Sequence record: PZ212788.1
Reading direction: 5' to 3' (one strand)
Origin: a phage
DNA length: 64,000 nt
Shown here: piece after piece, positions 1 to 64,000 of the stretch
How positions within the stretch are numbered: the stretch's first letter is position 1
How the letters are laid out: each line of letters opens with the position of its first letter
Translations under genes and position numbers: made by a program
The notes under the pieces: generated by a model
What the model was told of the DNA's origin: nothing
Database searches by the model: none
Seen by the model: the letters and a program-made list of their open reading frames with translations, nothing else

Positions 1-1794
1 TTGGACGGGGAAGAAATGTGGTGTGACGCTTGTTATCAACTCTACACCTTGACAGGTGAGGAAAAGTATTACACCGCGTTTAAACAGTCTTACAACAAAT
101 TGCTTAATTTCAGTGATATAAACGCCTACGACAAACTGTTTAGGAAGACCACGTTGATTAAGGCACCGTTTACAGATGGTACTTGCCTTGTTGCAGGAAC
201 AGTTCCTGCCATGAGCAGGGACAGTGACGGGTATATCAATTTTAGAATGAACGCACGCCAGCCTTGCGAAATAATTCAAAAAGGGACTACATACAAAATA
301 GGCAGAGATGCTGAAATTGTTATGAATTTCGGAGGAGAAGGGGTTCTGTTCCAGCCACATTTCATCCTTAATGATGGCAACAATAACAAAAAACAGTACA
401 GGATAGGGGTTCCTTTTGGAGGGGCAGAGGTAACAGAAATAGTTGCCAAGGTTACTGATTTCGTAGAGGTAGTTGGTAAAGACGGTAATCCGTATCTCTT
501 ACCTAAAGAGGAAAACATTGTCGTAAGCGGTGGCGCTAGTGTTAGTATGCAGTATGATACCGACATTTACAACCACTCTGACAACTTCACCCGTTGTAAT
601 ATAGCAAGAGGTAAAGTAACTTTCAATTTTGGGAGAGAGATTTCTTTAAACTCAGTAACTTATCGATCAGATGATGAGATGGTAAGGGTCAAATTTCTTG
701 ACAAAGATAGGTGGTTATGGTATGCTGATCTATATGCCACTAATGGACAATGGATAACAGAAACTCTTACTCTAGGAGATTTCAAACTAGATCCGACACA
801 ACCTCATCACACCGAAGAAGAGATTAAACCTTTCTTTGCTAATCCTAAGGGGCTCACCTCTGTAGATTTCAGCCTAAGCGACAGGCAGATAGGTAATGGC
901 TTGTTTGATCTGTACTGCGTAAACACGCTGCCGCAGTTCTATATTGCAGATAGGGATGCTTATCTGATCTGGTTTAGCGTATGGATGGCAAGCAAGACAG
1001 AATCAACCGCTAAGGTTGGTGATTGCTATGTCAGAAACTACAAGCAAGGTGCATACAGGCACACACCAGGTGTGTTCCCTGCCGGAAAGGTGATAGATAA
1101 GGAAAACTATCTCTTAGAGGAAAGGCCAAATTGGCCCTACCCTGGCATGCAATACCCAGCAGTCTACTGCATGGGTGCAGAAAACATAGATCGCCATAGA
1201 TTGTCAAATACAATAGGCTTTCTGTATGACTCTCAAGTCTGGTATAATAATACGTTTAAGACAGAGGGTCCAGTTGCCTCACGTTATGTATGGCAGAGAG
1301 GCAATGAAGGGTTGACTGGTTGGTGGGAGATGGTAGATAACTCTAAGCTCCAGTCAAGATCTTTTGTTGCTGCGTGCCGCACAATATATGAGCTCAAGAA
1401 ACATAAAGAACCTGTTGATGAAAGACTATTCCTGTTCTGCCAGAAATGGGCATGGTTCCTCAACAGATTCCAGTCATCTCATTCAGGAAATCTGCCTACA
1501 GACTTTAACACCTCTGGGGGATATTCTTATCAGGACAGAGGAGACAGGATGTGGGTGGTAGGTGAATGGCTTGCAGGTTGCTGCTGGCTAGGTCTGTGCG
1601 GGTATTCAGAGACAATACCTCAAATAGATATTGTTGTGGAAGCCTGTGTGAAGCTACTGCAAAAGCACCACTTCATTAATGGGGATAATATTTTAAACGG
1701 CTGCTGGGCAGTTTCTGATCCGGTAGGCTATCACTCTGGCGAAATCCTTCGCGGTCTGGGCCTTTATGCTCAATACCGTGGATTGTACCTTTAA
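1..1794 (+). CDS. Tail-associated structural protein, C-terminal 597 codons (5' end outside window)
   Basis: Open frame from window edge to TAA 1792-1794, directly upstream of and co-oriented with the tail fiber gene; no catalytic motif recognised. Confidence 0.5.
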   Translation: MDGEEMWCDACYQLYTLTGEEKYYTAFKQSYNKLLNFSDINAYDKLFRKTTLIKAPFTDGTCLVAGTVPAMSRDSDGYINFRMNARQPCEIIQKGTTYKIGRDAEIVMNFGGEGVLFQPHFILNDGNNNKKQYRIGVPFGGAEVTEIVAKVTDFVEVVGKDGNPYLLPKEENIVVSGGASVSMQYDTDIYNHSDNFTRCNIARGKVTFNFGREISLNSVTYRSDDEMVRVKFLDKDRWLWYADLYATNGQWITETLTLGDFKLDPTQPHHTEEEIKPFFANPKGLTSVDFSLSDRQIGNGLFDLYCVNTLPQFYIADRDAYLIWFSVWMASKTESTAKVGDCYVRNYKQGAYRHTPGVFPAGKVIDKENYLLEERPNWPYPGMQYPAVYCMGAENIDRHRLSNTIGFLYDSQVWYNNTFKTEGPVASRYVWQRGNEGLTGWWEMVDNSKLQSRSFVAACRTIYELKKHKEPVDERLFLFCQKWAWFLNRFQSSHSGNLPTDFNTSGGYSYQDRGDRMWVVGEWLAGCCWLGLCGYSETIPQIDIVVEACVKLLQKHHFINGDNILNGCWAVSDPVGYHSGEILRGLGLYAQYRGLYL

Positions 1795-1798
1795 CATA

Positions 1799-1819
1799 GG
1801 GGGCTGTTTGCCCCCTTTC
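1799..1819 (+). terminator. Terminator-like hairpin (weak)
   Basis: GGGGGC-TGTTT-GCCCCC stem-loop followed by TTTC, between upstream stop and RBS of next gene. Confidence 0.4.
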
Positions 1820-1829
1820 AGGAGAAAGA

Positions 1830-4800
1830 ATGGCTGATATTAAAGTTGTCAGAATTGAATCTCTTCCTGCCACTACCGCAGTGACAGAGGATGATTACCT
1901 GGTTGTTCAACAACCAGACCTGACTCGTCGTGTAAAAATTGGCGATGTTGTCCATGTGGATGGGACTGTTTCTCATGTAATCTCCTTTAAGGAAGGTGGT
2001 AAGTTAAACGGCCCAATGGATTTTGCCTACTTCGAAGAGGAAGACCTCTACCTGCGTTGGAAAGGCGAATTTCCACACACTGTTCCTGCACTGTCTTCAC
2101 CGTACTCCGATGGTGGGATTACTGACGCTGCATGGATGGTATATACAGATCCGTCCTTAAGGGAGGAGCTGGAATCTACTATTGGCGCATCTATGATCAT
2201 GACAGCCGAAGGGCAGTCTGTCCAGGATGTGATGGATGTTACGGTTCAGACAGCTAACGATGCTAAAGCACTTGCACAGCGGGTAGATTTTGGTACAGTA
2301 CATACTGTAGGCGATGTTATTCACCTTGTCAACTTTGTGGGTCCTGCAGTTATTGAGGAGGGAAGAACCACCAACTACCCTTCCGTAGCAGCTGGTGAAA
2401 GATTTCTGAACGGTGTGGTATCTCGTCGTGATACTACAACTGTTGATGGTATTTTCCGTGGCGCTACCACCGGAGCCATGTACACCATTGCAGTAACCAA
2501 CGGTGTAGCAACAACGAAAAGAATAGCACTTCGTGATGAATTTAAACGCCTAGAGGCAAACAACCCAACAAGAACAGTTATCCGTGCTGGAGATGATTTA
2601 AATACGGCAGGGTACTTGCAGCTTGATGCAACAGGCCGTTGGGGTATGTGGAACCAACAAACAGCTTCGTGGCAACCTCTTGCTATAGAGCAAGGCGGCA
2701 CAGGGGCTAGAGATGCCGCTGGAGTCCGTATCAATATCGGTGCTTTCTATAAGCAACGTGCAGCCCTTGAGCCAAATTTCAATATCAATAACTTGACTGG
2801 TAATCAGGATGGTGTATACTATCAGCCAATGACTGCTTATGCAACTGAGGCGAATGGTTACCCTGCAGGTTCTGGTGCGGGTCACTTGATTGTTTGGCAG
2901 AACAATGCTAACGGCGGTACAGGTTGTCGTCAGGAATACTATCCATTCTCTAACGTAGATGTTTGGTATTTGAGAACCTATCAGGCCAACACAAATCAGT
3001 GGACTGCATGGCAGCCGATGGTCAGACCTCGTAACGATGATACCTTCAGATCTCATATTGGCCTTGGTAAAAACAACTCGCCAGCCTTCGGGCACCTTTA
3101 CTTAGCTCAATACTCGGGAGATGTTAAATCGGCCTCAGGTATTCTCCATGGAGATAAATATAATACTGACGGTGTCCTTGAGCATGGATATAGGATCTAT
3201 TCTGAGGTAAGAAACGACAATAAGGCTTGGTTGACAATCCACCTGCACAAAGGCGCAAAAGGATCTGAAACTCATAGATATTTAGGCTTCCGTGAGGATG
3301 GGGTCTTAGATTGTCCTAAATATATGCAGGTTGGTGATCTGAACGGTCAGATGGCAAACTGGGGACTTGGAGAATGGATCCGCAGTTCAGGAGCAGAAAG
3401 AGGTTTCTGGGGATCTAAGAAAGCCGCCAAGATGGTCATCTGGGATGGCGGTATGGACGAGCAAGGTGAAGGAACGCTTGAGTGGGGTGTTTATAACAAC
3501 CGGAAAGCCAAATGGGAACCACTACCGATAGCTTGTGGTGGTACCAGTGCCAGGACTGTAGGGGATGCTCAAGCACAATTCAGAATCCCTCTGGCAGCAG
3601 GTGCTAGACCATATGTAAACCTGCCTAGAACTGCAGCTATGCAGGACGGTAAGTATTATCCTATTATCGTCAGAACTGACCCCAACTTTGCAGCAACTAT
3701 CGGGACAGATTTAACCATTGTCACCAGATCTTCTTCTGGCGGCGACCCAATGAACTGTGCTACACTACAGTGTCACTACAGAACTGGTGGCTGGACAGAC
3801 AGAGGTGATTCTTTCCAAGGGGTTATTAATTTCTACCAAAACGAGAAAGCAATCCTCGGATGTGTATCTCCAACCAGAGGTAAGCAGGAGTATGTTGCAT
3901 TCTATGTAGAGGCACGTGCATTCCCTGTTACAGTATATGCTGGCGCTACTGTAATAGAAGTGTCAACCAGGGAGGCTGATTGGCAGGTAGGCAACGTGAC
4001 AGGTAACCAAGATGGTGTCAAGTTCTGTGCTCCTCTGGAATCTGCAGATTTGAGTCTTGCAATCAAAGGTGATGATGTAACAAACACCAGACCTCTGGTT
4101 GAGTTCAAAGGAACATCAGGTTTCTACACTGGTGGTGGAACTATGTGGCACTACCTGGGGACTCCTGAACGCTATGCAGTGATGAGCAAAATGAACATGC
4201 CTAAAGTCGAGCTTTGGGCAGACGGTATTGACTACATTTGTCCTGGTAGTCAGACCACTAGAAAAGCACTGTTCTCTAACGCAGGGTTCCAAGCTGCATC
4301 GGAAGGAACAGAGGATCTGATCAACAACACCTTTACCTCTAAATGTGGTAATGGTGCAAGACTGCAAGGCCAGGCAGAGTTCAGATCTACTCCGGAAGCT
4401 GGTCAAGTTATCGTTCGCGATGTTGTAGGTACAGCTCATAAGTTCTACAATTTCAACAAAGACGGCACATTTTTCCCTCCTGGAGGCTATGTTTGCCAGA
4501 CAGGTGCTGACTGGAACAATCAGTTTGGTAATACAAACCCCTCCAAGATAATGGCTGGCAATGTCAACGGGCCGGAAGGTTCGATGGTTGTTGGTGGACT
4601 GTCTGTGGCGTTTTCTGGAAACTATGCTTTCCAAATGGCTGGTCGCCTTGATCAGTTATACACTAGGTCTATCGAAGGTGGTAACCATAGGGCATGGAAC
4701 AAGGTTATTCAGCACCGTGGTCAAGGTCTGGGGACAGAAGACCTTAATGCCTACGATGGTAGCCGTGAAGGTTTCTATCACCAGGGTTCAAACGCTGACG

Positions 4801-5642
4801 CACTTGTAACAGATCGTCACTACCCTGCTCCGTACGCTGGTACACTGCTTGTTTACAAAAACACAGCTAACAGACCTCAAGGTTGTGTGCAGGAATATAT
4901 CACCTATTTTGGTGACAGATATACTCGTGCTGGTAACTACGTTGGCGATGTCTTTACTTGGGAAGAATGGAGACACGATGCTGGTAAGGGCATCCAGTTA
5001 AGACCTAATTACACTTTTGGTGAAACCAGTAATCAACTGGAAATTCATATCGGTGCTAATGGTCTTCCCTCCAACGCAGATGGCTTACCTAAGGATGATG
5101 CTGTACTCCATTATTGGGGTAACGGCAGCACAGGGGATCGTCCAAACGTGTTAGAGTTTAAGGTTCGTGACGAGTCTCAAGCAAATTGGGTATGGCATTG
5201 CGGTACCTTGCCGGATAAATCAAGATATCTTTCTGTAAACGGTGCTGTGAATTGCACATCTGTCAATCAGAGTTCTGACAGAGACCTGAAAGATAACATA
5301 GCTGTTATTCCTGATGCGTTAGAAGCTATCCGGAAGATGAAGGGTTATACTTACACTCTTAAAGAGAACGGTATGCCTTATGCAGGTGTTATAGCACAAG
5401 AGGTGCTTGAAGCGCTGCCGGAAGCAGTTAGCTCTTTCGTGCAAAGAAAGGAAATCCCAAACCCTGATCAGGATGGAACTCCTTTAGTAACAGAGGAAAG
5501 ATTCTACAGCGTGGATTACGCAGCCGTAACAGGCTTGCTTGTCCAGGTTTGCAGGGAACAGGACGATAAAATAACCGCCCTTGAGGAGCAGGTTAAAAAA
5601 TTGACAGAGGTTGTTACTGGGTTGCAAGAGAAACTTAAGTAA
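1830..5642 (+). CDS. Long tail fiber protein (1270 aa) with C-terminal intramolecular chaperone / S74-type self-cleaving domain
   Basis: RBS AGGAGA upstream of ATG; C-terminal SDRDLKDNIAVIPDALEAIRKMKGYTYTL plus coiled coil is the hallmark of autoproteolytic fiber chaperone domains; internal GGTGARDAAG and GGTSARTVGDA fiber repeats. Confidence 0.85.
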   Translation: MADIKVVRIESLPATTAVTEDDYLVVQQPDLTRRVKIGDVVHVDGTVSHVISFKEGGKLNGPMDFAYFEEEDLYLRWKGEFPHTVPALSSPYSDGGITDAAWMVYTDPSLREELESTIGASMIMTAEGQSVQDVMDVTVQTANDAKALAQRVDFGTVHTVGDVIHLVNFVGPAVIEEGRTTNYPSVAAGERFLNGVVSRRDTTTVDGIFRGATTGAMYTIAVTNGVATTKRIALRDEFKRLEANNPTRTVIRAGDDLNTAGYLQLDATGRWGMWNQQTASWQPLAIEQGGTGARDAAGVRINIGAFYKQRAALEPNFNINNLTGNQDGVYYQPMTAYATEANGYPAGSGAGHLIVWQNNANGGTGCRQEYYPFSNVDVWYLRTYQANTNQWTAWQPMVRPRNDDTFRSHIGLGKNNSPAFGHLYLAQYSGDVKSASGILHGDKYNTDGVLEHGYRIYSEVRNDNKAWLTIHLHKGAKGSETHRYLGFREDGVLDCPKYMQVGDLNGQMANWGLGEWIRSSGAERGFWGSKKAAKMVIWDGGMDEQGEGTLEWGVYNNRKAKWEPLPIACGGTSARTVGDAQAQFRIPLAAGARPYVNLPRTAAMQDGKYYPIIVRTDPNFAATIGTDLTIVTRSSSGGDPMNCATLQCHYRTGGWTDRGDSFQGVINFYQNEKAILGCVSPTRGKQEYVAFYVEARAFPVTVYAGATVIEVSTREADWQVGNVTGNQDGVKFCAPLESADLSLAIKGDDVTNTRPLVEFKGTSGFYTGGGTMWHYLGTPERYAVMSKMNMPKVELWADGIDYICPGSQTTRKALFSNAGFQAASEGTEDLINNTFTSKCGNGARLQGQAEFRSTPEAGQVIVRDVVGTAHKFYNFNKDGTFFPPGGYVCQTGADWNNQFGNTNPSKIMAGNVNGPEGSMVVGGLSVAFSGNYAFQMAGRLDQLYTRSIEGGNHRAWNKVIQHRGQGLGTEDLNAYDGSREGFYHQGSNADALVTDRHYPAPYAGTLLVYKNTANRPQGCVQEYITYFGDRYTRAGNYVGDVFTWEEWRHDAGKGIQLRPNYTFGETSNQLEIHIGANGLPSNADGLPKDDAVLHYWGNGSTGDRPNVLEFKVRDESQANWVWHCGTLPDKSRYLSVNGAVNCTSVNQSSDRDLKDNIAVIPDALEAIRKMKGYTYTLKENGMPYAGVIAQEVLEALPEAVSSFVQRKEIPNPDQDGTPLVTEERFYSVDYAAVTGLLVQVCREQDDKITALEEQVKKLTEVVTGLQEKLK

Positions 5643-5649
5643 CTGTTTT

Positions 5650-5680
5650 GCCCTCGCTTCGGCGGGGGCTTTTTGTTTGT
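5650..5680 (+). terminator. Rho-independent terminator
   Basis: GCCCTCGC-TTCG-GCGGGGGC stem-loop followed by TTTTTGTTTGT. Confidence 0.8.
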
Positions 5681-5681
5681 A

Positions 5682-5710
5682 TTGCGTATTAACTCAAAAT
5701 CTGGTAAAAT
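5682..5710 (+). promoter_or_regulatory. Sigma70-type promoter
   Basis: -35 TTGCGT, 17-nt spacer, -10 TAAAAT (TGG immediately upstream); about 30 nt before ATG 5742. Confidence 0.55.
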
Positions 5711-5741
5711 AGCTATCATGATTGTTTAACCTGGAGGCACA

Positions 5742-6332
5742 ATGTTTTTATGGGAAAGGCCTAGATACCTTCCAGATATTAGATTAGAGCTGCTGGCAGA
5801 TATTGTTACGTTTAAAAGTCCGTTTACAGGTAAAACGCAAAAAGTAACCTATGCCACACCTAACTGGAAAGGCACTTTGACGGTCTCCAATATCAGCGAA
5901 TCCCAGTTGCTAGAGCTTAAGAGCTTTGTTGATCAGGTGTATAAAGATGGGAACATCTTTCTCATTAAAACTTACGGTCACTCAGTAACAGCTAATGAGC
6001 CAATCGCCCTTGGGCCTACTGGTAACGACGATTTTTTGAAGACGGTCGGGTGGGAGCCAAACAGAGACATAGCCAGAGCTGGAGATAAAATATCTGTCAA
6101 TGATGAATTGAAAGTGGTAACAGCTCCAGTGCGTAGTGATGGTGTTGGGTCTGCTGTTATAGGCATATCTCCAAGACTTAGAAAACCTATTGCCGCAGGG
6201 GACACCATGAAGATAATAACTCAATCTCCGAAGGGTAGGTTTCATATCAGAGATATTTATAAAATTAAGCAAAAAGTCGATGCTATGCAAAAAGGTGATA
6301 ATATAGTTATCAACTTCTTTGAGGATTTCTAA
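5742..6332 (+). CDS. Minor tail/baseplate protein, hypothetical (196 aa)
   Basis: RBS GGAGG; weak resemblance of KGTLTVSNISESQLLELKSFV to lambda gpM from memory; position in tail module. Confidence 0.4.
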   Translation: MFLWERPRYLPDIRLELLADIVTFKSPFTGKTQKVTYATPNWKGTLTVSNISESQLLELKSFVDQVYKDGNIFLIKTYGHSVTANEPIALGPTGNDDFLKTVGWEPNRDIARAGDKISVNDELKVVTAPVRSDGVGSAVIGISPRLRKPIAAGDTMKIITQSPKGRFHIRDIYKIKQKVDAMQKGDNIVINFFEDF

Positions 6333-6333
6333 G

Positions 6334-6885
6334 ATGATCAGAGCGCCATTAGATAATTTATTTCTTGAAAAGCTGGAGCTTGATGGTGTTGAGATCTTAA
6401 TTGCTGCAAAGCTGGAGCTACCGACAGGAACTGTCAGGGTGTGCTCAGGCACTGGTGTTGTAGTAATTGAGGGGCAACATTTTATAGGGATAGGTGGATC
6501 AGCAACATTGACCGCTGTGTCTGAGAAAGATGCCACCAACTTCGGATCTGTGGTAGCAACATTGAACGGGTTTGATCCTAAGTATGTAGGTGATCTGCTG
6601 AAGACGGAGTATTCTGGTTGTCGTGCCACGTTGTACATTACCGCTATGGAGAATGGTTTGCCTGTTACAACTAATGGCTTGTTTGACGGACTTATAACAG
6701 ATATGGCTATTCAGACAGGCGAGAATAGTGCTTTGTCCATATCCATCTCTTCCATCTTCAACAGCTGGTTAAGAGGTTTTCCTTATCGGTACACGGAGGA
6801 AAGCCACAGCTCAAGAAACGATAACGACAGATTTTTTAAATATGTGGATCAGGTGGCGAGCCGCCCGATCATTTGGGAGGTTTAA
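6334..6885 (+). CDS. Tail/baseplate component, hypothetical (183 aa)
   Basis: ATG 6334 with RBS GAGGA chosen over ORF-track TTG 6319; stop overlaps next start (TAATG). Confidence 0.45.
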   Translation: MIRAPLDNLFLEKLELDGVEILIAAKLELPTGTVRVCSGTGVVVIEGQHFIGIGGSATLTAVSEKDATNFGSVVATLNGFDPKYVGDLLKTEYSGCRATLYITAMENGLPVTTNGLFDGLITDMAIQTGENSALSISISSIFNSWLRGFPYRYTEESHSSRNDNDRFFKYVDQVASRPIIWEV

Positions 6886-7310
6886 TGAGCACACACCCTC
6901 GTTTAGTGGATTGGCAAGAAAGATTGTGGAAAGTGTTTGACGAAGAGGCCACCATACCTTTTGAATGGGGATTCCACGATTGTTGCACCTTTGCAGCTAA
7001 GTGTGTTGATGCCCAATACGGAACAGATTTTCTTTCTAACTTTGAAGGAACGTATAAAACAGAGTTGGAAAGCAAGAGATGGTGCATGCTTCATTTCAAA
7101 ACCACACATCTGCCCACTATTTTTGATTTCTTTATGACTCGACTGGACACTCCTAAACAGGTTCAGCGTGGTGATATTGTTATTTTCGAAGGCCTGAACG
7201 GGCTCACCGCTGGTGTGTTCTGGAACAACCAGATTTGGGCGAAAGGGGATAAAGGGGTCTTTATGTTCGACATGAAAGATTCTATCGTTGTTGATGTCTG
7301 GAGGTATTAA
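6885..7310 (+). CDS. Tail tip assembly protein, NlpC/P60-like (lambda gpK-like)
   Basis: ATG 6885 with RBS GGGAGG; motifs FHDCCTF and GDIVIFEG...AGVF resemble Cys peptidase tail proteins; lies immediately before J-like gene. Confidence 0.4.
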   Translation: MSTHPRLVDWQERLWKVFDEEATIPFEWGFHDCCTFAAKCVDAQYGTDFLSNFEGTYKTELESKRWCMLHFKTTHLPTIFDFFMTRLDTPKQVQRGDIVIFEGLNGLTAGVFWNNQIWAKGDKGVFMFDMKDSIVVDVWRY

Positions 7311-10300
7311 TGCCAATTGCAATGATTGATAACATCGTTGCTTCTGCAAGATCTTCAAGTTATGACTGGAACGCATCCAAGGCAGCTCTGGCTGACAGCC
7401 TGAACACTGTTACCACCAGAACTCTGGATAAGATTTTTGAGGGCAACAAATCTTACAGAAGTCAGCAAGATAGACAAAAGCTTCTCAGATCTTCTGCTGC
7501 ACCTTGCTCTGTAGTGTATGGGAAGACACGCACATCTGGATTACTTGCGTTTTTGGAGCAGGACAGGGACAGGACCCTCCATTGTGCTATTGTTCTTGCC
7601 AATCATCCCCTGGAAGGTATAGAAGATATACTCATCGACGGTAATCCTATTTCCTCGTATGGAGATTTGATATCGTGGGAGCTACATAACGACAGAAAAA
7701 CATCTGATCCTTTCATGGGTACACACTGCCCGTCGTGGTCACCAGACATGATAGGTAGAGGGATCAGTTGGCTACGTGCCAGCTTCAGGTTTGACCCTAA
7801 CAAGTTCCCTTTTGGGTTGCCAAACGTTACACTCGTCAAGGTTGGTAAAAAATGCTATGATCCTCGTATCAGTAAAGAGGTGTATACCAATAACGCGGCC
7901 TTGGTGATTCTAGACTATTTAAGAACGTACCTTAAATGTCCTGACGAAACCATCAACTGGGAGTCCTTCAAGGAGGCTGCTAACATATGCGATGAGGCGG
8001 TAAGAAACGCGGACGGAACTAGTGAGCGCCGTTACACCATTAATGGTGAGTTCGATATGGATGAGGCCCCAGCAAGTATTATGGCAGAAATGCTGAAAGC
8101 TTGTGGTGCAGATCTCAGCTATGTAGCTGGTAAGTATGGACTGCTGGTAGGTGCATATTATGGTCCGGCAACAATGACACTGAGTGAGGACTGTGTCTGT
8201 GGTGAGGTTAAGATCTATCCGGAAGCCTCGTTTGACAAAAGATCCAACACAATAACTGGCAGATTCACCAGTCCGACTAAAGGGTATTCTGAAACAGATT
8301 TTCCATCAGTATTTGTCCCAGAGTGGATAGAGAAGGATGGAGAAAGAAAGATAATCGATATAGACTACCGCTTTGTTACCAGTCCTTACCAAGCTCAGCG
8401 TGTTTCTGCAATCTTCTTAAGACGTGCTAGAGCTGGCAGGATTATTGAAGTCACCTGCAATATGCGAGGTTTTAAATTTAAGCCTGGTAGTTACGTTACA
8501 ATGGACCTTCCAAGTATTGGTATAGTGGGCCAAGAAATGAGGGTTCTTGAGTGGGAGTTCACTAAAAAGGGTGGTGTTAAGGTAAAACTTCGCCAAGATG
8601 CTAAAGAGTGGAATGATGCCACAGGGCAACTTCCTGATTCCGGCGATGTAGATATTCCGATATCCCCGTCCGGTGTAGCTCAACCGCAAAACTTCAGATA
8701 CTCCGTTCTCCAAGCTGGGGAAGTAACTCACGGTGTTTTGGCTTGGGACAACGTTGGAACTTACGCTCAAAATATTGTGCAGGTAAGAAAGAACGGAGAG
8801 ATTGTTTGGACAGCACAGACAGTTGAGCAGTTTGTCCGAGTAGAAGGCTTGACCAAAGGGTCATACACAGCAACCGTGGTTGCAACATCTTATAAAGGTG
8901 GTGTATCTCCAGAAGCCTACTGCGAGTTCAACATTCAAGCACCTGAAGCTCCTGTTTCTGTAGAAGTTAAGCAGGGATACTTTGCTATCACCTTGATTCC
9001 GCATAGTAGGGATTTAGCAAGTGTTAGCACCCAGTATGACTTTTGGACATCCGGTATGACAAGGTTGCCAGACACCAGTGATGCAACCGTTACTTCAAAA
9101 GCCACCCGTATGGGTGTTGGTTCAACTTGGACATCTGAAGGTCTGCAGAACGATAAGATTTATTATTGGTATATTAGAACCACAAACGCTTTTGGTAGTT
9201 CTCAGTTTGTAGAATGCGCTGCACGCTGCTACACCTCTATTGAGGATTTGATGCCTCAGATAGATGCTGAATTCAAAAAGACAGAAACTTATAAAGAGTT
9301 GATGAGTACTTTGGATTCCTCTATTGAAGAGGTTGAAAATCGTGTCACAGAACTTAACAGGTACATGGATGGTAGGGTAGATGAAGCGTTCCAGCAACTT
9401 GGGGACAGAATAGGTGCGGTAGTTACAGAAACAACTCAGAAGTTTGAAGATGTCAATGGTAACATTACAGCGCTGGATAGGAAACTTGTTGCTGCACAGA
9501 ACAAATTCACCAACGATCTGAACACTGAAAGTGGCAGACTGGCATCTCTGATCGAGACAACCAATAAAGCAACTACTGATCTTCTGAACAAAAAGACAGA
9601 GGCTTTAGATGAGAAATTGGTTGCCGCCAAAGGTGAGCTGGTAGAGCAGATAGAGGGAGTTGAGAGCGGGTATTTAGCCGGAGATAAAACTCTGGATGGT
9701 AAGATCAATACTCAGAGAACAGAACTTGACGCAAGCATCTTGAGCACTAACCAGGCAACTGTGGATCTTTTGAACAGGACATCTGAAACTCTGGATCAAA
9801 AGATCAGTCAGACAAACGCGACGGTATCTAAAAACTATACCACCCTGGATGGCAAGATAACCACCGCAAAAACTGACCTCAACACCTTGATTGCCAATAC
9901 CAACAAGGCCACCACTGACTTGTTGAATCAGAAAACATCTGCACTGTCAGAGCAGATAACTTCTGCACGTGGGGAGATTTCTACCAACAAGCAGGCGATT
10001 GATGCTTTGGATGGAAAACTGACTTCCACAAAAACAGCGCTGGATGCTACAATTTCCGATACCAACAAAGCTACTGTGGACCTTATCAACGGCACAGCGT
10101 CAGCTATTCGTCAAGAACTTGCTGTTGCTAAGCAGGAGATCATTGATGATGTTGGGGATGTGTCCGAAATCAGGGCTGCAGTAGCTACAACATCTAAGGC
10201 TGTAACCGACTTAGAGGGTAAAGTAAATGCTCAATGGGGCACAAAAATACAGGTAGACTCCGCAGGGAATAAATATGTTGCAGGTATCCAGTTGGGGATG

Positions 10301-11149
10301 GAAGGGTCTGGAGGCCAAGTTCAATCCTACTTCATGGTTAGTGCAAACAATTTTGCGGTATACAACCCTGGAAATGGAACAGCAACCCTTGCTTTCGCAA
10401 TCAAGAACAACCAAGCGTTCTTGAAAGATGCTTTTATAGAGAACGGGACGATTTCATCTGCCAAGATCGCACAAGAAATTTCGTCAAACAACTACGATGG
10501 CAACGGGTACCATAAATACGGTTGGTATATTAACAAGAACGGGCACGCCCAATTTATGGATGTATGGGTGAAAGGCAACATCAACGCCAGTTCTGGTAAC
10601 TTCACAGGGGCAGTTAACGCCACTAGTGGTACCTTCCGTGGGGATGTTTATGCCAATAATGGTAGCTTTAGGGGCACCATAGATGCAACTGGAGGTACCT
10701 TCCGTGGACGTGTAGAAGCTTCCGTTATCCGTGCTAACCAGTTCGAAGGTGCAATCGTTGCACATAGGACCTACGGTGACTGTTCTCCAGTGTACAACTC
10801 GCAGCAAAGGGTTTGCCGTTGGAGGTGGAGATATGTGGACAACGTGCAAGGCCAAGGTAAGAACGTAACATTCTTCTTTAAACTGAATGGTACTCTTGCC
10901 AGCTCACAACTGAATGCATGGATAGCTGGTCATCAGATCCTTGCTGGCAAGAAGTATTTTAACGACAACAACGGCATGTGTGCGGTAGGGATAACAGGTC
11001 TGGGTGAACAAACTATAGACATTGTTATCGAGATTTACACACCGTGGTCAACGTCTAGCGTGACAGGTGTCACAATCTCCTGTCCTACTGTGATCGTTAG
11101 TCGTTCTAACTCAAGCTTCCAGGGACCTTGGAACGAGTCTCACGACTAA
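7310..11149 (+). CDS. Central tail fiber / host specificity protein J-like (1279 aa)
   Basis: Segments FDFWTSGM...YYWYIRTTNAFGSSQFVECAARC and KYVAGIQLGMEG...FMVSANNFAVYNPGNGT match recalled lambda gpJ regions; FN3-like central part. Confidence 0.8.
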   Translation: MPIAMIDNIVASARSSSYDWNASKAALADSLNTVTTRTLDKIFEGNKSYRSQQDRQKLLRSSAAPCSVVYGKTRTSGLLAFLEQDRDRTLHCAIVLANHPLEGIEDILIDGNPISSYGDLISWELHNDRKTSDPFMGTHCPSWSPDMIGRGISWLRASFRFDPNKFPFGLPNVTLVKVGKKCYDPRISKEVYTNNAALVILDYLRTYLKCPDETINWESFKEAANICDEAVRNADGTSERRYTINGEFDMDEAPASIMAEMLKACGADLSYVAGKYGLLVGAYYGPATMTLSEDCVCGEVKIYPEASFDKRSNTITGRFTSPTKGYSETDFPSVFVPEWIEKDGERKIIDIDYRFVTSPYQAQRVSAIFLRRARAGRIIEVTCNMRGFKFKPGSYVTMDLPSIGIVGQEMRVLEWEFTKKGGVKVKLRQDAKEWNDATGQLPDSGDVDIPISPSGVAQPQNFRYSVLQAGEVTHGVLAWDNVGTYAQNIVQVRKNGEIVWTAQTVEQFVRVEGLTKGSYTATVVATSYKGGVSPEAYCEFNIQAPEAPVSVEVKQGYFAITLIPHSRDLASVSTQYDFWTSGMTRLPDTSDATVTSKATRMGVGSTWTSEGLQNDKIYYWYIRTTNAFGSSQFVECAARCYTSIEDLMPQIDAEFKKTETYKELMSTLDSSIEEVENRVTELNRYMDGRVDEAFQQLGDRIGAVVTETTQKFEDVNGNITALDRKLVAAQNKFTNDLNTESGRLASLIETTNKATTDLLNKKTEALDEKLVAAKGELVEQIEGVESGYLAGDKTLDGKINTQRTELDASILSTNQATVDLLNRTSETLDQKISQTNATVSKNYTTLDGKITTAKTDLNTLIANTNKATTDLLNQKTSALSEQITSARGEISTNKQAIDALDGKLTSTKTALDATISDTNKATVDLINGTASAIRQELAVAKQEIIDDVGDVSEIRAAVATTSKAVTDLEGKVNAQWGTKIQVDSAGNKYVAGIQLGMEGSGGQVQSYFMVSANNFAVYNPGNGTATLAFAIKNNQAFLKDAFIENGTISSAKIAQEISSNNYDGNGYHKYGWYINKNGHAQFMDVWVKGNINASSGNFTGAVNATSGTFRGDVYANNGSFRGTIDATGGTFRGRVEASVIRANQFEGAIVAHRTYGDCSPVYNSQQRVCRWRWRYVDNVQGQGKNVTFFFKLNGTLASSQLNAWIAGHQILAGKKYFNDNNGMCAVGITGLGEQTIDIVIEIYTPWSTSSVTGVTISCPTVIVSRSNSSFQGPWNESHD

Positions 11150-11157
11150 CCTTTAAA

Positions 11158-11186
11158 GCCCCGCTTCGGCGGGGTTTATTTTTATG
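11158..11186 (+). terminator. Rho-independent terminator
   Basis: GCCCCGC-TTCG-GCGGGG stem-loop followed by TTTATTTTTAT. Confidence 0.8.
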
Positions 11187-11192
11187 CTCAGA

Positions 11193-11221
11193 TTGACTAT
11201 TGTTACAAAATTTGGTAAAAT
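11193..11221 (+). promoter_or_regulatory. Sigma70-type promoter
   Basis: -35 TTGACT, 17-nt spacer, -10 TAAAAT preceded by TGG. Confidence 0.6.
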
Positions 11222-11254
11222 ACCTTGTAGAGATTTTCATACCGGAGGAGTGAC

Positions 11255-12745
11255 GTGGCTAAGTATGGATTGACAGAGGCTGGTTTCGTTATACCAACCC
11301 TAAATGACCTAATCGTTGAAACTAAGCAAAGCCTGATCCGTGCTTTTGGCGAAAACTTCAACGTACAGAGTAACTCCGTTGCAGATAAGCTGACCACTAT
11401 CTTCAACGAGCGAGAGTATCAACTTATTCTTATGGCAGCATCTGTATACGCATCACAGACGCTGTATGGGGCAGAAGGTATCTACCTAGATGAGCTTCTT
11501 GGAAGACAGGGTATTTACCGAAGAGGCCGTTCTAAATCATCAGGTACCTGCCAGTTGACAATCAACACAACTGTGCCGTACAATATGATTTATGATTCCA
11601 AAACTTATACGCTGGACAGTGGCAACTTTGTTCTTAGCAACGATGTGCAAGTAGCAGGGAATCTTATTGCTCACAGAATAAATGCTCCAGACCTAAGGAT
11701 TGGGAAATACAACTTCCAAATTACCAACCAGACAGATGGAAGTATCAAAACAAAAAGTCTGGTTTTAACAGATAAGTCTCTGGACTCTTCTGATTTGCCA
11801 AGCTTTTACGGAGAGATTAAGCAATTCATTGTCGATAATACAACCCTGTTGAACGACGATTTGATTCAGGTCGATATGTTGACAGGAACGTTGTGGATAG
11901 GGTACAATTCGAATCTTGATCAAGTTGGACTTAATAGTAGAGTAGATTTCAGAGTATCCCCGATTGTAGGGGAAAGAACTATCACCCTGGATGTTATCGC
12001 TAACGAGGCTGGTGAGCTGTCAAGAGAGGCAGAAACCGTGACAACAATGTCACCTACTCCCAGTGGATTTATCAAGCTTACCAACCGAGAAAGATTCAAC
12101 GAGGGCAGGGATGTTGAGAAAGATTCCGAGTATCGCTTAAGAGCTTCCAGCACAAAACAGTTAACATCGAAGGCTACCCGTCCTGCAATCCTTAGCGCTG
12201 TAAGCGAGGTGAAAGGTGTTGAGAAAGTGAGAGTGTTCTCCAACAACACTGATAAAACTGATGCTAAAGGTATACCTCCTTACAAGTTCCAAGTGGTTGT
12301 GTTTGGTGGTGCAACGGAGGACATTTGCCAAGCACTTTACCAAACTATAGCCTGTACGAACAGGACTTATGGTAATATTTTCTACGATGTCACTACATCT
12401 GACGGTCAAACTGAAAGAATTTATTACTCCAAGGCAAATACCTACCGCCTAGATGTAAGAATTACCTATTCCGGCGCTGCGCTTTCCACAACCGAAAAAG
12501 ATGCCATTGTAGAGGCTCTTTTGCAGGTTGTTAACGGACTGGATGTTGCAGATACGTTGTACAATATCCAATTGGTCGGTGCTGCATCCGCTGCTGTGTC
12601 GATAGGTAGATTTAATAGACTGGTAATTCAAGTTAAACCAGTAGGAGCTTCTGATGAAGCTTACACTACAAACGATATTGTTGCGAACATGACCGAGGTG
12701 TTTGACCTCGACGAAAGTAATATAACTTTCCAACAAACTATTTAA
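11255..12745 (+). CDS. Baseplate J-like protein (gp47 / P2 gpJ family)
   Basis: GTG start with RBS GGAGGAG; N-terminal AEGIYLDELLGRQGIYRRGRSKSSGTCQL matches the conserved GEYLDxL...G motif of Baseplate_J proteins. Confidence 0.6.
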   Translation: MAKYGLTEAGFVIPTLNDLIVETKQSLIRAFGENFNVQSNSVADKLTTIFNEREYQLILMAASVYASQTLYGAEGIYLDELLGRQGIYRRGRSKSSGTCQLTINTTVPYNMIYDSKTYTLDSGNFVLSNDVQVAGNLIAHRINAPDLRIGKYNFQITNQTDGSIKTKSLVLTDKSLDSSDLPSFYGEIKQFIVDNTTLLNDDLIQVDMLTGTLWIGYNSNLDQVGLNSRVDFRVSPIVGERTITLDVIANEAGELSREAETVTTMSPTPSGFIKLTNRERFNEGRDVEKDSEYRLRASSTKQLTSKATRPAILSAVSEVKGVEKVRVFSNNTDKTDAKGIPPYKFQVVVFGGATEDICQALYQTIACTNRTYGNIFYDVTTSDGQTERIYYSKANTYRLDVRITYSGAALSTTEKDAIVEALLQVVNGLDVADTLYNIQLVGAASAAVSIGRFNRLVIQVKPVGASDEAYTTNDIVANMTEVFDLDESNITFQQTI

Positions 12746-12756
12746 GGCGGCGAGAT

Positions 12757-13443
12757 ATGGCAGAGATTAAGTCGGATGTTAACCACATCCACACTCTGCC
12801 AGATTTTGTTCAGGGAGGTCTTGACTACCTGCCTGGAGATTTTCTGGCTGAGAAGGTTAATTTAGTCACATTCTTAACCGTATACCTTAAAAGGTTGGAG
12901 GATGTTGATAAGATGCTGGTAGGTTTGGCTGAAGGAAGATTGCTTAACAATGCCAGCGGAAGATACCTTGACGAAGTTGGTAATCAACTTGGTATTCTTA
13001 GGAATGGACTTTCAGATGCTGATTTTCGTGCCACACTAATTATTCAGCAGGCCGCAGCATCAAGGGGCGGGACTCGCGAAGATGTCATCTCCACCTTGCG
13101 ACAATTGTTCGGAAGAGACAATTTCGATACGTGGAAAGGAGACAACTTCAGGTTTGACATAAATATTAGAAAAACTTGCTTTGACATATTGCAGTCTATC
13201 GATCAGATCTTAGATATGCTACCATTGCCTTGTCATTTGCGTCTTACAGAATCGCAAGGGCAAGCTTTTGGTTTTGAAGGGGACTCTACAGCTCTTGGCT
13301 TCGGATCAGTATGGGAAGAAAACCAGTTTGGAGTTGGTGGGCTGGCTACTTTGCTGTATGTTCCTGACGTAAGACCTGATTGGGACACCACAACCATTTA
13401 TTGTGAAAGTATTACAGTAAACGCAACTAGACAGGAGGGTTAA
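12757..13443 (+). CDS. Baseplate/tail protein, hypothetical (228 aa)
   Basis: Follows baseplate J-like gene; stop overlaps next start. Confidence 0.4.
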   Translation: MAEIKSDVNHIHTLPDFVQGGLDYLPGDFLAEKVNLVTFLTVYLKRLEDVDKMLVGLAEGRLLNNASGRYLDEVGNQLGILRNGLSDADFRATLIIQQAAASRGGTREDVISTLRQLFGRDNFDTWKGDNFRFDINIRKTCFDILQSIDQILDMLPLPCHLRLTESQGQAFGFEGDSTALGFGSVWEENQFGVGGLATLLYVPDVRPDWDTTTIYCESITVNATRQEG

Positions 13444-15515
13444 TGGCAACAGCTGTTTTTAAACCTTACCGTGATTACTCTACAATGGCTGCACGGTTTC
13501 ATTACCGAACAGTTCAGGATACTGCCGTTCCTGGTAGGGATTATGATCATGTTGAGGGCGATGTAACTATCCCAGTTGGGGCAACCAGTATTGAGATCCC
13601 CGTGGAAATTGTTGACAAATTACCCAACAGGTTGCCAAGAAGCTTCTTTATGGAGTTTTCATCAAAATCTCAAGGGGTGATGATTGGAACACAAAGGGCG
13701 AAATGTACAATAGTTTCAGATGAGAATCTTGACAGGATATCTTGGGATACTGTTGAGGAGAGAATGTTTCACCCAAGATATTGGGTTACAACCACTCAGC
13801 AGACTGAAAGTACCTGTATTGTTGCAGATAACAACTGTTGTATTAACCGTTTAGTGTCAAGAACATATGGAGGTATGGCTGGGTGCATTTGGGAAACAGT
13901 TGACAAGTATGACCATTTCGGTATTGGGTTTGATGATCACTATGAGATGAGAAACACCAAGCTTTGGTTCAGAATGTCAATAACCAATGCCAGCAACTTC
14001 TCCACCCCTGAAAAGATGATTATGACTGTAGACCTTGTTGATGGCACAATCATCTATGTTCCTTTAGCTCAATATGCTGTCAGCATCTCAGAGGATAAGA
14101 ATGTTGCAGAGATTCATATTGATTTCGAGGACTGCGTCGGGATGGATCAGAACAACAACATGATGGGTGTTGATCCTCGACAGGTGAGAAGGATTTTAAT
14201 ACCGCTTATGCCTAAAGACTGGGTAAGTAATAGCACAGACCCGAGAACGGAAAATGTAGAGTGTGAGTTGCGCCTAGATCTGCTCCAGCCAGACACAGGC
14301 TGGAAAATGATGCAACTTAACAATATTCAGGTTAAAGAGCACGACGTTGGGATCTGCACCGCATATGACGATATGTGGAACGTATCTCCTTTAAGGGTGT
14401 TGAACAATATCAAGCGTCTGGGCTATACCGGAACCATAAACCATTATGTTGGTATGAGTCATTATTATGACTACACATGGTCAGGAACCCAATGGTCTAT
14501 AAACAGAACAGGGGCGCTAAACGCTGCAGCTTATAAATGGCATGATGATTTTATGTACAATGCCAAACGACATAACTTCGACGTTATGCAATCTGTAAGT
14601 TTTGAGCTTTTCAGCGATGCCTGCCCGTTGGAATGGACCCAAAGAGACTGGAACGATAACTACGCTAAAACAGGGTATACACCCTGTAGCTACCTCCTGT
14701 CTCCAACCATTGAAGAGGGTATGAATTTCCTTACTGCAGTATTTAAGAATTTTGCATCAGCCGCTATGAGAAACAACCTGCCAGTGATTATGCAGGTTGG
14801 TGAACCGTGGTGGTGGTACAATACCGATACTCGTAGACCTTGTATTTATGATTACCCTACAAAGCAGGCGTTTTATGATGAGACAGGTGAGTATGCATTA
14901 GATATTGGGACTATTGACGATCCTAAAACTGGCGGTGTTTACGACAAGTATGTAGCATTTTGTCGTGGTAAGCTTGGCGCTCGTATTGCGGCTATTTCAA
15001 AGGCAATAAAGGCACACGCTGCATCAGCTCAGATGACAGCTTTGCTGTTTTTCCCAACCATCATGGAAACCGAGCTTACGCAAAAGCTGAACCTTGCTGA
15101 CCAATATAAAAAGGAAGCAGGTGCTCTTGATTTCTTCTGCACCGAGTGCTACGATTGGGTGATGCAGGGAGGTATTGAAAAGGCAAAAGAGTCTGTAAAC
15201 ATACCTATCGTTAAGTTAGGTTGGCAACCGTCTGAAATACAATACCTTGCAGGGTTCGTTCCTAGTAAAGAGCTTGCTCCGGTATATGGCTACGACCCAA
15301 CCAGGAATTACCAAGAATTTTTATGGAGATGTATCTGCGGAAACATGGCAACCATAGAGTATAGATACCCTGAGGTAAAACAGTATGTGTGGGCATACCC
15401 GCAAGTAATGTCTGACAGCATCACTGTTACAGCCAGAGATTCTACCGTGCTTCATATGGGGCAGGTTGCTCTGAAAGGGTATGTAGAAGATGTTGTCCCT
15501 CCAGACTTCTCATAA
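13443..15515 (+). CDS. Tail fiber / tailspike-like protein (690 aa)
   Basis: Large Trp/Tyr-rich protein in fiber cluster; possible carbohydrate-active domain, unverified. Confidence 0.4.
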   Translation: MATAVFKPYRDYSTMAARFHYRTVQDTAVPGRDYDHVEGDVTIPVGATSIEIPVEIVDKLPNRLPRSFFMEFSSKSQGVMIGTQRAKCTIVSDENLDRISWDTVEERMFHPRYWVTTTQQTESTCIVADNNCCINRLVSRTYGGMAGCIWETVDKYDHFGIGFDDHYEMRNTKLWFRMSITNASNFSTPEKMIMTVDLVDGTIIYVPLAQYAVSISEDKNVAEIHIDFEDCVGMDQNNNMMGVDPRQVRRILIPLMPKDWVSNSTDPRTENVECELRLDLLQPDTGWKMMQLNNIQVKEHDVGICTAYDDMWNVSPLRVLNNIKRLGYTGTINHYVGMSHYYDYTWSGTQWSINRTGALNAAAYKWHDDFMYNAKRHNFDVMQSVSFELFSDACPLEWTQRDWNDNYAKTGYTPCSYLLSPTIEEGMNFLTAVFKNFASAAMRNNLPVIMQVGEPWWWYNTDTRRPCIYDYPTKQAFYDETGEYALDIGTIDDPKTGGVYDKYVAFCRGKLGARIAAISKAIKAHAASAQMTALLFFPTIMETELTQKLNLADQYKKEAGALDFFCTECYDWVMQGGIEKAKESVNIPIVKLGWQPSEIQYLAGFVPSKELAPVYGYDPTRNYQEFLWRCICGNMATIEYRYPEVKQYVWAYPQVMSDSITVTARDSTVLHMGQVALKGYVEDVVPPDFS

Positions 15516-15527
15516 TCAGGAGATAAA

Positions 15528-16568
15528 ATGTCAAAACCTAGTTTTCCATTAGAGATTTGGGCAGAGGAGGATCAGGTTCTGCCTAACACCCACAGACAGA
15601 ACAGGCTACGCCCGATTGATGATTTGTGGAGAAAAGGTTGGGATCTTGGTCAAAAGCCATCCTGTGAAGAACTTAACTATATTTTCAATATGCTCGGAAC
15701 TTGGGCAAAATACATTGCTGACGAGCAGATCCCCGCTCAAGAAGGCCGTTATCTGGTACGTGATAATAACTTGAGCGATCTTTTGAACATCCCTGTTGCC
15801 CGTAGAAACCTTGGGATTATCACTAAGGAAGAGGCAGACGCCAGGTATGTAAAAGTTACAGGTGATACAATGACAGGCCCCTTGGGGTTGCAACGTATCA
15901 ACTTTAAAGCTGCCGAGACAGATAAGGCTTGGATAGAGACAACTATTGGCCCAGATAAGACAACTCTCGACTTTGGGTTAAGTGATAATACCGGGTCGTT
16001 TGATGATGGTGGTACATCTACAGTAGATGCGTTTCGTTGGAGATTCCAGCCAACTCAGCCGGATATTAATCCAGAGTTCACTTTGATGTACCTTAACGCG
16101 ATCACGGCTAATCGTGCGCTGTTGAAAGTGGTAGGCAATGTTGAAGTTGTCGATAACATGAGGTGCAATAACCTTACTATCAGCAATACAGCAACATTCA
16201 CCAACTGTAATGTGGCTAGTCAGTTGACGGCTGGGTCAGTATATGTTAATGGTGGTGCAAGTTGTGACAGTATGGTTGTAAGAAGCCAGCACTGTGTTGT
16301 CGGTAACAGAAATGTGGTGCGCTCCGTGAATGGAGTGACGGCTAACGGTAACGGTGATGTAACGATCACTATCCCGCAGACAGGTGTGCAAGACATCAGA
16401 ATCGGTGCAAGACTTGTGGACGGCGTTTCTGAATCTCCAATCCGCAACGGCTACGTTGTCACAGGCTGGCATTTCGGTGACAAAAAAGAGATGCGTGGTT
16501 CAACCTACTGGGCAGGACCTTTACAAAAACTTGTAAATGGTCAATGGATCACTGTTAATTATGCATAG
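15528..16568 (+). CDS. Receptor-binding tail fiber protein, paralog A (346 aa)
   Basis: RBS AGGAGA; paralogous to 17583-18626 (shared NAITANRA, GNRNVVRSVNG, C-terminal KLVNGQWIT); followed by Tfa chaperone gene. Confidence 0.55.
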   Translation: MSKPSFPLEIWAEEDQVLPNTHRQNRLRPIDDLWRKGWDLGQKPSCEELNYIFNMLGTWAKYIADEQIPAQEGRYLVRDNNLSDLLNIPVARRNLGIITKEEADARYVKVTGDTMTGPLGLQRINFKAAETDKAWIETTIGPDKTTLDFGLSDNTGSFDDGGTSTVDAFRWRFQPTQPDINPEFTLMYLNAITANRALLKVVGNVEVVDNMRCNNLTISNTATFTNCNVASQLTAGSVYVNGGASCDSMVVRSQHCVVGNRNVVRSVNGVTANGNGDVTITIPQTGVQDIRIGARLVDGVSESPIRNGYVVTGWHFGDKKEMRGSTYWAGPLQKLVNGQWITVNYA

Positions 16569-16582
16569 ATCGGAGGACTAGC

Positions 16583-17167
16583 ATGAAAATACTTCAAGAG
16601 TTTAAACTTTACCAACCGGGATCTGGCGAATACCACTCCAACAAGGAAACCAAGGAGCTGACCCCTCAAGAGGTCGAGGATTACACCGCATACACTGGGT
16701 ATTTTTTACGTAATGATGATGGTGATTGGTATGTGCAGTCACGAACATTACGACAAGAAAATCCAGGGTGTATCTTCCTACTTGTTGACGAGAAGGGAAT
16801 TCTTAAGACATCTACAGAAGAACCTGATGCCTTATGGCCTGCTCCAGGTCTTCGTGTGGTTATCGCCAAAAAAGAAGAGGTACCAGAAAACATTATGCTT
16901 CACCACGACGCTTTGCGTTTAGTTGGTGATGAATTTGTCACAGACAATGAATTCTTTGTTCAACAGGCAGAGGGTGTCATAGAGACAGAACTTGCTTGGG
17001 CTACTGCTAGAATTGGTGCCTATCAAGACATGATTGACCTTGAATATGATCTTACTGATGACCAGAAACGTAACATCAGAGATTTGAAAATGTACAGGGT
17101 AAAACTTCTTGAAATAGATACATCTAAAGCCCCTGACATTTTCTTCCCGGAGCGACCTACCCTCTAA
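16583..17167 (+). CDS. Tail fiber assembly chaperone (Tfa family)
   Basis: C-terminal KMYRVKLLEIDTSKAPDIFFPERP matches the conserved Tfa C-terminal signature (YRV..L...DTS.APDI.WP). Confidence 0.7.
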   Translation: MKILQEFKLYQPGSGEYHSNKETKELTPQEVEDYTAYTGYFLRNDDGDWYVQSRTLRQENPGCIFLLVDEKGILKTSTEEPDALWPAPGLRVVIAKKEEVPENIMLHHDALRLVGDEFVTDNEFFVQQAEGVIETELAWATARIGAYQDMIDLEYDLTDDQKRNIRDLKMYRVKLLEIDTSKAPDIFFPERPTL

Positions 17168-17178
17168 GAGGAGGTGTT

Positions 17179-17493
17179 GTGGAGTTGGATTTGGCGGCAT
17201 TGTACGGTATCTGCATGGGTACCGTTGTCCCGATCTGTGTATGGGCTTTCAACCAGTGGCACACCAAATGGAAAGGCATTTCCAAGAGGTTGGATGAGCT
17301 GGAGAAAGACCTCATCTTAGTGAAAAACAGTATGGTTACAAAAGATAGACTTGATTCCGTTATCGAGACTCGGTTAAGCAAGCTAGAGGCCGATATTAAC
17401 GACCTTAAGCAGGATGTCAGGACAGATGTCTCCGGCATCCGAGCTGATGTACAAAAGATTTTGCACATGCTCGTAGAGCATAGTAAAAGGTAA
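17179..17493 (+). CDS. Membrane-anchored coiled-coil protein (104 aa)
   Basis: GTG start with RBS GAGGAGG; N-terminal hydrophobic segment LAALYGICMGTVVPICVWAF then heptad-rich region. Confidence 0.4.
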   Translation: MELDLAALYGICMGTVVPICVWAFNQWHTKWKGISKRLDELEKDLILVKNSMVTKDRLDSVIETRLSKLEADINDLKQDVRTDVSGIRADVQKILHMLVEHSKR

Positions 17494-17502
17494 ACAAAGG
17501 TC

Positions 17503-17536
17503 AGAACGGAAAGGACTCCGTTCTTGCATTTTGTTC
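17503..17536 (+). terminator. Rho-independent terminator
   Basis: GAACGGA-AAGGAC-TCCGTTC stem-loop followed by TTGCATTTTGTTC. Confidence 0.6.
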
Positions 17537-17552
17537 TCTAAAGTGTTAAAAT
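17524..17552 (+). promoter_or_regulatory. Sigma70-type promoter for fiber paralog B
   Basis: -35 TTGCAT, 17-nt spacer, -10 TAAAAT; overlaps terminator 3' arm. Confidence 0.55.
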
Positions 17553-17582
17553 AGTCCTAAGGAATTTTCTCAGGAGAACGTG

Positions 17583-18626
17583 ATGACTAAACCAGTTATC
17601 CCTCTTGATATTTGGGCCAATCAGGATGTTGTGCTTGAAAATACGGGAGAGTTGAATAAGTCTCAACCAAAAAAAGAAGAGAGATTGAAAGGTTGGGATA
17701 TGACACAAAGAATGGCATGTGAAGTTGTTAACTTTGAACTTCACATGCTTTCTGCGTGGTTGAAGCATTTAACAGAAGATGTTGTCCCAGGATGGGATAA
17801 TAGATTCTTAAAGGTCACTAATAATCTAGCAGACGTTCCAGACAAAGCTGCTGCACGTCAAGTTCTCAATGTATACTCACCTGAAGAAATGGACGATCTA
17901 TATGTTGACAAGTCTGGAGACATAATGACTCAGACTCAAACTTTAGGTCTCCAAAGAATCGAGTTTGCATCTGCGTCAACAGACAGTGCGGCAATATATA
18001 CCACCATAACGCCAGACAAGACGACGATGGATTTCTGGATTATGGACAACATCGGTGGTGCTGACGGCACAGACCTTGATGATCCTTCTCACCAAATAGA
18101 CGGGTTCCGTTGGAGATTTCAACCTTCTGGTGGGCAGCCTGTGTTTTCGGCTATGAAGCTCAATGCTATAACTGCCAACCGTGCAAGACTGGCTATCCAA
18201 GGAAATCTTGAATGCAACGATGCAAAAAGTTCCTCTGCAAATGCCAATGCGGTCACGATACCAAGAGCCACTGTTAACGGACAACAATCCTGCGGAAGCG
18301 CTCAAATAGGTGGAAGAGTTGATTGTAACGATGAAACCGTTAGAGGCCAATATGCAACCGTTGGTGGAAGAAACGTGGTCCGCAGGGTAAACGGTAACAG
18401 CGCAGACGGTAGTGGTAACCTTACTGTCCCTATGCCCAGTAGAGGGGTTGACGATGTAAGGATAGCAAACCGTTTCAAAACCACCTACAGAGAGTCAAGA
18501 GTCTACCCTGGACATGTGATGTGCTCTGGTAACTACGCTTATAAACACCCTTATCAAGGTGATTACTGGACAGGTGCTATCCAAAAACTTGTAAACGGTC
18601 AATGGATCACTATATCTTATGCTTAA
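17583..18626 (+). CDS. Receptor-binding tail fiber protein, paralog B (347 aa)
   Basis: ATG 17583 with RBS AGGAGA; paralog of 15528-16568; last 30 nt nearly identical to paralog A 3' end. Confidence 0.55.
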   Translation: MTKPVIPLDIWANQDVVLENTGELNKSQPKKEERLKGWDMTQRMACEVVNFELHMLSAWLKHLTEDVVPGWDNRFLKVTNNLADVPDKAAARQVLNVYSPEEMDDLYVDKSGDIMTQTQTLGLQRIEFASASTDSAAIYTTITPDKTTMDFWIMDNIGGADGTDLDDPSHQIDGFRWRFQPSGGQPVFSAMKLNAITANRARLAIQGNLECNDAKSSSANANAVTIPRATVNGQQSCGSAQIGGRVDCNDETVRGQYATVGGRNVVRRVNGNSADGSGNLTVPMPSRGVDDVRIANRFKTTYRESRVYPGHVMCSGNYAYKHPYQGDYWTGAIQKLVNGQWITISYA

Positions 18627-18637
18627 AAAGAGGGTAA

Positions 18638-18904
18638 ATGAAACTAACTCAGTTTTTATGGGGACTGGTTGCGGCATCTGATGACCCTACGAAAGTATCC
18701 CAATCTAAGCTATGGTCGAACATAGGCATGGCGGTGATGACTGGGGTGTTTATTCATATGGGGTATAATGATACGCTTCCTGAATGGTATGCGTGGATAT
18801 ATGCACCTTCAGTAGCCTGCCCCCAGCTTATTAGCAAATTCATCTCGCTCCGGTGGGGTTGCCAGCACCCTGACCACGTTAAAAACGAAGAGCAAAAAGC
18901 TTAA
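18638..18904 (+). CDS. Small hydrophobic protein (88 aa)
   Basis: RBS AGAGGG; hydrophobic core IGMAVMTGVFIHMGY; sits where a fiber chaperone or accessory gene would be expected. Confidence 0.35.
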   Translation: MKLTQFLWGLVAASDDPTKVSQSKLWSNIGMAVMTGVFIHMGYNDTLPEWYAWIYAPSVACPQLISKFISLRWGCQHPDHVKNEEQKA

Positions 18905-18913
18905 GGAGAAATC

Positions 18914-20659
18914 ATGGCGCAAGACATGACAAGCTTCGAGCAGGCGGTAGATCAAGTAATTGTTGATTCTGAACGTTTGCACTTGATTGTCAACGGTAAC
19001 GCTGTGGATGAAGTTGTCGTAGAGGATGGGACCACTATCCCTACGGTACGAAAAGCCATGCTTGACACCCTTTATTTTAAAACGCCACCAATCCCTTGGG
19101 CGTATGGTGCATCCACAACAGTTTTTAACCAGTTGTATGAGTTTAAAGGGGATACAGGCACTCAGTGGTGGTACGCCCCAGCAGCATCAAAATCTAACCC
19201 GGTTAGAATGCCAGCAGATCCTTCACAATCTCCAAACTGGAGATTATACACCGACTCTGCAGTAATGGCAAAATACTACGCAAAACTTAACAGCCCAAGG
19301 TTCGAAGGTGACCCGCGAGTACCTACACCTCCAATGGACGACAAATCCGAGTCTATAGCAAACACAGAGTTTGTTGTTGACTATGTGGATAGCATATTTG
19401 AAGCCATGGAGGGAATGAAAGTTACTGTAGGGTCTTTGGTGGTAAAAGGTCTTACAGAACTTGCTAACACTATAGTTGGTGGCACACTCACCTTACATGG
19501 GCCTGTTAATGGAGCAGATTCTACTGCACGCTTCAGGAACCTAATCCTCACGGCAAATACTTCTACACTTACTTTTGCGTGGAGTGATCCTAAGCATGCA
19601 GACTGGAGAAGCACAGAGCTGCAACCTCATGAAGTGTCCACCCACAGGGTTATAGCTGACACTATAACTTCTGGGAAACCAGTGGCTAATAATAACGATG
19701 TGCATTTTGATGGTCTAGGTAATAACTTTTTTGACTACGTGTACATTCGTGGTAATGCCATGAAGGCAGCAACCGAACCGACATTGCAGGTAGATGGAAC
19801 CACCAGGGTTAAGAACCTTGAGGTGACAGGCACTGTTACAGGGATAACCTACTCTGTCGATGGCACCATGATTTACCCTAGCTATATTGAAAGCACGGGG
19901 GACGCATTAATAAATGGTGATTTAGAAGTTGGCGGATCTGTAGTTATTCGAGGTACAGCCTCTATCCAAAACATAGCTCTGAATACCCTAAGAGTCAATG
20001 AGCGTGCAACTTTTGAAGGGGAAGGGCTTACAGCCAACAAAGGTGTAATTACCGAGCTGACAACCACTACTTTAACTGCAACAACTGCAAACTCTGAAAA
20101 CTGCAACGTTACCAGAAACTTGCAGGTAAATGGAGATGTTAGTTTAAACGCAGCAGGGACGGGCACCACCTACCTTCACAACCTTGAAATATCCGGCACA
20201 GTGACTGGGTGGCTGCCAGACTTCTCTAATGTCAACTTTGTTTGTAATGGCATTAACTCCAGTGGCAAGATAACCACCTCTCAAGAAATTGAGGCGGGTA
20301 AAACCATTACTGCCCCTACTTTCCACGCAGGAAAGGTAGATTTTGATTTAGAGGAGGTTGACGCGTCCAGTGGGACATGGACACCTAACGGGCAGGCCAG
20401 TATGTATGTTGTCCACGCGAAAGGGGATTTTACAATAGGACAATGGCCTGGTACATCAGCGGAAGATAAACCTTATCCATTCACTGCGGTTATCTATGTC
20501 ATTCAGGATGCTGTAGGTCACAACGTGACTTTGCACGATAAGTATGCTATCCTGTCGGCAACGCCTGTTATTAATAACAAGGCTAATAGTGTTACCTTGC
20601 TGCAATTAACATATTGTGGTGTTGGTGATATCGTAGACGTAGTAATTGCACAACGTTAA
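18914..20659 (+). CDS. Tail fiber protein (581 aa)
   Basis: RBS AAGGAGA; N-terminal LNSPRFEGDPRVPTPPMDDKSESIANTEFV resembles the conserved SPxFxGxPxAPT...IANTxFV motif of T4 gp34/37-type fibers. Confidence 0.6.
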   Translation: MAQDMTSFEQAVDQVIVDSERLHLIVNGNAVDEVVVEDGTTIPTVRKAMLDTLYFKTPPIPWAYGASTTVFNQLYEFKGDTGTQWWYAPAASKSNPVRMPADPSQSPNWRLYTDSAVMAKYYAKLNSPRFEGDPRVPTPPMDDKSESIANTEFVVDYVDSIFEAMEGMKVTVGSLVVKGLTELANTIVGGTLTLHGPVNGADSTARFRNLILTANTSTLTFAWSDPKHADWRSTELQPHEVSTHRVIADTITSGKPVANNNDVHFDGLGNNFFDYVYIRGNAMKAATEPTLQVDGTTRVKNLEVTGTVTGITYSVDGTMIYPSYIESTGDALINGDLEVGGSVVIRGTASIQNIALNTLRVNERATFEGEGLTANKGVITELTTTTLTATTANSENCNVTRNLQVNGDVSLNAAGTGTTYLHNLEISGTVTGWLPDFSNVNFVCNGINSSGKITTSQEIEAGKTITAPTFHAGKVDFDLEEVDASSGTWTPNGQASMYVVHAKGDFTIGQWPGTSAEDKPYPFTAVIYVIQDAVGHNVTLHDKYAILSATPVINNKANSVTLLQLTYCGVGDIVDVVIAQR

Positions 20660-20667
20660 TATATCTA

Positions 20668-20693
20668 ACCGCTCCTGACGGGGCGGTTTTCTT
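20668..20693 (+). terminator. Rho-independent terminator
   Basis: CCGCTCC-TGAC-GGGGCGG stem-loop followed by TTTTCTT. Confidence 0.65.
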
Positions 20694-20707
20694 ATCTGGA
20701 GAACACA

Positions 20708-23700
20708 ATGCTTCCAATCCCTTTGCTAAAACTTGGTCGTCATTTCCTCGATAAGAGGGGTGGAATTAAGGAACTTGCTGTTCTGTCATACCCAATAGAC
20801 AACAGTGATGGTACAAGCAACACAGTATCCTATGTAAATAGCTTAGCTATACTTTTTGATGATGGTCAGCTTAATATTACTGGCTATAATAGGTTCGGAG
20901 AGTGTCGGACTGGAGATCTTGATACAATAAACTATCCTAATGAGGCAGCTTGGAACGTAGACCATGTTTGGAGAGCTGACCGTGCATTTGTAATCCGCAC
21001 ATTCGATAATAAATTTTTCTATATTGGTTGCACAGCTGGTCTTATCGGATCGGAGGCAGCAGGTGGAAACGATGTTTGTGTCAGAGAGTGGACACCTTTG
21101 CCGGAACAGATCGTAACAGGGTTGCATTTGGACACCCATCCTGAGAGACTTGTTGAAGTAATGGGTGGCGTAAACAATACCGTGTGGGTAATTGCTGCAC
21201 CAGAGGCTGATGGTATGCTTCACCTGTACGGCTCTGGCAATAATACTTACGGCTCTCTTCATGTTGACAAAAGTCAACACGCTACTCCAGTTAAGATCGG
21301 TGAAACATCTGAAAGTCCAGAGACAGGTCCTTGGAAAAATCCAAGAATTAATTGTGAAGTTCATGACAACTCGGTTATTTTTGGTGGTCCTAACGGATTC
21401 TGGATTGCAGGTTACGACTTTCTGAGAAATAACAGTAGAAACGACCTTGTTTGGCCTCCTGTGCAGATTACTCGTAACGATTTGAGGGGCATTCCTGCAG
21501 ATGAGGAGTGGAAAGGGTTTATGTGTGGTCCTAACGGGGCAGTAATTGCTACACAGAGGATGCATAGACCCGATGACCAGCAGCTTGTTAACGTATTTTA
21601 TGGTCAAAACATTTGGGGAGATGATACATGGCGGGAACTGAATATCACCTACACCCATGAGGTAATGATGGCTCGTGGGTACGGCACAAGTGGCATTTTC
21701 TTCAATAATGGCACCAAGCAGTATCGTGGATTCTCTCGCAACTTGTGTAATGATATTGGTGCACAATCTGCAAACAATAGTCCTAGGTCCGATTTTATCC
21801 ACTATCAAGCTCTTGCTACAGCTAAATATGTTGAGCAACGCCTGCCAGTTAGCTGGACAGAGAGTGTTTATTTCCAAGGCATCCATAGAGAAGGTTTCTT
21901 AGGGACCTTTACTGTTGTTAATGGTAAACTTTGGTGGTCAGGCATCCCAAGGGGAAGTTTTGCAGGCTCTAACAACCTGTTTGGAGGCAGACTTAATAGC
22001 CAGGGGTTCACAGAGGTTCCTGAGAATTGGTATAAAAATGTCCCGGTAGACAGTTGGGGTGTTGAGGATATTTTCGACGTTAACGGTGTTAGCAGCGTTA
22101 GCAATATTTACATTGGTGACACGGTCAAGATGAAGTTGAAGCCTCAGCCAGAGGGGGCTACGTTCATTATTGACAAGATTGAACTGGTAAATGCTGCAGG
22201 TACGGTTGTTACAGATGCAAATTACCAATTCTCCACCAACTGGAACCACGGAGGGGCCAATGAAGTTGTTGTCACCCAGTATAACAGAAATGTTAACAGA
22301 CGTGGCCTGTACTCTGTAAAAATAACCTATCATGACAAGCATGGCACAGGCAGAACCCATACGACAAGGACTTTGAACTGGAACACCATAGTTCCTGCGT
22401 ACCCGTCTGATGGTAAATGGCATACTGTCGGTAGAAACAAACAGTTCCATGTCAACGATACTGTATACTTTGGGTTGAATGCGGCTCAGCCTGCAGTAGA
22501 AGGGGATACATCGTATATGGTCAGACTCCATAGAATGGATGCCGGATCAGTAACTTATGATGTTACCCAAGAGATTTATAATCAGCGACGAAATACCTAT
22601 GATAACTTGGTGCAGACACAGGCCTTATGGGAGTTCAACCCAAACGGCAGAGGTGGTAAAATGTTGCAGGTCAATGAACAAAACGGGACATCGTTAACTG
22701 TTCACGAACACCCAAACCCTTGGCCTGATCCTGGAAAACCTAACTCTGGTGCTCGTACACTGAAAATTGTCAGCCATGATGTAGGATATTTCGGAATACG
22801 CTGGGAAGCTACAGTAAGATATGCCGACGGGACAACAAACAACATAGGGATCACTCTTGGTGGCACTAGTGAGGATAACTCACTGAAAATTGCCTACACC
22901 CCTAGAGGCATCTCTATTGACAATATGGATGTTGTTCGCAACGGTTACGGCGATGTGAATGTCAAAGTTACTCTTGGCGAACATCTTGGTGGGGAAAGGA
23001 TCATCATGTATGCCTTTGATCATGACCCTCGCACCAACGGAACCTATGCAGACCAGGCGTGGAGCTACCTGATAAGCGCACCTGAGCCAAATACTAAAGA
23101 GTTCTACTACGGTATGAAGCGAGATGTGTGCAAGAAAACAGGAACACATGACTGGATTGCTATCTGCGTTAAAGATGAGCGCACAGCTTGGGACGAGCCT
23201 GTTAACAGATGGTTCATAGGGATTCCTACCAGAAGTGATAAATACGTTGAAGACTATATCGTGTGTATGGGCGGCACCAACCTCAACATGTGTTGGAACG
23301 AGGATGCTGCAAACAAATACTCTGACTATGACTATATGAGGGACTACTCTTGCAATCAATGGTTTAACCAATCCGGATATGCTAATCGACAGTCAAGAGT
23401 AAATCCTGCAATCTTTACAGATACGCAGGTTTTCTTGTTGAAACAGGCAAACGAGGTTCAGACCTTCAAGAATAACTATGACCCTAATAAGTGGTTCTAC
23501 AACTGTTACGGGGCATACTTTTGGGGACCTGCTGAACTGCCTGACAGCGGCTCTTGCTTCGAGGCTGCAACCTACGGCAGCGACTATATCATGGGACAGG
23601 TCAAGAAGTACAAGATGATCCCAGGGCCTGAAACTTTAGGTAACGCTGTTGACCCATACATAAATTTCGCAGCTTTGCATGCGAATATGGATGGTGCAAG

Positions 23701-26335
23701 GTATCCGTTCAACGTTCCAGTCGCCAATGGGTACAGACGTGTCGTGATGATTATCAAATGCGATCTGATCGGAAAGCAAGTTCTTGCAGAAAACGGAACA
23801 TCCACACATCCTTTTGAAGTTGCTCTGCACTACCAGTTTGCAGACTCACCATATGCGGGAGATAAAAGAATCTCCGACACAGACTCTAAGCGCTGTAAGA
23901 AAGTTTTACTTGGAGCCGGGTGGTGGTGGTACGAGTTTGATTTAACAGATAAGTTCACAGATGATACCAAAACTCTCACAGGTATCCGTCTGGACCTTGG
24001 TGAGAACATGCACAAAGCTGTTTGTGATGGCACCTACGGTGATCCTACAGTATACTTGAAGTATGTCTCTCTTGAGCATCCAGAGGATGCCGTAATCGGT
24101 CCTAAACTGAAATTGTTCGGCTCATGGATTGCCAAGGATAGAGTAGGAATGGGTAAGAAAGTGAGAGGATTCCTGATAGACGCAGGGACAGAGGACATGC
24201 TGGTTAATGCAGTGTGGCCTACGCTAGAAGGCACTGCCTACAACAATGCAGCTAGGTCTATAAATTGGTTCAACATTCACAGAGCTATGTGGACCACTAA
24301 CTGCTACTTGTGGAGAGAGCTTAACGATCAGGCCTTTGGCTTTAGTGACGGCAGAAGGATGGCGATCATTTGCTGGACAACACTGCAAAGATGTTATGAC
24401 CATGACTACGAGATTGGCGGTAGAGCATGGAAAGATATCAGAGATAGAATCATATACAATTTTGCAGATGATAATGGTGGCGGGGCATATAACTTTGGCA
24501 CAAGCCGACTTATCCACTTGAACGGATCTTTAGCCTACAAGAAAGAAGGTTACTCTGGGTCCATGATCGAGTGGGGCCTGGTAAAAGATGCTCGTATATT
24601 GATGGGCCAGCAACTTGCTGCCGCAATAGGACCTAGCGCAGTGCAGTCTGTTAAACCAGCGTGGTTCGATATTCCATTGTGGTCACCTGGAACACCAGGA
24701 ACTGCTGCAATCAACCCTACCACTGGGGATCTAGAAATCTCATGGGAGGACTTGAAGCAGGTCGGTGGTTGGGATAAAACAGGGTATCAGGTTCAGTGGT
24801 GGAGGCCTGATGGATCTTTAGCCGCTGATGAGTTTGTTAAGGACAATTTCTACACTATGTCTTCTGCAAAAGCACAGCAATTGTTCGGTCAGGCCACTCC
24901 GTCAACGATCACCATGTCTATGTGCTGTAAAGACAACAGGACTGGAGCTCTGGGACCGAGGGTTGCTAAGGTTTTCTCAGGTATTAAATGGAATCTTCCT
25001 GTTCAAAGTGTTTCATGGAAGCAAATAGGTGATAACAAGCTGCTGGTTACCCCTGCCTGTCAGTTCAACGCAACTCTTAACGTTGATCCTGCTGTTGCGG
25101 CAAACTCAGCTAAAGCTTCTGACTTCTCTGTGTCTAACACTGCTATGGCAGATGTGAGGAAGATTGACACACTGAACGCCAGAATTACCTGTAAAAACAC
25201 TTATGGCACATTCCAAATCATCAACAACTTCACAGATGCTGATTCTAAGGTAGTAAGGACAGCAAGCCAGACTCTGAGTTTAGGGACTCTGGCCTATGCG
25301 GCCCTGATCACCGAGCAGTCGGCAACACTCCAAGGAGGTGGTGTAGGCAAGTCCATTGCAACACCTGTGTGGAAGCCAAATGAGTGGGTTGTGTTTGATT
25401 TGACTGTGGACTTCTCCAGCGATAATAACTGGACATGGGTAAGGAATTGTTTGTCACAATTGATGGGAGGTCCAAGCTCCGTTAGTGATAGTCACGACTC
25501 TACTGACCCGAGTGTGTTCCAGGTAGGTAAAACTCACCCAGAGACTGGAGAAACGTTGCCTGACAGGAAGTATGCGTTGGTTTGCATCTCTTACGGGAAG
25601 GCAGATGTCACCTTCTCGGGGACACACACTTATAACGGAACATACAATTTCTCAAGGAAGTATAGTCTCAAAGCAGGGAACATTATAGACGAGGTTGGTG
25701 CACTGTATAATCCTGGAAACGGCATAGGGATTGTGGGTGGTCAACTGCAGATGCAGGAACCTTCTATTACCCCTTCCAACGTATCTGGGATTAGAAAGAC
25801 TTGGGAAAGTAGCAATACCAACATTGCAACAGTGGATGCTACCACAGGGCTGGTAACATTTAAAGCTACTGGGAATGTCACCATAAAGTTTGTAGTTACA
25901 GATGATGCAGGCCGCAAAACGTCCTCAACATCATTCACTGTCAAACAGATGGCACCTCAGTGGTTTATTTGGGAAGGAAATCCTCTTGACGGGGCCTACC
26001 CTAGACCTGCAGGAACGTCTAATATGAGGGTCTTTACCGGTCCGGTAATGAACAATCCGACCACAACCACCAACCCTACATTTTTTGGTGCTTACATACC
26101 TGAAATTATTGGCCTACCAAGGAACCAGATACAACTGCTTTTCGGAGCAGGTGTTGATGGTCTAGCCACTTTTGGGTACAGTGACAACATTGATGCAGCC
26201 AGAAGCTCTGGTTGGATTGGATTTAAGTTTCAGTGGAACCCTGGTGGTAGAACATTAGGTATTGCAAGCATAGGTGTTATGCTACCTGGTAACCAGCAAT
26301 ACCATCTCGAAGCTTATACAAACTTCCCTAGTTAA
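20708..26335 (+). CDS. Giant tail-associated adhesin/fiber protein (1875 aa)
   Basis: RBS GGAGAA; N-terminal RCC1-like repeat signature HLYGSGNNTYGSLH; C-terminal Ig-like Big_2-type segment NIATVDATTGLVTFKATGNVTIKFVVTD. Confidence 0.6.
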   Translation: MLPIPLLKLGRHFLDKRGGIKELAVLSYPIDNSDGTSNTVSYVNSLAILFDDGQLNITGYNRFGECRTGDLDTINYPNEAAWNVDHVWRADRAFVIRTFDNKFFYIGCTAGLIGSEAAGGNDVCVREWTPLPEQIVTGLHLDTHPERLVEVMGGVNNTVWVIAAPEADGMLHLYGSGNNTYGSLHVDKSQHATPVKIGETSESPETGPWKNPRINCEVHDNSVIFGGPNGFWIAGYDFLRNNSRNDLVWPPVQITRNDLRGIPADEEWKGFMCGPNGAVIATQRMHRPDDQQLVNVFYGQNIWGDDTWRELNITYTHEVMMARGYGTSGIFFNNGTKQYRGFSRNLCNDIGAQSANNSPRSDFIHYQALATAKYVEQRLPVSWTESVYFQGIHREGFLGTFTVVNGKLWWSGIPRGSFAGSNNLFGGRLNSQGFTEVPENWYKNVPVDSWGVEDIFDVNGVSSVSNIYIGDTVKMKLKPQPEGATFIIDKIELVNAAGTVVTDANYQFSTNWNHGGANEVVVTQYNRNVNRRGLYSVKITYHDKHGTGRTHTTRTLNWNTIVPAYPSDGKWHTVGRNKQFHVNDTVYFGLNAAQPAVEGDTSYMVRLHRMDAGSVTYDVTQEIYNQRRNTYDNLVQTQALWEFNPNGRGGKMLQVNEQNGTSLTVHEHPNPWPDPGKPNSGARTLKIVSHDVGYFGIRWEATVRYADGTTNNIGITLGGTSEDNSLKIAYTPRGISIDNMDVVRNGYGDVNVKVTLGEHLGGERIIMYAFDHDPRTNGTYADQAWSYLISAPEPNTKEFYYGMKRDVCKKTGTHDWIAICVKDERTAWDEPVNRWFIGIPTRSDKYVEDYIVCMGGTNLNMCWNEDAANKYSDYDYMRDYSCNQWFNQSGYANRQSRVNPAIFTDTQVFLLKQANEVQTFKNNYDPNKWFYNCYGAYFWGPAELPDSGSCFEAATYGSDYIMGQVKKYKMIPGPETLGNAVDPYINFAALHANMDGARYPFNVPVANGYRRVVMIIKCDLIGKQVLAENGTSTHPFEVALHYQFADSPYAGDKRISDTDSKRCKKVLLGAGWWWYEFDLTDKFTDDTKTLTGIRLDLGENMHKAVCDGTYGDPTVYLKYVSLEHPEDAVIGPKLKLFGSWIAKDRVGMGKKVRGFLIDAGTEDMLVNAVWPTLEGTAYNNAARSINWFNIHRAMWTTNCYLWRELNDQAFGFSDGRRMAIICWTTLQRCYDHDYEIGGRAWKDIRDRIIYNFADDNGGGAYNFGTSRLIHLNGSLAYKKEGYSGSMIEWGLVKDARILMGQQLAAAIGPSAVQSVKPAWFDIPLWSPGTPGTAAINPTTGDLEISWEDLKQVGGWDKTGYQVQWWRPDGSLAADEFVKDNFYTMSSAKAQQLFGQATPSTITMSMCCKDNRTGALGPRVAKVFSGIKWNLPVQSVSWKQIGDNKLLVTPACQFNATLNVDPAVAANSAKASDFSVSNTAMADVRKIDTLNARITCKNTYGTFQIINNFTDADSKVVRTASQTLSLGTLAYAALITEQSATLQGGGVGKSIATPVWKPNEWVVFDLTVDFSSDNNWTWVRNCLSQLMGGPSSVSDSHDSTDPSVFQVGKTHPETGETLPDRKYALVCISYGKADVTFSGTHTYNGTYNFSRKYSLKAGNIIDEVGALYNPGNGIGIVGGQLQMQEPSITPSNVSGIRKTWESSNTNIATVDATTGLVTFKATGNVTIKFVVTDDAGRKTSSTSFTVKQMAPQWFIWEGNPLDGAYPRPAGTSNMRVFTGPVMNNPTTTTNPTFFGAYIPEIIGLPRNQIQLLFGAGVDGLATFGYSDNIDAARSSGWIGFKFQWNPGGRTLGIASIGVMLPGNQQYHLEAYTNFPS

Positions 26336-26343
26336 CAGGAGGA

Positions 26344-26379
26344 AAATAAAAAAGGGGCCAAACGGCCCCTTTCTTTTTA
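26344..26379. terminator. Bidirectional rho-independent terminator
   Basis: A-tract, GGGGCC-AAAC-GGCCCC, T-tract; lies between convergent genes ending at 26335 (+) and 26383 (-). Confidence 0.85.
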
Positions 26380-26382
26380 TAA

Positions 26383-26583
26383 TTAGTAATATTCCCAACA
26401 TGCCCCATCTTCAGACGGCTTGACGCGCTTACCTTTATGGTCAACATAGGTATAGCCACAACCTTCACAAATAACAGGTGCTGCATAGCCTTCCTTCCAC
26501 TGATCCTCAGTGATCAGACCTTCCAAATCTTTGCAGTCAAAGCCAAACAACTCTTCAGAGCAATCTTTACAAAAATCAGCCAT
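26383..26583 (-). CDS. Small zinc-ribbon-like protein (66 aa)
   Basis: Cys pairs CKDC and CEGC; RBS GAGGA on minus strand. Confidence 0.45.
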   Translation of the reverse strand: MADFCKDCSEELFGFDCKDLEGLITEDQWKEGYAAPVICEGCGYTYVDHKGKRVKPSEDGACWEYY

Positions 26584-26586
26584 TTC

Positions 26587-26994
26587 TCAGTCCTCGCATT
26601 TAACAAATTTTTCTATAGATCCACCAAGCACAGCTTGTTGTTTGATGGCACTTTCTTCATCATAGTGGATAGACTTATGTTCCGTACCTCCAAACTTACC
26701 TGTGTGGAAGGTGTGCACCCAAATCTCTTTAGGAAGGGATTTATTCTCTTCCTCCACCAACTCCCACATACCCCACAAGTGATCTGTGATATCTCTGATG
26801 AAATATCCCTCGCCGAGGTTTGTATTCACACTGTAAGCTGATTCGTGATCTCCGCAAATATAACGGAAGGCAGTGTACTCTTTACCTGGTGTGAAGTGAG
26901 TATCCATTAGTATGGCTGTTAAAGAATAAGGGTCTCGAAAGCCCAAGAACTTTAGTTTAACAATTTCGACATTTACATCTGCAAGATTATCCAT
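26587..26994 (-). CDS. Hypothetical protein (135 aa)
   Basis: ATG at 26994 with RBS GAGGAG 6 nt upstream preferred over ORF-track TTG at 27051. Confidence 0.45.
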   Translation of the reverse strand: MDNLADVNVEIVKLKFLGFRDPYSLTAILMDTHFTPGKEYTAFRYICGDHESAYSVNTNLGEGYFIRDITDHLWGMWELVEEENKSLPKEIWVHTFHTGKFGGTEHKSIHYDEESAIKQQAVLGGSIEKFVKCED

Positions 26995-27155
26995 GACGAT
27001 CTCCTCTGTTTGGTTGGTGAGAATTATATATAGATCTGGTGGTGGTGTCAAGCTTAATTTTAAGAGATCTGAGAGGGTATTTTATTCAGGAAGGCAATCG
27101 CACAGGGTGGAGAAATTTATGAAGGCACAGGCCTCGTTTGAGGCCTTAAATTCTA

Positions 27156-27536
27156 TTATGACACTTTGACATAGCGCTCTGACAAAGCTGGGAAGCCAAA
27201 AGTAGTGCCTATACTACCATAGGCTATCCACCATTGGAGTTCATCGTGACACCATTTTCCGATCAGGAAGGTGCTGGGATAGCGGGTCAGTATTTTGGCA
27301 TAAGCTTTAGGATCTGCATCTTCTGGGATAATGATGCTTGGAATATCTTTGTTATGACCACAGCAGCAGTTTAGCGTTTTCAAACCTGCTGCCCACAAAC
27401 TCATGATAGGCTTAGCCATACACTTATCAAGGCACACACGTTTTTTGCCGTCACGAAGATTTTTAGGCACATCAACGATAACATTTGGATGCTTGGCACC
27501 TTTCACTTTCCAATTATAGGATTTACACTTGCACAT
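27156..27536 (-). CDS. Cys-rich hypothetical protein (126 aa)
   Basis: RBS GGAG; motifs CKCK, CLDKC, NCCCGHN suggest metal binding; family not recognised. Confidence 0.45.
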   Translation of the reverse strand: MCKCKSYNWKVKGAKHPNVIVDVPKNLRDGKKRVCLDKCMAKPIMSLWAAGLKTLNCCCGHNKDIPSIIIPEDADPKAYAKILTRYPSTFLIGKWCHDELQWWIAYGSIGTTFGFPALSERYVKVS

Positions 27537-27586
27537 TTAATCAGTCTCCGTCTAGAAAGCCGCACTATACGTTTTTGAGGTATACT

Positions 27587-27757
27587 TTACTTAAAGTCTT
27601 TATCACCTGCCACGATTGCATGAATCCACTCATTGTGATGCTCAATAGCGGTGAGATGTAACATGATGTAGTGATCGTCATTGCCAAACATGATATGATA
27701 GGCTTTGGCAGCATTTTGATATAACTTCCACATCAGGTAATGATATCTTCGCCTCAT
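27587..27757 (-). CDS. Small protein (56 aa), translationally coupled
   Basis: ATG 6 nt after the stop of the HAD gene with RBS GGAG; below ORF-track length cut-off; fills a 226-bp gap. Confidence 0.25.
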   Translation of the reverse strand: MRRRYHYLMWKLYQNAAKAYHIMFGNDDHYIMLHLTAIEHHNEWIHAIVAGDKDFK

Positions 27758-27762
27758 GGCTC

Positions 27763-28233
27763 TTACTCCGGTGCAGGATCTGGGTAATCTTCAATAATAA
27801 AGGGCCATCCGTTCCGCTTAGCCTCAGACTTATACTCAATCTCCTTCATTGCAAACTCTAACTGATTCTTAGCCGGAATACATGCCGGAGAATCATCAAT
27901 CCAGATATCTGGGTAGATATCAAACTGCGCCAGGTAGGCTGCCTTCTGAACACCACCTGTGTAGAACACACCAACATCGAGCTCCTTGCGCCAATACTCA
28001 ATGTCTACATTGTCTTGAGTAATGAATCGGAAAGTCACAAGGTAGACTGTCCACCCCTCCTTCTTCAGATCCCTGATCAGGCGGGAGAAGATGAAAGGGC
28101 TCGCATTAAACGTTCCATCAAAGTCGATGGCAATGATGTGCGTGCCGTGGCGAGTCTCATATGGATTGCTCGTGGTAAGATTGCTGTAATTAAAAGGGAC
28201 TTCTTCCCCGCAGTAGCTGTAGTCCATATTCAC
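27763..28233 (-). CDS. HAD-superfamily phosphatase, putative 5'-(deoxy)nucleotidase
   Basis: HAD motif I IIAIDFDGTF, motif II VYLVT, Lys in GGVQK, motif IV IWIDDSP. Confidence 0.55.
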   Translation of the reverse strand: MNMDYSYCGEEVPFNYSNLTTSNPYETRHGTHIIAIDFDGTFNASPFIFSRLIRDLKKEGWTVYLVTFRFITQDNVDIEYWRKELDVGVFYTGGVQKAAYLAQFDIYPDIWIDDSPACIPAKNQLEFAMKEIEYKSEAKRNGWPFIIEDYPDPAPE

Positions 28234-28505
28234 ACCTTCTCGTTGATAAATTTACGGGCGGTTTGGTGAGTTGTTTCTGCTGTCTTCAGAATGATATTAA
28301 TTTTATCGTCAAGATCATTCATCTCGGCAGTTAATTCAGGAATCTCTCCGGCATGCATGGTGAAATCATACATAGACATGCCCAAGATCTCATTGATGCG
28401 GCGGTTGCATTCTGCAGCACGCTGGTTCATTTTCCAAGCTAACACCAAAGCCTCCTGCGTAGCCTCTAGTGCAAAATCTAATACGTCGGCCTCTTCTTTC
28501 GTCAT
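28230..28505 (-). CDS. Hypothetical protein (91 aa)
   Basis: ORF with RBS AGGAGAGA; stop overlaps the start of the next gene in the operon. Confidence 0.4.
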   Translation of the reverse strand: MTKEEADVLDFALEATQEALVLAWKMNQRAAECNRRINEILGMSMYDFTMHAGEIPELTAEMNDLDDKINIILKTAETTHQTARKFINEKV

Positions 28506-28562
28506 CTTAGTCTCTCCTGTTGTATTGTTGGTAGGTGTATGAATACCTTATAACTCACCTTT

Positions 28563-29129
28563 TTATTCAAACTGCAATAGTAAGTCCACCACCGCGCTAG
28601 GTCTGTCAACAAATTCCCCAGGTCCACATGCCCACAGAGGGTATCCGTCTACATACCGCCAAATCCAACCTGCAGTGTGGAGTTCGAGCAGGGCAGTACC
28701 GTCCTTACTGTCAACCACTCTTTCCCACAGTGTCGGGCAGCGAAGCTTGAGGATCGGATCCCCTCCCTTATACCCATCCATGTAGATACCCATTGCAAAG
28801 TTCAGCATCATCTTTTTGTGCACTGATCTTTTACTGAGGGTACTCATCACTTCCTCTTTGTGAATGTTTGTAAGCTTCTCCTTGGCTACCCGCAGATCGT
28901 TGCAACCATTGTTCAGCAGATCTTCCAGACACTTGATCCGAAGGTCGTGAATGTCTTTGTCGTGTACCGTTGGCACAGGGTCGTAGCGGTATAGCACTGT
29001 TGATACAAGGTTGCTCGGGTGTGGGTCTGACAGCAACCCATAACCCCAATACTCTTCTGTATCTGAAAGGACAAGACACCCAATGTCTCTGTCAAGCTTT
29101 CCTGTGTTGTAAGCCACATTGACCGCCAT
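28563..29129 (-). CDS. Hypothetical protein (188 aa)
   Basis: Co-oriented ORF in minus-strand block. Confidence 0.45.
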   Translation of the reverse strand: MAVNVAYNTGKLDRDIGCLVLSDTEEYWGYGLLSDPHPSNLVSTVLYRYDPVPTVHDKDIHDLRIKCLEDLLNNGCNDLRVAKEKLTNIHKEEVMSTLSKRSVHKKMMLNFAMGIYMDGYKGGDPILKLRCPTLWERVVDSKDGTALLELHTAGWIWRYVDGYPLWACGPGEFVDRPSAVVDLLLQFE

Positions 29130-29131
29130 GA

Positions 29132-29377
29132 CTATAGCTCCACTAGCAAAGTGCTTTCAAAGTGCCGTTCATGCAAACCGTTGTAAGGGACCACTTCTAC
29201 AACGCCATCACGGACATATGGGGCCATCATGGTGGTATAATCTCCAAACGGGTTGGTATTGTCACTAACCACAACCACCTTCTGCCCTTCCTTGGCAGAG
29301 TGCCAAATAGATCTGCACTTCATCAGGTGTTCGAGAGCTCCAGGTAAAATTTTGTTACGTTCTTTACGGGTCTTCAT
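29132..29377 (-). CDS. Hypothetical protein (81 aa)
   Basis: Tightly packed ORF, 2-nt gap to neighbour. Confidence 0.4.
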   Translation of the reverse strand: MKTRKERNKILPGALEHLMKCRSIWHSAKEGQKVVVVSDNTNPFGDYTTMMAPYVRDGVVEVVPYNGLHERHFESTLLVEL

Positions 29378-29823
29378 AACAGATATAGCTCCTTATGAAA
29401 GTGGTCTTTTAATTTCTCACTGAGAAACTTCTTGATACCTTCCTCTAAAGTGTTTTCGATGTAGTCCAGCTTAACTGCTTCGATGGACATATCATAGATC
29501 GCCAGCTCTAAGCTGTCAAGTCCCATCATAGCATGAACCATAAGATTTTCATCTTCAGATACATTCAGGGGGCTTCCTATAACATCTGGAGGCAGAATAG
29601 TTTCCCAATTATTCTGGGCGGTAGTTCTCCCTCCCTCTACTTTACGGCGCAGTTCGAATGTGTTCTTAGTGTAGAACACTTCATAAGAAACGATACGACT
29701 GTCGCTCTCGTAATAAACGAAGTTCAGGTAGGAGCCTAGCCGCAGTCGGCAAACTTCTACCCCAAACCATTGTTTCTTATAAGAATTCAGGCTAATGCTG
29801 TCGCATTCACGTTTGCTCAACAC
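29374..29823 (-). CDS. Hypothetical protein (149 aa)
   Basis: ORF overlapping neighbour by 4 nt. Confidence 0.45.
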   Translation of the reverse strand: MLSKRECDSISLNSYKKQWFGVEVCRLRLGSYLNFVYYESDSRIVSYEVFYTKNTFELRRKVEGGRTTAQNNWETILPPDVIGSPLNVSEDENLMVHAMMGLDSLELAIYDMSIEAVKLDYIENTLEEGIKKFLSEKLKDHFHKELYLL

Positions 29824-29839
29824 GGCTCTCTCCTTTTTG

Positions 29840-30076
29840 TTAATCTTCGTAAATCAGGATTTCTGCTTTAGGTTTTCGTGCTTTCATGTCCAGCTCTATC
29901 CAGTGCACCATAGCTGTTTCAAGAAAAACAGCCTGGATGCATCCGTCCTCAGCAGCGTGTCCTAGCAGCATAACAAGATCTTCTCCTTCGTCATCTGCAT
30001 CACGAACATACAGAATCTCCCCGGGTTCAAAATCTTTAACAACCTGATTGTTGGATAATTTACGAATTTTCGCCAT
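29840..30076 (-). CDS. Small hypothetical protein (78 aa)
   Basis: One of three consecutive small ORFs of 78-88 aa. Confidence 0.4.
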   Translation of the reverse strand: MAKIRKLSNNQVVKDFEPGEILYVRDADDEGEDLVMLLGHAAEDGCIQAVFLETAMVHWIELDMKARKPKAEILIYED

Positions 30077-30077
30077 A

Positions 30078-30341
30078 TCAGAAACCCTCTAAAAAGCTCT
30101 TGTAGAAAACAATCTCAGTATCCACACCAGTCACAATCTTGTCGTTCCTGATTTCATCGGTAAGATAGGTGTCAAAACGCAGAACCTGTGTGGTGTTGTC
30201 ACACATCCACTCAGCTGTGACCATTGCGAAAATCTTAGCATCTTCATTATCTGGTGTGAATGTTACCACCTCACCGCACTTAAACTTTTCGATAGGCTGA
30301 GTGTTAGCTTTCGGTTCTGCGATAGTGATTTTTGTGGTCAT
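30078..30341 (-). CDS. Small hypothetical protein (87 aa)
   Basis: Tightly packed small ORF. Confidence 0.4.
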   Translation of the reverse strand: MTTKITIAEPKANTQPIEKFKCGEVVTFTPDNEDAKIFAMVTAEWMCDNTTQVLRFDTYLTDEIRNDKIVTGVDTEIVFYKSFLEGF

Positions 30342-30607
30342 TACTCTTCCTCCATAGTTTCACCAAATACTTCGATACGAGCATCGAGCTCGGTTGCTTT
30401 CAGCTCCCCAACAAAATCTTTTAGTTCTTTCTCGTCCAGATCGTAAGCCCACACACAAGAAGAACATGCAGATTTCACAATCAGTAGAGTAGATACACGA
30501 CCTGACTCTGTGATCATGCTCACAATGGTCCCCACAGGGAACGTGTTGATAGCTTTTTTAACTGGGCGTTCAGCTTTAATTACTACCTCTGTTGCCATAA
30601 ATAACAT
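30341..30607 (-). CDS. Small hypothetical protein (88 aa)
   Basis: Tightly packed small ORF, overlap ATGA. Confidence 0.4.
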   Translation of the reverse strand: MLFMATEVVIKAERPVKKAINTFPVGTIVSMITESGRVSTLLIVKSACSSCVWAYDLDEKELKDFVGELKATELDARIEVFGETMEEE

Positions 30608-30613
30608 CCTCTC

Positions 30614-32095
30614 TTACTTAGCGTACTCGATTAATTCCACAGTTTTACCAAAGCTAGGGATATAATTTTTATTATACCCTTCGGTGAGAACCCATAAAGT
30701 ATCGTACTTTTTCCACCTGTTGTCAACAGCCTTTTGTTCAAAGTTATGCTCAAAGTATAGGTCGGTCAGGACGATGACATCTTTTGCATTTGGTATGTTG
30801 GCATCCAGATACTCGAACACGCAAGCAGCTGTTGTGCCCCATGTTGAGTGGACCTCATAGTTGATCATCTCGTCTATGTTGCCGCGAGTATATACTTTAA
30901 CCTCTCCGACTTCAGTTGACCAACAGAACATTGTAACCTTAAACTCTTTATACAGGTTGCACAATCCGGTGATTTCATTGAACATTTTCTTTAAAGTTCT
31001 TTGAGAGATCGAGCCAGAAACGTCTAAAGCCACCACAATATCTATAGTGTTTTCCGGATTACGACCCGGAACAATAACGTGTTGGTTCTTGTTTATAGCT
31101 CCAACTTTTCGCATTGTGCTGGTCAAAGACCCAGATCGGCGACCAGGTTTTCTGTAGGTCAGTTCGGCCTTTCGTTTAGACAACATGCGTTGCTTGATGA
31201 TGTCTATATAATTGATTACAGGCTTACCTCTGTTCTTGACAAACTCACGAACCGCCTCAGGGCAACGACCTCCGGAAGCTTGCATTGCTGCCTCCAGCAT
31301 GTCACCAGAGTCCTGCATGGCCTGATCTTTATCAGATTGGCTGATTACAGGTTGTGGCTGATCATACCCCATAGCCTTTCCAAGATCATCACTAGTGCCA
31401 CCGTTCCCACTCATGTGATCATCGGTTTGTCGCTTATCACCTTGAAAGTTCTCACCTTTACCGTTCTTACTTTTACCGTTATTTTGATCTCTTTGCTTAT
31501 CAAGAACTGCATAAACGTTCTCAGCAATCCATCCATGAAACTTCATGTCGCAGTAGCAGCTGGCTAAGAAGCCAAAAGGCTTACCTTTTACGAACGTAGT
31601 GCTTTTCCCTTTTGGGAAGAAAACACAAGGAGGCTTGCTAAAGTCAACCACAAGGCCTGTGTTGATGACGTGATCACAAGCAATGTTGAACAGTTCCGGT
31701 TCAAAGCTTTTACCACGGACCAGGTGATCACAGATAATATGCCCCACCTCATGTGACAGAAGAAAGGCCACCTCTTTCACAGATTTGGGGGAATAGAAAA
31801 CCTCAGCCATCTCAAACTGCTCGTCAGTTAGAGAAGCCTTAAGAATAGCCTTGCGTTCATCAGCCAACCCCATAATGAACTCAGGACTGTAATAGATGCG
31901 TTTATGGTCGGTTGCCATGGTGGAGCACCATGTGTGGTTTTCTACGAACTGCAACCCTGACAGTAGTGTGCCATAAAACGGCAGCTTTTCAAGGAGATAC
32001 ATACGTGCAGCCTGCAACATTCTCAGGGCATCATCTTTCTGTGAGGCAATGATTTCTGAACTTCTGCTATCCATTAAAACTCCAGAAGGGGACAA
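30614..32095 (-). CDS. vWA-domain protein with N-terminal putative metallopeptidase domain (DUF2201-like, 493 aa)
   Basis: HExxH-type HEVGHIICDH in N-terminal half; MIDAS-type DIVVALDVSGSIS in C-terminal half. Confidence 0.65.
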   Translation of the reverse strand: MSPSGVLMDSRSSEIIASQKDDALRMLQAARMYLLEKLPFYGTLLSGLQFVENHTWCSTMATDHKRIYYSPEFIMGLADERKAILKASLTDEQFEMAEVFYSPKSVKEVAFLLSHEVGHIICDHLVRGKSFEPELFNIACDHVINTGLVVDFSKPPCVFFPKGKSTTFVKGKPFGFLASCYCDMKFHGWIAENVYAVLDKQRDQNNGKSKNGKGENFQGDKRQTDDHMSGNGGTSDDLGKAMGYDQPQPVISQSDKDQAMQDSGDMLEAAMQASGGRCPEAVREFVKNRGKPVINYIDIIKQRMLSKRKAELTYRKPGRRSGSLTSTMRKVGAINKNQHVIVPGRNPENTIDIVVALDVSGSISQRTLKKMFNEITGLCNLYKEFKVTMFCWSTEVGEVKVYTRGNIDEMINYEVHSTWGTTAACVFEYLDANIPNAKDVIVLTDLYFEHNFEQKAVDNRWKKYDTLWVLTEGYNKNYIPSFGKTVELIEYAK

Positions 32096-32107
32096 TGGCC
32101 CCTGTCA

Positions 32108-33085
32108 TTATTTAACGTGTTTGAAAATACCTGCCAACTCGGTCATTGTCATGCGGGTGGTCTTCATAAGATCTGTCATAGCTTTCTCCATAATTGGAGA
32201 TACTACCATAAAGTTTCCTTTAGTGAAACCTTTATTCCAGTCGGTCACCAACAGTGGTTTAAGTCCAGCTCCGAGACGTTCACCAGTTAAAGCACAGCAT
32301 TTGCGAATATACGAACTCTTAAATTGGCTGAACGACAGATCAACTTTCATACCTGCATCGTAGAACGTTTGACAATAGAAAGTGTAAGCCTTAGCAATCT
32401 CAACATCATCAGGCAGTGCAGGAACTTCTTCTGTAATATCCTCTTCGACCTCCTGAGGATCTTTTTCCTCTTCAGAGTTCTGTTCTTCAATTTCTTCTGT
32501 CACAGTCTCGTTTACGATGTCTGAAATGTGTTTGTTGGCTGCACGATCAGCCATGAAATTTTTAAAGTCCTGCATTGGTGACATATCTTCCTCCTCTTCG
32601 TCAAATAGTGCTAGTTTATCTTCTTCTGTCCCGTATTGCAAGATGAAATCTTCAAAAGTATAATCACCTTTCAATTTCTCCATACGCTCTTCGCTCAGGT
32701 GGAGCATCATCTGCTGGACAATTTTTCGATCAGTTTTATCTTTTATCAAGATTGCAGTCTTTTTATCTACCAGACAGTCCTTCAGAGCGTTGCACCTCAA
32801 TCCCACCACACAACAATTATCAATTGAGTAAGGACCTTCATCATCTATCCGCTCCAGAGATGGATAGAAAGGATTTCCCAGCCCGTTTTCATCTGTGTGC
32901 ATGTCAAAAGGTATAAGGGTGTAATCGCACACTCCATCTCCTAAAAGTTTTTTACCAAATAGGAGGTATTCTTCCCATGACAGGTTGAACTCTATATCCC
33001 GTTTCCGTGCATTATTCTGTTTGCGTCTATATTTTTTGAGCAGGCGCTCTAACTCTTCTGGTGTATAATATTTTTCAAGATTCAT
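32108..33085 (-). CDS. HNH-like (His-Me finger) protein with acidic linker
   Basis: ATG 33085 with RBS AAGAGA preferred over TTG 33151; motif CDYTLIPFDMHTDENGLGNPFYPSLERIDDEGPYSIDNCCVVGLRCNALK; acidic EEEEDM and EEQNSEEEKDPQEVEED stretch. Confidence 0.45.
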   Translation of the reverse strand: MNLEKYYTPEELERLLKKYRRKQNNARKRDIEFNLSWEEYLLFGKKLLGDGVCDYTLIPFDMHTDENGLGNPFYPSLERIDDEGPYSIDNCCVVGLRCNALKDCLVDKKTAILIKDKTDRKIVQQMMLHLSEERMEKLKGDYTFEDFILQYGTEEDKLALFDEEEEDMSPMQDFKNFMADRAANKHISDIVNETVTEEIEEQNSEEEKDPQEVEEDITEEVPALPDDVEIAKAYTFYCQTFYDAGMKVDLSFSQFKSSYIRKCCALTGERLGAGLKPLLVTDWNKGFTKGNFMVVSPIMEKAMTDLMKTTRMTMTELAGIFKHVK

Positions 33086-33116
33086 GAGTTGTCTCTTGTG
33101 CTCTGTAGGTGAAGAA

Positions 33117-33145
33117 ATCTTATCAAGTGCCTCAACAGATGTCAA
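33117..33145 (-). promoter_or_regulatory. Sigma70-type promoter for minus-strand block
   Basis: On minus strand: -35 TTGACA, 17-nt spacer, -10 TAAGAT, about 30 nt upstream of ATG 33085. Confidence 0.6.
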
Positions 33146-33158
33146 CCTCAAAAACGTG

Positions 33159-33187
33159 TTGACTTTACCCTAAATCCACGATATAGT
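33159..33187 (+). promoter_or_regulatory. Sigma70-type promoter for plus-strand early block
   Basis: -35 TTGACT, 17-nt spacer, -10 TATAGT; divergent from the minus-strand promoter. Confidence 0.65.
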
Positions 33188-33227
33188 GCACCCATTCGAA
33201 AGAAAACGAACACAGGAGTACTTAATC

Positions 33228-34127
33228 ATGGCAAATCTTAACAGCTTTAGCACTCGGTGGAAACAAGATATCACAACCAATCTCTCAGCAGGCGATATCC
33301 TTTCTGCAATTTACGAGGCTTTGGATGATAAAGCTACTTCAAAAGCGGTTTGTACCAACCCACTAATTCCTGTAGTGATGAAGGTTATTGAGCGTAGATT
33401 GGTATCCGGGTCTGATAAGTGGACATATTTAGATAATGAAGGACACACCTATTCCAATGGGTACGTCGATATAAAAGTAGAATACGCGGTATCATACCGC
33501 CGGAGCGGTTCTGTAACTTTCAACTTCTCTGGAGGTTTTCGATCTCTGGCTACCTCACCTTTTGTTTCCTCAGAGGAGAAGTATGAGCTTCCATTTCTTT
33601 GGATGATGGCTAACGCGACAGGAAAAACCCCCGTTAGCATCCGAGTAAAATACAACTACAACGGATCTAGTAAGATCTATGCCGAGAGTGTCTCAGCAAG
33701 TTTTTATTTTGTGATGGGGGATGGAATCCTCAAACATATAAAGATGTGCGATATGCATGATGTTATAAATGAAGTGACTGATAAGAATGTTCTGGTGAAG
33801 GATCTCAACAATTTTTATACACCCGGAGACTATTACGTCAGCCGTCCACTGTGCATCTTTAATGCCGCACACCCTCTAGGTGAGTATTTGATCGCCAATA
33901 GCGATATTGCCAATAACCGCTTCGAGGTAGCAAGAGTACAGAATGAGGTATTGACATCTTGCAAGAGCGGTGATAAGTTTACCGAAGAAGAGATGGGTGT
34001 TTTAGAAATGATGGGATATAAGTGTAGCCTTTGGGTAGATGAGGTGTTTAATGATTGCATCTATGGACAGGATATTTACCCATTAAAGAAGTATACTGAT
34101 TCCAGTTTAATTTACGCGGAGATTTGA
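33228..34127 (+). CDS. Hypothetical early protein (299 aa)
   Basis: ATG 33228 with RBS AGGAG preferred over GTG 33186, which lies inside the -10 hexamer. Confidence 0.5.
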   Translation: MANLNSFSTRWKQDITTNLSAGDILSAIYEALDDKATSKAVCTNPLIPVVMKVIERRLVSGSDKWTYLDNEGHTYSNGYVDIKVEYAVSYRRSGSVTFNFSGGFRSLATSPFVSSEEKYELPFLWMMANATGKTPVSIRVKYNYNGSSKIYAESVSASFYFVMGDGILKHIKMCDMHDVINEVTDKNVLVKDLNNFYTPGDYYVSRPLCIFNAAHPLGEYLIANSDIANNRFEVARVQNEVLTSCKSGDKFTEEEMGVLEMMGYKCSLWVDEVFNDCIYGQDIYPLKKYTDSSLIYAEI

Positions 34128-34129
34128 CT

Positions 34130-34402
34130 ATGATGAAGTCATGTGGTAGTGTATATTATGTTGGTGAGAATGTTCAGGCAGATAGTGTGTGGAAATCCAT
34201 TAAGTCCACCACCGATGATGCCTTTCTGAGCGGGTTATGCTTTCCCAGCCCAGGGGACACTCTCCCTTACCCTGGAGATTTTGTTGTCAACAAGATGGAC
34301 GGTTATACCGTGTGCCTGATGGTTGAAAAAATCTTTTTAGACACTAGACACAATCACCGTCTTGTGTTAAAATTTCAAGAATGTAAAATGACAATTTCCT
34401 AA
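34130..34402 (+). CDS. Hypothetical protein (90 aa)
   Basis: ATG 34130 with RBS GGAGA preferred over TTG 34124. Confidence 0.4.
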   Translation: MMKSCGSVYYVGENVQADSVWKSIKSTTDDAFLSGLCFPSPGDTLPYPGDFVVNKMDGYTVCLMVEKIFLDTRHNHRLVLKFQECKMTIS

Positions 34403-34415
34403 GGAGACCTTGCCG

Positions 34416-34772
34416 ATGTCTAAAGTTACTTATCGTGCAGCTATTTACTGCAATGAACACCCAATCTATAATGATGGTCACTGCCTTTTTAAAGAAAATC
34501 AATTGGGCTGTATTGTCCTACCTGATGAAGGGAAAGGTTATCTGATTGCATTGACAGGGTTCGAGCCTGAAGCTCTGGAAGCCAATCTGGACTATCTGGT
34601 AGAAGAGGGTGCTGCAGACCTGGTTTCCAATGGCCTCGCCATAAGCCTTGACGAGGTGGAGCGCTTCATGGGCAATTACCGTGTAGTGCGTGAGTTTACT
34701 ATCGAGGTGGAAACTCCAGAGTGGGGTAGCACTGAAACTAACGCCGAAGAAAAAGAAGAGGAGGCAGAATAA
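34416..34772 (+). CDS. Hypothetical protein with acidic C-terminus (118 aa)
   Basis: ATG 34416 with RBS AAGGAGA; C-terminal ETNAEEKEEEAE. Confidence 0.45.
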   Translation: MSKVTYRAAIYCNEHPIYNDGHCLFKENQLGCIVLPDEGKGYLIALTGFEPEALEANLDYLVEEGAADLVSNGLAISLDEVERFMGNYRVVREFTIEVETPEWGSTETNAEEKEEEAE

Positions 34773-35029
34773 TGAAAGTGCAGATCTTGACTAATGCCGA
34801 GAAGATGTTTATTGAAGATACACCTTTTGAAGCTGGTGAGCTACAGTTCGTTTATTTTGTTGACTTAGATAAGGTGTTCCCTGCACTGAATCTGGGTCTG
34901 GATGAAGTCCCTCATAAAGTTTTGTGCCAAGTTGTTCGTGCCTTAGCGGCAGATGGGGATTTCCACACCCTTGAAGATATCCAGACCTACGGGTATCTTG
35001 AACTGCAACGAGAAGAAGAGGTGGACTGA
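34772..35029 (+). CDS. Hypothetical protein (85 aa)
   Basis: RBS GAGGAGG; start overlaps upstream stop. Confidence 0.4.
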   Translation: MKVQILTNAEKMFIEDTPFEAGELQFVYFVDLDKVFPALNLGLDEVPHKVLCQVVRALAADGDFHTLEDIQTYGYLELQREEEVD

Positions 35030-35031
35030 TA

Positions 35032-35412
35032 ATGGCCCGGTGGAAGACAACAGTTGACCTTCATGATCAGTGGTTAGGACGCATCGCTGAAGACGGGAAA
35101 CTAGTAGAGTGGGACAATAAGCATGTTAGCGAGTTGGCAAGCATTGTGGCTGGCAAGTTACGCTCCAAGTTCCCTGAACAACTGGATCCTGATAATTCAA
35201 AGTTCGATCCTGAGTTGGAGGATGTTGTATACTACTTCGATACCGTGGATGACTACGATGCGTGGCTTGCAGCACGGGAGCTTTACCCACAAGGCTCTGC
35301 TATGCGCCAGATGGAAGAAGATTATCCTCCGTGTGAGCAATTCAATAGCGCAATGACTTGCCTCTATGATTGGGCAGATAAGAACCTTGTCTGGATTCGG
35401 ACTGCATTTTAG
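35032..35412 (+). CDS. Hypothetical protein (126 aa)
   Basis: ORF in co-oriented early operon. Confidence 0.45.
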   Translation: MARWKTTVDLHDQWLGRIAEDGKLVEWDNKHVSELASIVAGKLRSKFPEQLDPDNSKFDPELEDVVYYFDTVDDYDAWLAARELYPQGSAMRQMEEDYPPCEQFNSAMTCLYDWADKNLVWIRTAF

Positions 35413-35456
35413 TGGGCAGGAATGGCGGCAAGGATGCCGCTTAAGGAGTAGTAGAG

Positions 35457-35726
35457 ATGTTATACCAGCAATATGAACTTCGTGCAGAAAAAGAGTTAAA
35501 TTTTGACAAAGATATTCACAGATATTATTATGGGAAAGTTAGAGGGCAAGCAAGAAAGTGTACTCCAACACTCTTTTATGCCAGCAGACGACTAGCGCCA
35601 GAAGAGGCAACAGCAGAAAGGGTTGCGTACAACTGGAGAGTCACGTATGATATTGACAGATTCGATGTGATATCTGTTTTGGAAAACTTTGAAAACACTT
35701 ACACACAAGTAGAGGACTTTTACTAA
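35457..35726 (+). CDS. Hypothetical protein (89 aa)
   Basis: RBS AAGGAG. Confidence 0.45.
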   Translation: MLYQQYELRAEKELNFDKDIHRYYYGKVRGQARKCTPTLFYASRRLAPEEATAERVAYNWRVTYDIDRFDVISVLENFENTYTQVEDFY

Positions 35727-36910
35727 TGTCAAGAAACGTATTCGAAAGTGGTCAAATCACTGTCCGTGAGTTGCCAGCTATTATTCAGTTTGCCCAACGT
35801 CATAGCCGATCTGTCCTAATTTTGGGACCAATGGGTGTGGGTAAAAGCCAGGTGATGAAGCAGATCGCTGATAATATGTTCGGTGAGCGAGATGACAACC
35901 TTGTTGACGTGCGACTGTCAGATAAAGATCCTGCCGACTTATCTGGGCTACCTATCCCTGTAGAAGCGGATGGAACTACACGTACAGTGTTTGCAATTCC
36001 AGAATTTTGGCCTGCGGATCCTGACTGGAGCGGAATTATCTTTCTGGATGAGCTCACTCATGCAGATAACTACCTGCAAAAGGTTGCAATGCAAATTATG
36101 CTTGACCACAAGTGCGGCACCTATGCATTCCCTAAGGGTTCTGTTTTTGTGGCTGCGGGTAACCGTTCTACAGATGGTGCGGTTCTTTCGGCGCTCGAAG
36201 CCCCTCTGGCTAACCGTTTTATCATTGTAGAGGTTACAAGCAATGCAGAGGTGTTTATTGAGGACTACGCATTCCTCAACGGGGTTCACTCCTCTGTAAT
36301 TGGGTATCTGAAAAGAGTTCCATCAGCTATTGATAATTATGAGGCTATGGCTGAGATTAATTGTCCATCTTTTGCCACACCACGATCTTGGGTTGCTGCA
36401 TCTGACATCTTGCACGATTTTGACAGCGGTATTATTTCTGACGCTATGGCCCGTGTTCTTCTGCAAGGTGCTATTGGTCACACTGCAGCGGTAGAGATCT
36501 GGACATACCACACCAAGAAACGCAATTTACCGGAAATCGGTCGGATTATGGCAGGTGGCTGCAAAGAATACGTAGGTCCTAAGCAGCCAGACATTTTGTG
36601 GATTCTTGGATCTGAAGGTTGTATCGCTATTCGTAATATGATGGAAAATGCAAGTATCTCAGACGAAGATCTTGTCAGCTGTGTGGCAAACTTCCTCGAT
36701 TTCCTTTGGGAAAACTTCAAGGACGAGAACCGAGATTTTGTATTCTCAGTCTTTATGGCGATGATGAAACCTAATGCCTTAGGAAATGCCTTGCTTATCG
36801 GTAAAGGGCGTGACAAGATTGTTGCTCAGCTGATCAAAGCATACCCAAACCTGATGAAGATTGTAAAAGAGTTTGGTGAAGAGTTTAGCGCCATTTTGGC
36901 TAAAGCTTAA
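35726..36910 (+). CDS. AAA+ ATPase, MoxR/CbbQ-like (AAA_5 type, 394 aa)
   Basis: Walker A GPMGVGKSQ, Walker B IIFLDELTHA, sensor region VFVAAGNRS. Confidence 0.7.
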   Translation: MSRNVFESGQITVRELPAIIQFAQRHSRSVLILGPMGVGKSQVMKQIADNMFGERDDNLVDVRLSDKDPADLSGLPIPVEADGTTRTVFAIPEFWPADPDWSGIIFLDELTHADNYLQKVAMQIMLDHKCGTYAFPKGSVFVAAGNRSTDGAVLSALEAPLANRFIIVEVTSNAEVFIEDYAFLNGVHSSVIGYLKRVPSAIDNYEAMAEINCPSFATPRSWVAASDILHDFDSGIISDAMARVLLQGAIGHTAAVEIWTYHTKKRNLPEIGRIMAGGCKEYVGPKQPDILWILGSEGCIAIRNMMENASISDEDLVSCVANFLDFLWENFKDENRDFVFSVFMAMMKPNALGNALLIGKGRDKIVAQLIKAYPNLMKIVKEFGEEFSAILAKA

Positions 36911-36920
36911 GGGGGGTTGT

Positions 36921-37301
36921 ATGGCTAAAGTAGGTAAGCGGGGAAACTACCTGGTGGTATTGACCGAGGAGCCGGAGAAGGAGTACGAATGCAGCTCCAC
37001 TTGCGTGATCGATATCCGAGAAAAAGATGTAGATGAAATCTGGTTTAAAATATTGGACGCTTGCGATAGCAGTGATTATTTCTTCATTTATGTCAACGAT
37101 AAGGCTGGATTCTTCCATGACGACGGAGAGTTGCCGTATGAAATCTATGAACTTGTAGAGGCTTGCCATCGTGGAGATGCGGAGTTGTTTGGCCTACGGC
37201 TGAAAAGCGGTAAATTCTTCTATCAAGATGAGTGCATGAATCTTCATAACTTTGTAGAGGGAACTTGCAACGATGGAGAGATTTTGGCACACTACGATTA
37301 A
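36921..37301 (+). CDS. Hypothetical protein (126 aa)
   Basis: ATG 36921 with RBS AAGGGGGG preferred over TTG 36873, which overlaps the ATPase gene. Confidence 0.45.
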   Translation: MAKVGKRGNYLVVLTEEPEKEYECSSTCVIDIREKDVDEIWFKILDACDSSDYFFIYVNDKAGFFHDDGELPYEIYELVEACHRGDAELFGLRLKSGKFFYQDECMNLHNFVEGTCNDGEILAHYD

Positions 37302-37312
37302 TTTCTAAGACC

Positions 37313-37340
37313 TCCCCCGCTTCGGCGGGGATTTTCTATT
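37313..37340 (+). terminator. Rho-independent terminator
   Basis: CCCCCGC-TTCG-GCGGGG stem-loop followed by ATTTTCTATTT. Confidence 0.7.
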
Positions 37341-37350
37341 TGGAGTCATT

Positions 37351-37851
37351 GTGAAAATTAAGATCTTTGCTATTATTTTGAGCGCACTTTTATCGCTGCC
37401 TGTTGTTGCAGCACCAAAACAAAAAGTATATCATACTTGCAAGCCCTCAGATACTAAGGAAAACATTCTGGCATGCAATATCTACAGGGAGGCTAGAGGG
37501 GATGGCACGATGGGTATGCTGGCATCAGGGTTTGCCACACTAAACAGGAAATCTCACCCCAAATACCCAGACACTATAAGAAACATTGTCTACCAACCTA
37601 ACCAGTTTTCGTGGACAAACCACGGCAAAACTTTTAAGGTGACAGAAAAAGATTCATGGGATCACGCTAAAAGTCTTGCAAAGATGCTTCTAAAGGTCTA
37701 TAATAACAACCATGTTGCATACATGGCTATGGACATAACAGGTGGAGCAACACACTACCATACAACCAAAGTACGACCGAAATGGGCAAAAAAGATGCAG
37801 AGGACAGCTCAATTCGGGAGTCATATCTACTACAAGGAGCGCAATAAATGA
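37351..37851 (+). CDS. SleB-like cell wall hydrolase with N-terminal signal peptide (candidate endolysin)
   Basis: GTG start with RBS GGAG; signal peptide MKIKIFAIILSALLSLPVVAAP; Hydrolase_2 motifs NIYREARGDG, ATLNR, YQPNQFS. Confidence 0.65.
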   Translation: MKIKIFAIILSALLSLPVVAAPKQKVYHTCKPSDTKENILACNIYREARGDGTMGMLASGFATLNRKSHPKYPDTIRNIVYQPNQFSWTNHGKTFKVTEKDSWDHAKSLAKMLLKVYNNNHVAYMAMDITGGATHYHTTKVRPKWAKKMQRTAQFGSHIYYKERNK

Positions 37852-39830
37852 TTGTAAACAGTAATGAAACTAAAGCAGTACTAACCGGAAATATGGAGGT
37901 CACCAGGGGCTCAATTTCTCTGAACAAAGAGACTTTTGGGCTAATCATTAAAGGGATTTACGAAGATAAGGTGCTGGCAAGCTGCCGTGAACCAATCTTC
38001 AATGCTGTGGACTCCCATGTTGAGTCTGGACGGGGTGATGTACCTATCATCATTCACTCTCCTACAGACCTTGAACCATACTTCTTTGTGCAGGACGTTG
38101 GATTGGGCATGTCAGAAGAGATGGTCCGCAACACTTTCATGAATCTCGGGGAGTCAACCAAGCGCAACAGCAACGCTCTGGTAGGTAATAAAGGTGTTGG
38201 TTCAAAGGCTCCGTTCAGTATGGTGGACACTTTCGATGTTATCAGTGTGCACAATGGTGTTGAAAGCACATATCTATTGTTCTTGGATCAGGGTATCCCA
38301 AACGTTACCAAGATCCGCGAGCGAAAGACTGAAGAGCACAACGGGGTAAAAGTTCAGTTCCATGTTAAGAAAGAGCATGTTCTGAAATATCGCACTGCTA
38401 TTGCGTCATGCCTACGCTATGCAAAGTTTCCGTTTACCGTTACCGACCCTATGACCAGTAAGATGCTGGAAGGTGACAAGGTTGAGGCGCAGTATCGCTA
38501 CGAGAAAGATGGTTGGAAAATGACTATCCTGAAAGGTTATACCAGCTCTGATGAGAGCCGTGTGGTGATGGGACACCAACCTTACCGCTCTAAGTTTCTG
38601 GAAACATTGACAGACTACCCTGCAATCTGTGTAGAGATCCCTATCGGGGATTGCAATATTAACCCTGGGCGCGAATGGACCATAGAGGGGCACGACGATG
38701 GTGGATTCCAGGATCGCCTGGAGGCCTTTGTCAAAGAAGGTATACGTCTTCGTGGGGCAGAAGTTGTTGCGGAATTGGAGACAGCAAAAACATCCTCAGA
38801 AGCACGTGAGATGATGAAGAACAGTGGAGTGTTCGGACACATCTTCGGCAAAAACTTTATGTGGAACCGTTGGGAAGAAACAGGGCTTGGCGACTTAGGC
38901 GATTGTGAAATTTTCGCTGGCGGCTTAAATAAAGGCCGCATAGGCTATGCTCGTTACGGAAAGTCGGAGTTCTTACGAGGTGTATACCTTGTATTTAACG
39001 ACGGAGACGGCAAATATAACCGAAATAAGTGTAACTACTTAAGCGAGATCACCGGACGCAACGTTTTCTATTGCCGTAACACGGATCTGATGGAAGAGTT
39101 TAAAGAAGCGGCACACCACCCGTTCTTTGCAGATACGGTCAAATTGTTATCAGAGCTCCCTCGCCGTCCTGTAAAGAAAGGTGAAACAAAAACTCACTAT
39201 GAGCCAGGGTATTGGGTTAAAAAACTTGAGAAAGATGGTTACTTCCGTCGTGAGCGTATTACTAAGGCAGAGTTCAAGAAGATTAAGCACTGCATTCCTT
39301 ATGAGGGTGATATCCAACGTGGAAGTTGTTGGCTGGGACAGCTAAGTAACATCTACCAGCAAAATTATGACCGTGTGCGTGCGGCACTCAAGATTCCTGA
39401 AGGGGAAGATCTGTACCTGGTATCAGAATCTCGTCTGCTTTGGACTGATCCTGATTGCCAGTATGTTACAGAGAAAAATGTGGAACATTTGTTGAAAGAG
39501 GACGCCTGGAAATTCTTACTGACTCGCGCAGCAAATGAAACTTCATATGACAGCCTGTATAGACAATTAGGGAAAATTATCCCCATGCAAGATTTTGGAA
39601 ATTATCGGCCACATTTCCACAAGTGGGAAGGTAACACCGCGTGGAAGCACAGTGAGCTAAATCATCGTGCCAAAATCTTAATCGCCAACCGAGTCAAGTG
39701 CGGGAAGGCCTATATTGCAAGATTGGAAAAGAAATATCCACTTTTGAAGCATGTGGGCTTGAAATATTGGGACACTCCTGCTATGATTGAATACCGTGAA
39801 CTGATCGACGCAAAGAATAACACCAAATAA
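37848..39830 (+). CDS. rIIA: rIIA-like protein with N-terminal GHKL ATPase fold (660 aa)
   Basis: GHKL boxes EPIFNAVDSH, QDVGLGMSEE, GNKGVGSKAPFS; N-terminal region aligns with recalled T4 rIIA (ETK..GN, DFG.GMS, SKSPFS.TDTF). Confidence 0.75.
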   Translation: MIVNSNETKAVLTGNMEVTRGSISLNKETFGLIIKGIYEDKVLASCREPIFNAVDSHVESGRGDVPIIIHSPTDLEPYFFVQDVGLGMSEEMVRNTFMNLGESTKRNSNALVGNKGVGSKAPFSMVDTFDVISVHNGVESTYLLFLDQGIPNVTKIRERKTEEHNGVKVQFHVKKEHVLKYRTAIASCLRYAKFPFTVTDPMTSKMLEGDKVEAQYRYEKDGWKMTILKGYTSSDESRVVMGHQPYRSKFLETLTDYPAICVEIPIGDCNINPGREWTIEGHDDGGFQDRLEAFVKEGIRLRGAEVVAELETAKTSSEAREMMKNSGVFGHIFGKNFMWNRWEETGLGDLGDCEIFAGGLNKGRIGYARYGKSEFLRGVYLVFNDGDGKYNRNKCNYLSEITGRNVFYCRNTDLMEEFKEAAHHPFFADTVKLLSELPRRPVKKGETKTHYEPGYWVKKLEKDGYFRRERITKAEFKKIKHCIPYEGDIQRGSCWLGQLSNIYQQNYDRVRAALKIPEGEDLYLVSESRLLWTDPDCQYVTEKNVEHLLKEDAWKFLLTRAANETSYDSLYRQLGKIIPMQDFGNYRPHFHKWEGNTAWKHSELNHRAKILIANRVKCGKAYIARLEKKYPLLKHVGLKYWDTPAMIEYRELIDAKNNTK

Positions 39831-39840
39831 GGAGACAGCT

Positions 39841-40422
39841 ATGATTTTCATCTACGAACATTTCAAAACTCGTAAAGAAGCACGCGACCGCCGTGCAGAA
39901 CTTGAGAAGAAGGGTTTCACATGTGCTATTGAGAAAGGTACTACAACATGGACACTGGCAGTAGGTGCCCCAGAGCTGTTTGATCCTGACCGAGACAGTG
40001 TCTGCTATACCCGTGAGGATTTTGAAACCCGCGAAGAGGCCCGTTTATTCCGCTACGGACTGGAAGACAACGGTAAGTACGCCATGATCTTAGATTCAGG
40101 TGAAGGTTCCGTTAAACGTTGGGGCGTGGTATACCCACTGTGTGTTGTTCACGGTGTGGGGGTCACTGGGGTAGCAATCAAGTCAGAAGAACCTTTAGTA
40201 GAAGTCAAAGATCCGGTGCTGGAAGTGGTGAGCAGTGTGTCTCAGCAACAGTCTCGAAGCATCGAGCCTTTGGTAGTTATTTGCGGGGAACTCCTCCAGA
40301 TCACCTGCAACGAAGGCATTTTTGAAATTCGCCGCAGCGAAAGTGAGGAAGTTTACCAGAAAGTCTTCGACCATATTTCTGTTCAGGAATATGATGAGGC
40401 AATTGGTGAAATCCTTGTCTAG
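39841..40422 (+). CDS. rIIB: rIIB-like protein, N-terminal portion ending at in-frame TAG (193 aa)
   Basis: RBS AAGGAGA; same reading frame as 40468-41046; C-terminal YQKVFDHISVQEYDEAIGEI resembles the T4 rIIB mid-region. Confidence 0.5.
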   Translation: MIFIYEHFKTRKEARDRRAELEKKGFTCAIEKGTTTWTLAVGAPELFDPDRDSVCYTREDFETREEARLFRYGLEDNGKYAMILDSGEGSVKRWGVVYPLCVVHGVGVTGVAIKSEEPLVEVKDPVLEVVSSVSQQQSRSIEPLVVICGELLQITCNEGIFEIRRSESEEVYQKVFDHISVQEYDEAIGEILV

Positions 40423-40467
40423 CTGGAACGCAAGAATGAGTTCACCACACTTGCAGACAACCTGATC

Positions 40468-41046
40468 ATGAAAGATGGTAAGCTCTACTACTACGGTGTA
40501 GAGATGCGATCCACCATTGCAAAGAAAATTGAGAAAGATTATGCAGACGGAACGCTGGATGACCGCTATGTGAAATTCCTCGTTCGCCTGCTACGCAATC
40601 CTTCTGCAAAATCTGTAAACATGCTCTACGATTTTATGCAGGCCAACGATATCCAGATTGCAGAAGATGGTCGAATCATTTGCTACAAAGGGGTTCAGTT
40701 TAACGGCAGCAAGTGGGTAGATTGGCACAGTGGTAAAGTTCCACAATACCAGGGTGCTTTTGTATCCATGCCTCGTAACTTTGTAGAGGATGATCCGGAA
40801 GCTGCGTGCTCCTATGGCTTACACTGCGCCAGCAAAGAGTATGCAAAGAGCTACGGCACTGTAATGACTGTCATGGTTGACCCTGCAGATGTGGTTAGTG
40901 TGCCATACCAACACAATAGCGCCAAGTGCCGTGCATGCCGCTATGAGATTGTGGTAGCTCCGGAAGCACGCAAAGATGGAGACCCTATTGAATATGTAGT
41001 TGATCGTGACGGTAACACTATCGACATTCTTTACGAGGAGGCGTAA
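40468..41046 (+). CDS. rIIB: rIIB-like protein, C-terminal portion (192 aa from first ATG after the TAG)
   Basis: FLVRLLRNPSAKSVNMLYDFMQANDIQIAEDG, CSYGLHCASKEYAKSYG and DPADVVSVPYQHNSAKCRACRYEIV match the recalled T4 rIIB C-terminal domain. Confidence 0.7.
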   Translation: MKDGKLYYYGVEMRSTIAKKIEKDYADGTLDDRYVKFLVRLLRNPSAKSVNMLYDFMQANDIQIAEDGRIICYKGVQFNGSKWVDWHSGKVPQYQGAFVSMPRNFVEDDPEAACSYGLHCASKEYAKSYGTVMTVMVDPADVVSVPYQHNSAKCRACRYEIVVAPEARKDGDPIEYVVDRDGNTIDILYEEA

Positions 41047-42416
41047 TGGAAAAAGGGCAGTATGATGTAGGCACAGATGCTGCCCTCGTTGCAATCATGA
41101 GCGGTGAGAATGTCTTCGTTTCAGGACCTGCAGGTTGTGGGAAGACGTATCTCATCAACATGATCCAGTCGATGTATGGAGACTCTTGCATAACGGTTGC
41201 CCCGACAGGGGTAGCCGCTTTAAACGTTAATGGAGCAACAGCACACCGAACCTTCGATCTTGCAGCAGGTGTGAGCATGGAGTCAGACTGGACCGCAATA
41301 AGGGCAAAAACAGCAAAGCCTTTGAAAAGCAAGGCATTTACCATCCTAATTATCGATGAAATCTCTATGATCCGTGCTGATAAGTTTATAGAGATGGATA
41401 GGAAACTCCGCTTCCTTCGAAAAAATGACAAACCTTTCGGAGGCATACAGGTCATATTGTTTGGCGATTTTTACCAGGCACCTCCTGTTGTCTCTTCTAT
41501 GGAGAAGGAAGCCTACTTCAACTTCTACCATACGGACCTGTGTTGCTATACCGAATCTTGGAAAGAGCTTGACCTCCACAACATAGCCCTAATAGATCAG
41601 TTCCGACAGGAGTCTATTCGATTTGCTACAATGCTCAACTGTGTTCGTGAGGGTCGTCGCATAAAAGAGGTTGTAGCAGAACTTAATGCTCGCTGTTACA
41701 AAGGAGGTGTACCAACAGACGCTCTCACAATTTGCGCCACCAACAAACAAGCAGAGGAAGTGAACAGAAGGTTCTATGATGCCATCAACGCCCCAGAGAA
41801 GGTATACACTGGTGAAATGAAGGGTAAGTTTCCCTCCACCCTGCCAGTTGAGCAGGAGATGAAGTTGAAAATTGGCATGAAAGTTATGATAACCGCCAAC
41901 GATGTTGACCCGACGCACAAAGTACCTTATTATGTTAACGGAACACGTGCTACAATTGTTAAATTTAAGAACAAGGCGGTGGTGGTAGAGCTTGAAGATG
42001 GAACACAGGTTGACATAGAGCAGAGGTTGTGGGAGAATAACGAGTATAAGCCATCCCAGAGATACAACATTGCAGAAAGGAAGATGGAGAAGTTTATAGA
42101 GAGGGTAGTGATTGGGTCATACAAGCAACTTCCTCTGAAATCTGGGTACGCTGTAACATCTCATAAAAGTCAAGGACTTACACTAGATTGTTACAACCTA
42201 GACCTTGGAAAGAACGGAGCTTTCTCTCCTGGGATGACGTATGTCGCTTTGAGTAGAGTTAAGACAATACAAGGAATAAACTTGTTGCGTCCACTAAGAG
42301 AGGTTGACATTATTGTTGACCCGCGAGTCGTAGAGTTTTACAATACAACATTCCCTGACTTAGACAAAATTGTCAGGAAAGATTTTGAAACCAGAGCAGA
42401 AGAGGGGGACGTATGA
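41046..42416 (+). CDS. Dda/Pif1-like superfamily 1 DNA helicase
   Basis: Walker A VSGPAGCGKTY, Walker B ILIIDEISM, C-terminal TSHKSQGLT motif. Confidence 0.8.
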   Translation: MEKGQYDVGTDAALVAIMSGENVFVSGPAGCGKTYLINMIQSMYGDSCITVAPTGVAALNVNGATAHRTFDLAAGVSMESDWTAIRAKTAKPLKSKAFTILIIDEISMIRADKFIEMDRKLRFLRKNDKPFGGIQVILFGDFYQAPPVVSSMEKEAYFNFYHTDLCCYTESWKELDLHNIALIDQFRQESIRFATMLNCVREGRRIKEVVAELNARCYKGGVPTDALTICATNKQAEEVNRRFYDAINAPEKVYTGEMKGKFPSTLPVEQEMKLKIGMKVMITANDVDPTHKVPYYVNGTRATIVKFKNKAVVVELEDGTQVDIEQRLWENNEYKPSQRYNIAERKMEKFIERVVIGSYKQLPLKSGYAVTSHKSQGLTLDCYNLDLGKNGAFSPGMTYVALSRVKTIQGINLLRPLREVDIIVDPRVVEFYNTTFPDLDKIVRKDFETRAEEGDV

Positions 42417-42754
42417 GTTTGTGGAGAAATATCGTTAACTACGTGTGCGGCAATCCAACTCCTGAAGAGAAGGATGTTGTGATTCACGATTTTACTAAAA
42501 GATCTCGTGAAAAAGATCTACTGCTAACAAAGGTGACTGATAAAGATCCTGCAGTAGGGGACTGGGCAGGTTTTGCGTTTACATCGGACAAATACACCTT
42601 TAACAAAGGTGACTACCTTGTTGTGGATTTTAACGAAGACATTGAGGGTGCTGAACCTTACTATCAAACCCTTATTGTTGCAGGGTGTGTTGATCTCTCT
42701 GCAGGCATGCACAGTTTGATTCTTTTTGAGCTTGACTCTGAAGACCTTGAGTAG
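42413..42754 (+). CDS. Hypothetical protein (113 aa)
   Basis: Overlapping start ATGA; RBS GAGGGGGA. Confidence 0.45.
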   Translation: MSLWRNIVNYVCGNPTPEEKDVVIHDFTKRSREKDLLLTKVTDKDPAVGDWAGFAFTSDKYTFNKGDYLVVDFNEDIEGAEPYYQTLIVAGCVDLSAGMHSLILFELDSEDLE

Positions 42755-42770
42755 TAAGATGTGAGTATAA
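42742..42770 (+). promoter_or_regulatory. Sigma70-type promoter
   Basis: -35 TTGACT, 17-nt spacer, -10 TAAGAT, spanning the stop of the upstream gene. Confidence 0.5.
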
Positions 42771-42781
42771 AGGGGAGGCAC

Positions 42782-42799
42782 TCCTCCCCACAAAAACTA
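42782..42799 (+). promoter_or_regulatory. 5'-proximal mRNA stem-loop
   Basis: GGGGAGG-CACT-CCTCCCC with no U-tract, about 5 nt downstream of the predicted start site. Confidence 0.45.
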
Positions 42800-42814
42800 A
42801 GGAAGCACTAAACG

Positions 42815-43117
42815 ATGAAACGTTATAAACCATACACTTTTGAAATCGATTTCGAACTTGACGATATGTTTACTGTGGAAGCTCAGGCAGTTGTCCAGTT
42901 GCCAGACTCGGAGTGCCGTGACTCTGATGTTGACTATTACGGGTTTAGACAAATTACCGATGTGCGTGTTTACCACAACGGTGAAGAGGTGGACTTCCAC
43001 CAACTGCCAAACGATATGCGCCACTCAATTTACAAACGTGCAGCCCGTGAACTAGAGTCCTATCTGGATGCAGCGACGACAGCAGCTGCATTTGCTGAAG
43101 AAGTGGGAGGTTTCTGA
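42815..43117 (+). CDS. Hypothetical protein (100 aa)
   Basis: RBS AAGGAAG. Confidence 0.45.
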   Translation: MKRYKPYTFEIDFELDDMFTVEAQAVVQLPDSECRDSDVDYYGFRQITDVRVYHNGEEVDFHQLPNDMRHSIYKRAARELESYLDAATTAAAFAEEVGGF

Positions 43118-43512
43118 TGATTACAGGTGTGAAGATTATCCAATACCACTTAACCAAATTGGAAGATGCTGAAAAAGAGCTTGCAGAAGTTCTGAATAGT
43201 GGATATACTTTGCTATCATGCGCCTGCTCAGACACATACGCTGTGTGGACACTTATCCGGAAGGAAGAGCCTGCGGGGATCTTGGTGCCAAACCCTAAGA
43301 TCATTAGTGAGGTGGATGACTACGCTCAGGACGGCCTGCCAGAAGGCTGGGAAGTATGGGAAGGTGGTGAAAACCCTGCACCAGGTAAGTGGGTAAAATA
43401 CAAACTGCGTAGTGGCGCACAGTACGCTGACTATTCTGATGACCTGGACTGGAGTCATTCTTCACCAGAATCATCTGCAAGTTCCTATGATATCATAGCT
43501 TTTAAGGAATAA
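43117..43512 (+). CDS. Hypothetical protein (131 aa)
   Basis: RBS GGAGG; overlapping start. Confidence 0.45.
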   Translation: MITGVKIIQYHLTKLEDAEKELAEVLNSGYTLLSCACSDTYAVWTLIRKEEPAGILVPNPKIISEVDDYAQDGLPEGWEVWEGGENPAPGKWVKYKLRSGAQYADYSDDLDWSHSSPESSASSYDIIAFKE

Positions 43513-43524
43513 GGAGAAGGTGGT

Positions 43525-44007
43525 ATGTCAGATTTTATGTGGAAAGTTGGTTATTCCTCCCCTGAAATGTGTAAGGCCTGTTTTGTGAAAATAGGTCGCG
43601 AGGATATCGACAAAGTGATTCTTAAGTTTCGTGATGTGGCTGTAATCGGCAACCGAGTGCTTAAGCACTTAAAGAATCTGAAGCTCACCAAAAAGAAGTT
43701 CTTTGGACTTTTCGAAGAGAAGGTTGATGCTTGGACCCATTGCATTCAGGAAGCTAAATCTCACTACAGTGCTATCATTACCCCAGAACGGGTAGCCAAG
43801 ATGGAAGGATTCATCAACAGCACAGAGTTTGAGTGCCTGAAAGCTGCACTTGATAGTTATCCGAAATGCCTCAAGCACTTGGACAAGTATGTAGAAAAGG
43901 ATGGGGAAATGTACCTAACCCTGGACGCATATTATGAGATGCAAGAAATTTTAAATTTAGATTTGACATTGGTATCCACCGAGTATACAATAGGTATCCA
44001 GGTTTAA
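43525..44007 (+). CDS. Hypothetical protein (160 aa)
   Basis: RBS AAGGAGAAGG. Confidence 0.45.
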   Translation: MSDFMWKVGYSSPEMCKACFVKIGREDIDKVILKFRDVAVIGNRVLKHLKNLKLTKKKFFGLFEEKVDAWTHCIQEAKSHYSAIITPERVAKMEGFINSTEFECLKAALDSYPKCLKHLDKYVEKDGEMYLTLDAYYEMQEILNLDLTLVSTEYTIGIQV

Positions 44008-44013
44008 CACTAG

Positions 44014-44041
44014 GCCCTGCCCGAAAGGGTGGGGCTTTTTG
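44014..44041 (+). terminator. Rho-independent terminator
   Basis: GCCCTGCCC-GAAA-GGGTGGGGC stem-loop followed by TTTTTG; same hairpin recurs at 55519. Confidence 0.75.
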
Positions 44042-44058
44042 CATTAGGAGACAGCAAA

Positions 44059-44823
44059 TTGAAATTCATCTACAAAGAACACTACCACAAAGGTGTTGTG
44101 TGGAGTCTATTTGACGGGTCTGGTGGTGCAGTTATTGACTGGGCAAAAGCTGGGTACCTGTGCCTGTGCTTTAATGCAGAAGGTGCTGACCACGGCAGTT
44201 ATGCAGAGGTGATAACCGATCATCCTAACATTCACTATGTGGATTATTGGATTGACCCATGGTTCCCTCAGGAAACTTTTTGCATGTATCCAGCTCCAGA
44301 CTTTATTCTTGCATTTCCTCCGTGCACGCATTTAGCGGTATCAGGTGCTGCACATTTTAAGAAAAAGCTGGCTAAGGATCCTTTGATCCAAATTAATGCT
44401 GTAAAGGATGCTCGGGTTGCGGAAGAGTTGGGAGAGATTTACGATTGCCCGTGGCATGTAGAGAATCCTGTAGGGGTTATGTCCACACTGTGGCGAAAAC
44501 CTGATTACCGTTTTCATCCTTCGGATTATGGTGGGTATTTACCGGAGGATGATGTAAACCCCTGGTTTCCTGAATTTATAGCTCCACGTGATGCCTATCC
44601 AAAAATAACTTGCGGCTGGATAGGCAATGGATTTATAATCCCGGCCACAAAACCTGTCCCGCAAATAGTTGACGCGGTTAGCGGGTATTCCATGCAACAC
44701 GCCAAGCTGGGTGGAAAGAGTGCAAGAACGAAGATGATCCGAAGCCTCACGCCACGTGGCTGGGCAAAAGCCGTATTCTTAGCAAACGAGCCTGTAGTAA
44801 GGAGCAGAATTAATGGGAAGTAA
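44059..44823 (+). CDS. C5-cytosine methyltransferase-like protein, atypical and short (254 aa)
   Basis: TTG 44059 with RBS AGGAGA preferred over GTG 44029 inside the terminator stem; motif I-like LFDGSGG, motif IV-like FPPCT, motif VI-like VENPVG. Confidence 0.4.
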   Translation: MKFIYKEHYHKGVVWSLFDGSGGAVIDWAKAGYLCLCFNAEGADHGSYAEVITDHPNIHYVDYWIDPWFPQETFCMYPAPDFILAFPPCTHLAVSGAAHFKKKLAKDPLIQINAVKDARVAEELGEIYDCPWHVENPVGVMSTLWRKPDYRFHPSDYGGYLPEDDVNPWFPEFIAPRDAYPKITCGWIGNGFIIPATKPVPQIVDAVSGYSMQHAKLGGKSARTKMIRSLTPRGWAKAVFLANEPVVRSRINGK

Positions 44824-46891
44824 ATTTATGGCATCTGCATACAACCGTTTCGGTGAGCCAAACCCGAAAGCAACTAAGTATAAAAGTGGGGGAAGTGTGA
44901 AACGAGACTATCGTGATGAAAAAGAGGTTGAAACTGTAGAGACTGTTTTAGAAAATACTAAAATTGTCCCTGTCCCACAACAAAATATCGGTCTGATGGC
45001 TGCACAATATTTTGGTGTGCGATCAGCATTGTCACAAGAAGACGGTGTGACAGTCACTGCAACATATTTCCCATATTACGACCGCTACGGAAATCTGTCC
45101 GGTTTCAAAAAGCGTGACTGGACTATTCCTAAAGAACAAAGGGGCCACTTCTCCGTTGTTGGCATCGTAAAGGCCAACTCCCAGATGTTTGGTCAAAAGC
45201 TGTGTGCATCTTCCAACAACCGTAAGCAGATTAACGTTTGTGAGGGAGAAGGTGATGTTATTGCAGCATGGCAGGCTGCATATCAGATACAAGTAAAAGG
45301 GATTCTCACCAACGCTAAAGCCCCGGCAAAGGTGAAGCAGTGGGCTAAAGAGGTCCAGGACGGGATCGACGCAGTTATCAACGGTGGTGATCTGGCAGGA
45401 AAACCCTGCCTGCCTTTTGTTGGAATTAACTGTGGATGTGCAAACGCAGTAGATACTTTTGCAAACAATGAGAAGTTTATCCGTAGCTATGGAACAGTTG
45501 TGCTGGCAATGGATAACGATGCAGCTAACGAGGTAGAGAAGCAAAAACACGTCATTAAAGGTGTTGAGGCCACGCACAATATCGCAGCATTTTTGATGGC
45601 TGATAACGTTTACCACGTAGAATACCCTGGTGAAGTAAATGACCCTGACGGGGTAAAAGATATCCGTGACATGCTGAAGGCTAAAAAGCTGGAAGATATT
45701 GTCAACATGTTCCGGCATCCTGTTAAATATGTGCCTGATGCTGTGTCGGACTTAGAAGACTTCTCTATCGAGTCTTTGCGGAAAAAGACTTCCAACGGGG
45801 TAGATATCAGCGCAGAGTTCCCAAAACTGCAAAAAATGCTAAAAGGCTTGCACAAAGGGACACTCGTAATGCTTACAGGTCCATCAGGCGGTGGTAAAAC
45901 AACCGTGGCTAAAAAACTGGAACACTGTATTGCAAGATATCTAATGGACCCGACATGCCCGAAGGCTGATGACTATGAAGAGGATGATCGTCTATGTATG
46001 ATCCATCTTGAGGAGGACCCAGAGGAAGCAATTAACTCCTTGTATGCAAACCAGTTAGGGTTTGATGTTAAAGAGTTTGTTGAAGATCCTAGCCAGTTTT
46101 TAACTGATCAAGAACACGCAGAGATTCACCAATCATGGGCAAAAGCTGGAAAAATCAAAGTGTTCAAACATTTCGGATCTATTCCGGTGGACGAGTTGAT
46201 TACTAAGCTTAAGCAAATGGTTTGCCTGTACCATTGTCGTTATATTGTGCTGGATCACCTGTCCATGGTAATTTCAGGGCTTAATGTTAAAGATGAGCGA
46301 AAAGAACTGGACATGGCTATGACCCAACTGGCTGCGTTTTGTAAGCAGTTTAACGTGTTTATCTTGGTGATCGCTCACCTCAAACGTACAGAGATTGTGC
46401 CTCCTAAGGACAAGGATGGTAACCCATTACCTTTCTGGTATCCTGTGCGAAAAGAGAATTTGCGAGGATCGGCTGGGCTTGAACAGTTGAGTTGGGTAGT
46501 CATAGGTGTCGAGGCCGAAGAAATGGTGGATCGTTCTCGTGGGCGTGTCCGTCTGGTAGGTCTTAAAAACCGTCCAGCAAAAACTTTAGGTATTGCTGAC
46601 ACTTTAGTTATGGATCCGCATACAGGTAAGTTCCATGATGCCAGTAATTGGTACTGGGACAAAGAAATGCAGATGTTTACAGACGGAGAAGGTGGGGAGG
46701 TTGTTTGGAGACCTCAGGCCATGTTTGAGGACCAAGAGCATGCAGTTGTAGAAACACCTATGGGCAAGGTTGTAGCCGATAAGGTTGTAACTCCTACTAT
46801 TAAGCCTGTTGACACGCAGGAAGACCTCCAGTACGATGATCCATCCTCTGACCCGGTCCCTGGTTTTGAGGATGATGAAACGCCTTTTTAA
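44813..46891 (+). CDS. Primase-helicase, T7 gp4-like (Toprim plus RecA-type hexameric helicase)
   Basis: Toprim VCEGEGDVIAAW and LAMDNDAAN; Walker A GPSGGGKTT; Walker B and arginine finger region IVLDHLSMV...IAHLKR; no N-terminal zinc ribbon seen. Confidence 0.8.
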   Translation: MGSKFMASAYNRFGEPNPKATKYKSGGSVKRDYRDEKEVETVETVLENTKIVPVPQQNIGLMAAQYFGVRSALSQEDGVTVTATYFPYYDRYGNLSGFKKRDWTIPKEQRGHFSVVGIVKANSQMFGQKLCASSNNRKQINVCEGEGDVIAAWQAAYQIQVKGILTNAKAPAKVKQWAKEVQDGIDAVINGGDLAGKPCLPFVGINCGCANAVDTFANNEKFIRSYGTVVLAMDNDAANEVEKQKHVIKGVEATHNIAAFLMADNVYHVEYPGEVNDPDGVKDIRDMLKAKKLEDIVNMFRHPVKYVPDAVSDLEDFSIESLRKKTSNGVDISAEFPKLQKMLKGLHKGTLVMLTGPSGGGKTTVAKKLEHCIARYLMDPTCPKADDYEEDDRLCMIHLEEDPEEAINSLYANQLGFDVKEFVEDPSQFLTDQEHAEIHQSWAKAGKIKVFKHFGSIPVDELITKLKQMVCLYHCRYIVLDHLSMVISGLNVKDERKELDMAMTQLAAFCKQFNVFILVIAHLKRTEIVPPKDKDGNPLPFWYPVRKENLRGSAGLEQLSWVVIGVEAEEMVDRSRGRVRLVGLKNRPAKTLGIADTLVMDPHTGKFHDASNWYWDKEMQMFTDGEGGEVVWRPQAMFEDQEHAVVETPMGKVVADKVVTPTIKPVDTQEDLQYDDPSSDPVPGFEDDETPF

Positions 46892-46894
46892 TGT
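46866..46894 (+). promoter_or_regulatory. Putative weak sigma70-type promoter
   Basis: -35 TTGAGG, 17-nt spacer, -10 TAATGT overlapping the primase-helicase stop codon. Confidence 0.3.
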
Positions 46895-46906
46895 TTAACA
46901 AAGAGT

Positions 46907-46932
46907 GGGAGGGGTAGTACAACCGCCTCCCC
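46907..46932 (+). promoter_or_regulatory. Stem-loop upstream of the HNH gene
   Basis: GGGAGG...CCTCCC arms with a 13-nt loop followed by only TTT; weak terminator or 5' hairpin. Confidence 0.3.
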
Positions 46933-46949
46933 TTTAAGGAGAACACTTT

Positions 46950-47684
46950 ATGAACGAGTTCAGAGATCACTGTGTAGCCAATCACTTGTGGTCAGAAATA
47001 TTGGAGTATGACGGTCAAAATCTTTTTTGGAAGATAGACATTCTGGCAGGTAGCGGTGTAGGATATGTTAAAACTTCAGCAGGCTCCAGAGCCGACAAGG
47101 GGCAAGATGCTGATGGCAGGCCTGTGGTTAGCCTAGGAAAGCATTGCACTAAAGGTGCCCACGTCATAATTTGGGAAATGTTTAACGGTCCTGTACCGGA
47201 AGGGTATGAGGTTGACCACATCAAGGAGATAAGGGAAACAGGTGGTGTGGCTGATAACAGTATTCAAAATTTGCAACTACTCGAGCCCACAGATAACAAA
47301 AAGAAAAGTTGCAAGATACCTCGTAGCAACAACAAATCTGGCAGGGTCGGGGTGCACTATTCTGAAGAAAGAGAGGCATGGGTAGCTCAAGGCACAGACT
47401 CTGTAGGGGAAAGGGTCTGGCTAGGCCAGTACAGAACTTTCGAAGAGGCAGAGTGGGCAAGAAAGTTCTTCGAAGATAATGGTTTTTCGCACAAGAGTGG
47501 AAGAGCCGTGCAGTATAATAACACCAGCGGTTGCTCAGGGGTGAATTGGGATAAAACCCATGAGAGATGGGTAGCCAGAATTTATGTAGATGGTAAAAGG
47601 AAATGCCTTGGGTATTTCAAGAATAGGGACGATGCAATAGCTGCAAGAAAGAATGCTGAGAAGAAACAGGAGGAGACAGTATGA
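46950..47684 (+). CDS. HNH homing endonuclease with AP2-type DNA-binding domains
   Basis: HNH core EGYEVDHIKE...NSIQNLQLL; two AP2-like repeats SGRVGVHYSEEREAWVAQ and SGCSGVNWDKTHERWVARIY; inserted between primase-helicase and polymerase. Confidence 0.8.
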   Translation: MNEFRDHCVANHLWSEILEYDGQNLFWKIDILAGSGVGYVKTSAGSRADKGQDADGRPVVSLGKHCTKGAHVIIWEMFNGPVPEGYEVDHIKEIRETGGVADNSIQNLQLLEPTDNKKKSCKIPRSNNKSGRVGVHYSEEREAWVAQGTDSVGERVWLGQYRTFEEAEWARKFFEDNGFSHKSGRAVQYNNTSGCSGVNWDKTHERWVARIYVDGKRKCLGYFKNRDDAIAARKNAEKKQEETV

Positions 47685-50458
47685 GTAATTGGTGCTTCGA
47701 TCTGGAGGCCTCCGGGCTTTTGGAAGACCCAGATCTTTATTATCACTGCGGCCTGTTTAAAGAGCTGAATAAGAACCGTTTTATGCTGTTCCTTCCTCTA
47801 AATGACCGCACACACTACTCCGAGGAGGATATAGAAAAGGCTAAGAACTTCATTCTGGCAAAGAAAACTCTTTATAAAGATTTTGAAGTTCGCATAGCAG
47901 ATTTTTCAGAGTTGGAAGGTTGGCTTACAGGAAATTCTGACTGGTCACCAACAGCTTTGAACTGCCATAACTGCTACAGTTATGACTTTATGCTGATGGA
48001 AAGATTATCTGGTATTCATTTTGATATGTTCCGTGATCCTAAATGTATGGGGACTATCAACGATCACCAGGTTAACCTGTTTGATACGTTGGCGATGAGC
48101 CGAATCTTGTGGCCTGATCGCCCTTTACCAAAAGGTTGTCCGGACTCTGTATTCAACCCGGTTACTAAGAAAATGCAACCTGTTGGTCCTCACGGCCTTA
48201 TGGCATGGGGCTACGCCCTTGGTAACCAGAAAGTTCAAATTGATGACTGGCGCGATCTTCCGTTGTGGAAGTATGTGGATCGTGTATTCGAGGACGTTAT
48301 CATCCAGGAGCTGCTCTGGAAAGAGCTGGTAGCGGAATCAAAAGGTGTATTCTACGGCAAATCTGACATGCAGAACTTTATGTACGATCCAGCCAAAGAG
48401 AAGCCGAAAGGGTTCAAGAAAATCACCTGGAAGAACGCATTACGCCGAGGCATGCTGCAGCACTTCCTGATGGAGCTGCAGGCCCGTCAGGGTGTGTATT
48501 TCGACATAGATGGGGCTATTGCTTTACGTGACCGTTGCGATGCGTGGATGAAAGAGATCGCTGATCGTGTTGAACCTCAACTTCCTTTAAAAGAGTTGTC
48601 AATGTCTCAGCGGCCCAAGTTCCCTGAAAAGCCGTTTAACCAAGATGGGACAATCTCCAATAATGGTTGGAAATGGTTAAAAGATAAGCTTGGCTATCCT
48701 GTAGACATGAGCGCTTTAGAATTCAAAGCCCCGCCTAAGCGAGCATTTACCTCCACAGGAGATGTCAGCAAGATGGGGATAAAATGGTGCGAAGAGATGG
48801 GCTGCAAAGACCCCGACAAGATGGCTGATTTCTTGAGAGGTTATATTAAGGGCACCTCCACACCACAACCTTTACCTAAAGAGCTGATGGATCAGGCAAT
48901 AAGTGATCTGCAGCAGAAGCGAATGCCTGACTGCAAGATACCTATGAAAATCAGCAATCAGGACGACATTAAGCGATACCTGATCAGTGCTGGTTGGCTC
49001 CCAACAATGTGGAGAACTAAGGATGTAACTAAAGACAGCAAGAAGAAAGCTCTACCTGATGCAGATGTTGATGCACGAGTGTATGCATATATGGACGAGC
49101 TTTTAGAGTCAGAGTATTGTGACCTAATTATCAACTTCTGGAACAAAACTGATGCTAAGTTCCAGACAACCGTGCACAAGTTCCGAAGCTTTCCTAACTC
49201 CGAAAGGATTAAAAAGGAAGTATTCGGGAAAATACGTAGAAAAGCTAGGGCACTTATTACTTCTCCGCAACTGAAAGATACGTTTGGACACCTATGCCCG
49301 AATCTTGAAAAATTGAACGGAGAGATGGCTAAAGATATCGTCTTGTGGTTATCATTGCGAAACCGCAGATCGGTCCTTGATCCAATTAAGGAGGATAAGG
49401 TTGATACTGGTCTTCTTAATCACCCACGTTTGAAGATTGACCATAAGCTTCCTGCTAAAAGCTCTGGATTAACAAACACTTCCAGACAGAAACACAGTAT
49501 TTGTGCAAACATGCCTAAACCATCTCCTAAAGTGGTTATGGGTAAAGAGATGCGTAGTCTGTGGGGTGTTCCTCCGGGATACTTTGAGATCGGTATTGAC
49601 GGGTCCAACTTAGAGCAGCTTATCGGGGCTTGGGGTGCCTTTGAGTTCGACAACGGCTTGTATTATGATGTTGTAAGTAACGGAGACGCACACCAAAACA
49701 ATGCTGAGGCATATACAAAAGTGGCAGGCAGAGAGGTGTCCCGTAACGACGGTAAACCTATCACGTATGGGGTTATGTACGGGGCACAAAAAGATAAAGT
49801 TGCAGATATGCTGGACATCTCCCCAGAGTTGGGACAAAGGGTAATCGATGCACTCTGGGATGCCAACCCAGGTCTTAAGGGGCGCAAAGAGGATCTGGAG
49901 AAATTCTGGGAAGCAACAGGTAAGAAGTTTATCTACTCTTTTGATGGTCATGCTATCTGGACCCGATCTAAACACTCTTTACTTAATGCATACCAACAAA
50001 ATGGCGGTGCATCGTTGTGTGACTTAGTTGGAATACTCATGCACCACCAGATGGTGAAGCGTGGGTGGTACGATGAAGGTGTTCGTCGTATTATCTATTA
50101 CCATGACGAATATCAGCTTCAAGTCCCTGACACACCGAAGTATAAGACTGTGTACACCTTCGACACAATCGAAGAACTGGAAGCATTTAAGGCAGAGCAG
50201 GAGGCCAAACTTCATGTGTTCGACGGTCATAAGTACAAAAAGGCACGCAAGGATGAGGACGGAAACGAAGTGGTTGACAGAGACGGAAACACGGTGTACG
50301 ATCCTATCCTGAATGATGACGGAAAGCTTGAACTTATCTGGAGCCCTGTGGGTGAAATGGTGGTGCATTGCTTCTGGCAAGCTTCTAAAATGATGGGCGT
50401 CCCGTTCCAGATCACAGGTGAATACTTGTGTGGTCGTAATTGGGGCGATTGTCACTAA
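47681..50458 (+). CDS. Family A DNA polymerase, T7 gp5-like with 3'-5' exonuclease domain (925 aa)
   Basis: Exo I CFDLEASGL; GPHGLMAWGYALG resembling T7 gp5; motif B ITYGVMYGAQ; motif C YYHDEYQLQV; C-terminal NWGDCH. Confidence 0.9.
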   Translation: MSNWCFDLEASGLLEDPDLYYHCGLFKELNKNRFMLFLPLNDRTHYSEEDIEKAKNFILAKKTLYKDFEVRIADFSELEGWLTGNSDWSPTALNCHNCYSYDFMLMERLSGIHFDMFRDPKCMGTINDHQVNLFDTLAMSRILWPDRPLPKGCPDSVFNPVTKKMQPVGPHGLMAWGYALGNQKVQIDDWRDLPLWKYVDRVFEDVIIQELLWKELVAESKGVFYGKSDMQNFMYDPAKEKPKGFKKITWKNALRRGMLQHFLMELQARQGVYFDIDGAIALRDRCDAWMKEIADRVEPQLPLKELSMSQRPKFPEKPFNQDGTISNNGWKWLKDKLGYPVDMSALEFKAPPKRAFTSTGDVSKMGIKWCEEMGCKDPDKMADFLRGYIKGTSTPQPLPKELMDQAISDLQQKRMPDCKIPMKISNQDDIKRYLISAGWLPTMWRTKDVTKDSKKKALPDADVDARVYAYMDELLESEYCDLIINFWNKTDAKFQTTVHKFRSFPNSERIKKEVFGKIRRKARALITSPQLKDTFGHLCPNLEKLNGEMAKDIVLWLSLRNRRSVLDPIKEDKVDTGLLNHPRLKIDHKLPAKSSGLTNTSRQKHSICANMPKPSPKVVMGKEMRSLWGVPPGYFEIGIDGSNLEQLIGAWGAFEFDNGLYYDVVSNGDAHQNNAEAYTKVAGREVSRNDGKPITYGVMYGAQKDKVADMLDISPELGQRVIDALWDANPGLKGRKEDLEKFWEATGKKFIYSFDGHAIWTRSKHSLLNAYQQNGGASLCDLVGILMHHQMVKRGWYDEGVRRIIYYHDEYQLQVPDTPKYKTVYTFDTIEELEAFKAEQEAKLHVFDGHKYKKARKDEDGNEVVDRDGNTVYDPILNDDGKLELIWSPVGEMVVHCFWQASKMMGVPFQITGEYLCGRNWGDCH

Positions 50459-50507
50459 TGTAAACTATCAACACATGGAAGTGTTGTTGAGCAAAGAGGA
50501 GACTTTT

Positions 50508-50792
50508 ATGGTAGTAGAGCCAACAAAAACATTTACATCCATGACCATTCCTGTTATTATGCAGGTGGAGTGTGTTCAGGTATCTCAAGTGTGGCCTGGC
50601 ACCAAAATCCCAACAGGGCCTGATTTCTTTCAGGTTGGGAAAGTGTACAATGTCTGGAAGGCACCAGATTGTTACCCTTTCATTAAAGATGACCGTGGGA
50701 TGCTGTGGTATCTTGGAAATGACTTGACACTGCACCTTGGGAATGCTATTATTGCAGTATTCAGACTTAACAAGAAGGAGACCGATCAATGA
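50508..50792 (+). CDS. Small early protein, member of bipartite-motif family (94 aa)
   Basis: ATG 50508 with RBS GAGGAG; motif FFQVGKVYNV...IKDDRGMLWYLG. Confidence 0.45.
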   Translation: MVVEPTKTFTSMTIPVIMQVECVQVSQVWPGTKIPTGPDFFQVGKVYNVWKAPDCYPFIKDDRGMLWYLGNDLTLHLGNAIIAVFRLNKKETDQ

Positions 50793-51016
50793 CGACTTTG
50801 GTTAAAGCTACCTTTGTAGAAGAAAAGATGACAGACCTGTCATTCTTTAAAGAAGGAAAGACCTACGAGGTTTATTACGATAAAGCTCGTGCAAACAAAA
50901 TGATTAAAGACGAGGAAGGGGTTGCCTGGTATATCTCTCACCTGGCAAACGGTGAGTATCATATCTACGGAACCACTTTGCTTGCCAAGTTTGTAGTTGT
51001 TGAAGAGGACCTATGA
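50789..51016 (+). CDS. Small early protein, member of bipartite-motif family (75 aa)
   Basis: RBS AAGGAGA; motif FKEGKTYEV...IKDEEGVAWYIS. Confidence 0.45.
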   Translation: MTTLVKATFVEEKMTDLSFFKEGKTYEVYYDKARANKMIKDEEGVAWYISHLANGEYHIYGTTLLAKFVVVEEDL

Positions 51017-51207
51017 AAGTAAAGTATCTTGCTGAAGGTATGAATAGGTATTTTACCCTTGGGGAAGAATATTGGCCCTTTACAAACAACGGTGATGTCT
51101 ACGTGAAAGATAATTTCGGCACGCCGTGGTTTCTGCACTCTAATGGGCTGGGATACTCCATTTACTGCGGTGCAGTGAACAACACAACTCTTGCAGAGTT
51201 CGTTTAG
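51013..51207 (+). CDS. Small early protein, member of bipartite-motif family (64 aa)
   Basis: RBS GAGGA; motif FTLGEEYWP...VKDNFGTPWFL. Confidence 0.45.
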   Translation: MKVKYLAEGMNRYFTLGEEYWPFTNNGDVYVKDNFGTPWFLHSNGLGYSIYCGAVNNTTLAEFV

Positions 51208-51217
51208 AGGAGGTAGG

Positions 51218-51589
51218 ATGTTAGTAAAAGGTACCCACACAGTCAAACAACGTATTGAAGTTGAGATTGATGATTGTGAGCTGAAGCATATTTTACGGTC
51301 ATGCTCCAACGTTTTGCTCCTTAGTATTCTTCAGGAGCGAGCGGAGAACGAGTTCTTAAATGCATTGGCAGGCCGTCCCGGTGACTTCTGTGTGCGTAAG
51401 CGTGGTGACAACAAGTCGTGGTTGTGGGAGATCGATGCCGACTGGGATTACCACAAAAATGAGGGTATAGATGAGCCTATTCGTGAACTGACGGACAAAG
51501 AGATTCAGATGTACAATGAAGTTTGTCATTGGGCAACACGCCAACAAATTTACCTAGACCCTGTGTGGCTGATTGAAAATAGTCGTTGA
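51218..51589 (+). CDS. Hypothetical early protein (123 aa)
   Basis: ATG 51218 with RBS GAGGAGG preferred over ORF-track start 51191. Confidence 0.45.
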   Translation: MLVKGTHTVKQRIEVEIDDCELKHILRSCSNVLLLSILQERAENEFLNALAGRPGDFCVRKRGDNKSWLWEIDADWDYHKNEGIDEPIRELTDKEIQMYNEVCHWATRQQIYLDPVWLIENSR

Positions 51590-51614
51590 CAAGAAGTAAG
51601 GTTAGATGTAAGAT
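51586..51614 (+). promoter_or_regulatory. Sigma70-type promoter
   Basis: -35 TTGACA, 17-nt spacer, -10 TAAGAT; upstream AAAATAGTCG shared with promoters at 60208 and 63497. Confidence 0.6.
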
Positions 51615-51665
51615 ACTCCTCACAAACAGAGTATTGATTGTTAAATAATTAAGGAGACCTCTAAG

Positions 51666-51920
51666 ATGAAAATCATGTTGAAACCAGAATGCGTTGCAAA
51701 CGACCGAGCTTTTAAAGATTGCACACTTGGCGCTACTTATGAAGCAGAGTTTTGTGAGAACCCTTTGGTAAAAGCCCTTTTGGAAGAAGGGGCCCCTCTA
51801 TCACAAGAAGAGCTTGATGAGCTGGAAAACTCAGCACAGTGCCTTACCTTTAAAGATGATGAAGGAGACTCTGTCTGGTGCACTGTTAACGAAGTAGTTT
51901 TTGTAAAAACTGAACATTAA
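51666..51920 (+). CDS. Small early protein, paralog of 51984-52244 (84 aa)
   Basis: RBS AAGGAGA; KPECVANDRAFKDCT and FKDDEGDSVWCT align with KPDYLEKDSAFRDCT and IEDDNGDCVFCT. Confidence 0.5.
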   Translation: MKIMLKPECVANDRAFKDCTLGATYEAEFCENPLVKALLEEGAPLSQEELDELENSAQCLTFKDDEGDSVWCTVNEVVFVKTEH

Positions 51921-51923
51921 TAC

Positions 51924-51952
51924 TTGACAACAGCGATAGGACCTAATACAAT
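51924..51952 (+). promoter_or_regulatory. Sigma70-type promoter
   Basis: -35 TTGACA, 17-nt spacer, -10 TACAAT. Confidence 0.6.
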
Positions 51953-51983
51953 GGTCCTATCAAAACGAAAGGGGACCACAGCA

Positions 51984-52244
51984 ATGACCAAACAATATCA
52001 ACGAATTAAAGCCAAGGTTAAGCCAGACTATCTAGAGAAGGACTCTGCTTTTCGGGACTGCACAGCTGACAAAGTTTACACAGGGGCCGTCCTGTTGAAC
52101 GATAAACTTGAAGTAGATGTGCTGGGTAAAGAGGCCGTTATCGAGGATGACAACGGTGACTGTGTTTTCTGCACCACACGAGAGCTAGAAGTCTTAGAAT
52201 ATTTCGGTGAAATCTTCAACTCCTTAGACGACGAGGAAGCGTGA
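51984..52244 (+). CDS. Small early protein, paralog of 51666-51920 (86 aa)
   Basis: ATG 51984 with RBS AAAGGGGA preferred over ORF-track start 51924, which overlaps the promoter. Confidence 0.5.
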   Translation: MTKQYQRIKAKVKPDYLEKDSAFRDCTADKVYTGAVLLNDKLEVDVLGKEAVIEDDNGDCVFCTTRELEVLEYFGEIFNSLDDEEA

Positions 52245-52633
52245 TGAAAAATATTTGGGATATCGATATCTTTGAAGCCTCTAAGCTTGACGGTGCTGAT
52301 GGAGTGATTATGGTGTCTGATGGCAAGGCAACACTAACTTCCGGAGATATCATCTATGCCTTGGACGAGCTGGCGCTTCTGAAATCTACCGGTAACACTT
52401 TGGAGGAGCGTCTTCAGGGATTCGCTTTCAAAGAAGGTACAAATACAGCCATGATGTGCACCACACGGACAGTTCAGGTTGGTAACGGTGTCTATATGAT
52501 TATTGCTGTGTGTCCTAAATTCAGCAACGTCAACAAAGATGATGCTGACGCGGTCAACGATGTGGTTGTTCTCTTCGTGGGTGACGCTATGGCAGATCTG
52601 ATGAATGCAGGAGAAGCAGCAAATGAAGACTGA
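52244..52633 (+). CDS. Hypothetical early protein (129 aa)
   Basis: ATG 52244 overlapping upstream stop (TGATG), RBS GAGGAAG. Confidence 0.45.
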   Translation: MKNIWDIDIFEASKLDGADGVIMVSDGKATLTSGDIIYALDELALLKSTGNTLEERLQGFAFKEGTNTAMMCTTRTVQVGNGVYMIIAVCPKFSNVNKDDADAVNDVVVLFVGDAMADLMNAGEAANED

Positions 52634-52925
52634 AAACATCACCCCAGCAGGGTTCTTAAAAGTATACCGTGAACTGCTATATACTACAGAGGACAGTGTT
52701 CTAGAGTATCCAGAATATCTTTTGCTGTATAAGTATCTGCAGGAGGCTGGTGAAAATCTGCCAGTTAGTGCAGAAGGTGGTCCAAACTGGATATACAGCG
52801 CATGGAGAAAGGTTGACATTCTCCCAGACCCAGGTAAAGATATGGTAGTTTGGCAGCTTATCAACAACATCGGGATTCCAATCTTTGATGAAGCTGTTAA
52901 AATCTATTTTGAACTTGACGATTAA
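52623..52925 (+). CDS. Hypothetical early protein (100 aa)
   Basis: ATG 52623 with RBS AGGAGA preferred over 52605. Confidence 0.45.
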   Translation: MKTENITPAGFLKVYRELLYTTEDSVLEYPEYLLLYKYLQEAGENLPVSAEGGPNWIYSAWRKVDILPDPGKDMVVWQLINNIGIPIFDEAVKIYFELDD

Positions 52926-52942
52926 TATCAGGAGACCTTAAG

Positions 52943-53188
52943 ATGACTGAAGCAGTTGCTCGCGCAGGACAGAAAGTACGTTGTGTTGAAGTAGGTTTTG
53001 GTGGCAAAGGGTGTCAAAACTTGACTCAAGGCAAGGAATATGCTGTTATCTCTGGTGGTGGCGACGAAAGTATTGTGTTCGAGGGCCACATCCTGGATGC
53101 TGAAAACTTTGAAATCTTTGACGACGATGGGGATCCGATCACCTGCCTGCTGGACGGGAATTGGGGAACTTTCGAAGTGATTGGCTAA
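52943..53188 (+). CDS. Small early protein, member of bipartite-motif family (81 aa)
   Basis: RBS CAGGAGA; motif LTQGKEYAV...FDDDGDPITCLL. Confidence 0.45.
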   Translation: MTEAVARAGQKVRCVEVGFGGKGCQNLTQGKEYAVISGGGDESIVFEGHILDAENFEIFDDDGDPITCLLDGNWGTFEVIG

Positions 53189-53198
53189 CAAATACCTA

Positions 53199-53227
53199 TT
53201 GTAATTTACAGAAGGGGATGCTAAAAT
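53199..53227 (+). promoter_or_regulatory. Sigma70-type promoter
   Basis: -35 TTGTAA, 17-nt spacer, -10 TAAAAT. Confidence 0.5.
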
Positions 53228-53271
53228 AGTGTCTCCTTCTATGTTGTTCAAATAAAATCGGAGATTCCATA

Positions 53272-53640
53272 ATGGAACAAATGAACGATCAAGAGTCGGT
53301 TGCGATGAACGAGCAAGAACAACCTCAAGAATTTTTCTTAGGGTTAAGTAAAGATCAAGTGTCTCTTTTGCTAGTGCTTTCTTCTTTCATGGGAAGACTT
53401 CAGGAGCTCACACAACAACCGGAGGCTGAACAATTATTTCAGGCTCTGCGTGAAGAAGAAAAATATCGTCGTTTGGACTATGCCTTAGGTTGGGTAGCTC
53501 AACAACGAGATATGTTGATGGCCCTCTCTGGGACCACAAGTTTTGCAATGGGCCTGTTGGCTCAAGTTCAGGACAAATTAATTCAAGCAGGGTTTGCACA
53601 CACGGCAAACACTAACGAAGAACAAGGAGACAAAGAATGA
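53272..53640 (+). CDS. Hypothetical protein, Gln/Glu-rich N-terminus (122 aa)
   Basis: RBS GGAGA; start overlap ATGA with the next gene. Confidence 0.45.
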   Translation: MEQMNDQESVAMNEQEQPQEFFLGLSKDQVSLLLVLSSFMGRLQELTQQPEAEQLFQALREEEKYRRLDYALGWVAQQRDMLMALSGTTSFAMGLLAQVQDKLIQAGFAHTANTNEEQGDKE

Positions 53641-54908
53641 GCGTTATTCAACAATTCGCTAACCCGATGAATCCGCGTGAAACTGTTTTACTGGCTCACG
53701 GCATGATTAAACGCGTCAGCATCAAGCCTATCAAAGGTGCTGATCCTACAACAGGTATTAAAACCACTGTGTGGCAAGGTAAGAAAATTGAGTCCAGCCA
53801 CACCATCTCTTTACTGATTTCTGAACTGGATTCCTCTGATAACCTACTTCAAGGTGGTGAAGAAGTTTGGATCAGTATGGGCGATAAGCTGCTTAAACCG
53901 GGTCATCAAGACTCTGTCTCTGTTAAAATTGATGACAAGTGGGAAACCGTAACGCCAGGATGGATCGTAAATATCCCTTTGAAGGCAAACGAGCATAACG
54001 GTAAGACCTACTACAAAGGCTCACTGGCTAAGATGGTTAAGCTGGGTGCAGGAGAGGCTCCAGCAGCGACTCAGCAGCAAAAACAGCAACAAGGTGCACA
54101 ATCACAAGGCCAGAAGCAGAAACCTCAGCAGAATGCCAATCAGGACGTTTTACGCATCTATGGTGATGTGACTCAGATTGTTGGCAACGTGGTTACTGTT
54201 AATGACCACAAGATTGGCGAAGGTGCTATGGTTGTAACTGATGAGCAGCTTAAAGACCTGGTGGTAGGTGGTCGTGTTGCAGCCATTGTTGACAAAGACA
54301 CCGGAAACATTATCAGTGGTTTCAAAGCCTATCCTCCTAAGGCAGAGAACGGCACTCAAGGCTCTGGTGGCAAGCGTAAATCCTCTTACGACCCTATCGG
54401 TGTGGAGACGGGACATAGCATCAATGCGTTGCAGATCATCCTGGATCGCGGGTTTAAGGTAGACGACCCACTGGGCGTGGCTAAAACACTGCACGTAGTC
54501 ACCATTGAGCTTAAGAAAGAGTATGCTCAAGCCACCAACCGAACTGAAGATGAAGTAGGTGCCAGTGTCGGTAATGCGGTGTTGAACGCTTGTCGCCGTA
54601 TTGACAAGAAAACGAAAGTTGATGATTTTGCAGTGGCAATTACTGCAGAAGCAAAAGATGTCTTGACTAATCTAGCTGAGCCGTTGTACGATTGGATCAA
54701 GAACGGTGCTGAGTCCACTGACCATCAAGAACCTCAGGCTGCCAAACAGGAAGCAGCTCCACAGCAAAACACTGTAGACGCTCCTCCTGTAAATGATGGG
54801 GAAGATGACCCGATGGATCAGAATCCAGCACAGTATGACTTCTGTGATGACATACCTTTCGCTCCGGTGGGTTTGCAATATGGAAAAAGCAGAATCCACG
54901 CATTGTAA
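53637..54908 (+). CDS. Two-domain protein with Gln-rich linker and acidic SSB-tip-like motif; possible ssDNA-binding protein (423 aa)
   Basis: RBS GGAGA; linker [20 protein letters not shown]; near C-terminus [19 protein letters not shown] resembles the E. coli SSB tail DFDDDIPF; no enzymatic motif. Confidence 0.35.
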
Positions 54909-55503
54909 GAGGTGCATCAAGTGCGGAGAGGTGAAAAACCTCTCCGAGTTCTACAAACACCCAAAGATGTCTGACGGTCATCTTAATAAGTGCAAAGAGT
55001 GTTGCAAGAAGGCCAGCAGGGAGGCTGACAGGTTTTCCCACGACTCTTCAGAAAAAGGTGTAATACGCGTGCTGTACAAGGCTCAAAAGTGCAACAGCAA
55101 GCAAAGAGGCCACCCTCCTCCGACTTACACCAAAAAAGAGTTTAAGGAGTGGCTATACCTGAACGGTTACAAAGAGTTGTATGATCAGTGGGTAGCCAGC
55201 GGATACGACAAAAGGAAAAAGCCTTCTTGTGACAGGATAGATGATTTCAAAGGGTACTCTTTTGATAATATCCGTTTAACGACTTGGGGAGAAAATAAAG
55301 ACAAGCAGACGGAGGATATTCTGTTGCATAGAAGCACCAGCGGTAGACGGTGTAAAAATGTAAGAAGGCTGGACATGAATGGAAACGTTCTTAAAGAATG
55401 GGTATCCCACAATTCTTGTAGAAGAGAAACCGGAATATGTGTTGATTACTACATTCATGAAAAAATTCCAGCCCCCGATGGATACCTCTATGAATACTTT
55501 TAG
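54880..55503 (+). CDS. Zinc-finger / HNH-like endonuclease-like protein (207 aa)
   Basis: ATG 54880 overlaps the upstream gene by 29 nt; [10 protein letters not shown]...CKECCKK zinc finger; [25 protein letters not shown] resembles the HNH DHID...N motif with His replaced by Arg. Confidence 0.4.
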
Positions 55504-55518
55504 CACCTAACTAACATA

Positions 55519-55547
55519 GCCCTGCCCGAAAGGGTGGGGCATTTTTG
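55519..55547 (+). terminator. Rho-independent terminator
   Basis: GCCCTGCCC-GAAA-GGGTGGGGC stem-loop followed by ATTTTTG; same hairpin as at 44014. Confidence 0.75.
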
Positions 55548-55565
55548 TATAAGGAGATCTGAAAA

Positions 55566-55982
55566 ATGACATTAGAAGATATCATTGTTAAACCTGAGAA
55601 CTATGACCAATACAACCTGTCAACTCAATCTGTAGACCTTGGATGCGCCACAGTTAGTGCGTGGCTGGTTAACGGAAAAGAGCTGGACAAGTGCTTAGAA
55701 GCTCACATGTCTGTTAACAAGTTTCTGGATGAAAATACTCACTGGCTTGAGGGTGCAGGAGTATATGCTTCATGGTTGGAAAGTATGGGATTCGACTACC
55801 AATCTGAAGAAGGGTGGTGGAGCTATTTAGCTATCTGCCCAGAGACGCTGCAATGCTTCATGAAATATTCTGAAGATTTGGAGTACCGGGCGGTGGTTGA
55901 TAGTGCTATTGCCCGTTATAGCCGTAAACCTTTTTCCCACGACATTAAAACTGTGGAAGAGTTTGTTGAAGTTTTCTGTTGA
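55566..55982 (+). CDS. Hypothetical protein (138 aa)
   Basis: RBS AAGGAGA. Confidence 0.45.
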   Translation: MTLEDIIVKPENYDQYNLSTQSVDLGCATVSAWLVNGKELDKCLEAHMSVNKFLDENTHWLEGAGVYASWLESMGFDYQSEEGWWSYLAICPETLQCFMKYSEDLEYRAVVDSAIARYSRKPFSHDIKTVEEFVEVFC

Positions 55983-56008
55983 CACAGGTGGAAAGGTGTG
56001 CAATTATA
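55979..56008 (+). promoter_or_regulatory. Sigma70-type promoter
   Basis: -35 TTGACA overlapping the upstream stop, 17-18 nt spacer, -10-like AATTATAAC. Confidence 0.45.
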
Positions 56009-56078
56009 ACTTCATAGAACGGGAGGACGTGATGAACGAAGAAAACTGGGATGTATAACTAACAGGAGGCCACTGCCC

Positions 56079-56276
56079 ATGATTTATCGAATCCGTGTAA
56101 GAGAAGATGCACCAGGCTGTTACTTTGACTGGCGTGGGTGGTGGTTTCTCCACCCAATGGATGGACTCACAGATAGAATGCTGGATGCTGCCCTTTATAC
56201 AGATACCGACATAGAATATAATCTCTATCTGAAGGACGGTATAGATAACGGCCTGTTTGAAGCAATTCCTGTGTAA
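56079..56276 (+). CDS. Small hypothetical protein (65 aa)
   Basis: RBS CAGGAGG. Confidence 0.4.
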   Translation: MIYRIRVREDAPGCYFDWRGWWFLHPMDGLTDRMLDAALYTDTDIEYNLYLKDGIDNGLFEAIPV

Positions 56277-56344
56277 GAGACTGTGATAGCTATGTTTTAT
56301 GATCTTCCTGTAGCACCACCACCTGTTGAACCCGGAGAACTAAG

Positions 56345-56770
56345 ATGATCTATGAAATGCCAAAACTGATTCGTGACGATGCCCAAAACGCCCACACCTT
56401 TATCATGGGCAAGCGCATGGATATTATTTGTCATAAAGATTTCTGGGAAGGTAGTTACTTCACAGAATATTTTGGTAAACTGGATAATGGTCTGCTGATC
56501 CAGTTCTACACCGATGCGGAAAACAATATCTGCTGGGAGTTCGAAACTGAAGATATCCATAAACTTTTCACCTTCCTAGGTATTAAGGTTGAGGCCAAGT
56601 TTGAAGAAGGCGAGTGCGACGATTGTGGATTCTACGAGGTAACAGATTTCTATCTCCCAAGTGGTGAGAACCTTTACTATGAAAGCCACTTCGGCAACTC
56701 AAATATGCCACAAGGTTGGGATGAGTTTTTTGAAATTGCGGAAGAGGAGCTGACATACCGTGATTATTGA
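56345..56770 (+). CDS. Hypothetical protein translationally coupled to the Macro-like gene (141 aa)
   Basis: RBS GGAGAA; 3' end overlaps the GTG start of 56760. Confidence 0.45.
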   Translation: MIYEMPKLIRDDAQNAHTFIMGKRMDIICHKDFWEGSYFTEYFGKLDNGLLIQFYTDAENNICWEFETEDIHKLFTFLGIKVEAKFEEGECDDCGFYEVTDFYLPSGENLYYESHFGNSNMPQGWDEFFEIAEEELTYRDY

Positions 56771-57218
56771 TACTGTAGCGGGAGATTTAATCTCCCTTTT
56801 TAAGAGCGGTGCTGGTCACCTGATCCACGGTTGTAACTGCTTTCATACAATGGGTGCAGGCATAGCGAAAGATATTGCCCGTGAGTTCCCTCAAGCACTG
56901 GCAGCCGACAAAGAGACTGCCTATGGTAATCTGGACAAGCTGGGTATGTTTTCTTGTTGGGAGCATTTTGCCAAGAACAGGGTCGTATATGGAATCAACC
57001 TGTATACCCAGTTCTACCCAGGGCCCAATGCTGAATACTTCTCAATAATGAAAGGTTTTGAGCGAGTCAACGAGGTATTCAAAGGTGTGTCATTGCCGTT
57101 CTACATTCCTAAAATTGGATGCGGTATTGGCGGTCTAAAGTGGGAACATGTAGAAGATGTAATTAATCTTGCAACCACAGATATTGATGTGGTTGTAGTA
57201 GAGTACAAAAAGTGTTGA
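56760..57218 (+). CDS. Macro-domain-like protein (Macro_2 type), putative ADP-ribose binding or hydrolase
   Basis: Motif HLIHGCNCFHTMGAGIAKDIAREFP matches the N-C...MG.GIA...F.P signature of bacterial Macro_2 domains; second Gly-rich site KIGCGIGGL. Confidence 0.55.
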   Translation: MIIDTVAGDLISLFKSGAGHLIHGCNCFHTMGAGIAKDIAREFPQALAADKETAYGNLDKLGMFSCWEHFAKNRVVYGINLYTQFYPGPNAEYFSIMKGFERVNEVFKGVSLPFYIPKIGCGIGGLKWEHVEDVINLATTDIDVVVVEYKKC

Positions 57219-57243
57219 CGACCATCTTCTGAGGTGATATAGT
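57215..57243 (+). promoter_or_regulatory. Sigma70-type promoter
   Basis: -35 TTGACG overlapping the upstream stop, 17-nt spacer, -10 TATAGT. Confidence 0.6.
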
Positions 57244-57272
57244 TTCCACAACAACTAAGAGAGGAGAGCACT

Positions 57273-57443
57273 GTGGAGACTAAAATCTTAATTCTTGCTG
57301 TGGTAGATACAACCGAAGGAGCTATATTCGAATCTGCAGGGGGGTATTTCTACCTACCATACGGAAAAAGAACTTCCGAGCCAAGTAAAGATTCAATCCT
57401 CAAGGTGTTCCCGTGTGCTTTCTGGCTGGAGATTTTGGTATAA
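57273..57443 (+). CDS. Small protein (56 aa), below ORF-track cut-off
   Basis: GTG start with RBS GAGGAG 7 nt upstream; uninterrupted frame to TAA 57441-57443; fills promoter-to-gene gap. Confidence 0.25.
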   Translation: METKILILAVVDTTEGAIFESAGGYFYLPYGKRTSEPSKDSILKVFPCAFWLEILV

Positions 57444-57469
57444 GATTGCAGAGGATTTGGGAGAGAATT

Positions 57470-57664
57470 ATGAGAAACAAGAAAGAGCTTTACTCTGGTG
57501 AGTGGATCAACGATCAACAGGTGGGAGAGGTAACCTGCTTCCGATGTTTTACCAGGTACAATCTTAAAACTGCACCAAAAAGTGTTCCAAAGACTGATGG
57601 TTATTACATAAAAGAACCTCATTGCCCAAAATGTAAATGCCGATTATACTGGAGTAACCTGTAA
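57470..57664 (+). CDS. Small zinc-ribbon protein (64 aa)
   Basis: ATG 57470 with RBS GGGAGAGA; Cys pairs CFRC and CPKCKC. Confidence 0.45.
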   Translation: MRNKKELYSGEWINDQQVGEVTCFRCFTRYNLKTAPKSVPKTDGYYIKEPHCPKCKCRLYWSNL

Positions 57665-57668
57665 AAGA

Positions 57669-57696
57669 TTGACATCTGAAAACTGCAGTGTATAAT
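57669..57696 (+). promoter_or_regulatory. Sigma70-type promoter, near consensus
   Basis: -35 TTGACA, 16-nt spacer, -10 TATAAT. Confidence 0.7.
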
Positions 57697-57727
57697 ATAT
57701 GCATAAACTAACAGAGAGTGATGTATT

Positions 57728-57919
57728 ATGGTAATTTTTAACCGGGATGGTATCATAGTTAGACAGCACCCCTTCCTTGAATACTATCAAATTGAGCAAT
57801 GGTGCTACGGGGATTGCAGTCACTCCTACGGGCAAAGTTGGGGATATCGCACAGTTTTTGAATCAACAGATCTTGATAAAGTAAAACAGAAAGTTTTAGA
57901 ACTTCTTAACAACAAGTGA
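57728..57919 (+). CDS. Small hypothetical protein (63 aa)
   Basis: RBS GAGAGTG. Confidence 0.4.
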   Translation: MVIFNRDGIIVRQHPFLEYYQIEQWCYGDCSHSYGQSWGYRTVFESTDLDKVKQKVLELLNNK

Positions 57920-57929
57920 GTATCGTGCC

Positions 57930-58262
57930 ATGGTAACTTTGGAAAGACGTAAAGCTATCGCCGCCACACTGGCAGACATCTTTTGGGATTGCAACTTAAA
58001 AGATACCCGAAATTGTGGTGCATCTGTAGATGTATTATTCCCACGGCCTACTATTGTTGCAATGGGCAACCTGCTCGATGTGGTATATGGAGCATGGGAC
58101 AAGGAAGGTGGATTCTATATCTGGCAACCTGACTACGGGACTTGGAAAGAGGTTAGTGGTTCTTCGGACTTCACTCCTGCAGTGGCTAAAATGGATGGCT
58201 GGAAAATCTATGTCGGTAACGACATGGAACTGAAAGGCGAAATTGTTTACTGGTTACCTTAA
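57930..58262 (+). CDS. Hypothetical protein (110 aa)
   Basis: ORF in co-oriented early operon; weak RBS. Confidence 0.4.
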   Translation: MVTLERRKAIAATLADIFWDCNLKDTRNCGASVDVLFPRPTIVAMGNLLDVVYGAWDKEGGFYIWQPDYGTWKEVSGSSDFTPAVAKMDGWKIYVGNDMELKGEIVYWLP

Positions 58263-58283
58263 GAAAGTCCAGGAGATAAAGTT

Positions 58284-58529
58284 ATGAACAAAGGGTGGAC
58301 ATTTGTAGACGGCGTTAAAAACATGCCTCTAGGAAAGTATATTGTAGCCATGGCAGATGAGAATGGAAAGGTTGATTTCGGAGTTTGCGAGGTTGTTCTT
58401 GCAGGATCTGGTGACTATGCTCACAAAACTGGGATAATTAACGGTCATTTCTACTTTGATTACAACCCTGTTGTGGCGTATATGGCTATGCCAGAGTTCG
58501 AGCTCCCAAAGGAAGGTGCAGATGTTTAA
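58284..58529 (+). CDS. Small early protein, possible bipartite-motif family member (81 aa)
   Basis: RBS CAGGAGA; motif MPLGKYIVAMADENGKVDFGVCEV. Confidence 0.45.
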   Translation: MNKGWTFVDGVKNMPLGKYIVAMADENGKVDFGVCEVVLAGSGDYAHKTGIINGHFYFDYNPVVAYMAMPEFELPKEGADV

Positions 58530-58719
58530 GCTTAAATCTGCATGGAACATCGCTGTGGGGGACGAGATCCGTATCCCAGGTGGAAAGACCATTATGAAAA
58601 TATCTCGTATCGAGTACGAAGGTGATCGTGTATTTCATATCTTTGCAGAAGATGGTCGAGAGATTTATATACAGGCAGGATCTCACATCTATATTCGTAA
58701 GAAAGAGGAGGACAAATGA
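58522..58719 (+). CDS. Small hypothetical protein (65 aa)
   Basis: ATG 58522 with RBS AAGGAAGG, overlapping upstream stop; preferred over ORF-track 58456. Confidence 0.4.
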   Translation: MFKLKSAWNIAVGDEIRIPGGKTIMKISRIEYEGDRVFHIFAEDGREIYIQAGSHIYIRKKEEDK

Positions 58720-59045
58720 CAGAGATCATCATTTCAACTGCAGGGTATGTATTCCTGACAATCATTGCACTGGCTATTTTGGTGACAGTGTATGGGTTTG
58801 TTATCCTTCCTATCCTTGAGACATTTAGTTTGTGTCGGTGTTGGAGAAAAGCTTACGGTCCACAACCATGGAAGGACTGGCCCCACCTGGTGCGCTTAGC
58901 GTTCTCTTATGCTTACGATCACTCCAGTAGTGCATGCATAACCGGATACCACGCCCACAACTGGAGCTGGGAAGGGTTGAGGAAATGGAATGTTACAAAG
59001 ACCATACCTCTGCGCATGTACAAACCTAAAAACAAAGACAACTGA
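58716..59045 (+). CDS. Small membrane protein (109 aa)
   Basis: RBS GAGGAGG; N-terminal hydrophobic segment TAGYVFLTIIALAILVTVYGFVILPIL. Confidence 0.45.
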   Translation: MTEIIISTAGYVFLTIIALAILVTVYGFVILPILETFSLCRCWRKAYGPQPWKDWPHLVRLAFSYAYDHSSSACITGYHAHNWSWEGLRKWNVTKTIPLRMYKPKNKDN

Positions 59046-59074
59046 TACTTGAAAATTCCTGGCATATCAAGTAT
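59046..59074. repeat. Inverted repeat at the start of the noncoding region
   Basis: ATACTTGA ... TCAAGTAT arms separated by 13 nt, immediately after the last small gene. Confidence 0.4.
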
Positions 59075-59086
59075 AAGGGGGATTTC

Positions 59087-59181
59087 TAAAATGGATTTCC
59101 TCCTTTTGATATTTCACCGGGCTGGATATTTTAAAATTCTTAGAAAATCAGAAAATGGATCGAAAACTAAAATGGATTTTT
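59087..59181. repeat. Cluster of three AAAATGGAT(T/C) motif copies
   Basis: TAAAATGGATTT at 59087, GAAAATGGATCG at 59151, TAAAATGGATTTTT at 59168; a fourth copy at 59521. Confidence 0.5.
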
Positions 59182-59355
59182 CAGAGTAGGCGCGACAAGC
59201 TGAATAACTCATCCTATCGTTTGCACCATATTCCAGGCCACCATTATAGATTTCCCACACATGCTAACCTCTCTCTACTAGAACTTCCTCCACTTACCCT
59301 TGACCTTCTATGGTAACAATCTAACCGCTATCTTGAAGTTGCGGTGCAGCTTTCC

Positions 59356-59535
59356 AGGTACTCGATCTACTTTTCATTTCAGGGCTTGGATTTTCTGAAA
59401 ATTTTTCTCGATAAATTTCTCAGTACTCGATCTGTTTTTCGTTTTCTGAATCGGATTTTCTGGAAATCGTTCCGGCTCTCAACCTGAAATTTTTGGGGAC
59501 GAAATCGATTTTTCGTTTTCAGAAATGGATTTTTA
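59356..59535. repeat. Imperfect tandem direct repeats, about 65-bp period
   Basis: AGGTACTCGATCTACTTTTCATTTC (59356) versus CAGTACTCGATCTGTTTTTCGTTTTC (59421); GGATTTTCTGAAAAT (59388) versus GGATTTTCTGGAAAT (59453); partial third unit 59491-59513. Confidence 0.6.
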
Positions 59536-59649
59536 AAATTTCTATATGGGAATATTTTAGTGGATACTATTTTATAGTAAATTGTTACGGAGGGTAATTA
59601 GCGTGCTAATTAAATTTATTAAATGCGAGGAGTTCTCATTTAGAATTTT

Positions 59650-59666
59650 GAATGATAATCATTCTC
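59650..59666. promoter_or_regulatory. Fur-box-like motif, copy 1
   Basis: GAATGATAATCATTCTC matches the 3' two-thirds of the Fur consensus GATAATGATAATCATTATC at most positions. Confidence 0.3.
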
Positions 59667-59780
59667 GTTTGCAGAATAACGGGCAGGCCCGGTGATTGTC
59701 TCCCGGCCCCTGTTGCCCCGGCTTGTTATTATAGTATCACACAGGACAAAGAAAGCAAGGATTTTTTGCATAAATTTTTA

Positions 59781-59802
59781 AATGATAATGATAACCGTTC
59801 TC
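59781..59802. promoter_or_regulatory. Fur-box-like motif, copy 2
   Basis: AATGATAATGATAACCGTTCTC contains GATAATGATAACCGTTCTC, about 16 of 19 matches to the Fur consensus. Confidence 0.3.
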
Positions 59803-60207
59803 ATTTTATGCAGCGCCCATCCCCAGTGGTTGTCTCCCCCGTCACCGGTGCCTGCCGTCCTTTCGATAGGTATATTGTGCCACCTGGCGGGGCCGCTGTC
59901 AACACCTTTCAAAAAAAAAAAATTATAACCAGGTGCGCCCACTGCCAGGACCTGGCGGGGGAGAGTGAAAGCTTGCAAACCTGGTAGGGCTATGCTATAG
60001 GGTAGGCAACAACTGGAGAGGAGGTACAAAAATGAAAGGTAATATAATCCCCTGGAAAATGTAGCGACTAATGACGCTGAGGCTATCGCCATGGTTGAAA
60101 AGGCTATGGCGGGAGCGTTGGAACATAAAGAAGAGTACGAAAAAATGGTGGTTAACCTGGCGGGGGCGGCAGGTGGATTCTATCATAAAAATAATTTAAA
60201 ATAGTCG

Positions 60208-60235
60208 TTGACAACAAGGTTAATCATGGTATTAT
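60208..60235 (+). promoter_or_regulatory. Sigma70-type promoter
   Basis: -35 TTGACA, 16-nt spacer, -10 TATTAT; preceded by AAAATAGTCG. Confidence 0.6.
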
Positions 60236-60285
60236 TACCCTACAAGGTGAACAACACCGCACTAACCAGTAAAGAGGATAAATTT

Positions 60286-60483
60286 ATGAACGCATACGGG
60301 ATCAAAGTACGTCGCAACACTCGCCAGGTGGTCACCAATCAAGTGATTTGCCGGGTGGATGTAACCATCAACAACGGGCAAGGCCTTTATAAATTTCGTC
60401 GCGGTCATAGCTATACCCTGCAACAGCTTAATCGTTGCGCCCTGACAAAAGGTCAGATCAACCACTGGTTTAATAAAAAATAA
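60286..60483 (+). CDS. Small basic protein (65 aa)
   Basis: ATG 60286 with RBS AAGAGGA preferred over ORF-track 60208, which coincides with the -35 hexamer. Confidence 0.45.
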   Translation: MNAYGIKVRRNTRQVVTNQVICRVDVTINNGQGLYKFRRGHSYTLQQLNRCALTKGQINHWFNKK

Positions 60484-60486
60484 GTA

Positions 60487-60515
60487 TTGACATACAGTCA
60501 GACACCAAATACACT
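60487..60515 (+). promoter_or_regulatory. Sigma70-type promoter
   Basis: -35 TTGACA, 17-nt spacer, -10 TACACT. Confidence 0.6.
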
Positions 60516-60547
60516 AAAAGCACAAAAGACACTAAGAGGATAAAATC

Positions 60548-60946
60548 ATGAAAACCACTACCTTTAATTTTGATAATGCAGACTTTTCTTTTTCTGATGT
60601 CAAGAACTGCCGCCGTGATCGTGGATTTTACAAGGCTTATAATCTGGTGGGCCTGGACGATGACAATAATTTGCACGAAGTAGCTGAGATCCGGTATTAT
60701 GCCGCCGCCAGCGGGAACACTTACTACTGCGTTTTTTGGATACACGACAACAAGAACAACAAGTACGGCTATACTGGCGGCAAGGCGAGCGGTCACGGTT
60801 ATGATAAAGCTAACGCAGCACTTGAGAGCGCATTAAATGCTATGGGGATCACTGCCGACGGCTGGATCTACGAAGAAGAGTTTTTGTCGGCACTTGCTGA
60901 CCACCTAGGCTATAAAAAGCACATTGTAACATGCGCCCACGAATAA
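60548..60946 (+). CDS. Hypothetical early protein (132 aa)
   Basis: RBS AAGAGGA; Gly/Tyr-rich YGYTGGKASGHGYDKANAALESAL; family not recognised. Confidence 0.5.
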   Translation: MKTTTFNFDNADFSFSDVKNCRRDRGFYKAYNLVGLDDDNNLHEVAEIRYYAAASGNTYYCVFWIHDNKNNKYGYTGGKASGHGYDKANAALESALNAMGITADGWIYEEEFLSALADHLGYKKHIVTCAHE

Positions 60947-60952
60947 AAATCA

Positions 60953-60980
60953 TTGACACGCTGCAAAATTTAAGTAAACT
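60953..60980 (+). promoter_or_regulatory. Sigma70-type promoter
   Basis: -35 TTGACA, 16-nt spacer, -10 TAAACT. Confidence 0.55.
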
Positions 60981-60990
60981 AGACACAAAA

Positions 60991-61009
60991 GGCGGGAATG
61001 TTTCCCGCC
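60991..61009 (+). promoter_or_regulatory. 5'-terminal mRNA stem-loop
   Basis: GGCGGGAA-TGT-TTCCCGCC, about 5-10 nt after the predicted start site, no U-tract; same arms as the hairpin at 63535. Confidence 0.5.
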
Positions 61010-61028
61010 AGCACAAAGGAAAAAGATC

Positions 61029-61424
61029 ATGAATAAGAACGTACGCCGCATCATGAACGAACTGGCAAACGATGAAAAAATTATTGACATGCATTTAGTC
61101 AACATTTGCCGCCGTTGTGTAACATATAACAACCGCGCCGCAAAAGCGCGTGAGATGAACGCAAAAGGCACCTTAAAGCCCTTTCAGGTGGTTGTAAAAT
61201 CTATAACCAGTGCAGCAGGCCAGGCGCATGACCACAACAACGGGAGCACTAATATTGATCCGTCTTACGTAATGAAACGGATCCGGACTTGCAAGAATAA
61301 AGAGCAGGTGTATAATGTCATAGACTGGTTGGATTCTATGGGCGATGTGGTTTACAATAGGTTTTCTGCAGCTATCGAGATCCAGCTTGACAGGTTGGAC
61401 GGTAAAGTACTGAAAACTTACTAA
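61029..61424 (+). CDS. Hypothetical early protein (131 aa)
   Basis: RBS AAAGGAAAAAG. Confidence 0.5.
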   Translation: MNKNVRRIMNELANDEKIIDMHLVNICRRCVTYNNRAAKAREMNAKGTLKPFQVVVKSITSAAGQAHDHNNGSTNIDPSYVMKRIRTCKNKEQVYNVIDWLDSMGDVVYNRFSAAIEIQLDRLDGKVLKTY

Positions 61425-61435
61425 GATTATTTTTA

Positions 61436-61472
61436 GATGGCCTTGACTTCAGGGCCATCAATAAAGTAAACT
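61436..61472 (+). promoter_or_regulatory. Repeated palindrome-promoter element, copy 1
   Basis: GATGGCC-TTGACTTCAG-GGCCATC inverted repeat bracketing the -35 TTGACT, then -10-like TAAACT; 45-bp core is near-identical to the element at 62067. Confidence 0.55.
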
Positions 61473-61504
61473 AATCCCAGTTAAGCGAAAAAGGAGGCTT
61501 GAAG

Positions 61505-61624
61505 ATGAGCACTACACGCCAACACGCAAAGGTAACGATTATCGTTTGCATCATTGGTTACATTCTGGCGCAAATGTTGATGGGTAGCGCCAATGATTTC
61601 GCAAAATTTTTCTTAGACTTTTAA
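61505..61624 (+). CDS. Small hydrophobic peptide (39 aa), below ORF-track cut-off
   Basis: RBS AAGGAGG 6 nt upstream of ATG; predicted single transmembrane helix VTIIVCIIGYILAQMLMG. Confidence 0.35.
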   Translation: MSTTRQHAKVTIIVCIIGYILAQMLMGSANDFAKFFLDF

Positions 61625-61652
61625 TTGACAAGATAACTTAAATCAGTATAAT
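61625..61652 (+). promoter_or_regulatory. Sigma70-type promoter, consensus
   Basis: -35 TTGACA, 16-nt spacer, -10 TATAAT. Confidence 0.7.
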
Positions 61653-61666
61653 ACTAAGCACATAAA

Positions 61667-61682
61667 CGGGAAAACTTCCCAG
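61667..61682 (+). promoter_or_regulatory. 5'-terminal mRNA stem-loop
   Basis: CGGGAA-AAC-TTCCCAG, the same AAC loop and GGGAA/TTCCC arms as the 63535 hairpin. Confidence 0.4.
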
Positions 61683-61704
61683 AACACCAAAAGGAGAAAA
61701 CATT

Positions 61705-62055
61705 ATGAATACTTCCATCACTATGACCGCCGAAGAAAAAGCCCTGCAGATCGCCGCTCTGAAAAAACAGATCGCAGACCTTGAGAATAAGATCGACAAT
61801 TTTGAAATCGACGAAGACAAGTACGACGATAAATATGATGAATGGTTAGACGAGATCTACGGCGAAATCATGATCGGAAACATTTCTTTTCTTCCGTCGC
61901 GTATCCTCAAGGAGCTAGATCCTATCGCTTACCGCTGCGGATTTAGCGACTACATCGACAGCCTGGATATTGAGGACGATGAAGAATACCAGGAATTACA
62001 GACAGAGTTAGAAGAAGCAAAAGAAGAGCTTGCGGAGCTGGAAGAAAACGAGTAA
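61705..62055 (+). CDS. Highly acidic coiled-coil protein (116 aa)
   Basis: RBS AAGGAGA; acidic runs EIDEDKYDDKYDEWLDE and DIEDDEEYQELQTELEEAKEELAELEENE. Confidence 0.5.
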   Translation: MNTSITMTAEEKALQIAALKKQIADLENKIDNFEIDEDKYDDKYDEWLDEIYGEIMIGNISFLPSRILKELDPIAYRCGFSDYIDSLDIEDDEEYQELQTELEEAKEELAELEENE

Positions 62056-62066
62056 GCTTATTTTTA

Positions 62067-62103
62067 GATGGCCTTGACACCAGGGCCATCAATAAAGTAA
62101 ACT
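62067..62103 (+). promoter_or_regulatory. Repeated palindrome-promoter element, copy 2
   Basis: GATGGCC-TTGACACCAG-GGCCATC inverted repeat bracketing the -35 TTGACA, then TAAACT. Confidence 0.55.
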
Positions 62104-62144
62104 TTATACTGTTAACACTGAACTAATGCATAGGAGTTAAAACC

Positions 62145-62390
62145 ATGGCAGCACTAATCACCAAATATTATGCCCCTACCAACACCAAAAGCGCCCGTAT
62201 CATGGTAAAAGGCTTCGGACGTAAAAAGGTGTACACCTGGGATTATGCCTTAGACACGGAAGACAACTACACCAACGCAATGACCGATTTTATTAATGAA
62301 CTAAATAAGCAGATCTTGACAAGTTATAAAGTGACCGATATTGCTTATATAGGTGAAGGCGGGATCTGTTTTGTAGGCATTGTGAAATAG
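62145..62390 (+). CDS. Hypothetical early protein (81 aa)
   Basis: RBS AGGAG. Confidence 0.45.
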   Translation: MAALITKYYAPTNTKSARIMVKGFGRKKVYTWDYALDTEDNYTNAMTDFINELNKQILTSYKVTDIAYIGEGGICFVGIVK

Positions 62391-62400
62391 TTATTTTTTC

Positions 62401-62440
62401 GGTGGTCCTGGTTGCAGGGCCATCTATAAAGATAATTTAT
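62401..62440 (+). promoter_or_regulatory. Degenerate third copy of the palindrome-promoter element
   Basis: GGTGGTCC-TGGTTGCAG-GGCCATC followed by TATAAAGATAAT; same arm and -35 layout but diverged. Confidence 0.35.
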
Positions 62441-62464
62441 TAACACCATGAAAGGAGAAAGTAC

Positions 62465-62818
62465 ATGATCAGCGGGGCAAGTTTTATTATTGGCGCTATT
62501 GCTACGGCTTTAATTGTAAATAAGATCCAGGATAAAAAGGAAAGAGGAAGTACCGCCCTTGCAGAATATCCATTTTGGGCATTCAACGATAACGAAGATT
62601 ATATTATAAAGTATAAAAATAAAGAAGGTGACCAAGTAACACCGCGACCGATCCCGGCTTACAAAATGCAGGAAACACTATACCGCCTGGAGGCGGGAGG
62701 CGCAAAAATTGTAGACTTTTGGGGATACGACCACACAGATCAGGAAGTTATAAAGCGCCGTATCCGGGCTATTCAGGCCAATATTGAAGTTAGCAAGGGG
62801 GGAATATATGAAAATTAA
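62465..62818 (+). CDS. Membrane protein with N-terminal transmembrane helix (117 aa)
   Basis: RBS AAAGGAGA; hydrophobic SGASFIIGAIATALIV. Confidence 0.45.
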   Translation: MISGASFIIGAIATALIVNKIQDKKERGSTALAEYPFWAFNDNEDYIIKYKNKEGDQVTPRPIPAYKMQETLYRLEAGGAKIVDFWGYDHTDQEVIKRRIRAIQANIEVSKGGIYEN

Positions 62819-63005
62819 TTTCGAGAAAATTGTAAAGCGCCCTCATGATTCCGAAGAGCTGCCAGAACGCCGCCAGCGTAACAATAAACTGAATAAGCCA
62901 AAAAGGTTTGGGAAGATCTGGCGTAATCATTATGATCGTAAATTGCCCGGCCTACTTTTGGAACGTGAACGACAGGCAGAACGATACCGCCATAAAGACA
63001 AATAA
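62808..63005 (+). CDS. Small basic protein (65 aa)
   Basis: ATG 62808 with RBS GGGGGAA; Arg/Lys-rich PERRQRNNKLNKPKRFGKIWRNHYDRK. Confidence 0.4.
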   Translation: MKINFEKIVKRPHDSEELPERRQRNNKLNKPKRFGKIWRNHYDRKLPGLLLERERQAERYRHKDK

Positions 63006-63013
63006 CAACCAAC

Positions 63014-63043
63014 GCCCCGCCATTGTGCGGGGCTTTTTATTTC
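63014..63043 (+). terminator. Rho-independent terminator
   Basis: GCCCCGC-ATTGT-GCGGGGC stem-loop followed by TTTTTATTTCT. Confidence 0.8.
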
Positions 63044-63186
63044 TATCCTACGAATAGCGCCCCTGGTTGGCCCCACAAACGCCACAAAAGCCCCTACCTA
63101 TGCAATCCCCTTTCTTGACCTGAAAACAACGTCTAGGGCCGTTTTATGGCGTTAAAAATATTATTGACAGTGATTTTATTCAAAGC

Positions 63187-63215
63187 TTGACACCTTGGAA
63201 TAGTCCGGATATACT
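63187..63215 (+). promoter_or_regulatory. Sigma70-type promoter, second TTGACA 23 nt upstream
   Basis: -35 TTGACA, 17-nt spacer, -10 TATACT; another TTGACA at 63164. Confidence 0.65.
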
Positions 63216-63246
63216 AACCACATCAAAGCAAGAAGGAGTAAACGCC

Positions 63247-63507
63247 ATGCGTAAATTAAAAAATTTTGATAAAGTAGATGTTGTCCTGAATAATTTTTAC
63301 TACTGCAATAATAAAGCCGTTTGGTGGCGTGATAGTTCCACCGATAAAGTTAAAGCGCGCTTTCTCCAAGGGCACTGGCAAGGCCGCCCAGTGATTAAAA
63401 TCTTAGGGCAATTGGTAGCGTTTAAAAATTGCCACCGTGTTGACGACTTTGAAGATATTTTGAACATTTTACGCCACAATAATTTAAAAAATAGTGTTGA
63501 CAAGTAA
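63247..63507 (+). CDS. Hypothetical early protein (86 aa)
   Basis: ATG 63247 with RBS AAGGAG preferred over ORF-track 63187, which coincides with the -35 hexamer. Confidence 0.45.
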   Translation: MRKLKNFDKVDVVLNNFYYCNNKAVWWRDSSTDKVKARFLQGHWQGRPVIKILGQLVAFKNCHRVDDFEDILNILRHNNLKNSVDK

Positions 63508-63524
63508 GCCTCAATAAGTATACT
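63497..63524 (+). promoter_or_regulatory. Sigma70-type promoter
   Basis: -35 TTGACA overlapping the upstream stop, 16-nt spacer, -10 TATACT; preceded by AAAATAGTG. Confidence 0.65.
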
Positions 63525-63534
63525 TAAACACACA

Positions 63535-63553
63535 GGCGGGAAAACTTCCCGCC
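63535..63553 (+). promoter_or_regulatory. 5'-terminal mRNA stem-loop
   Basis: GGCGGGAA-AAC-TTCCCGCC; same 8-bp arms as the hairpin at 60991. Confidence 0.5.
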
Positions 63554-63581
63554 ACTAACAAAGAAAATAGGAGAAAATATC

Positions 63582-64000
63582 ATGACCACCGTTAACATTA
63601 CTACAGGTTACAATTTATCTTTCGACGTGCTGACCGACGAACAAAAAGAAAAAGCCGTTGAAATGGTCCGCGAAAGAGAAGAACACAGCGGGGATAATTT
63701 TTTTGCAGAAAGTGTAATTGAATACTATAAAGAATATGTTTTTCCAGAGTATGGCCTTGAAGATACCGAAGTACATTGGTCAGGCTTTTGGTGCCAGGGT
63801 GACGGCGCGTCAATCAGTGCGGAAAACGTGGATTTAGAAAAATTCTTGCGTAAAGTAAAGGCCCTGACCAAGTTCCGATCAATTCGTCACTTGTTCGGCA
63901 CAATGCACGATGGCGAGCTATCCGCAAGTGTTGAGCGTGATCCATATAGCCGCTATAGTCACGAAAACACTGTAAGCGGGTACATCGATACTACATGGCT
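63582..64000 (+). CDS. Hypothetical early protein, N-terminal 139 codons (3' end outside window)
   Basis: RBS AGGAGAAAA; no stop to window edge; motif VHWSGFWCQGDGASIS, family not recognised. Confidence 0.45.
   Translation, partial: MTTVNITTGYNLSFDVLTDEQKEKAVEMVREREEHSGDNFFAESVIEYYKEYVFPEYGLEDTEVHWSGFWCQGDGASISAENVDLEKFLRKVKALTKFRSIRHLFGTMHDGELSASVERDPYSRYSHENTVSGYIDTTW

Follow-up and report, generated by a model that had tools for sequence, protein, structure and literature searches.

Fur-type operators in a conserved promoter module suggest that a virulent rV5-like phage reads host iron status

A virulent rV5-like phage of E. coli probably reads the iron status of its host through Fur, the iron-sensing repressor of that host. 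The window (the whole 64-kb stretch of DNA analysed, from an rV5-like phage, Vequintavirus) contains three Fur-type operators within 59622-59805, at 59622, 59651 and 59787, and by every available sequence test these motifs are genuine Fur-operator sequences. They belong to two duplicated units, each of which, on the minus strand, runs from a sigma-70 promoter through a GC/purine-rich leader of ~55 nt to one or more Fur boxes. It is the presence of strong Fur sites just downstream of two leftward early promoters that makes sensing of cell iron by the phage probable, and an iron-responsive regulatory region, among the identities put forward in the original prediction, is the best reading of the element. 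Full-text literature searches turned up neither a description of Fur boxes in virulent phages, Vequintavirinae included, nor a transcriptome of rV5-like phages; with no earlier description found, the boxes appear to be new for the rV5-like group. The operators are:

59622..59640, no strand: Fur box 1, AATGCGAGGAGTTCTCATT, a weak member (15/19 against the palindrome, 17.8 bits)
59651..59669, no strand: Fur box 2, AATGATAATCATTCTCGTT (18/19 against the palindrome, 23.9 bits)
59787..59805, no strand: Fur box 3, AATGATAACCGTTCTCATT (17/19 against the palindrome, 26.1 bits, the top score of the window)

The refined motif is a 19-bp palindrome, AATGAKAAT-N-ATTMTCATT. The bit scores come from a matrix made from boxes of related phages, under which no further site in the 64 kb exceeds 10.6 bits, against 26.1, 23.9 and 17.8 for the boxes. 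Two Fur boxes had been predicted; motifs are present at both places, but the boxes number three. The first predicted motif, GAATGATAATCATTCTC at 59650-59666, has a core (GAATGATAATCATTC) that forms a perfect 15-bp palindrome; it shows at least 4 mismatches to the E. coli consensus and scores 15/19 in a hand alignment. The second, GATAATGATAACCGTTCTC at 59784-59802, agrees with the 19-bp E. coli consensus GATAATGATAATCATTATC at 16/19, as originally stated, and is the sole site with three or fewer mismatches in the 64 kb. None of 100 shuffled sequences gave any match to this consensus, so the motif does better than shuffled sequence, a comparison that the prediction had itself proposed. Fur clusters are built as hexamer arrays with overlapping sites 6 bp apart (PMC2189734). 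The window boxes have this 7-1-7 or repeated-hexamer architecture with 6-bp overlapping sites: shifted copies occur at 59645, paired with box 2 at 59651, and at 59781, where the copy and box 3 (59787) make up a 25-bp hexamer array. Boxes 1 and 2 are exactly 29 bp apart, and the same phasing is seen in relatives (e.g., L127 at 1462/1491/1520 and L004 at 2001/2030). In several phage boxes the centre is GC-rich, a departure from canonical sites. The leader-proximal box is the only box in several Vequintavirinae lineages.

Specificity was assessed with a matrix from 40 boxes of other phages, run on 50 kb of E. coli K-12. In the enterobactin cluster covered by this sequence, six sites reach at least 10 bits, and all six fall inside the fepA-fes, fepD-entS and fepB-entC intergenic regions, which total ~730 bp. 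Under the same matrix, the window boxes outscore these host ent-cluster operators. Box 2 shares an exact 16-mer, 59655-59670, with the fhuA promoter region of E. coli K-12. The exact 19-mer is found in at least 120 bacterial species of many phyla, adjoining iron-uptake and fur genes; the 146 ORFs that flank it include TonB-receptor Plug domains (12), Fe3+ binding proteins (8), FUR (7), ZnuA/SitA (5), FeoB (3) and FTR1 (2). A phage-encoded Fur was rejected as a candidate: no Vequintavirinae genome encodes a Fur homologue, which implies a host factor. ArgR, Zur and IHF boxes were also discarded for misfits in spacing or consensus. A dimeric regulator encoded by the phage might instead bind the palindrome, read as AATGAGAA-N3-TTCTCATT, its likeness to Fur being coincidence or mimicry. 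The outer arms are indeed better kept than the centre in phage boxes (e.g., AATGCGAGGAGTTCTCATT and AATGATAGGTATTCTCATT), and most early proteins of rV5-like phages have no known function. This explanation is nevertheless very unlikely, given that the motif stands beside iron genes in bacteria, that the phage matrix singles out Fur operators in E. coli, and that the motif clusters across unrelated viral contigs, where a second box lies within 200 nt at 44 of 116 motif sites against 0 of 63 sites of a control; a single regulator common to such diverse phages is improbable.

The control was a 16-mer of the same composition, with 63 sites in IMG/VR, so a lone short match means little; counts of the 16-mer in viral contigs are uninformative by themselves, and it is the flanks and the clustering that separate motif from control. 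The number of control sites is also what could be said for the motif having no function, as a chance AT-rich palindrome in a recently acquired GC-rich fragment. That reading is scarcely credible, since it is contradicted by the shuffles and by conservation. The Fur-box region is near-invariant across nine Vequintavirus genomes while its neighbours vary, and the module is conserved across Vequintavirinae and Stephanstirmvirinae, distant genera included, and is therefore not a foreign fragment. Horizontal acquisition, as originally suggested, is thus contradicted: the module is in place in 122 of 122 Vequintavirus hits, and 5,426 E. coli genomes contain no homologue of it. A plasmid homologue was dismissed, as the one plasmid record that matches over the full length is an rV5-like genome under a wrong label. 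The element does reach 50-54.5% GC, but the AT-rich background once ascribed to it does not hold overall, the window being 42-47% GC; AT-rich sequence (31% GC) flanks only its immediate left side.

The units were correctly recognised as duplicated. The repeat pairs are 59638-59670/59774-59806 and 59688-59704/59822-59838 (88% identity), at a distance of 134-136 nt, and the two units are true paralogues. Their direction had been misread: they were taken to open with a Fur box on the + strand, but the conserved sigma-70 promoters are on the minus strand, so each unit ends, rather than begins, with its box. The promoters and leaders are:

59874..59922, minus strand: promoter P_L2 (10/12 in the promoter scan, with TG)
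59728..59758, minus strand: promoter P_L1 (read from the sequence; -35 matching at 3/6, under the scan threshold)
59806..59867, minus strand: unit 2 leader, G/A-rich, with the shared core GGGAGACAACCAC and repeat D6
59670..59724, minus strand: unit 1 leader, with the conserved blocks GAGACAATCACC (59691-59702) and CTGCCCGTTATTC (59674-59686)

P_L2 consists of a -35 TTGACA (59902-59897), a 17-nt spacer, TG and a -10 CACAAT (59879-59874), with a predicted start site near 59867. The A12 tract, confirmed at 59911-59922, is a T-run in the position of an UP element, and the spacer contains the first copy of CCTGGCGGGG (59883). In relatives the -10 reads CACAAT, CATAAT or CAAAAT, A2 and T6 being kept. 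P_L2 is homologous to the 'RNA-2' promoter of phage W70; in relatives, RNA-2 has a terminator and a consensus fold on the strand of P_L2. The promoter is of the same class as the early promoter of the subfamily, TGTTGAC-N17-TATAAT (PMC7344957). P_L1 has a -35 TTGCTT (59758-59753), a 16-nt spacer and TG-n-TACTAT (59739-59731), or alternatively a -10 TATAAT at 59733-59728, and would start near 59724. Counterparts occupy the same place in most relatives examined (TTGCAA, TTGATC or TTGCTT, N16-18, then TATATT, TATTAT or TATTCT, often with TG); they were found by scan in L003-L005, L126-L129 and L131 and by eye in L002, L130 and second copies. In alignments of relatives, the promoter hexamers are conserved and the spacers variable.

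The leaders are purine-rich on the minus strand, with A far exceeding T. In unit 2, the GGGAGACAACCAC core lies at 59825-59838 in + strand coordinates, and the leader (G 22, C 11, A 14, T 5) is near-invariant in nine Vequintavirus genomes. In unit 1, the two blocks show little or no variation across 23 sequences of ~10 lineages, whereas the 5 nt between them vary. The order of promoter, leader and box recurs in 23 sequences. Box 3 is located at ~+62 to +80 from P_L2 and -63 to -81 from P_L1, and boxes 2 and 1 at ~+55 to +102 from P_L1. Mydo-like phages have a second copy of the module, in the same direction as the neighbouring early genes. Other identities were tried for these sequences and rejected. 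Leaders forming R-loops or G-quadruplexes fit poorly, as G runs occur in most but not all lineages and the aggregate GC skew is only +0.08. By eye, the resemblance to a sigma-54 promoter (GGCAC-N5-TTGC) amounts to GGGCA(G/C)-N5-GGTG, which has no -12 GC. On the minus strand the ATG is not conserved, and on the + strand the ORF from the box stops after 6-26 codons in relatives (phAPEC8, Mydo, GAP31). The long ORFs are not conserved and the region contains indels among relatives, and they had rightly been called non-coding.

The boxes could still be read rightward, as parts of two tandem Fur-repressed small RNAs on the + strand resembling PrrF1/PrrF2 or RyhB. The last box would then be the spacer of a promoter (TTGAAT, N18, CAGAAT), between -35 and -10 in the classical position, and GGUGAUUGUCUCC a C/U-rich seed for ribosome-binding sites. 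A 'TTG' does precede the leader-proximal box in most Vequintavirinae and GAAT follows it at a fixed distance; GGTGWTTGTCTC, common to both units, has a conserved primary sequence between variable flanks, as seeds do, and the tandem layout is reminiscent of PrrF1/PrrF2. We consider this alternative distinctly unlikely. The promoter matches at just 8/12 and is missed by the scan, which finds no + strand promoter of 9/12 or better in 59600-60000; position 2 of its putative -10 varies (CAGAAT, CTGAAT, TGGAAT, CGGAAT), its -35 is lost in phAPEC8 and W70, and the well-conserved promoters sit on the opposite strand. In the window, the supposed GGTGWTTGTCTC seed has 6 matches with at most three mismatches, close to the 5.0 expected by chance. 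No terminator occurs on either strand in 59600-60000, and no tRNA or tmRNA in the window. The small RNA genes of the original prediction likewise found no support as structured RNAs: the covariance-model search against Rfam gave no match in the element down to E=10, and up to that value only noise outside the element in the window region and GAP31. RNAalifold on 23 leader sequences predicted 0 pairs. Single-sequence leader folds have z-scores from -2.6 to +0.8 on both strands and in most lineages are no better than shuffles, and a hand-drawn closing and inner stem is ~70% paired without strand preference (197 vs. 193 of 276).

The elements on either side of the units are:

59348..59560, no strand: conserved AT-rich region (31% GC) with three 65-74-bp tandem units, repeat families D1-D3
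59936..60001, no strand: variable spacer, with the second CCTGGCGGGG copy (59951), from the alignment of nine genomes
60032..60204, + strand: small gene, frameshifted into a 10-codon ORF (60032-60064) and a 37-aa ORF (60091-60204)

The AT-rich region sits between replication genes and early genes and contains AAAATGGATTT-type motifs, with further copies at 59083-59179; similar CTCGATC...CTTTTCA motifs occur in GAP31. It is nearly invariant in nine Vequintavirus genomes, in which 59185-59350 is variable. We infer that leftward transcription may be directed at it and that it may act as an origin or DNA-unwinding element. P_L2 and P_L1 both point at it, which an origin of this kind would require but which is far from sufficient, and the lack of a switch in cumulative GC skew at 59-60 kb speaks against an origin primed by transcription. 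On the other side, CCTGGCGGGG does occur three times (59883, 59951 and 60156; expected count 0.05), its middle copy lying one position to the right of where it had been placed (59950). The copies are not equivalent, being found in a promoter spacer, an indel-rich hairpin region and a small coding frame. In relatives the variable spacer holds a CTGGC-GGG-GCCAG hairpin and 20-50 nt more; the window has a deletion at this place. The small gene, which includes the third copy, is outside the Fur module; in relatives it is intact, encoding 57 aa in one ORF behind a strong ribosome-binding site (Gotham F10B_0201), and the frameshifting indels are visible in the alignment.

How the boxes might work is a more tentative matter. 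The model that we favour, with somewhat less than even confidence, is that Fe-Fur gates leftward early transcription into the adjacent AT-rich repeat region. The locus would serve as a control module, conserved and non-coding, on the upstream border of the early-gene block. In it, P_L2 and P_L1, in tandem, would each lead through a ~55-nt leader to Fur operators. In an iron-replete cell, Fe2+-Fur on the boxes would halt or weaken transcription to the left, both as a roadblock and by masking the UP/-35 side of the promoter that follows. In an iron-poor cell, the boxes would be free and transcription would continue into 59348-59560, which may be an origin of replication or may serve antisense control of the replication-gene block. 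The identity of the operators at the level of sequence, the promoters by sequence and conservation, and the order of the module are established; that Fur occupies the boxes, that the transcripts are made and meet a roadblock, and the role of the left-hand region are what we infer. Classical Fur repression acts at the -35/-10; the boxes leave these elements clear in the strong promoters and overlap only a weak, poorly conserved + strand promoter candidate. We know of no established mechanism in which Fur forms a roadblock 55-100 nt downstream of a start site. The poor -35 of P_L1 in the window (3/6), the weak box 1, the GC-rich centres of several phage boxes and the failure to find a 3' end, terminator or conserved RNA fold count against gating by Fe-Fur, and a roadblock does not explain the conservation of leader primary sequence (CACC-N5-CTGCCCGYYATTC).

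Complete relatives carry a second box cluster inside a 459-bp terminal repeat, in which 9 nt separate the last box from the edge. In Vequintavirus this repeat lies 11.8 kb to the right of the locus, between convergent genes, and has only the boxes in common with it. In a complete Vequintavirus genome the ~12-kb early block has a box cluster at either end, and there are no others, which favours a boundary role. The locus itself was rejected as the genome terminus: some assemblies break nearby, yet the repeat maps to another place. Boxes are also present in the terminal repeat of Klebsiella phage KPP-1, and in unrelated viral contigs they adjoin DnaA-box clusters, form part of iteron-like arrays and occur near small-terminase genes. 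The cluster in the terminal repeat may serve DNA ends or packaging rather than transcription. These locations, and the scores above those of host ent-cluster operators, fit the view that the boxes are not transcriptional switches, but either decoys, hundreds of replicating genomes titrating Fur and thereby turning on host iron uptake for iron-dependent phage enzymes, or sites of architectural Fur for origin firing, end protection or packaging. Such a role is rather unlikely in our estimation. The 29-bp phasing and the set order and distance relative to promoter and leader speak for a function in cis at the locus, and part of the terminase enrichment reflects one protein family with the motif within its coding sequence. 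Fur is abundant in the cell, so titration by ~6-9 sites per genome is uncertain, and no role of Fur in replication or packaging is known to us. Similar box clusters in many unrelated uncultivated phages suggest that the phenomenon is general. In its widest form, a speculative proposal with a modest chance of being right, Fur would be a general cis-acting partner of virulent phages, its clusters marking early-block borders and the terminal repeat in rV5-like phages and, in many unrelated phages, origin-like, promoter-proximal and terminase-proximal non-coding regions; as a DNA-bound roadblock or scaffold, in place of a classical promoter repressor, it would tie phage transcription boundaries, and possibly replication start or DNA-end processing, to cellular iron.

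The E. coli Fur operators (fhuA, fepA-fes, fepD-entS, fepB-entC) have the same 19-bp palindrome, hexamer array and 6-bp-shifted clusters as the phage boxes. They overlap the -35/-10 of iron-uptake promoters, whereas the phage boxes are 55-100 nt downstream of promoters, with 29-bp phasing, in a virulent phage and with no iron gene adjoining. RyhB and PrrF1/PrrF2 share with the module tandem units that each have a Fur box and a short C/U-rich motif (+ strand); in contrast to them, the phage units have no credible + strand promoter, terminator, fold, Rfam match or sequence similarity. Virulent cyanophages carry operators of host nutrient regulators (NtcA sites and PhoB 'pho boxes'), a parallel in that a lytic phage has sites for a global nutrient sensor of its host, which lets its programme track the physiology of the cell. 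The regulator, nutrient and host differ, and the cyanophage sites are in promoters of phage metabolic genes, unlike the rV5-like boxes, which are non-coding and located at early-block edges and in the terminal repeat. The prophage cargo gene stx1 has a Fur box. Another is found upstream of the prophage cargo sitABCD on lambdoid coliphages (PMC6969025). Both are Fur boxes on phage DNA in E. coli, but the phages are temperate and the control of iron-related cargo is classical, whereas the window phage is virulent and no gene follows its boxes. Transcription-activated origins include the T7 primary origin (two tandem promoters and an AT-rich stretch), T4 oriF/oriG and ColE1 RNA II. Like them, the module has tandem promoters directed into a conserved AT-rich, repeat-bearing non-coding region; unlike them, it has operators between promoter and AT-rich region, its leader G-richness is weak and not universal, and it lacks a GC-skew switch.

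Few virulent coliphages of the gut are commoner or broader in host range than the rV5-like phages, which are candidates for phage therapy, and iron is the nutrient most strongly withheld from E. coli by the mammalian host. With the boxes, two large non-coding regions conserved in rV5-like genomes become accessible to testing; one of them may correspond to a ~2-kb intergenic region of Bas54 that reportedly tolerates no transposon insertions. If phages of this group do read iron through Fur, their early programme, and possibly replication or packaging, would not be the same in iron-rich laboratory broth as at iron-poor sites of infection. Such an iron-dependent programme would bear on the success of therapy, and Fur would join the short list of host global regulators exploited by lytic phages.

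The element sits inside about 1.15 kb without conserved ORFs (59046-60200), and all the genes flanking it are on the plus strand. To its left ends a gene block whose first gene, some 8.5 kb upstream, encodes the DNA polymerase; to its right lies a series of small early genes, each with one TTGACA promoter. In a database search with 1.5 kb around the element, 122 phage records matched at 80-99% identity, the closest being E. coli O157 typing phage 14 (97.8%); the matches belong to the rV5-like myoviruses, genus Vequintavirus. Coliphage genomes of the rV5-like kind are also filed as "Campylobacter phage" (at least 16 records, MG0656xx) and, in one case, as an E. coli "plasmid" of 137.6 kb (CP057073.1).

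Every element listed in the original prediction was located in the sequence, including three copies of CCTGGCGGGG, the second of which starts at 59951 and not at 59950. The 19-bp Fur consensus, searched with up to 3 mismatches, occurs once in the whole window (59784-59802) and never in 100 shuffles, so the Fur-like motif does score better than shuffled sequence; chance is an extremely improbable source of the boxes. Comparison with relatives defines the real unit as a 19-bp palindrome, AATGAKAAT-N-ATTMTCATT, of which the window contains three, besides copies shifted by 6 bp:

59622, box 1, Fur-type palindrome
59651, box 2, Fur-type palindrome
59787, box 3, Fur-type palindrome

Boxes 1 and 2 are spaced by exactly 29 bp, a distance found again in distant relatives' arrays of two to four boxes. 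A weight matrix trained on 40 boxes, all from other phages, gives the window boxes 26.1, 23.9, and 17.8 bits, with a runner-up of 10.6 in the 64 kb. On positions 600,000-649,999 of E. coli K-12, a 50-kb stretch, the same matrix yields six matches of at least 10 bits, all six in the fepA-fes, fepD-entS, and fepB-entC intergenic regions (about 730 bp in total out of 50,000), where divergent promoters of the enterobactin cluster are controlled by Fur. A 16-mer of box 2, ATAATCATTCTCGTTT, recurs without mismatch in the E. coli fhuA promoter region, and identical copies of the 19-mer AATGAKAATCATTCTCATT are present in at least 120 bacterial species, from many phyla. Among the matches listed, 146 ORFs read away from this 19-mer; their commonest Pfam domains are TonB-receptor Plug (12), Fe3+-type solute-binding proteins (8), and FUR (7), followed by ZnuA/SitA (5), FeoB (3), siderophore-binding (3), and FTR1 (2). 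No Fur homologue was found encoded in Vequintavirinae genomes, and therefore a host protein is the likely ligand, a phage-encoded one being very unlikely. Several "phage" records matching E. coli Fur resemble host contamination. Together, these four independent tests (matrix, fhuA 16-mer, bacterial context, and lack of a phage Fur) make the identity of the boxes as Fur operators well supported at the sequence level.

The boxes belong to a larger module. In the aligned loci its constant arrangement, on the minus strand, is a sigma-70 promoter, a leader of about 55 nt, AUUC, four variable bases, and the box or boxes. Promoters in relatives read TTGCAA/TTGATC/TTGCTT, 16-18 nt, and TATATT/TATTAT/TATTCT, often with TG before the -10, and a promoter scan places minus-strand promoters at the expected positions in most of them. 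In the window the two promoters are:

59902 to 59874, minus strand, promoter P_L2: TTGACA at 59902, 17 nt, TG, and CACAAT ending at 59874; 10/12 in the promoter scan
from 59758, minus strand, promoter P_L1: TTGCTT at 59758, 16 nt, TG-n-TACTAT; weaker consensus, invariant in the genus

Among nine Vequintavirus genomes the -10 of P_L2 varies only at the tolerant third position; its spacer is the first CCTGGCGGGG copy, and the A12 tract is its T-run, at the UP-element position. The surroundings of unit 1 (the P_L1 copy) are 70-86% identical across phAPEC8-like, Mydo-like, Seunavirus, Certrevirus, Serratia, and Pectobacterium phages, which have little other non-coding DNA in common; this conservation argues against a horizontally acquired fragment. 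Mydo-like phages have one or two additional promoter-leader-box copies at a distance of about 7 kb; these face the opposite way in the genome, codirectional with the early genes, and are followed by two strong promoters:

4300-4410 in L047, about 4980-5070 in L262, and about 9860-9945 in L259 (loci in relatives), extra Mydo-like module copies

In other genera, the place of unit 2 (the P_L2 copy) is taken by a different, well-conserved minus-strand RNA candidate of about 95 nt, RNA-2, with a sigma-70 promoter of its own and a U-rich tail. It was found in all relatives outside Vequintavirus, is not in the window, and has no Rfam entry. Its consensus fold comprises 16 pairs, one being G-C vs. A-U in 10 vs. 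8 sequences.

about 2165-2270 in GAP31 (L004), minus strand, RNA-2 (...CGCCACCCCACGGCGAAAAGGCGGGGCUAAC...GGUGGAUCGCCGGUAG); also at loci L002, L003, L126-L131, and L252-L266

P_L2 and the promoter of RNA-2 in phage W70 are homologous, from which we infer that the rV5 lineage has replaced the RNA-2 body by a copy of "leader plus box." The duplication first proposed is real and takes this form, which indicates that the units read on the minus strand: the box stands at the end of each unit and not, as had been supposed, at its beginning.

What is conserved in the leaders is primary sequence, purine-rich on the minus strand: GAGACAAWCACC, five variable bases, and CTGCCCGYYATTC. The ORFs were rightly judged non-coding, since no reading frame is conserved. 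The suggestion of small-RNA genes fared less well: the leaders match no Rfam family, RNAalifold on 23 leader sequences gave no common structure, and folds of individual sequences in most cases do not outscore their shuffled controls, whichever strand is taken. A set of stems specified by hand comes to about 70% pairing without strand preference (197 vs. 193 of 276), and no terminator was found after the leaders. A pair of rightward Fur-repressed sRNAs, which would also have a poor promoter and lack a terminator, is distinctly unlikely.

To the left of the boxes, the DNA is 31% GC and includes AAAATGGATTT motifs and three tandem units of 65-74 bp each. This AT-rich region is almost invariant in the genus, with the neighboring 59185-59350 varying freely, and GAP31 has related motifs. 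Between box 1 and the repeats lies a perfect 8-bp inverted repeat (TAATTAGC-GT-GCTAATTA, 59598-59615), kept in the genus and missing at the equivalent spot in GAP31 and Mydo, where there is a third leftward promoter (TTGACA, N18, TG-n-GAAAAT). To the right, indels occur throughout 59936-60000, and the third CCTGGCGGGG copy falls within a small early gene, 57 aa and intact in relatives, frameshifted in the window:

59348-59560 and 59083-59179, iteron-like tandem units (TACTCGATCT[G/A]YTTTTC...GGATTTTCTGAAAAT), near-invariant in the genus
60032-60204, small early gene, split by the frameshift into a 10-codon ORF and a 37-aa ORF

The gene has a strong ribosome-binding site (GAGGAGGTACAAAAATG) in relatives, and several isolates carry differing frameshifts at the same spot. 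The stretch 59348-59560 is a candidate replication origin. Two tandem units contain ATCTGTT, the core sequence of the class II pause signal for T7 RNA polymerase; rV5-like phages are without a T7-like polymerase.

The complete 137-kb Vequintavirus genome MG065646 has only two box clusters, the one described above and a second, 11.8 kb to its right, at the opposite end of the early block:

26307-26459 in MG065646.1 (L349) and 298-450 in Gotham (L352), three Fur-type boxes, outside the window

The boxes are all that the two clusters have in common. The second lies within the direct terminal repeat, which the annotation of phage Gotham gives as 459 bp; the last box of the cluster ends 9 nt from the repeat boundary. 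This agrees with the 459-bp non-permuted repeat of LL12, reported "between two convergent transcripts" (PMC6658697). Klebsiella phage KPP-1 also has such boxes in its 514-bp terminal repeat. The non-coding region of the second cluster has CCGGCGGGGCAGGGG motifs resembling CCTGGCGGGG and may correspond to the ~2-kb intergenic region free of insertions in Bas54 (bioRxiv 10.1101/2025.11.20.689424). Fur as a decoy or architectural protein is rather unlikely.

Outside the rV5-related group, the 16-mer core has 116 unique sites in IMG/VR, followed by ATT at 53 and with a second box (at least 16/19) within 200 nt at 44; a control 16-mer has 63 sites, none with a box nearby. Discounting one terminase family with the motif in its coding sequence, the contexts include strong promoters just upstream, small-terminase genes, iteron-like arrays, and adjoining clusters of TTATCCACA (DnaA box), and arrays of two to four boxes occur. 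Fur-box-type clusters are seen in many unrelated uncultivated contigs (loci L006-L124, e.g., L008, L044, L089, L045, L012, L106, and L083).

Any mechanism has to explain why predicted strong host-Fur operators always stand just downstream of conserved leftward promoters and leaders, phased by 29 bp and oriented toward conserved AT-rich repeats, and why another cluster marks the opposite border of the early block. Our preferred reading, held tentatively, is that box-bound Fe-Fur stops or damps leftward early transcription. Fe-Fur would form a roadblock, and Fur on box 3, at about -63 to -81 from P_L1, could in addition mask that promoter's upstream side. Only under iron scarcity would transcription continue into the AT-rich region, which might serve as a transcription-activated origin of the kind found in T7, T4, or ColE1; another possibility is that the RNA made by this read-through is antisense to the replication-gene block. 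Against the roadblock reading, the boxes lie clear of the core promoters, the second cluster's place in the terminal repeat hints at a DNA-level role, and we know of no established Fur roadblock. By sequence the operator is of the Fur-box family, but it is not placed as in classical Fur repression. The whole scheme, leftward transcripts included, is predicted from sequence and is possible, if somewhat short of probable.

Lytic cyanophages carry NtcA and PhoB sites. In our literature search, no account of Fur operators came up for Vequintavirinae or for any other virulent phage; in temperate coliphages, Fur boxes are known upstream of cargo operons such as sitABCD (PMC6969025). That a common lytic coliphage has conserved, top-scoring putative Fur operators on either side of its early region, and also within its terminal repeat, would surprise specialists.

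Follow-up and report, generated by a model that had tools for sequence, protein, structure and literature searches.

Emory, Bouvet and Belasco reportedly described, in 1992, 5'-terminal stabiliser hairpins of E. coli mRNAs, among them hp1 of the ompA 5' UTR and papA (cited in PMC3997798). The leader stem-loop of T7 phi10 is a further comparison. In T4-type phages, stem-loops occur in promoter-early stem-loop (PeSL) cassettes (Arbiol et al. 2010, PMC2839356; Comeau et al. 2014, PMC4122927), whose authors interpret them as intercistronic punctuation. Rak2-like jumbo phages carry RpoD-like early promoters with UP-like elements, as described in the CBB paper (PMC5259590).

The window analysed here is the whole 64,000-nt stretch of phage DNA (PZ212788.1), and the region under study belongs to the early block, rich in ORFans, of an rV5-like coliphage (Vequintavirus). 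The block is built of repeated regulatory modules, with tiny genes as plug-in cassettes. The module opens with an A-rich UP-like tract (AAAATAGT..) and a near-consensus sigma-70 promoter. About 10-12 nt further on comes a G-run/C-run stem-loop, then a leader that is A-rich and unstructured, and finally an SD and the small gene. The family is best read as a variant of the T4-type PeSL cassettes in which the stem-loop has shifted from the promoter interior to the 5' leader. The comparison set comprised phage naswa (the closest relative), four related contigs of viral origin and 121Q, an unrelated jumbo phage. The features of the region were as follows.

60198..60235, + strand: cassette 1 promoter, UP-like tract AAAATAGTCG and TTGACA-16-TATTAT at 60208 (11/12, TG-extended), leader without a hairpin, fold z -0.4
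60286..60483, + strand: small gene, 65 aa, PHROG 7119, SD GAGGA at 60274
60487..60515, + strand: cassette 2 promoter TTGACA-17-TACACT (10/12), leader unstructured
60548..60946, + strand: small gene, 132 aa, PHROG 7028
60953..60980, + strand: cassette 3 promoter TTGACA-16-TAAACT (10/12)
60991..61009, + strand: leader hairpin GGCGGGAA.tgt.TTCCCGCC, 10 nt after the -10 (~+5), dG -14.6, z -3.4, no T-tract
61029..61424, + strand: small gene, 131 aa, PHROG 13245, SD AAGGA at 61016
61422..61472, + strand: D1 repeat copy 1, T-rich tract, hairpin GATGGCC[TTGACTTCAG]GGCCATC with the -35 in its loop, -10 TAAACT
61505..61624, + strand: very small gene, 39 aa, hydrophobic, missing in L006/L009
61625..61652, + strand: cassette 5 promoter TTGACA-16-TATAAT (12/12)
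61668..61680, + strand: weak leader hairpin GGGAA.aac.TTCCC, 15 nt after the -10, dG ~ -5.5, z -1.2
61705..62055, + strand: small gene, 116 aa, acidic, coiled-coil, PHROG 9294, missing in L006/L009
62053..62103, + strand: D1 copy 2, 94% identical to copy 1, hairpin 62067-62090 around the -35, TTGACA-18-TAAACT at 62074 (10/12)
62145..62390, + strand: small gene, 81 aa, PHROG 3199
62387..62437, + strand: D1 copy 3 (69%), -35 lost, directly after a stop codon
62465..63005, + strand: two overlapping small genes, 117 aa and 65 aa
63014..63041, + strand: canonical intrinsic terminator GCCCCGC.cattgt.GCGGGGC, then TTTTTATT
63164..63215, + strand: orphan TTGACA (63164-63169), then promoter TTGACA-17-TATACT at 63187 (11/12)
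63247..63507, + strand: small gene, 86 aa, PHROG 11241
63487..63524, + strand: cassette 10 promoter, AAAAATAGTG tract and TTGACA-16-TATACT at 63497 (11/12), overlapping the 3' end of the upstream gene
63535..63553, + strand: leader hairpin GGCGGGAA.aac.TTCCCGCC, 10 nt after the -10 (~+5), dG -14.6, z -3.6
63582..64000, + strand: first part of a 207-aa gene cut by the window's end, PHROG 5162

The 8-kb region held 38 promoter-like sites, compared to 17.3 ± 3.7 in shuffles. An earlier sequence-only reading of this DNA had placed a near-consensus promoter before each small gene. Both promoters it cited, at 61625 and 63187, exist, and a promoter was present ahead of eight of the block's ten genes; the exceptions were gene 62465, preceded by a decayed module, and gene 62808, which overlaps its upstream gene. 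The upstream tract that several promoters had been said to share was recovered as AAATAGT-N0-3-TTGACA, found three times (51577, 60199 and 63489) with 0 expected. The palindrome GGGAA-N2-8-TTCCC was likewise found three times, against 0.5 expected. In the rV5 record annotation, the 61625 promoter appears as P192. The second gene of the overlapping pair (62808-63005) matched Pfam Phage_1_1 (T7 gene 1.1), and homologues of the 207-aa gene were found in the jumbo phages 121Q and RaK2, which have the same modules.

Three further promoters, one of them with a leader hairpin, lie outside the region.

42732..42789, + strand: outlying module, TTGACT-17-TAAGAT (9/12), 11 nt, hairpin, SD and ATG at 42815
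42772-42789, + strand: hairpin GGGGAGG.cact.CCTCCCC of this module, dG -15.8, z -3.1
51576..51614, + strand: third upstream-tract copy, AAAATAGTCG and TTGACA-17-TAAGAT, without a hairpin
51924..51961, + strand: promoter TTGACA-17-TACAAT (11/12) with its -10 in the loop of hairpin GATAGGACC...GGTCCTATC (51935-51961), z -6.9

All four leader hairpins cited previously exist, although the one placed at 42782 spans 42772-42789 and was 10 nt off. They begin 10, 15, 10 and 11 nt past the -10 hexamer (60991, 61668, 63535 and 42772, respectively), which corresponds to ~+3 to +6 (or +10) of the predicted transcript. Since the stem-loop lies 3' of any plausible start site, it is part of the cassette's own transcript and is the first structured element of that mRNA. 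We estimated the coupling from independent catalogues of promoter-like sites and hairpins, with local flanking bins as the control. The window alone was marginal, with three hairpins in the +8..+15 bin compared to 0.5-0.8 expected (P 0.01-0.05); the coupling is significant because of the continuation of the block and the relatives. For the window and naswa together, seven hairpins started 8-15 nt after the -10, against ~0.5 per bin (P 1e-6 to 6e-5), and the same bin held 6 in L010, 11 in L011 and 12 in L012 (P 1e-9 to 1e-10). In 121Q, this bin held 13 hairpin starts and every other bin 0-1. No peak after the -10 was seen in the minus-strand position scan. Among 42 unique modules, the gap was 9 nt in three, 10 in 11, 11 in 13, 12 in nine and 13-15 in six, and the spacing was highly regular over 50-odd modules from two phage lineages. 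The suggestion that a hairpin sits just past the predicted start was thus confirmed by the 9-12 nt peak in the relatives and 121Q, and only marginally by the window. Chance overlap of promoter-like and hairpin-like sequence in short AT-rich IGRs would fit that marginal excess, as well as the one cited hairpin (61668) that folds no better than shuffles. However, the pattern was replicated at five further loci with the flanking-bin control (P 1e-5 to 1e-10), and the hairpins are conserved in relatives. We regard chance as extremely improbable, and the position peaks in the window, relatives and 121Q effectively refute it.

The leader hairpin is not an intrinsic terminator. In the 8-nt stretch that follows the stem there are 0-3 T (0-1 for the four cited hairpins, whose lack of a U-tract had been noted correctly), compared to 5-7 T for the genuine terminators at 11159, 26351, 37315 and 63014. 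In two naswa IGRs (7912 and 11682), a T-tract terminator lies 5' of a promoter and a hairpin 3' of the same promoter. A terminator 5 nt past the start would, moreover, abort the cassette's own transcript. The annotation of phage Alma labels hairpins 60991 and 63535 "terminator"; we rejected a Rho-independent terminator here, as there is no + strand U-tract and the hairpin sits past the next promoter's start.

Folding supported three of the four cited hairpins: those at 60991, 63535 and 42772 were strong (dG -14.6 to -15.8, z ~ -3.1 to -3.6, SD unpaired), the one at 61668 was weak, and leaders without a hairpin had z ~0. The 14 nt 3' of the stem are 52% A, and the 63535 hairpin is followed by ACTAACAAAGAAAATAGGAG. 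The stem is kept, whereas the loop is free to vary. Between orthologous modules of naswa and L010, 3-5 of 76 stem positions differed, compared to 10 of 23 in loops and 44 of 282 in leader plus ITR (stem versus loop, P 1e-4 to 1e-5; loop above leader, P 0.002). In L005/L010, the 60991 loop is flipped from TGT to ACA with the stem unchanged, the 63535 counterpart is GGTGGGAA with a G.U pair, and the 61668 hairpin, which begins 12 nt after the -10 in naswa, is cut to 4 bp. Pairing-preserving changes included a paired G+C insertion (GGGGCAA to GGGGGCAA, TTGCCCC to TTGCCCCC) and a C-to-T substitution yielding G.U. The leader hairpins match no Rfam family.

A second hairpin class is formed by D1, a 51-nt repeat in three copies (61422, 62053 and 62387) with its hairpin around the -35. 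Copy 1 folds into a composite 17-bp hairpin (dG -19.6 on the + strand versus -13.6 on the - strand) and copy 3 into a 19-bp composite held by G.U pairs (-21.4 versus -8.1). Judged by these strand differences, the D1 hairpin is a + strand, RNA-level structure that could act only on read-through RNA. The 51935-51961 hairpin belongs to the PeSL subclass "stem-loop over the -10". Because D1 and 51935-51961 lie upstream of their own promoter's start, a 5' cap role is impossible for them, and any one function for all hairpins must therefore act on read-through RNA. The D1 class, the -10 hairpin and the kinship with PeSL were not part of the sequence-only reading.

The repeated modules are sites where relatives gained, lost and swapped single genes. 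In L006/L009, two genes were deleted by a D1 x D1 event, with copy 1 at the left end and copy 2 at the right. A 537-bp insertion in L005/L010, a three-ORF cassette, has TTGACA at its bounds, and the orphan TTGACA at 63164-63169 is its junction. Crossover sites mapped to aaaatagtTTGACAaca, post-hairpin CCattaatgagggta, actaatca..aaagagg and the inside of one hairpin (event f). Gene order was shuffled in L011/L012. As breakpoints fall inside modules, identical arms recur largely because modules duplicate and recombine. This qualifies the earlier proposal of a designed 5'-end structure that had been drawn from recurrent arms; geometry, the missing U-tract and stem conservation speak for it, and the best reading of the leader hairpin is a selected 5'-leader structure.

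By capping the early mRNA at its 5' end, the hairpin would slow 5'-end-dependent decay, which involves RppH and the RNase E 5' sensor; it might also be a 3' barrier for read-through RNA of the upstream cassette. We infer mobile cassettes of early genes in which a transcribed 5' hairpin most likely shields mRNA from 5'-end-dependent decay, a reading to which we give roughly even confidence. Points against it are that, of ~14 strong promoters in the window, only four have the hairpin, the one at 61668 being weak, and that the strand-asymmetry test of the leader hairpins was neutral as to an RNA-level role. With +1 set 7 nt after the -10, 3-6 unpaired 5' nt are predicted, a borderline overhang for classical 5'-hairpin protection, which according to the 1992 work of Emory, Bouvet and Belasco is said to need at most ~2-4. 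No mapped transcription start sites were found for any vequintavirus in the literature searched. The constant -10 spacing could in part reflect shared descent of duplicated modules instead of selection, and template-switch "correction" of DNA palindromes can be a source of perfect stems with fast-changing or flipped loops. RNase E cleaves an accessible 5'-P end >10-fold faster than a base-paired one (PMC3997798), is a major factor in T4 early mRNA decay (PMC3014915) and is stimulated by Srd of T4 (PMC4980113). Protection would matter especially if this phage, like T4, stimulates RNase E via an Srd-like protein. The window's homologue of rV5 gp11 had weak Srd and sigma-70-decoy PHROG matches and an HNH endonuclease as its best PHROG match, and the link to Srd is weak.

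Among the alternatives, we find it unlikely, but worth serious weight, that all hairpins act on read-through RNA as attenuators, non-canonical terminators or, after processing, 3' exonuclease barriers, insulating the expression of each small gene, with the site past the next promoter incidental or inherited. An RB49/phi1 PeSL stem-loop placed between promoter and lacZ cut expression about as much as rrnB T1 (PMC2839356). D1 is a + strand RNA hairpin (-19.6 to -21.4 versus -8.1 to -14.9 kcal/mol) located immediately past stop codons and 5' of the start site of its own promoter, and copy 3 kept the hairpin while losing the promoter. As most IGRs lack a further terminator, the hairpin will be included in read-through RNA, and one function for three hairpin positions is more parsimonious. 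Yet the leader hairpins lack the U-tracts of the block's real terminators, occur in two naswa IGRs together with a canonical terminator placed 5' of the promoter and, if terminators, would also abort their own transcript at ~+25. A barrier or terminator would, furthermore, be free to sit anywhere in the IGR, but 36 of 42 hairpins begin 9-12 nt past the -10, and in 121Q no hairpin is placed otherwise.

It is improbable that the palindromes are recognition sites for a protein of phage or host origin. Such a protein could bind them as DNA, at operators centred near +14 (like lacO), and so silence early promoters, or as RNA, in the role of a translational repressor or processing factor. This idea, raised by the sequence-only reading, gains from arms that recur often (GGCGGCA.atgg, GGCGGGAA(A).tgg and GGGGAGAA.tag), a GAA-loop-TTC apex common to many modules and an identical GCGGGAA.tag.TTCCCGC in Vequintavirus-like L011 and the unrelated 121Q; the position overlaps the zone where repressors block RNA polymerase, and early promoters of such phages need some shut-off. 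It is weakened by 18 distinct 5' arms and 21 loops, arms ranging from 5 to 9 bp, loops that evolve fastest, zero Rfam matches and strong promoters of the same block without a hairpin, and module duplication and recombination explain the recurrence of arms. Equally improbable is a hairpin without its own function, hitch-hiking in a recombinogenic, self-propagating regulatory repeat, where the palindrome promotes or marks recombination, is kept perfect by template-switch repair, and selection favours mobile cassettes and does not act on RNA. Breakpoints inside modules (one within a hairpin), PeSL mini-circle crossovers mapped to stem-loop loops, and the loop flip and excess loop divergence as signatures of DNA-level palindrome dynamics would suit this, as would the neutral strand-asymmetry test of the leader hairpins (G.T 7 versus A.C 4; mean MFE -12.67 versus -12.58). 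However, crossovers lie mostly in the UP/-35 tract or leader, a hairpin-less module recombines equally well (the TTGACA-bounded insertion), exact -10 spacing is kept while neighbouring sequence diverges, and D1 pairing is G.U-dependent and + strand-specific.

Compared to known systems, the leader hairpins resemble Rho-independent terminators in their G/C-rich 7-8 bp stem, 3-4 nt loop and intergenic position, and differ in lacking the + strand U-tract (5-7 T of 8 in true terminators of the block). With the Rak2-like phages they share clustered consensus sigma-70 promoters and a UP-like tract before short hypothetical early ORFs; the CBB account ends at the promoter and does not mention the downstream hairpin or modular recombination (PMC5259590). 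Like ompA, papA and phi10, the modules have a sequence-independent stem-loop near the 5' end, then an unstructured leader and strong SD, and the expected effect is to shield the mRNA against RppH and the 5' sensor of RNase E. Here, however, the module is repeated and mobile, serves a dozen or more genes per genome and has a borderline overhang of 3-6 nt from predicted 5' ends. The likeness to PeSL begins with the consensus sigma-70 early promoter and the A/T-rich tract upstream of it (AAAAAGTTG-TTGACA in RB49, AAAATAGTCG-TTGACA here) and extends through the G-run/C-run stem-loop and a C/A-rich leader to the SD and the ATG that opens a small ORFan. In both systems, the modules are densely arrayed in a variable region, close relatives differ by indels and gene swaps whose breakpoints fall in repeated modules, and minor classes carry the stem-loop across the -35 (D1 here) or the -10 (51935 here). 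The hosts of the cassettes differ, being Vequintavirinae and the jumbo Asteriusvirus 121Q, not Straboviridae, and the leader hairpins here have no U-tract. In the same scan, RB49, the type PeSL phage, had zero hairpins downstream of the promoter and 11 inside it, at -24 or -16, whereas the dominant stem-loop here lies 9-12 nt past the -10, inside the transcript.

The window belongs to a Vequintavirus (rV5-like myophage), and its 60000-64000 part was 97.5% identical to naswa, the closest relative, and 93% identical to rV5. The cassette block is a long plus-strand array of small genes, which encode 39-207 aa and are labelled hypothetical in every record. PHROG matches for 10 downstream products were all of unknown function, save for one product with a Pfam Phage_1_1 match. 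This 65-aa product (62808-63005) matched the T7 early gene 1.1 family (E 2.6e-11); its gene overlaps the 3' end of the preceding gene and lacks a dedicated promoter. For rV5, 33 sigma-70-type promoters and 20 terminators were predicted from sequence alone (PMC3606486), and four of these promoters are annotated in this region in the rV5 GenBank record. Seventeen GenBank records (MG0656xx) named 'Campylobacter phage', with C. jejuni as host, shared 93-94% identity with the rV5-like E. coli sequence studied here, and their host assignment looks doubtful.

On its upstream side, the array adjoins about 1 kb without credible ORFs (59046-60030), the counterpart of which is a 'non-coding' box on the rV5 map (PMC3606486). 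Three diverged direct repeats of 47-57 nt (59348-59533) lie in this region, together with five of the eight GGATTTTY motifs of the window and several G/C-rich imperfect palindromes (e.g., 59680-59720 and 59850-59960). Candidate roles are those of an origin, of a region for packaging or regulation, or of a non-coding RNA.

The near-consensus promoters cited by the sequence-only reading exist; those at 60208, 60487, 60953, 61625, 62074, 63187, and 63497 match 10-12 of 12 consensus positions. Eight of 10 genes had one, so the claim of a promoter before each gene was slightly overstated. The tract AAAATAGT said to be shared upstream of the -35 hexamer was recovered as well: AAATAGT followed after 0-3 nt by TTGACA occurred three times against zero expected. 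All of the cited hairpins exist, namely GGCGGGAA/TTCCCGCC at 60991 and 63535, GGGAA/TTCCC at 61668, and GGGGAGG/CCTCCCC, although the last lies at 42772-42789 and not at 42782. The gap from the -10 hexamer to the hairpin was 10 (60991), 15 (61668), 10 (63535), and 11 nt (42772). The reported lack of a U-tract held, with 0-1 T in the 8 nt beyond the stems at 60991, 63535, and 42772. Three of the cited hairpins folded far better than shuffled sequences (z -3.1 to -3.6), but the one at 61668 did not (z -1.2). Stable stem-loops next to promoters, these and others, had dG values of -14 to -21 and z of -3 to -6. In the window alone, promoter-hairpin coupling was of marginal significance only (three observed versus 0.5-0.8 expected). 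An odd promoter-then-terminator order was seen at 43963-44030: ORF 43525-44007 contains an 11/12 promoter-like site within its end, and a terminator-like hairpin with a T-tract, GCCCTGCCC.gaaa.GGGTGGGGC TTTTT, comes next, shortly ahead of the gene at 44029.

Positional regularity was assessed by cataloguing promoter-like sites and perfect hairpins independently and profiling hairpin starts from the end of the -10 hexamer. For sites with at least 10 of 12 matches in the window and its naswa continuation, seven hairpin starts fell in the +8 to +15 bin versus about 0.5 per flanking bin; the same profiling of the minus strand gave no peak. About 12 of the 19 early promoters in the naswa intergenic-region table had a G-first hairpin at about +3 to +7, and each such hairpin precedes an A/C-rich leader and then the Shine-Dalgarno sequence (SD). 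The same positioning was seen in four IMG/VR contigs, and the more divergent contigs L011 and L012 had 11 and 12 units of this type over 12-17 kb (P ~1e-9 to 1e-10). Among 42 unique modules (promoter, stem-loop, A-rich leader, SD, small gene), the gap was 9-12 nt in 36; there were 18 distinct 5' arms (5-9 bp) and 21 loops, and the 14 nt beyond the stem were 52% A. Salmonella phage PVP-SE1, which belongs to a different genus (Seunavirus) of the subfamily, had only 2-3 modules and no significant peak, and the feature is thus not general to the subfamily. Searches of IMG/VR with single small proteins returned 2-4 loci only, and an exact-pattern scan for a promoter plus GCGGGAA hairpin returned six contigs, all about as large as rV5-like genomes. 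A different regulatory module lies upstream of the naswa_146 homologue in each of naswa (L004 9503-9565), L011 (9923), and L012 (9924). Of the three, GGGGCC.gaaaa.GGCCCC lacks a recognisable promoter, and its loop is the same as the lambda boxB loop.

Jumbo phages have homologues, at 43-60%, of the gene that follows hairpin 63535. In 121Q (Asteriusvirus), the 50 kb around this homologue contained 13 hairpins 10-16 nt after strong promoters, with essentially none elsewhere. The 121Q module, carried at 137000-153000 of NC_025447, consists of aaaatagtTTGACA, ..acatcaa, GGGGAGAA.tag.TTCTCCCC or GCGGGAA.tag.TTCCCGC, and then actaacagagag; the arm GCGGGAA.tag.TTCCCGC is identical to one in L011. Examples of the module were also present in RaK2. 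RpoD-like promoters with UP-like elements have been described before short early ORFs of the jumbo group, with no mention of a hairpin (PMC5259590). The occurrence of modules in these unrelated phages suggests that regulatory cassettes have spread horizontally or that a constraint is shared.

The sequence-only reading recognized a single hairpin class, and the D1 repeat was absent from its account. D1 (51 nt; 61422-61472, 62053-62103, and 62387-62437) forms a 17-19-bp composite hairpin with the -35 hexamer in its loop (z -4.8 to -6.1). The D1 hairpins are RNA-level in nature: they are G.U-dependent and reach -19.6 to -21.4 kcal/mol on the plus strand versus -8.1 to -14.9 on the minus strand. 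In the third copy, the promoter is gone and the hairpin is retained directly 3' of a stop codon. At 51924-51961, an 11/12 promoter has its -10 hexamer in the loop of a perfect 9-bp hairpin (51935-51961, z -6.9). The D1 and 51935 hairpins lie 5' of their own starts, and could therefore act only on read-through RNA or on DNA.

Recombination between close relatives occurred at the modules. Contigs L006 and L009 lack two genes through a crossover between D1 copies. L009 further lacks naswa_148 and naswa_149, with crossovers in aaaatagtTTGACAaca and in the post-hairpin CCattaatgagggta, respectively. L010 also lacks naswa_148, here with the junction falling within the hairpin, and a leader crossover removed naswa_155. 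A TTGACA-bounded insertion of 537 bp with three small ORFs is present in L005 (5120-5670, IMGVR_UViG_3300010279_000001) and L010; the orphan TTGACA at 63164-63169, 17 nt 5' of the 63187 promoter, is the junction or scar of this cassette. Gene order was shuffled in L011 and L012. Deletion event b was an ordinary microhomology event.

Divergence of the module elements was measured by comparing naswa with L010 (about 85% identity) over seven orthologous modules.

Differences between naswa and L010 by module element (differing positions/positions compared).
-35 hexamer: 0/42
-10 hexamer: 3/42
Spacer: 12/113
-10 hexamer to stem: 9/62
Stem: 5/76 (3/76 once an alignment slip is removed)
Loop: 10/23
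Leader: 35/220

Pairing is conserved in the leader hairpins, the stem-loops 3' of the -10 hexamer. Stems diverged less than loops (P 1e-4 to 1e-5), and the stem changes include a C-to-T change that makes a G.U pair and a paired G+C insertion; in one hairpin, the loop flipped from TGT to ACA. No consensus structure emerged when 44 paralogous modules were aligned with MAFFT, blind to structure, and passed to RNAalifold; column-based covariation is unusable for these modules because stems of variable length fall out of register. Loops also diverged faster than leaders (P 0.002), a pattern that template-switch dynamics of DNA palindromes would yield too, so that an RNA-level function of the leader hairpins is something we infer. 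Comparisons of the two strands of the leader hairpins were neutral: G.T versus A.C extensions numbered 7 to 4, and plus- versus minus-strand minimum free energy gave P 0.93. The 'G-first' property is unusable as a strand marker because a perfect palindrome is identical on both strands.

The leader hairpins do not have the features of Rho-independent terminators: the G/C hairpin is present but the U-tract is absent. Of the 8 nt that follow the stem, 5-7 are T in genuine terminators of this genome (e.g., 63014-63041), compared with 0-3 for leader hairpins, and naswa intergenic regions 7912 and 11682 have a T-tract terminator 5' of the promoter and a T-less hairpin 3' of it. Judged from sequence, the missing U-tract argues against intrinsic termination, as does position, since a terminator a few nucleotides past the start would abort the mRNA of its own cassette. 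A terminator scan listed hairpins 60991, 63535, and 42772 on the minus strand only; minus-strand terminators were rejected, with T content beyond the stem on that strand varying from site to site. The record of phage Alma labels hairpins 60991 and 63535 'terminator', and such mislabelling of leader hairpins by pipelines distorts predicted operon structures. Antitermination hairpins of the lambda nut/boxB or put type, considered for the GAAAA-like loops, were rejected because hairpins occur at at least 12 promoters per genome with many different sequences. A single conserved palindrome, as expected of an operator for one sequence-specific dimeric regulator, is not seen among the 18 arms of 5-9 bp; a few arm types nonetheless recur across lineages. 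Among Rfam 15 covariance models, the sole match was isrJ (E 0.96), at terminator 62974-63036.

The sequence-only reading took the hairpins to be a designed 5'-end structure, perhaps for mRNA stabilization or as a recognition site; its observation was confirmed and generalized, and its interpretation is supported in part. The leader hairpin would form the 5'-terminal structure of each early mRNA and may slow 5'-end-dependent decay. In the leader hairpins pairing is kept and sequence is free (18 arms, 21 loops), as in an ompA-type stabilizer, a hairpin that prolongs mRNA half-life in a manner dependent on RNase E and RppH. In the work of Emory, Bouvet and Belasco (1992), such a stem-loop reportedly has to be separated from the 5' end by at most about 2-4 unpaired nt. 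The predicted overhang here is 3-6 nt if transcription starts 7 nt after the -10 hexamer (gaps 9-12 nt), which is borderline for protection; a literature search found no TSS or RNA-seq study of any vequintavirus. The main rival is that all hairpins, the leader class included, punctuate read-through transcripts. These roles are compatible: placed at +5, a hairpin would cap the 5' end of its own mRNA as well as the 3' end of the upstream mRNA.

Base pairing of the 5' end lowers RNase E activity more than 10-fold (PMC3997798). In T4, the enzyme is one of the main determinants of early mRNA decay (PMC3014915) and is stimulated by Srd (PMC4980113). The rV5 paper names gp11 a probable Srd homologue (PMC3606486), and the literature also refers to it as an anti-sigma factor. 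The best PHROG of the gp11 homologue in the window (32108-33151, minus strand) was HNH endonuclease (2.6e-110), followed by decoy of host sigma70 (3.5e-13) and Srd anti-sigma factor (3.8e-9); its annotation as Srd looks uncertain, and a link from Srd to the leader hairpins is weakly supported. A bolder and, taken as a whole, unlikely proposal is that the promoter/5'-hairpin/A-rich-leader unit is an 'early-mRNA mark' that virulent coliphages with large genomes share horizontally (the rV5-like and 121Q-like ones and, in part, RaK2- and PVP-SE1-like ones), the hairpin letting early phage transcripts evade a decay that the phage turns on against host mRNAs, for example by RNase E stimulated by an Srd-like protein, or being read by a conserved host or phage factor. 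If true, mRNA 5' ends would serve for self/non-self discrimination, and the mobile cassette bearing the mark would also drive ORFan shuffling. Should the hairpin set early-mRNA lifetime, it would explain a short, intense burst from dozens of tiny host-takeover genes during host mRNA destruction, and its promoter, 5' cap hairpin, and leader could serve synthetic biology as compact, portable parts.

The closest known system is the promoter-early stem-loop (PeSL) cassette of T4-type phages, in which a consensus sigma-70 early promoter with A/T-rich upstream sequence, a G-run/C-run stem-loop, and the SD and ATG of an ORFan are combined; the stem-loop occurs in five positional subclasses, mostly between -35 and -10 or over -10, and PeSLs cluster in hyperplastic regions where recombination between elements yields indels and mini-circles (PMC2839356; PMC4122927). 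A lacZ assay identified the PeSL stem-loop as a transcription terminator or attenuator, and mini-circles were detected by inverse PCR (PMC2839356). As in PeSLs, promoters here match 10-12 of 12 positions and follow an A/T-rich tract upstream of -35, a stable G-run/C-run stem-loop (GGCGGGAA/TTCCCGCC, GGGGAGG/CCTCCCC, and others) adjoins the promoter, and SD, ATG, and small ORFan close the unit. The modules likewise cluster in a variable region, and their recombination gives gene indels and replacements between close relatives. D1 (over -35) and 51935 (over -10), minor classes here, match PeSL subclasses, whereas the dominant class here begins 9-12 nt past -10, inside the predicted transcript. 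The same scan of the RB49 hyperplastic region found 11 hairpins at -24 (in the spacer) or -16/-13 (over -10) and none downstream; RB49 is similar to the present modules in its upstream tract, AAAAAGTTG-TTGACA, and in its C/A-rich leader. Unlike PeSL carriers, the phages here are not T4-like (Vequintavirus, plus modules in Asteriusvirus 121Q), and a literature search found no description of PeSL-like elements in phages other than T4-like ones. Elements of this kind are already known, but the pervasive presence of the feature in these phages seems undescribed. It is best filed as a PeSL-type mobile regulatory cassette of another subfamily and a jumbo lineage, with the stem-loop relocated to the 5' leader. 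PeSL-type modular shuffling thereby reaches past T4-like phages into Vequintavirinae and a lineage of jumbo phages, and provides a concrete mechanism by which ORFan, anti-defence-type genes turn over rapidly in phages now used for therapy and biocontrol.

Follow-up and report, generated by a model that had tools for sequence, protein, structure and literature searches.

RNase III sites of the T7 group, such as R1.1, are hairpins located between early genes and near promoters, and consist of two stems with an internal defect. Once they are processed, the upstream mRNA ends in a 3' hairpin that stabilises it, and none of these sites is known to have a promoter inside the hairpin. Another type of early element, the promoter-early stem-loop (PeSL), has been described in the T4-like phages RB49/phi1, PST and nt-1 (Arbiol et al., 2010, PMC2839356; Comeau et al., 2014, PMC4122927). 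Here we describe a repeated element of an rV5-like phage that is probably the same kind of device as a PeSL, taking PeSL as a functional class and not as a homologous family.

The stretch of DNA analysed (the window; 64,000 nt of sequence record PZ212788.1) belongs to a Vequintavirus, an rV5-like coliphage, and is 91-98% identical to Vequintavirus genomes, 19 of which (out of ~121 public ones) we have read for comparison. The neighbourhood of the element is the early region, a run of small same-strand ORFan genes, most of which have their own consensus promoter immediately past the preceding stop codon. A tRNA scan of the whole window found no tRNA. The element is ~49 nt long and is present on the + strand as copy 1 (61424..61472; RNA fold of -21 kcal/mol, z -3.7, 78 bits), copy 2 (62055..62103; -23.5 kcal/mol, z -5.5, 79.7 bits) and the diverged copy 3 (62389..62437; -24.6 kcal/mol, z -4.6), in which the hairpin is kept and the -35 box lost. 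The repeat search recovered them as one family (61422-61472, 62053-62103 and 62387-62437, with identities of 100/94/69%), and a 37-nt pattern search allowing up to 3 mismatches retrieved exactly copies 1 and 2 (expected 0.00 in 100 shuffles). The core of copy 1, TTATTTTTAGATGGCCTTGACTTCAGGGCCATCAATAAAGTAAACT (46 nt, 61427-61472), recurs at 62058-62103 with the single change of TT to AC (61448-49 versus 62079-80). A previous sequence-only reading of this DNA had already identified these two near-identical copies with their two differences, although it placed the beginning of copy 1 at 61428 instead of 61427. It had also located them next to stop codons, as is indeed the case: the first base of copy 1 is the last one of the TAA (61422-24) of a 131-aa gene, that of copy 2 is the last one of the TAA (62053-55) of a 116-aa gene, and copy 3 adjoins the TAG (62388-90) of an 81-aa gene.

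Counting a copy 4 seen in relatives just beyond the window end, 4.4 kb of the early block of ORFans hold three strong copies and one diverged copy, and none occurs elsewhere in the 102 kb searched. When a covariance model of 23 copies was run on the window and on 50 kb of phage WalterGehring, no additional ones were found. The other hits of that search were weaker reverse-strand echoes of the known copies only. By blastn the element had no match in 5,426 complete E. coli genomes, and is therefore not host-derived, while among phages the matches were confined to Vequintavirus (121 records). A scan of IMG/VR for the exact pattern gave 18 hits, of which two were true Vequintavirus contigs and the rest, left out, chance matches. 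The 81-aa and 116-aa proteins encoded in the cassettes have distant homologues in unrelated phages by tblastn, with an orthologous element at none of those loci. At one of them, in a Klebsiella phage, the cassettes are analogous but not homologous.

Several features are shared with PeSLs. In each case intergenic cassettes are repeated within an early region that is hyperplastic, rich in ORFans and made of small non-essential ORFs. Both have an A/T-rich tract with the upstream stop codon (here TAA or TAG, 0-3 nt before TTATTTTT), a near-consensus sigma-70-like early promoter (here a match only, in copies 1, 2 and 4 and not in copy 3), a stable G-T-paired stem-loop overlapping the promoter (here a 10-bp, U.G-containing stem enclosing the -35) and, at the 3' end, a Shine-Dalgarno (SD) sequence and start codon (here a GGAG-type SD, with the ATG 28-43 nt past the -10). 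In both, close relatives differ by gene indels that have their ends inside the motifs and leave chimeric copies, here in 5 + 1 genomes. The differences are also clear. PeSLs belong to T4-like myoviruses, and the element to the unrelated subfamily Vequintavirinae, with 3-4 near-identical copies in 4.4 kb as opposed to ~50 looser ones per genome in RB49/phi1. Here a second, A/U stem pairs the upstream T tract with the -10 region, so that the whole promoter is contained in one hairpin of ~20 bp, there is no U-rich tail, and one copy (copy 3), now without the promoter, evolves as an RNA hairpin alone.

In the predicted hairpin, a G+C upper stem of 10 bp, closed by a 4-nt loop, is separated by a small helical defect from an A/U lower stem of 7-10 bp. 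The upper stem, GATGGCCTTG / CAGGGCCATC, includes one T.G (U.G in RNA), and the lower one (TTATTTT / AAAGTAA) extends the hairpin over the entire repeat. In copy 1 the lower stem is formed by 61424-61433 / 61463-61472 and the upper one by 61436-61445 / 61450-61459, with the loop ACTT at 61446-61449 and the defect at 61434-35 / 61460-62. The equivalent stems are 62055-62064 / 62094-62103 and 62067-62076 / 62081-62090 in copy 2 (loop ACAC, 62077-62080), and 62389-62398 / 62428-62437 (10 bp) and 62401-62410 / 62415-62424 in copy 3, whose upper stem has two G.U pairs and whose loop is GTTG (62411-14). The 7-bp inverted repeat GATGGCC/GGCCATC recognised before is present, but it belongs to the 10-bp stem of a palindrome that spans ~49 nt rather than 24. 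The same two-stem fold was predicted on the + strand for 3/3 window copies (z -3.7 to -5.5), and the defect is kept among copies, with positions 16/41 mismatched, then a U-A pair and one bulged U. Copy 3, which had been called degenerate, is so as DNA (14/46 differences from the core), but its + strand hairpin is at least equal to the others. A cruciform or single-stranded DNA structure was set aside, the folds with DNA parameters being weak (-7.6 to -8.7 kcal/mol).

Using 23 distinct sequences from 17 loci, standard pairs were found in 98.5% of the pair cells, and in 35-57% when the partners were slid by 1-3 columns. The covariation score was 0.213 versus 0.128 in shuffles, with 0/500 shuffles reaching 0.213, in a control that ignores relatedness. 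Seven pairs of the upper stem are invariant and the other three change on one side only, always between G.U and Watson-Crick. The loops do vary: positions 3-4 are TT, AC, CC or TC in the strong copies, and copy 3 has GTTG, GTAG, GCTG, GTAA or GTGG. Within the copy-3 lower stem, column pair 7/51 appears as U-A, U.G or C-G and column pair 9/49 as A-U, G.U or G-C depending on the phage, series in which the G.U intermediates are possible on the + strand only. The sole sequence mismatched at pairs 9/49 and 10/48 is a chimeric copy 2/3 element of phage 241Ecol014PP. Since most covariation events divide copy 3 from the other copies, or separate a few copy-3 lineages, the number of independent events is small. 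Taken together, the comparisons show that selection acts on the hairpin as it forms on the + strand, since the stems are constant while the loops vary, all stem changes are G.U-compatible and copy 3 has two stepwise compensatory series.

The sequence-only reading had offered two explanations for the palindrome, an operator for a dimeric regulator or an RNA hairpin at gene junctions. The second one fits well with the G.U-compatible stem changes on the + strand, with the compensatory series of the lower stem and with the minus strand of copy 3, which folds no better than shuffles (-10.4 kcal/mol, z -0.8). In the first one, a dimeric DNA-binding protein of phage or host would sit over the -35 and switch a subset of the early promoters, in agreement with the 10-4-10 near-palindrome centred on the -35/spacer of three promoters and invariant among genomes. 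However, as DNA only 9/10 positions are symmetric in copies 1, 2 and 4, and 8/10 in copy 3, and every departure is a G.T on the + strand. Copy 3, with 2/10 changes in the left arm, has the DNA palindrome broken and the RNA pairing kept, and is still conserved with no -35 to regulate. Moreover, the compensatory changes reach the A/T flanks, far past a typical half-site, the G.U intermediates are strand-specific, the 5,426 E. coli genomes contain zero copies, and no candidate regulator gene was identified among the neighbouring genes. We consider an operator very improbable.

The loop and stem also overlap with promoter boxes. TTGAC(T/A) and AATAAAGTAAACT occur as had been described, and the promoter postulated from them finds a sigma-70-like match in copies 1 and 2, but not in copy 3, where the -35 is lost and the promoter scan made no call. 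In copy 1 the site extends over 61443..61472 on the + strand (-35 TTGACT at 61443-48, 18-nt spacer, -10 TAAACT at 61467-72; 9/12 consensus match), with a predicted start near 61479, followed by the SD GGAGG and the ATG (61505) of a 39-aa membrane-like ORF. In copy 2 it extends over 62074..62103 (+ strand; TTGACA at 62074-79, 18-nt spacer, TAAACT at 62098-62103; 10/12 match), upstream of an 81-aa gene with its ATG at 62145, and the orthologous site in phage Gotham is annotated as a promoter by PhagePromoter. Copy 4 of the relatives reads TTGACT-18-TAAATT, so that copies 1, 2 and 4 share TTGACN-18-TAAAYT and, judged by consensus match, contain a sigma-70-like promoter. An 18-nt spacer is suboptimal. 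The gene 3' of copy 3 (117 aa) starts at 62465. The -10 variant AAGTAAACT is common to copy 1 and to the palindrome-free promoter P194 (60953-60980), and AAGTAAAYT is also the -10 of palindrome-free promoters. The promoter list of the rV5 genome paper has the neighbours P192 and P194 and omits this element, and a search of the Vequintavirus/rV5 literature for transcript maps gave no usable start, 3'-end or processing data.

No strong copy departs from A and C at the loop positions that form bases 4-5 of TTGACN; the hairpin does not require them and the -35 box is their sole explanation. Conversely, the spacer bases are invariant although the promoter does not need them, because of the stem. 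The T of the upper-stem U.G is the first T of TTGAC, and copy 3, without a -35, has a C-G pair there. Other early cassettes of the same phage and of a Klebsiella phage of the Stephanstirmvirinae are similar: directly after a stop codon come boxes like TTGACA...TATAAT, and they have a G+C hairpin that lacks a U tract, some of the hairpins of the Klebsiella phage being in the spacer or around the -10. Their hairpin, however, mostly belongs to the 5' UTR, past the -10, as does GGCGGGAATGTTTCCCGCC at 60991-61009, and is hence part of their own transcript, whereas that of the element is upstream of the start site and appears in read-through RNA only.

The copies bound cassettes that are missing from some relatives. 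Copies 1 and 2 enclose 631 bp (61427..62057, + strand) with the 39-aa and 116-aa genes and promoter P192, and this cassette is missing from phages ime, ECP32, magaca and phiWec189 and from one IMG/VR contig, each of which retains one hybrid copy. These five genomes differ in flank haplotypes and loop variants. Copies 2 and 3 enclose 334 bp (62058..62391, + strand) with the 81-aa gene, missing in 241Ecol014PP, where the remaining element has its left part from copy 2 and its right part from copy 3, with the crossover inside CAGGGCCATC..ATAAAG. Altogether, six relatives are without exactly the genes between two copies and have a single hybrid element in each case, a comparison of genomes that identifies the copies as recombination substrates deleting the intervening genes in natural relatives. 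Although only one copy is left in the evolved phage rV5_ev146, this phage was rejected as an inter-copy recombinant, its deletion breakpoints being outside the element. Copies 1 and 4 have gone from it by unrelated deletions and are therefore dispensable in the laboratory. Two other phages have a damaged copy 1: Gotham lacks 5 nt of it, and in Phage 203 it has gained 1 nt.

Could the element be just a functionless repeat, a remnant of duplicated promoter cassettes homogenised by gene conversion, with the hairpin as an accident of the ancestral sequence? The dispensability of copies would agree with this, and so would the identical loop dinucleotides that recur at all three paralogous sites, with copies inside one genome often identical. 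But conversion would even out loops and stems alike, and only the loops vary; copy 3 is too diverged for whole conversion and has kept every pair via compensatory steps. Besides, copy 2 is the most conserved stretch of its locus among 11 genomes, more than the flanking coding and UTR sequence, with 4/48 columns variable (two loop bases and two at the stop-codon edge). We regard this explanation as extremely unlikely. Conservation as DNA had been taken as the sign of a functional site; that the site is functional and selected is supported, but the identity between copies comes partly from exchange between them.

As for the function at the RNA level, an intrinsic terminator might be suspected from the G+C-rich stem with a tetraloop right after a stop codon. 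It was rejected because there is no U tract on either strand: the T tract is 5' of the stem and the 3' side is A-rich (AATAAAG or TATAAAG), the reverse of what termination needs in either orientation. The terminator scan of 58500-64000 gave nine terminator-like sites, none of them at the element. The first canonical one downstream (63014..63041, + strand; GCCCCGCCATTGTGCGGGGC + TTTTTATTT) carries a terminator annotation in EdH4 and Alma and is likely the end of the transcription unit starting at copy 2. For T4-type PeSLs it has been proposed that the stem-loop stops or reduces incoming transcription and each cassette uses its own promoter, and one PeSL stem-loop cut lacZ expression as strongly as rrnB T1 (PMC2839356). 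The layout here is also that of a PeSL (stop codon in an A/T-rich tract, sigma-70 promoter, G-T-paired stem-loop, SD and ATG), but the lack of a U-rich tail makes a terminator role doubtful, the stem being followed by AAUAAAGUAAACU. Furthermore, with no promoter past copy 3, termination there would silence the 117-aa gene and a 65-aa gene, for which the only other promoter candidate is weak. We consider such an attenuator improbable.

A cut by the host RNase III in the 3'-side defect, leaving a protective 3' hairpin on the upstream message, with the promoter boxes secondary or incidental, is another reading of the hairpin. The predicted architecture is identical in all copies (10 bp, a 2x3 defect and 7-10 bp, about two helical turns or ~20 bp), the helical defect is conserved, copy 3 is retained without a -35, and the compensatory selection extends to the A/U lower stem, something that a simple exonuclease barrier would not require. 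Along these lines, the element resembles R1.1-type sites in being predicted as an early intergenic hairpin near promoters, with two stems parted by a defect. It differs from them by the lack of sequence similarity, a shorter helix, the pure A/U lower stem and the promoter inside the hairpin. On the other hand, the helix is at the lower length limit for RNase III substrates and its lower stem is weak, Rfam gave zero matches even at a permissive E-value (58000-64000), and the invariant AC of the strong loops and the U.G that makes TTGAC are left unexplained. We find the RNase III site rather unlikely, yet it is a serious rival as regards the RNA role.

We consider it probable, with some reservation, that the element combines an early promoter, an RNA boundary hairpin and a recombination substrate, and is thus a cassette of the PeSL kind in a phage that is not T4-like. 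At the level of double-stranded DNA, copies 1, 2 and 4 would act as host sigma-70 early promoters (T-rich upstream tract, TTGACN, 18-nt spacer, TAAAYT), with the mRNA of the next small gene starting ~7 nt past the promoter. In RNA reading through from an upstream promoter, the 49 nt would fold into the long hairpin starting at the stop codon. Once the RNA has been cut, either within the A/U-rich sequence or at the helical defect, this hairpin might mark and protect the 3' end of the upstream cistron as a barrier to 3' exonucleases, thus insulating neighbouring cassettes from one another. This RNA role is proposed by analogy and, with no U tract, would not be that of a canonical terminator. Copy 3 would retain the RNA function alone. 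Finally, only a few hundred bases lie between the copies, which are direct repeats and nearly identical; for this reason, recombination by the phage would exchange them or cross over between them, deleting or swapping the intervening genes.

A more specific version, which we put forward only tentatively, is that a complete sigma-70 promoter has been deliberately embedded in a strand-specific covarying hairpin, so that the DNA starts the downstream gene while the read-through RNA is processed (RNase III-type), sealing the upstream message. If this were true, the element would be a self-insulating, portable 'plug' with which large virulent phages shuffle early ORFans by recombination without disturbing their neighbours, and one design principle would also underlie the looser promoter-plus-hairpin cassettes of phages like rV5 and phi92, as variants of it.

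For phage biocontrol and engineering, the element points to putative early promoters missing from the annotations of biocontrol phages, to probable mRNA boundaries and to segments prone to deletion, and suggests compact promoter/insulator parts. With three copies having putative promoter and hairpin and one the hairpin only, it is also a natural experiment in which DNA-level and RNA-level constraints can be separated on the same sequence. It extends the idea of mobile regulatory cassettes from the T4-like phages to the unrelated rV5-like Vequintavirus, coliphages used in therapy and typing, and provides natural before-and-after genomes showing how such cassettes cause genes to be lost from the accessory part of the early region.

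The repeated element immediately follows stop codons, as the sequence-only reading had proposed. Two 46-nt copies, TTATTTTTAGATGGCCTTGAC-NN-CAGGGCCATCAATAAAGTAAACT, lie on the + strand at 61427-61472 (copy 1, NN = TT) and 62058-62103 (copy 2, NN = AC) and differ in NN, and a repeat search adds a diverged copy 3 (62387-62437, +, 69% identical). The stop codons (TAA 61422-24, TAA 62053-55, TAG 62388-90) are found 0-3 nt before the copies. A motif search with a 37-nt core and up to 3 mismatches returned copies 1 and 2 as the only sites, and shuffles predict none. A strong copy 4, also directly preceded by a stop codon, falls past the end of the window in relatives, e.g., at L003:14615 in phage WalterGehring. 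By blastn the element was present in 121 of 121 Vequintavirus records, mostly with three strong copies (1, 2, and 4), and in none of the other phage groups and E. coli genomes searched.

The region 60500-63200 matches, over its full length and with 91-98% identity, more than 100 genomes of Vequintavirus (rV5-like E. coli myophages), WalterGehring being the closest (97.6%). Seventeen records titled "Campylobacter phage" (host C. jejuni) are over 90% identical to these genomes and are probably mislabelled or contaminant assemblies. In the relatives' records the region is a long series of small same-strand genes, all annotated as hypothetical; the + strand of the window is the minus strand in rV5, near ORFs 190-195. 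The rV5 genome paper describes this block as a transcription unit with near-consensus sigma-70 promoters and names P194 (window 60953-60980) and P192 (61625-61652); the element is absent from its list. PHROGs and Pfam left the genes on either side of the element without a function, with the sole exception of a T7 gp1.1-like 65-aa ORF at 62808-63002 (Phage_1_1, T7 gene 1.1 protein, E 2.6e-11), a case, in an rV5-like early operon, of ORFan sharing among unrelated coliphages. About 1.1 kb devoid of credible ORFs (approximately 59050-60200) matches the "non-coding" box of the rV5 map; it contains imperfect direct repeats of 65-74 nt (59348-59533) and further short repeat families, and may be an origin or iteron-like region.

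The inverted repeat described earlier stands as a palindrome around a 4-nt loop, but its arms extend to 10 nt instead of 7 (GATGGCCTTG / CAGGGCCATC), with a T.G at pair eight. On the + strand, the three window copies have a common predicted fold, (((((((..((((((((((....))))))))))...))))))), in which a lower stem is formed by TTATTTT on the upstream side and AAAGTAA on the downstream side; because of this pairing, repeat (46-51 nt) and hairpin share their boundaries. Predicted energies for copies 1, 2, and 3 are -21, -23.5, and -24.6 kcal/mol (z -3.7, -5.5, and -4.6). Copy 3 had been called degenerate, which is apt for its DNA, but as RNA it has the most stable predicted fold of the three: the two changes in its left arm are accommodated as G.U pairs, and 10 pairs make up its lower stem. 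The minus strand of this copy (-10.4 kcal/mol, z -0.8) folds no better than shuffled sequence.

Our collection of 53 copies, among them 34 distinct 60-nt sequences, covers the window plus 16 other loci in 15 relatives, two of the loci being on one IMG/VR contig; magaca and phiWec189 are later additions outside this tabulation. Pairs were counted in an alignment of 23 distinct sequences. Standard pairs fill 98.5% of the pair cells, a share that drops to 35-57% once the 3' partners are shifted by 1-3 columns. Seven pairs of the upper stem are invariant and three change on one side only, always between Watson-Crick and G.U, while four pairs of the lower stem have changed on both sides. The covariation score was 0.213 versus 0.128 +/- 0.010 in shuffled alignments (0/500), a control inflated by relatedness and with few independent events behind it. 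Among copy 3 orthologues, pair 7/51 is U-A, U.G, or C-G depending on the phage and pair 9/49 is A-U, G.U, or G-C (phiWec189), two stepwise compensatory paths whose intermediates pair on the + strand only. The loops vary freely (TT, AC, CC, or TC in strong copies; GTTG, GTAG, GCTG, GTAA, or GTGG in copy 3). Only one sequence, the copy 2/3 chimera of 241Ecol014PP, is mismatched at pairs 9/49 and 10/48, so that what differs between copies on the left is truly matched by what differs on the right. At 11 loci orthologous to copy 2, 4 of 48 columns vary (two in the loop, two at the edge next to the stop codon), compared with 15-18% in nearby coding sequence and 20-40% in UTR/promoter stretches. The idea of a functional, selected site is thus borne out by stems that keep their pairing, loops that vary, and a copy 2 more constant than its neighbourhood. 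From these sequence comparisons we conclude that selection maintains the structure on the + (sense) strand, with RNA as the simplest interpretation. The constraint seems weaker on copy 1 than on copy 2; the copy 1 of Gotham (L004 3884-3925) has lost 5 nt of the 3' arm (GGGCC), and that of Phage 203 (L031 4736-4782) has a 1-nt insertion in the internal defect, giving a 19-nt spacer.

Superimposed on the hairpin are promoter-like sequences, TTGACT-18-TAAACT in copy 1 (61443-61472, 9/12 consensus) and TTGACA-18-TAAACT in copy 2 (62074-62103, 10/12); the promoter scan made no call at copy 3. The first two loop bases (A, C) are positions 4-5 of TTGACN and are invariant across all strong copies, while bases 3-4, which vary, correspond to position 6 and to the base that opens the spacer. 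A tetraloop imposes no requirement for A and C at its first two bases. The U.G pair is present because its T begins TTGAC; copy 3, with CTGGTT there, has C-G. Promoters free of the palindrome share the -10 variant AAGTAAAYT, namely P194 in the window and, in a Klebsiella phage, TTGACA-17-TAAATT. Taken together, these three observations argue that copies 1, 2, and 4 contain a real promoter, whose activity we infer. The Gotham sites orthologous to copies 2 and 4 are annotated as promoters by an automated predictor; no transcript maps for Vequintavirus were found in the literature. That the 17 other spacer bases never vary is accounted for by the hairpin and not by a promoter. At copy 3 the -10-like box drifts (GATAAT, GATAGT, GACAGT) while pairing persists, so this copy evolves as a hairpin alone. 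The proposal that the palindrome is an operator for a regulator is disfavoured on three counts: the wobble pairs are strand-specific, copy 3 is conserved though asymmetric and promoterless, and the pairing constraints span 49 nt.

Early-block cassettes follow one plan: a stop codon comes first, then a sigma-70 promoter and a G+C hairpin that lacks a U tract, and finally SD and ATG. The hairpin is in the 5' UTR in most of them; in the element it is upstream of the predicted start site and would therefore appear only in read-through RNA from an upstream promoter. Transcripts from P194 would cross copy 1, and those from copy 2 would cross copy 3 on their way to a true terminator at 63014-63041 (+). 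Termination at the hairpin itself is unlikely, since a T tract before the stem and an A-rich tract after it are the reverse of a terminator. We favour a 3'-boundary role, in which the hairpin would define where the upstream cistron's message ends once an endonuclease has cut it, and would protect that 3' end. A serious alternative is that an RNase III-type cleavage may create this end; selection on the A/U lower stem and a helical defect conserved 10 bp below the loop speak for it.

A second cassette family has a G+C hairpin, GGCGGGAA(nn)GTTTCCCGCC and variants, in the 5' UTR about 10 nt past early sigma-70 promoters and without a U tract (window 60991-61009, 61666-61681, and 63535-63553; many more in WalterGehring, and others in Klebsiella phage phi1_175008). 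The early promoters of a Stephanstirmvirinae Klebsiella phage are followed by hairpins nearly identical to these, making the motif common to different subfamilies. Their annotation as terminators in some records is unsupported by sequence. WalterGehring also has an intergenic hairpin, AGAAGGGGATGCTAAAATAGTGTCTCCTTCT (L003 2016-2098), whose loop motif, TGCTAAAATA, resembles the reported putative late-promoter motif of rV5 (TggTAaAAtA).

Recombination between copies is directly visible. In ime, ECP32, magaca, phiWec189, and one IMG/VR contig, the 131-aa gene is followed directly by the 81-aa gene, and the junction is a single element with the upstream flank of copy 1 and the downstream flank of copy 2; what is missing therefore coincides exactly with the 631-bp cassette, which consists of the 39-aa gene, the 116-aa gene, and P192. 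These five genomes carry at least 3 flank haplotypes and 3 loop variants (TC, AC, TT), which points to recurrent events or to a deletion allele reassorted afterwards. In 241Ecol014PP the 81-aa gene is absent and the chimeric junction, copy 2 on the left and copy 3 on the right (...CAGGGCCATCAATAAAG|ATAATT), places the crossover within the shared core. All three strong paralogous sites share the four loop dinucleotides, and a genome's own copies are often identical, which suggests frequent non-crossover exchange; the identity of copies at the DNA level, previously taken as conservation of a site, is then partly a product of this exchange. Not every local deletion stems from the element: rV5_ev146, an evolved rV5 derivative, lost copies 1 and 4 in two early-block deletions (about 0.5 kb and 5.85 kb; L032 2470-2479 and 3885-3897 vs. 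L003 9833/10336 and 11772/17625) with breakpoints outside it, the first in or near the 5'-UTR hairpin of P194. Both copies, and the block, are thus dispensable in laboratory culture.

The closest described devices are the promoter-early stem-loops (PeSLs) of T4-like phages, in which a stop codon in an A/T-rich tract is followed by a strong sigma-70 promoter, SD, and ATG, with a stem-loop containing G-T pairs between or over the promoter boxes; they cluster in hyperplastic regions, where recombination between copies gives indels and chimeric copies (PMC2839356, PMC4122927). The element, known here from sequence, agrees with this description on every testable feature. It differs in belonging to the Vequintavirinae, in its few and near-identical copies, in a two-stem hairpin that encloses the whole promoter, in lacking a U-rich tail, and in having one copy (copy 3) that is a hairpin alone. 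Early promoters of phi1_175008 (L033 3002-3068, 5523-5600, and 8838-8923) have hairpins in the spacer (TTGATC-GTAGCCCCGAAAGGGGCT-ATTATT; TTGACA-GCGCCCCATAAAGGGCGC-ATAATT) or around the -10 (ATGCCCCTT-TATAAT-AAGGGGCAT); in predicted structure this is the classic PeSL arrangement, here in a further group of phages that are not T4-like. In our literature search, PeSL-like elements were not reported for any rV5-like phage. The element is not a new principle but a clear, testable case, in which DNA-level and RNA-level constraints on one sequence separate unusually cleanly.
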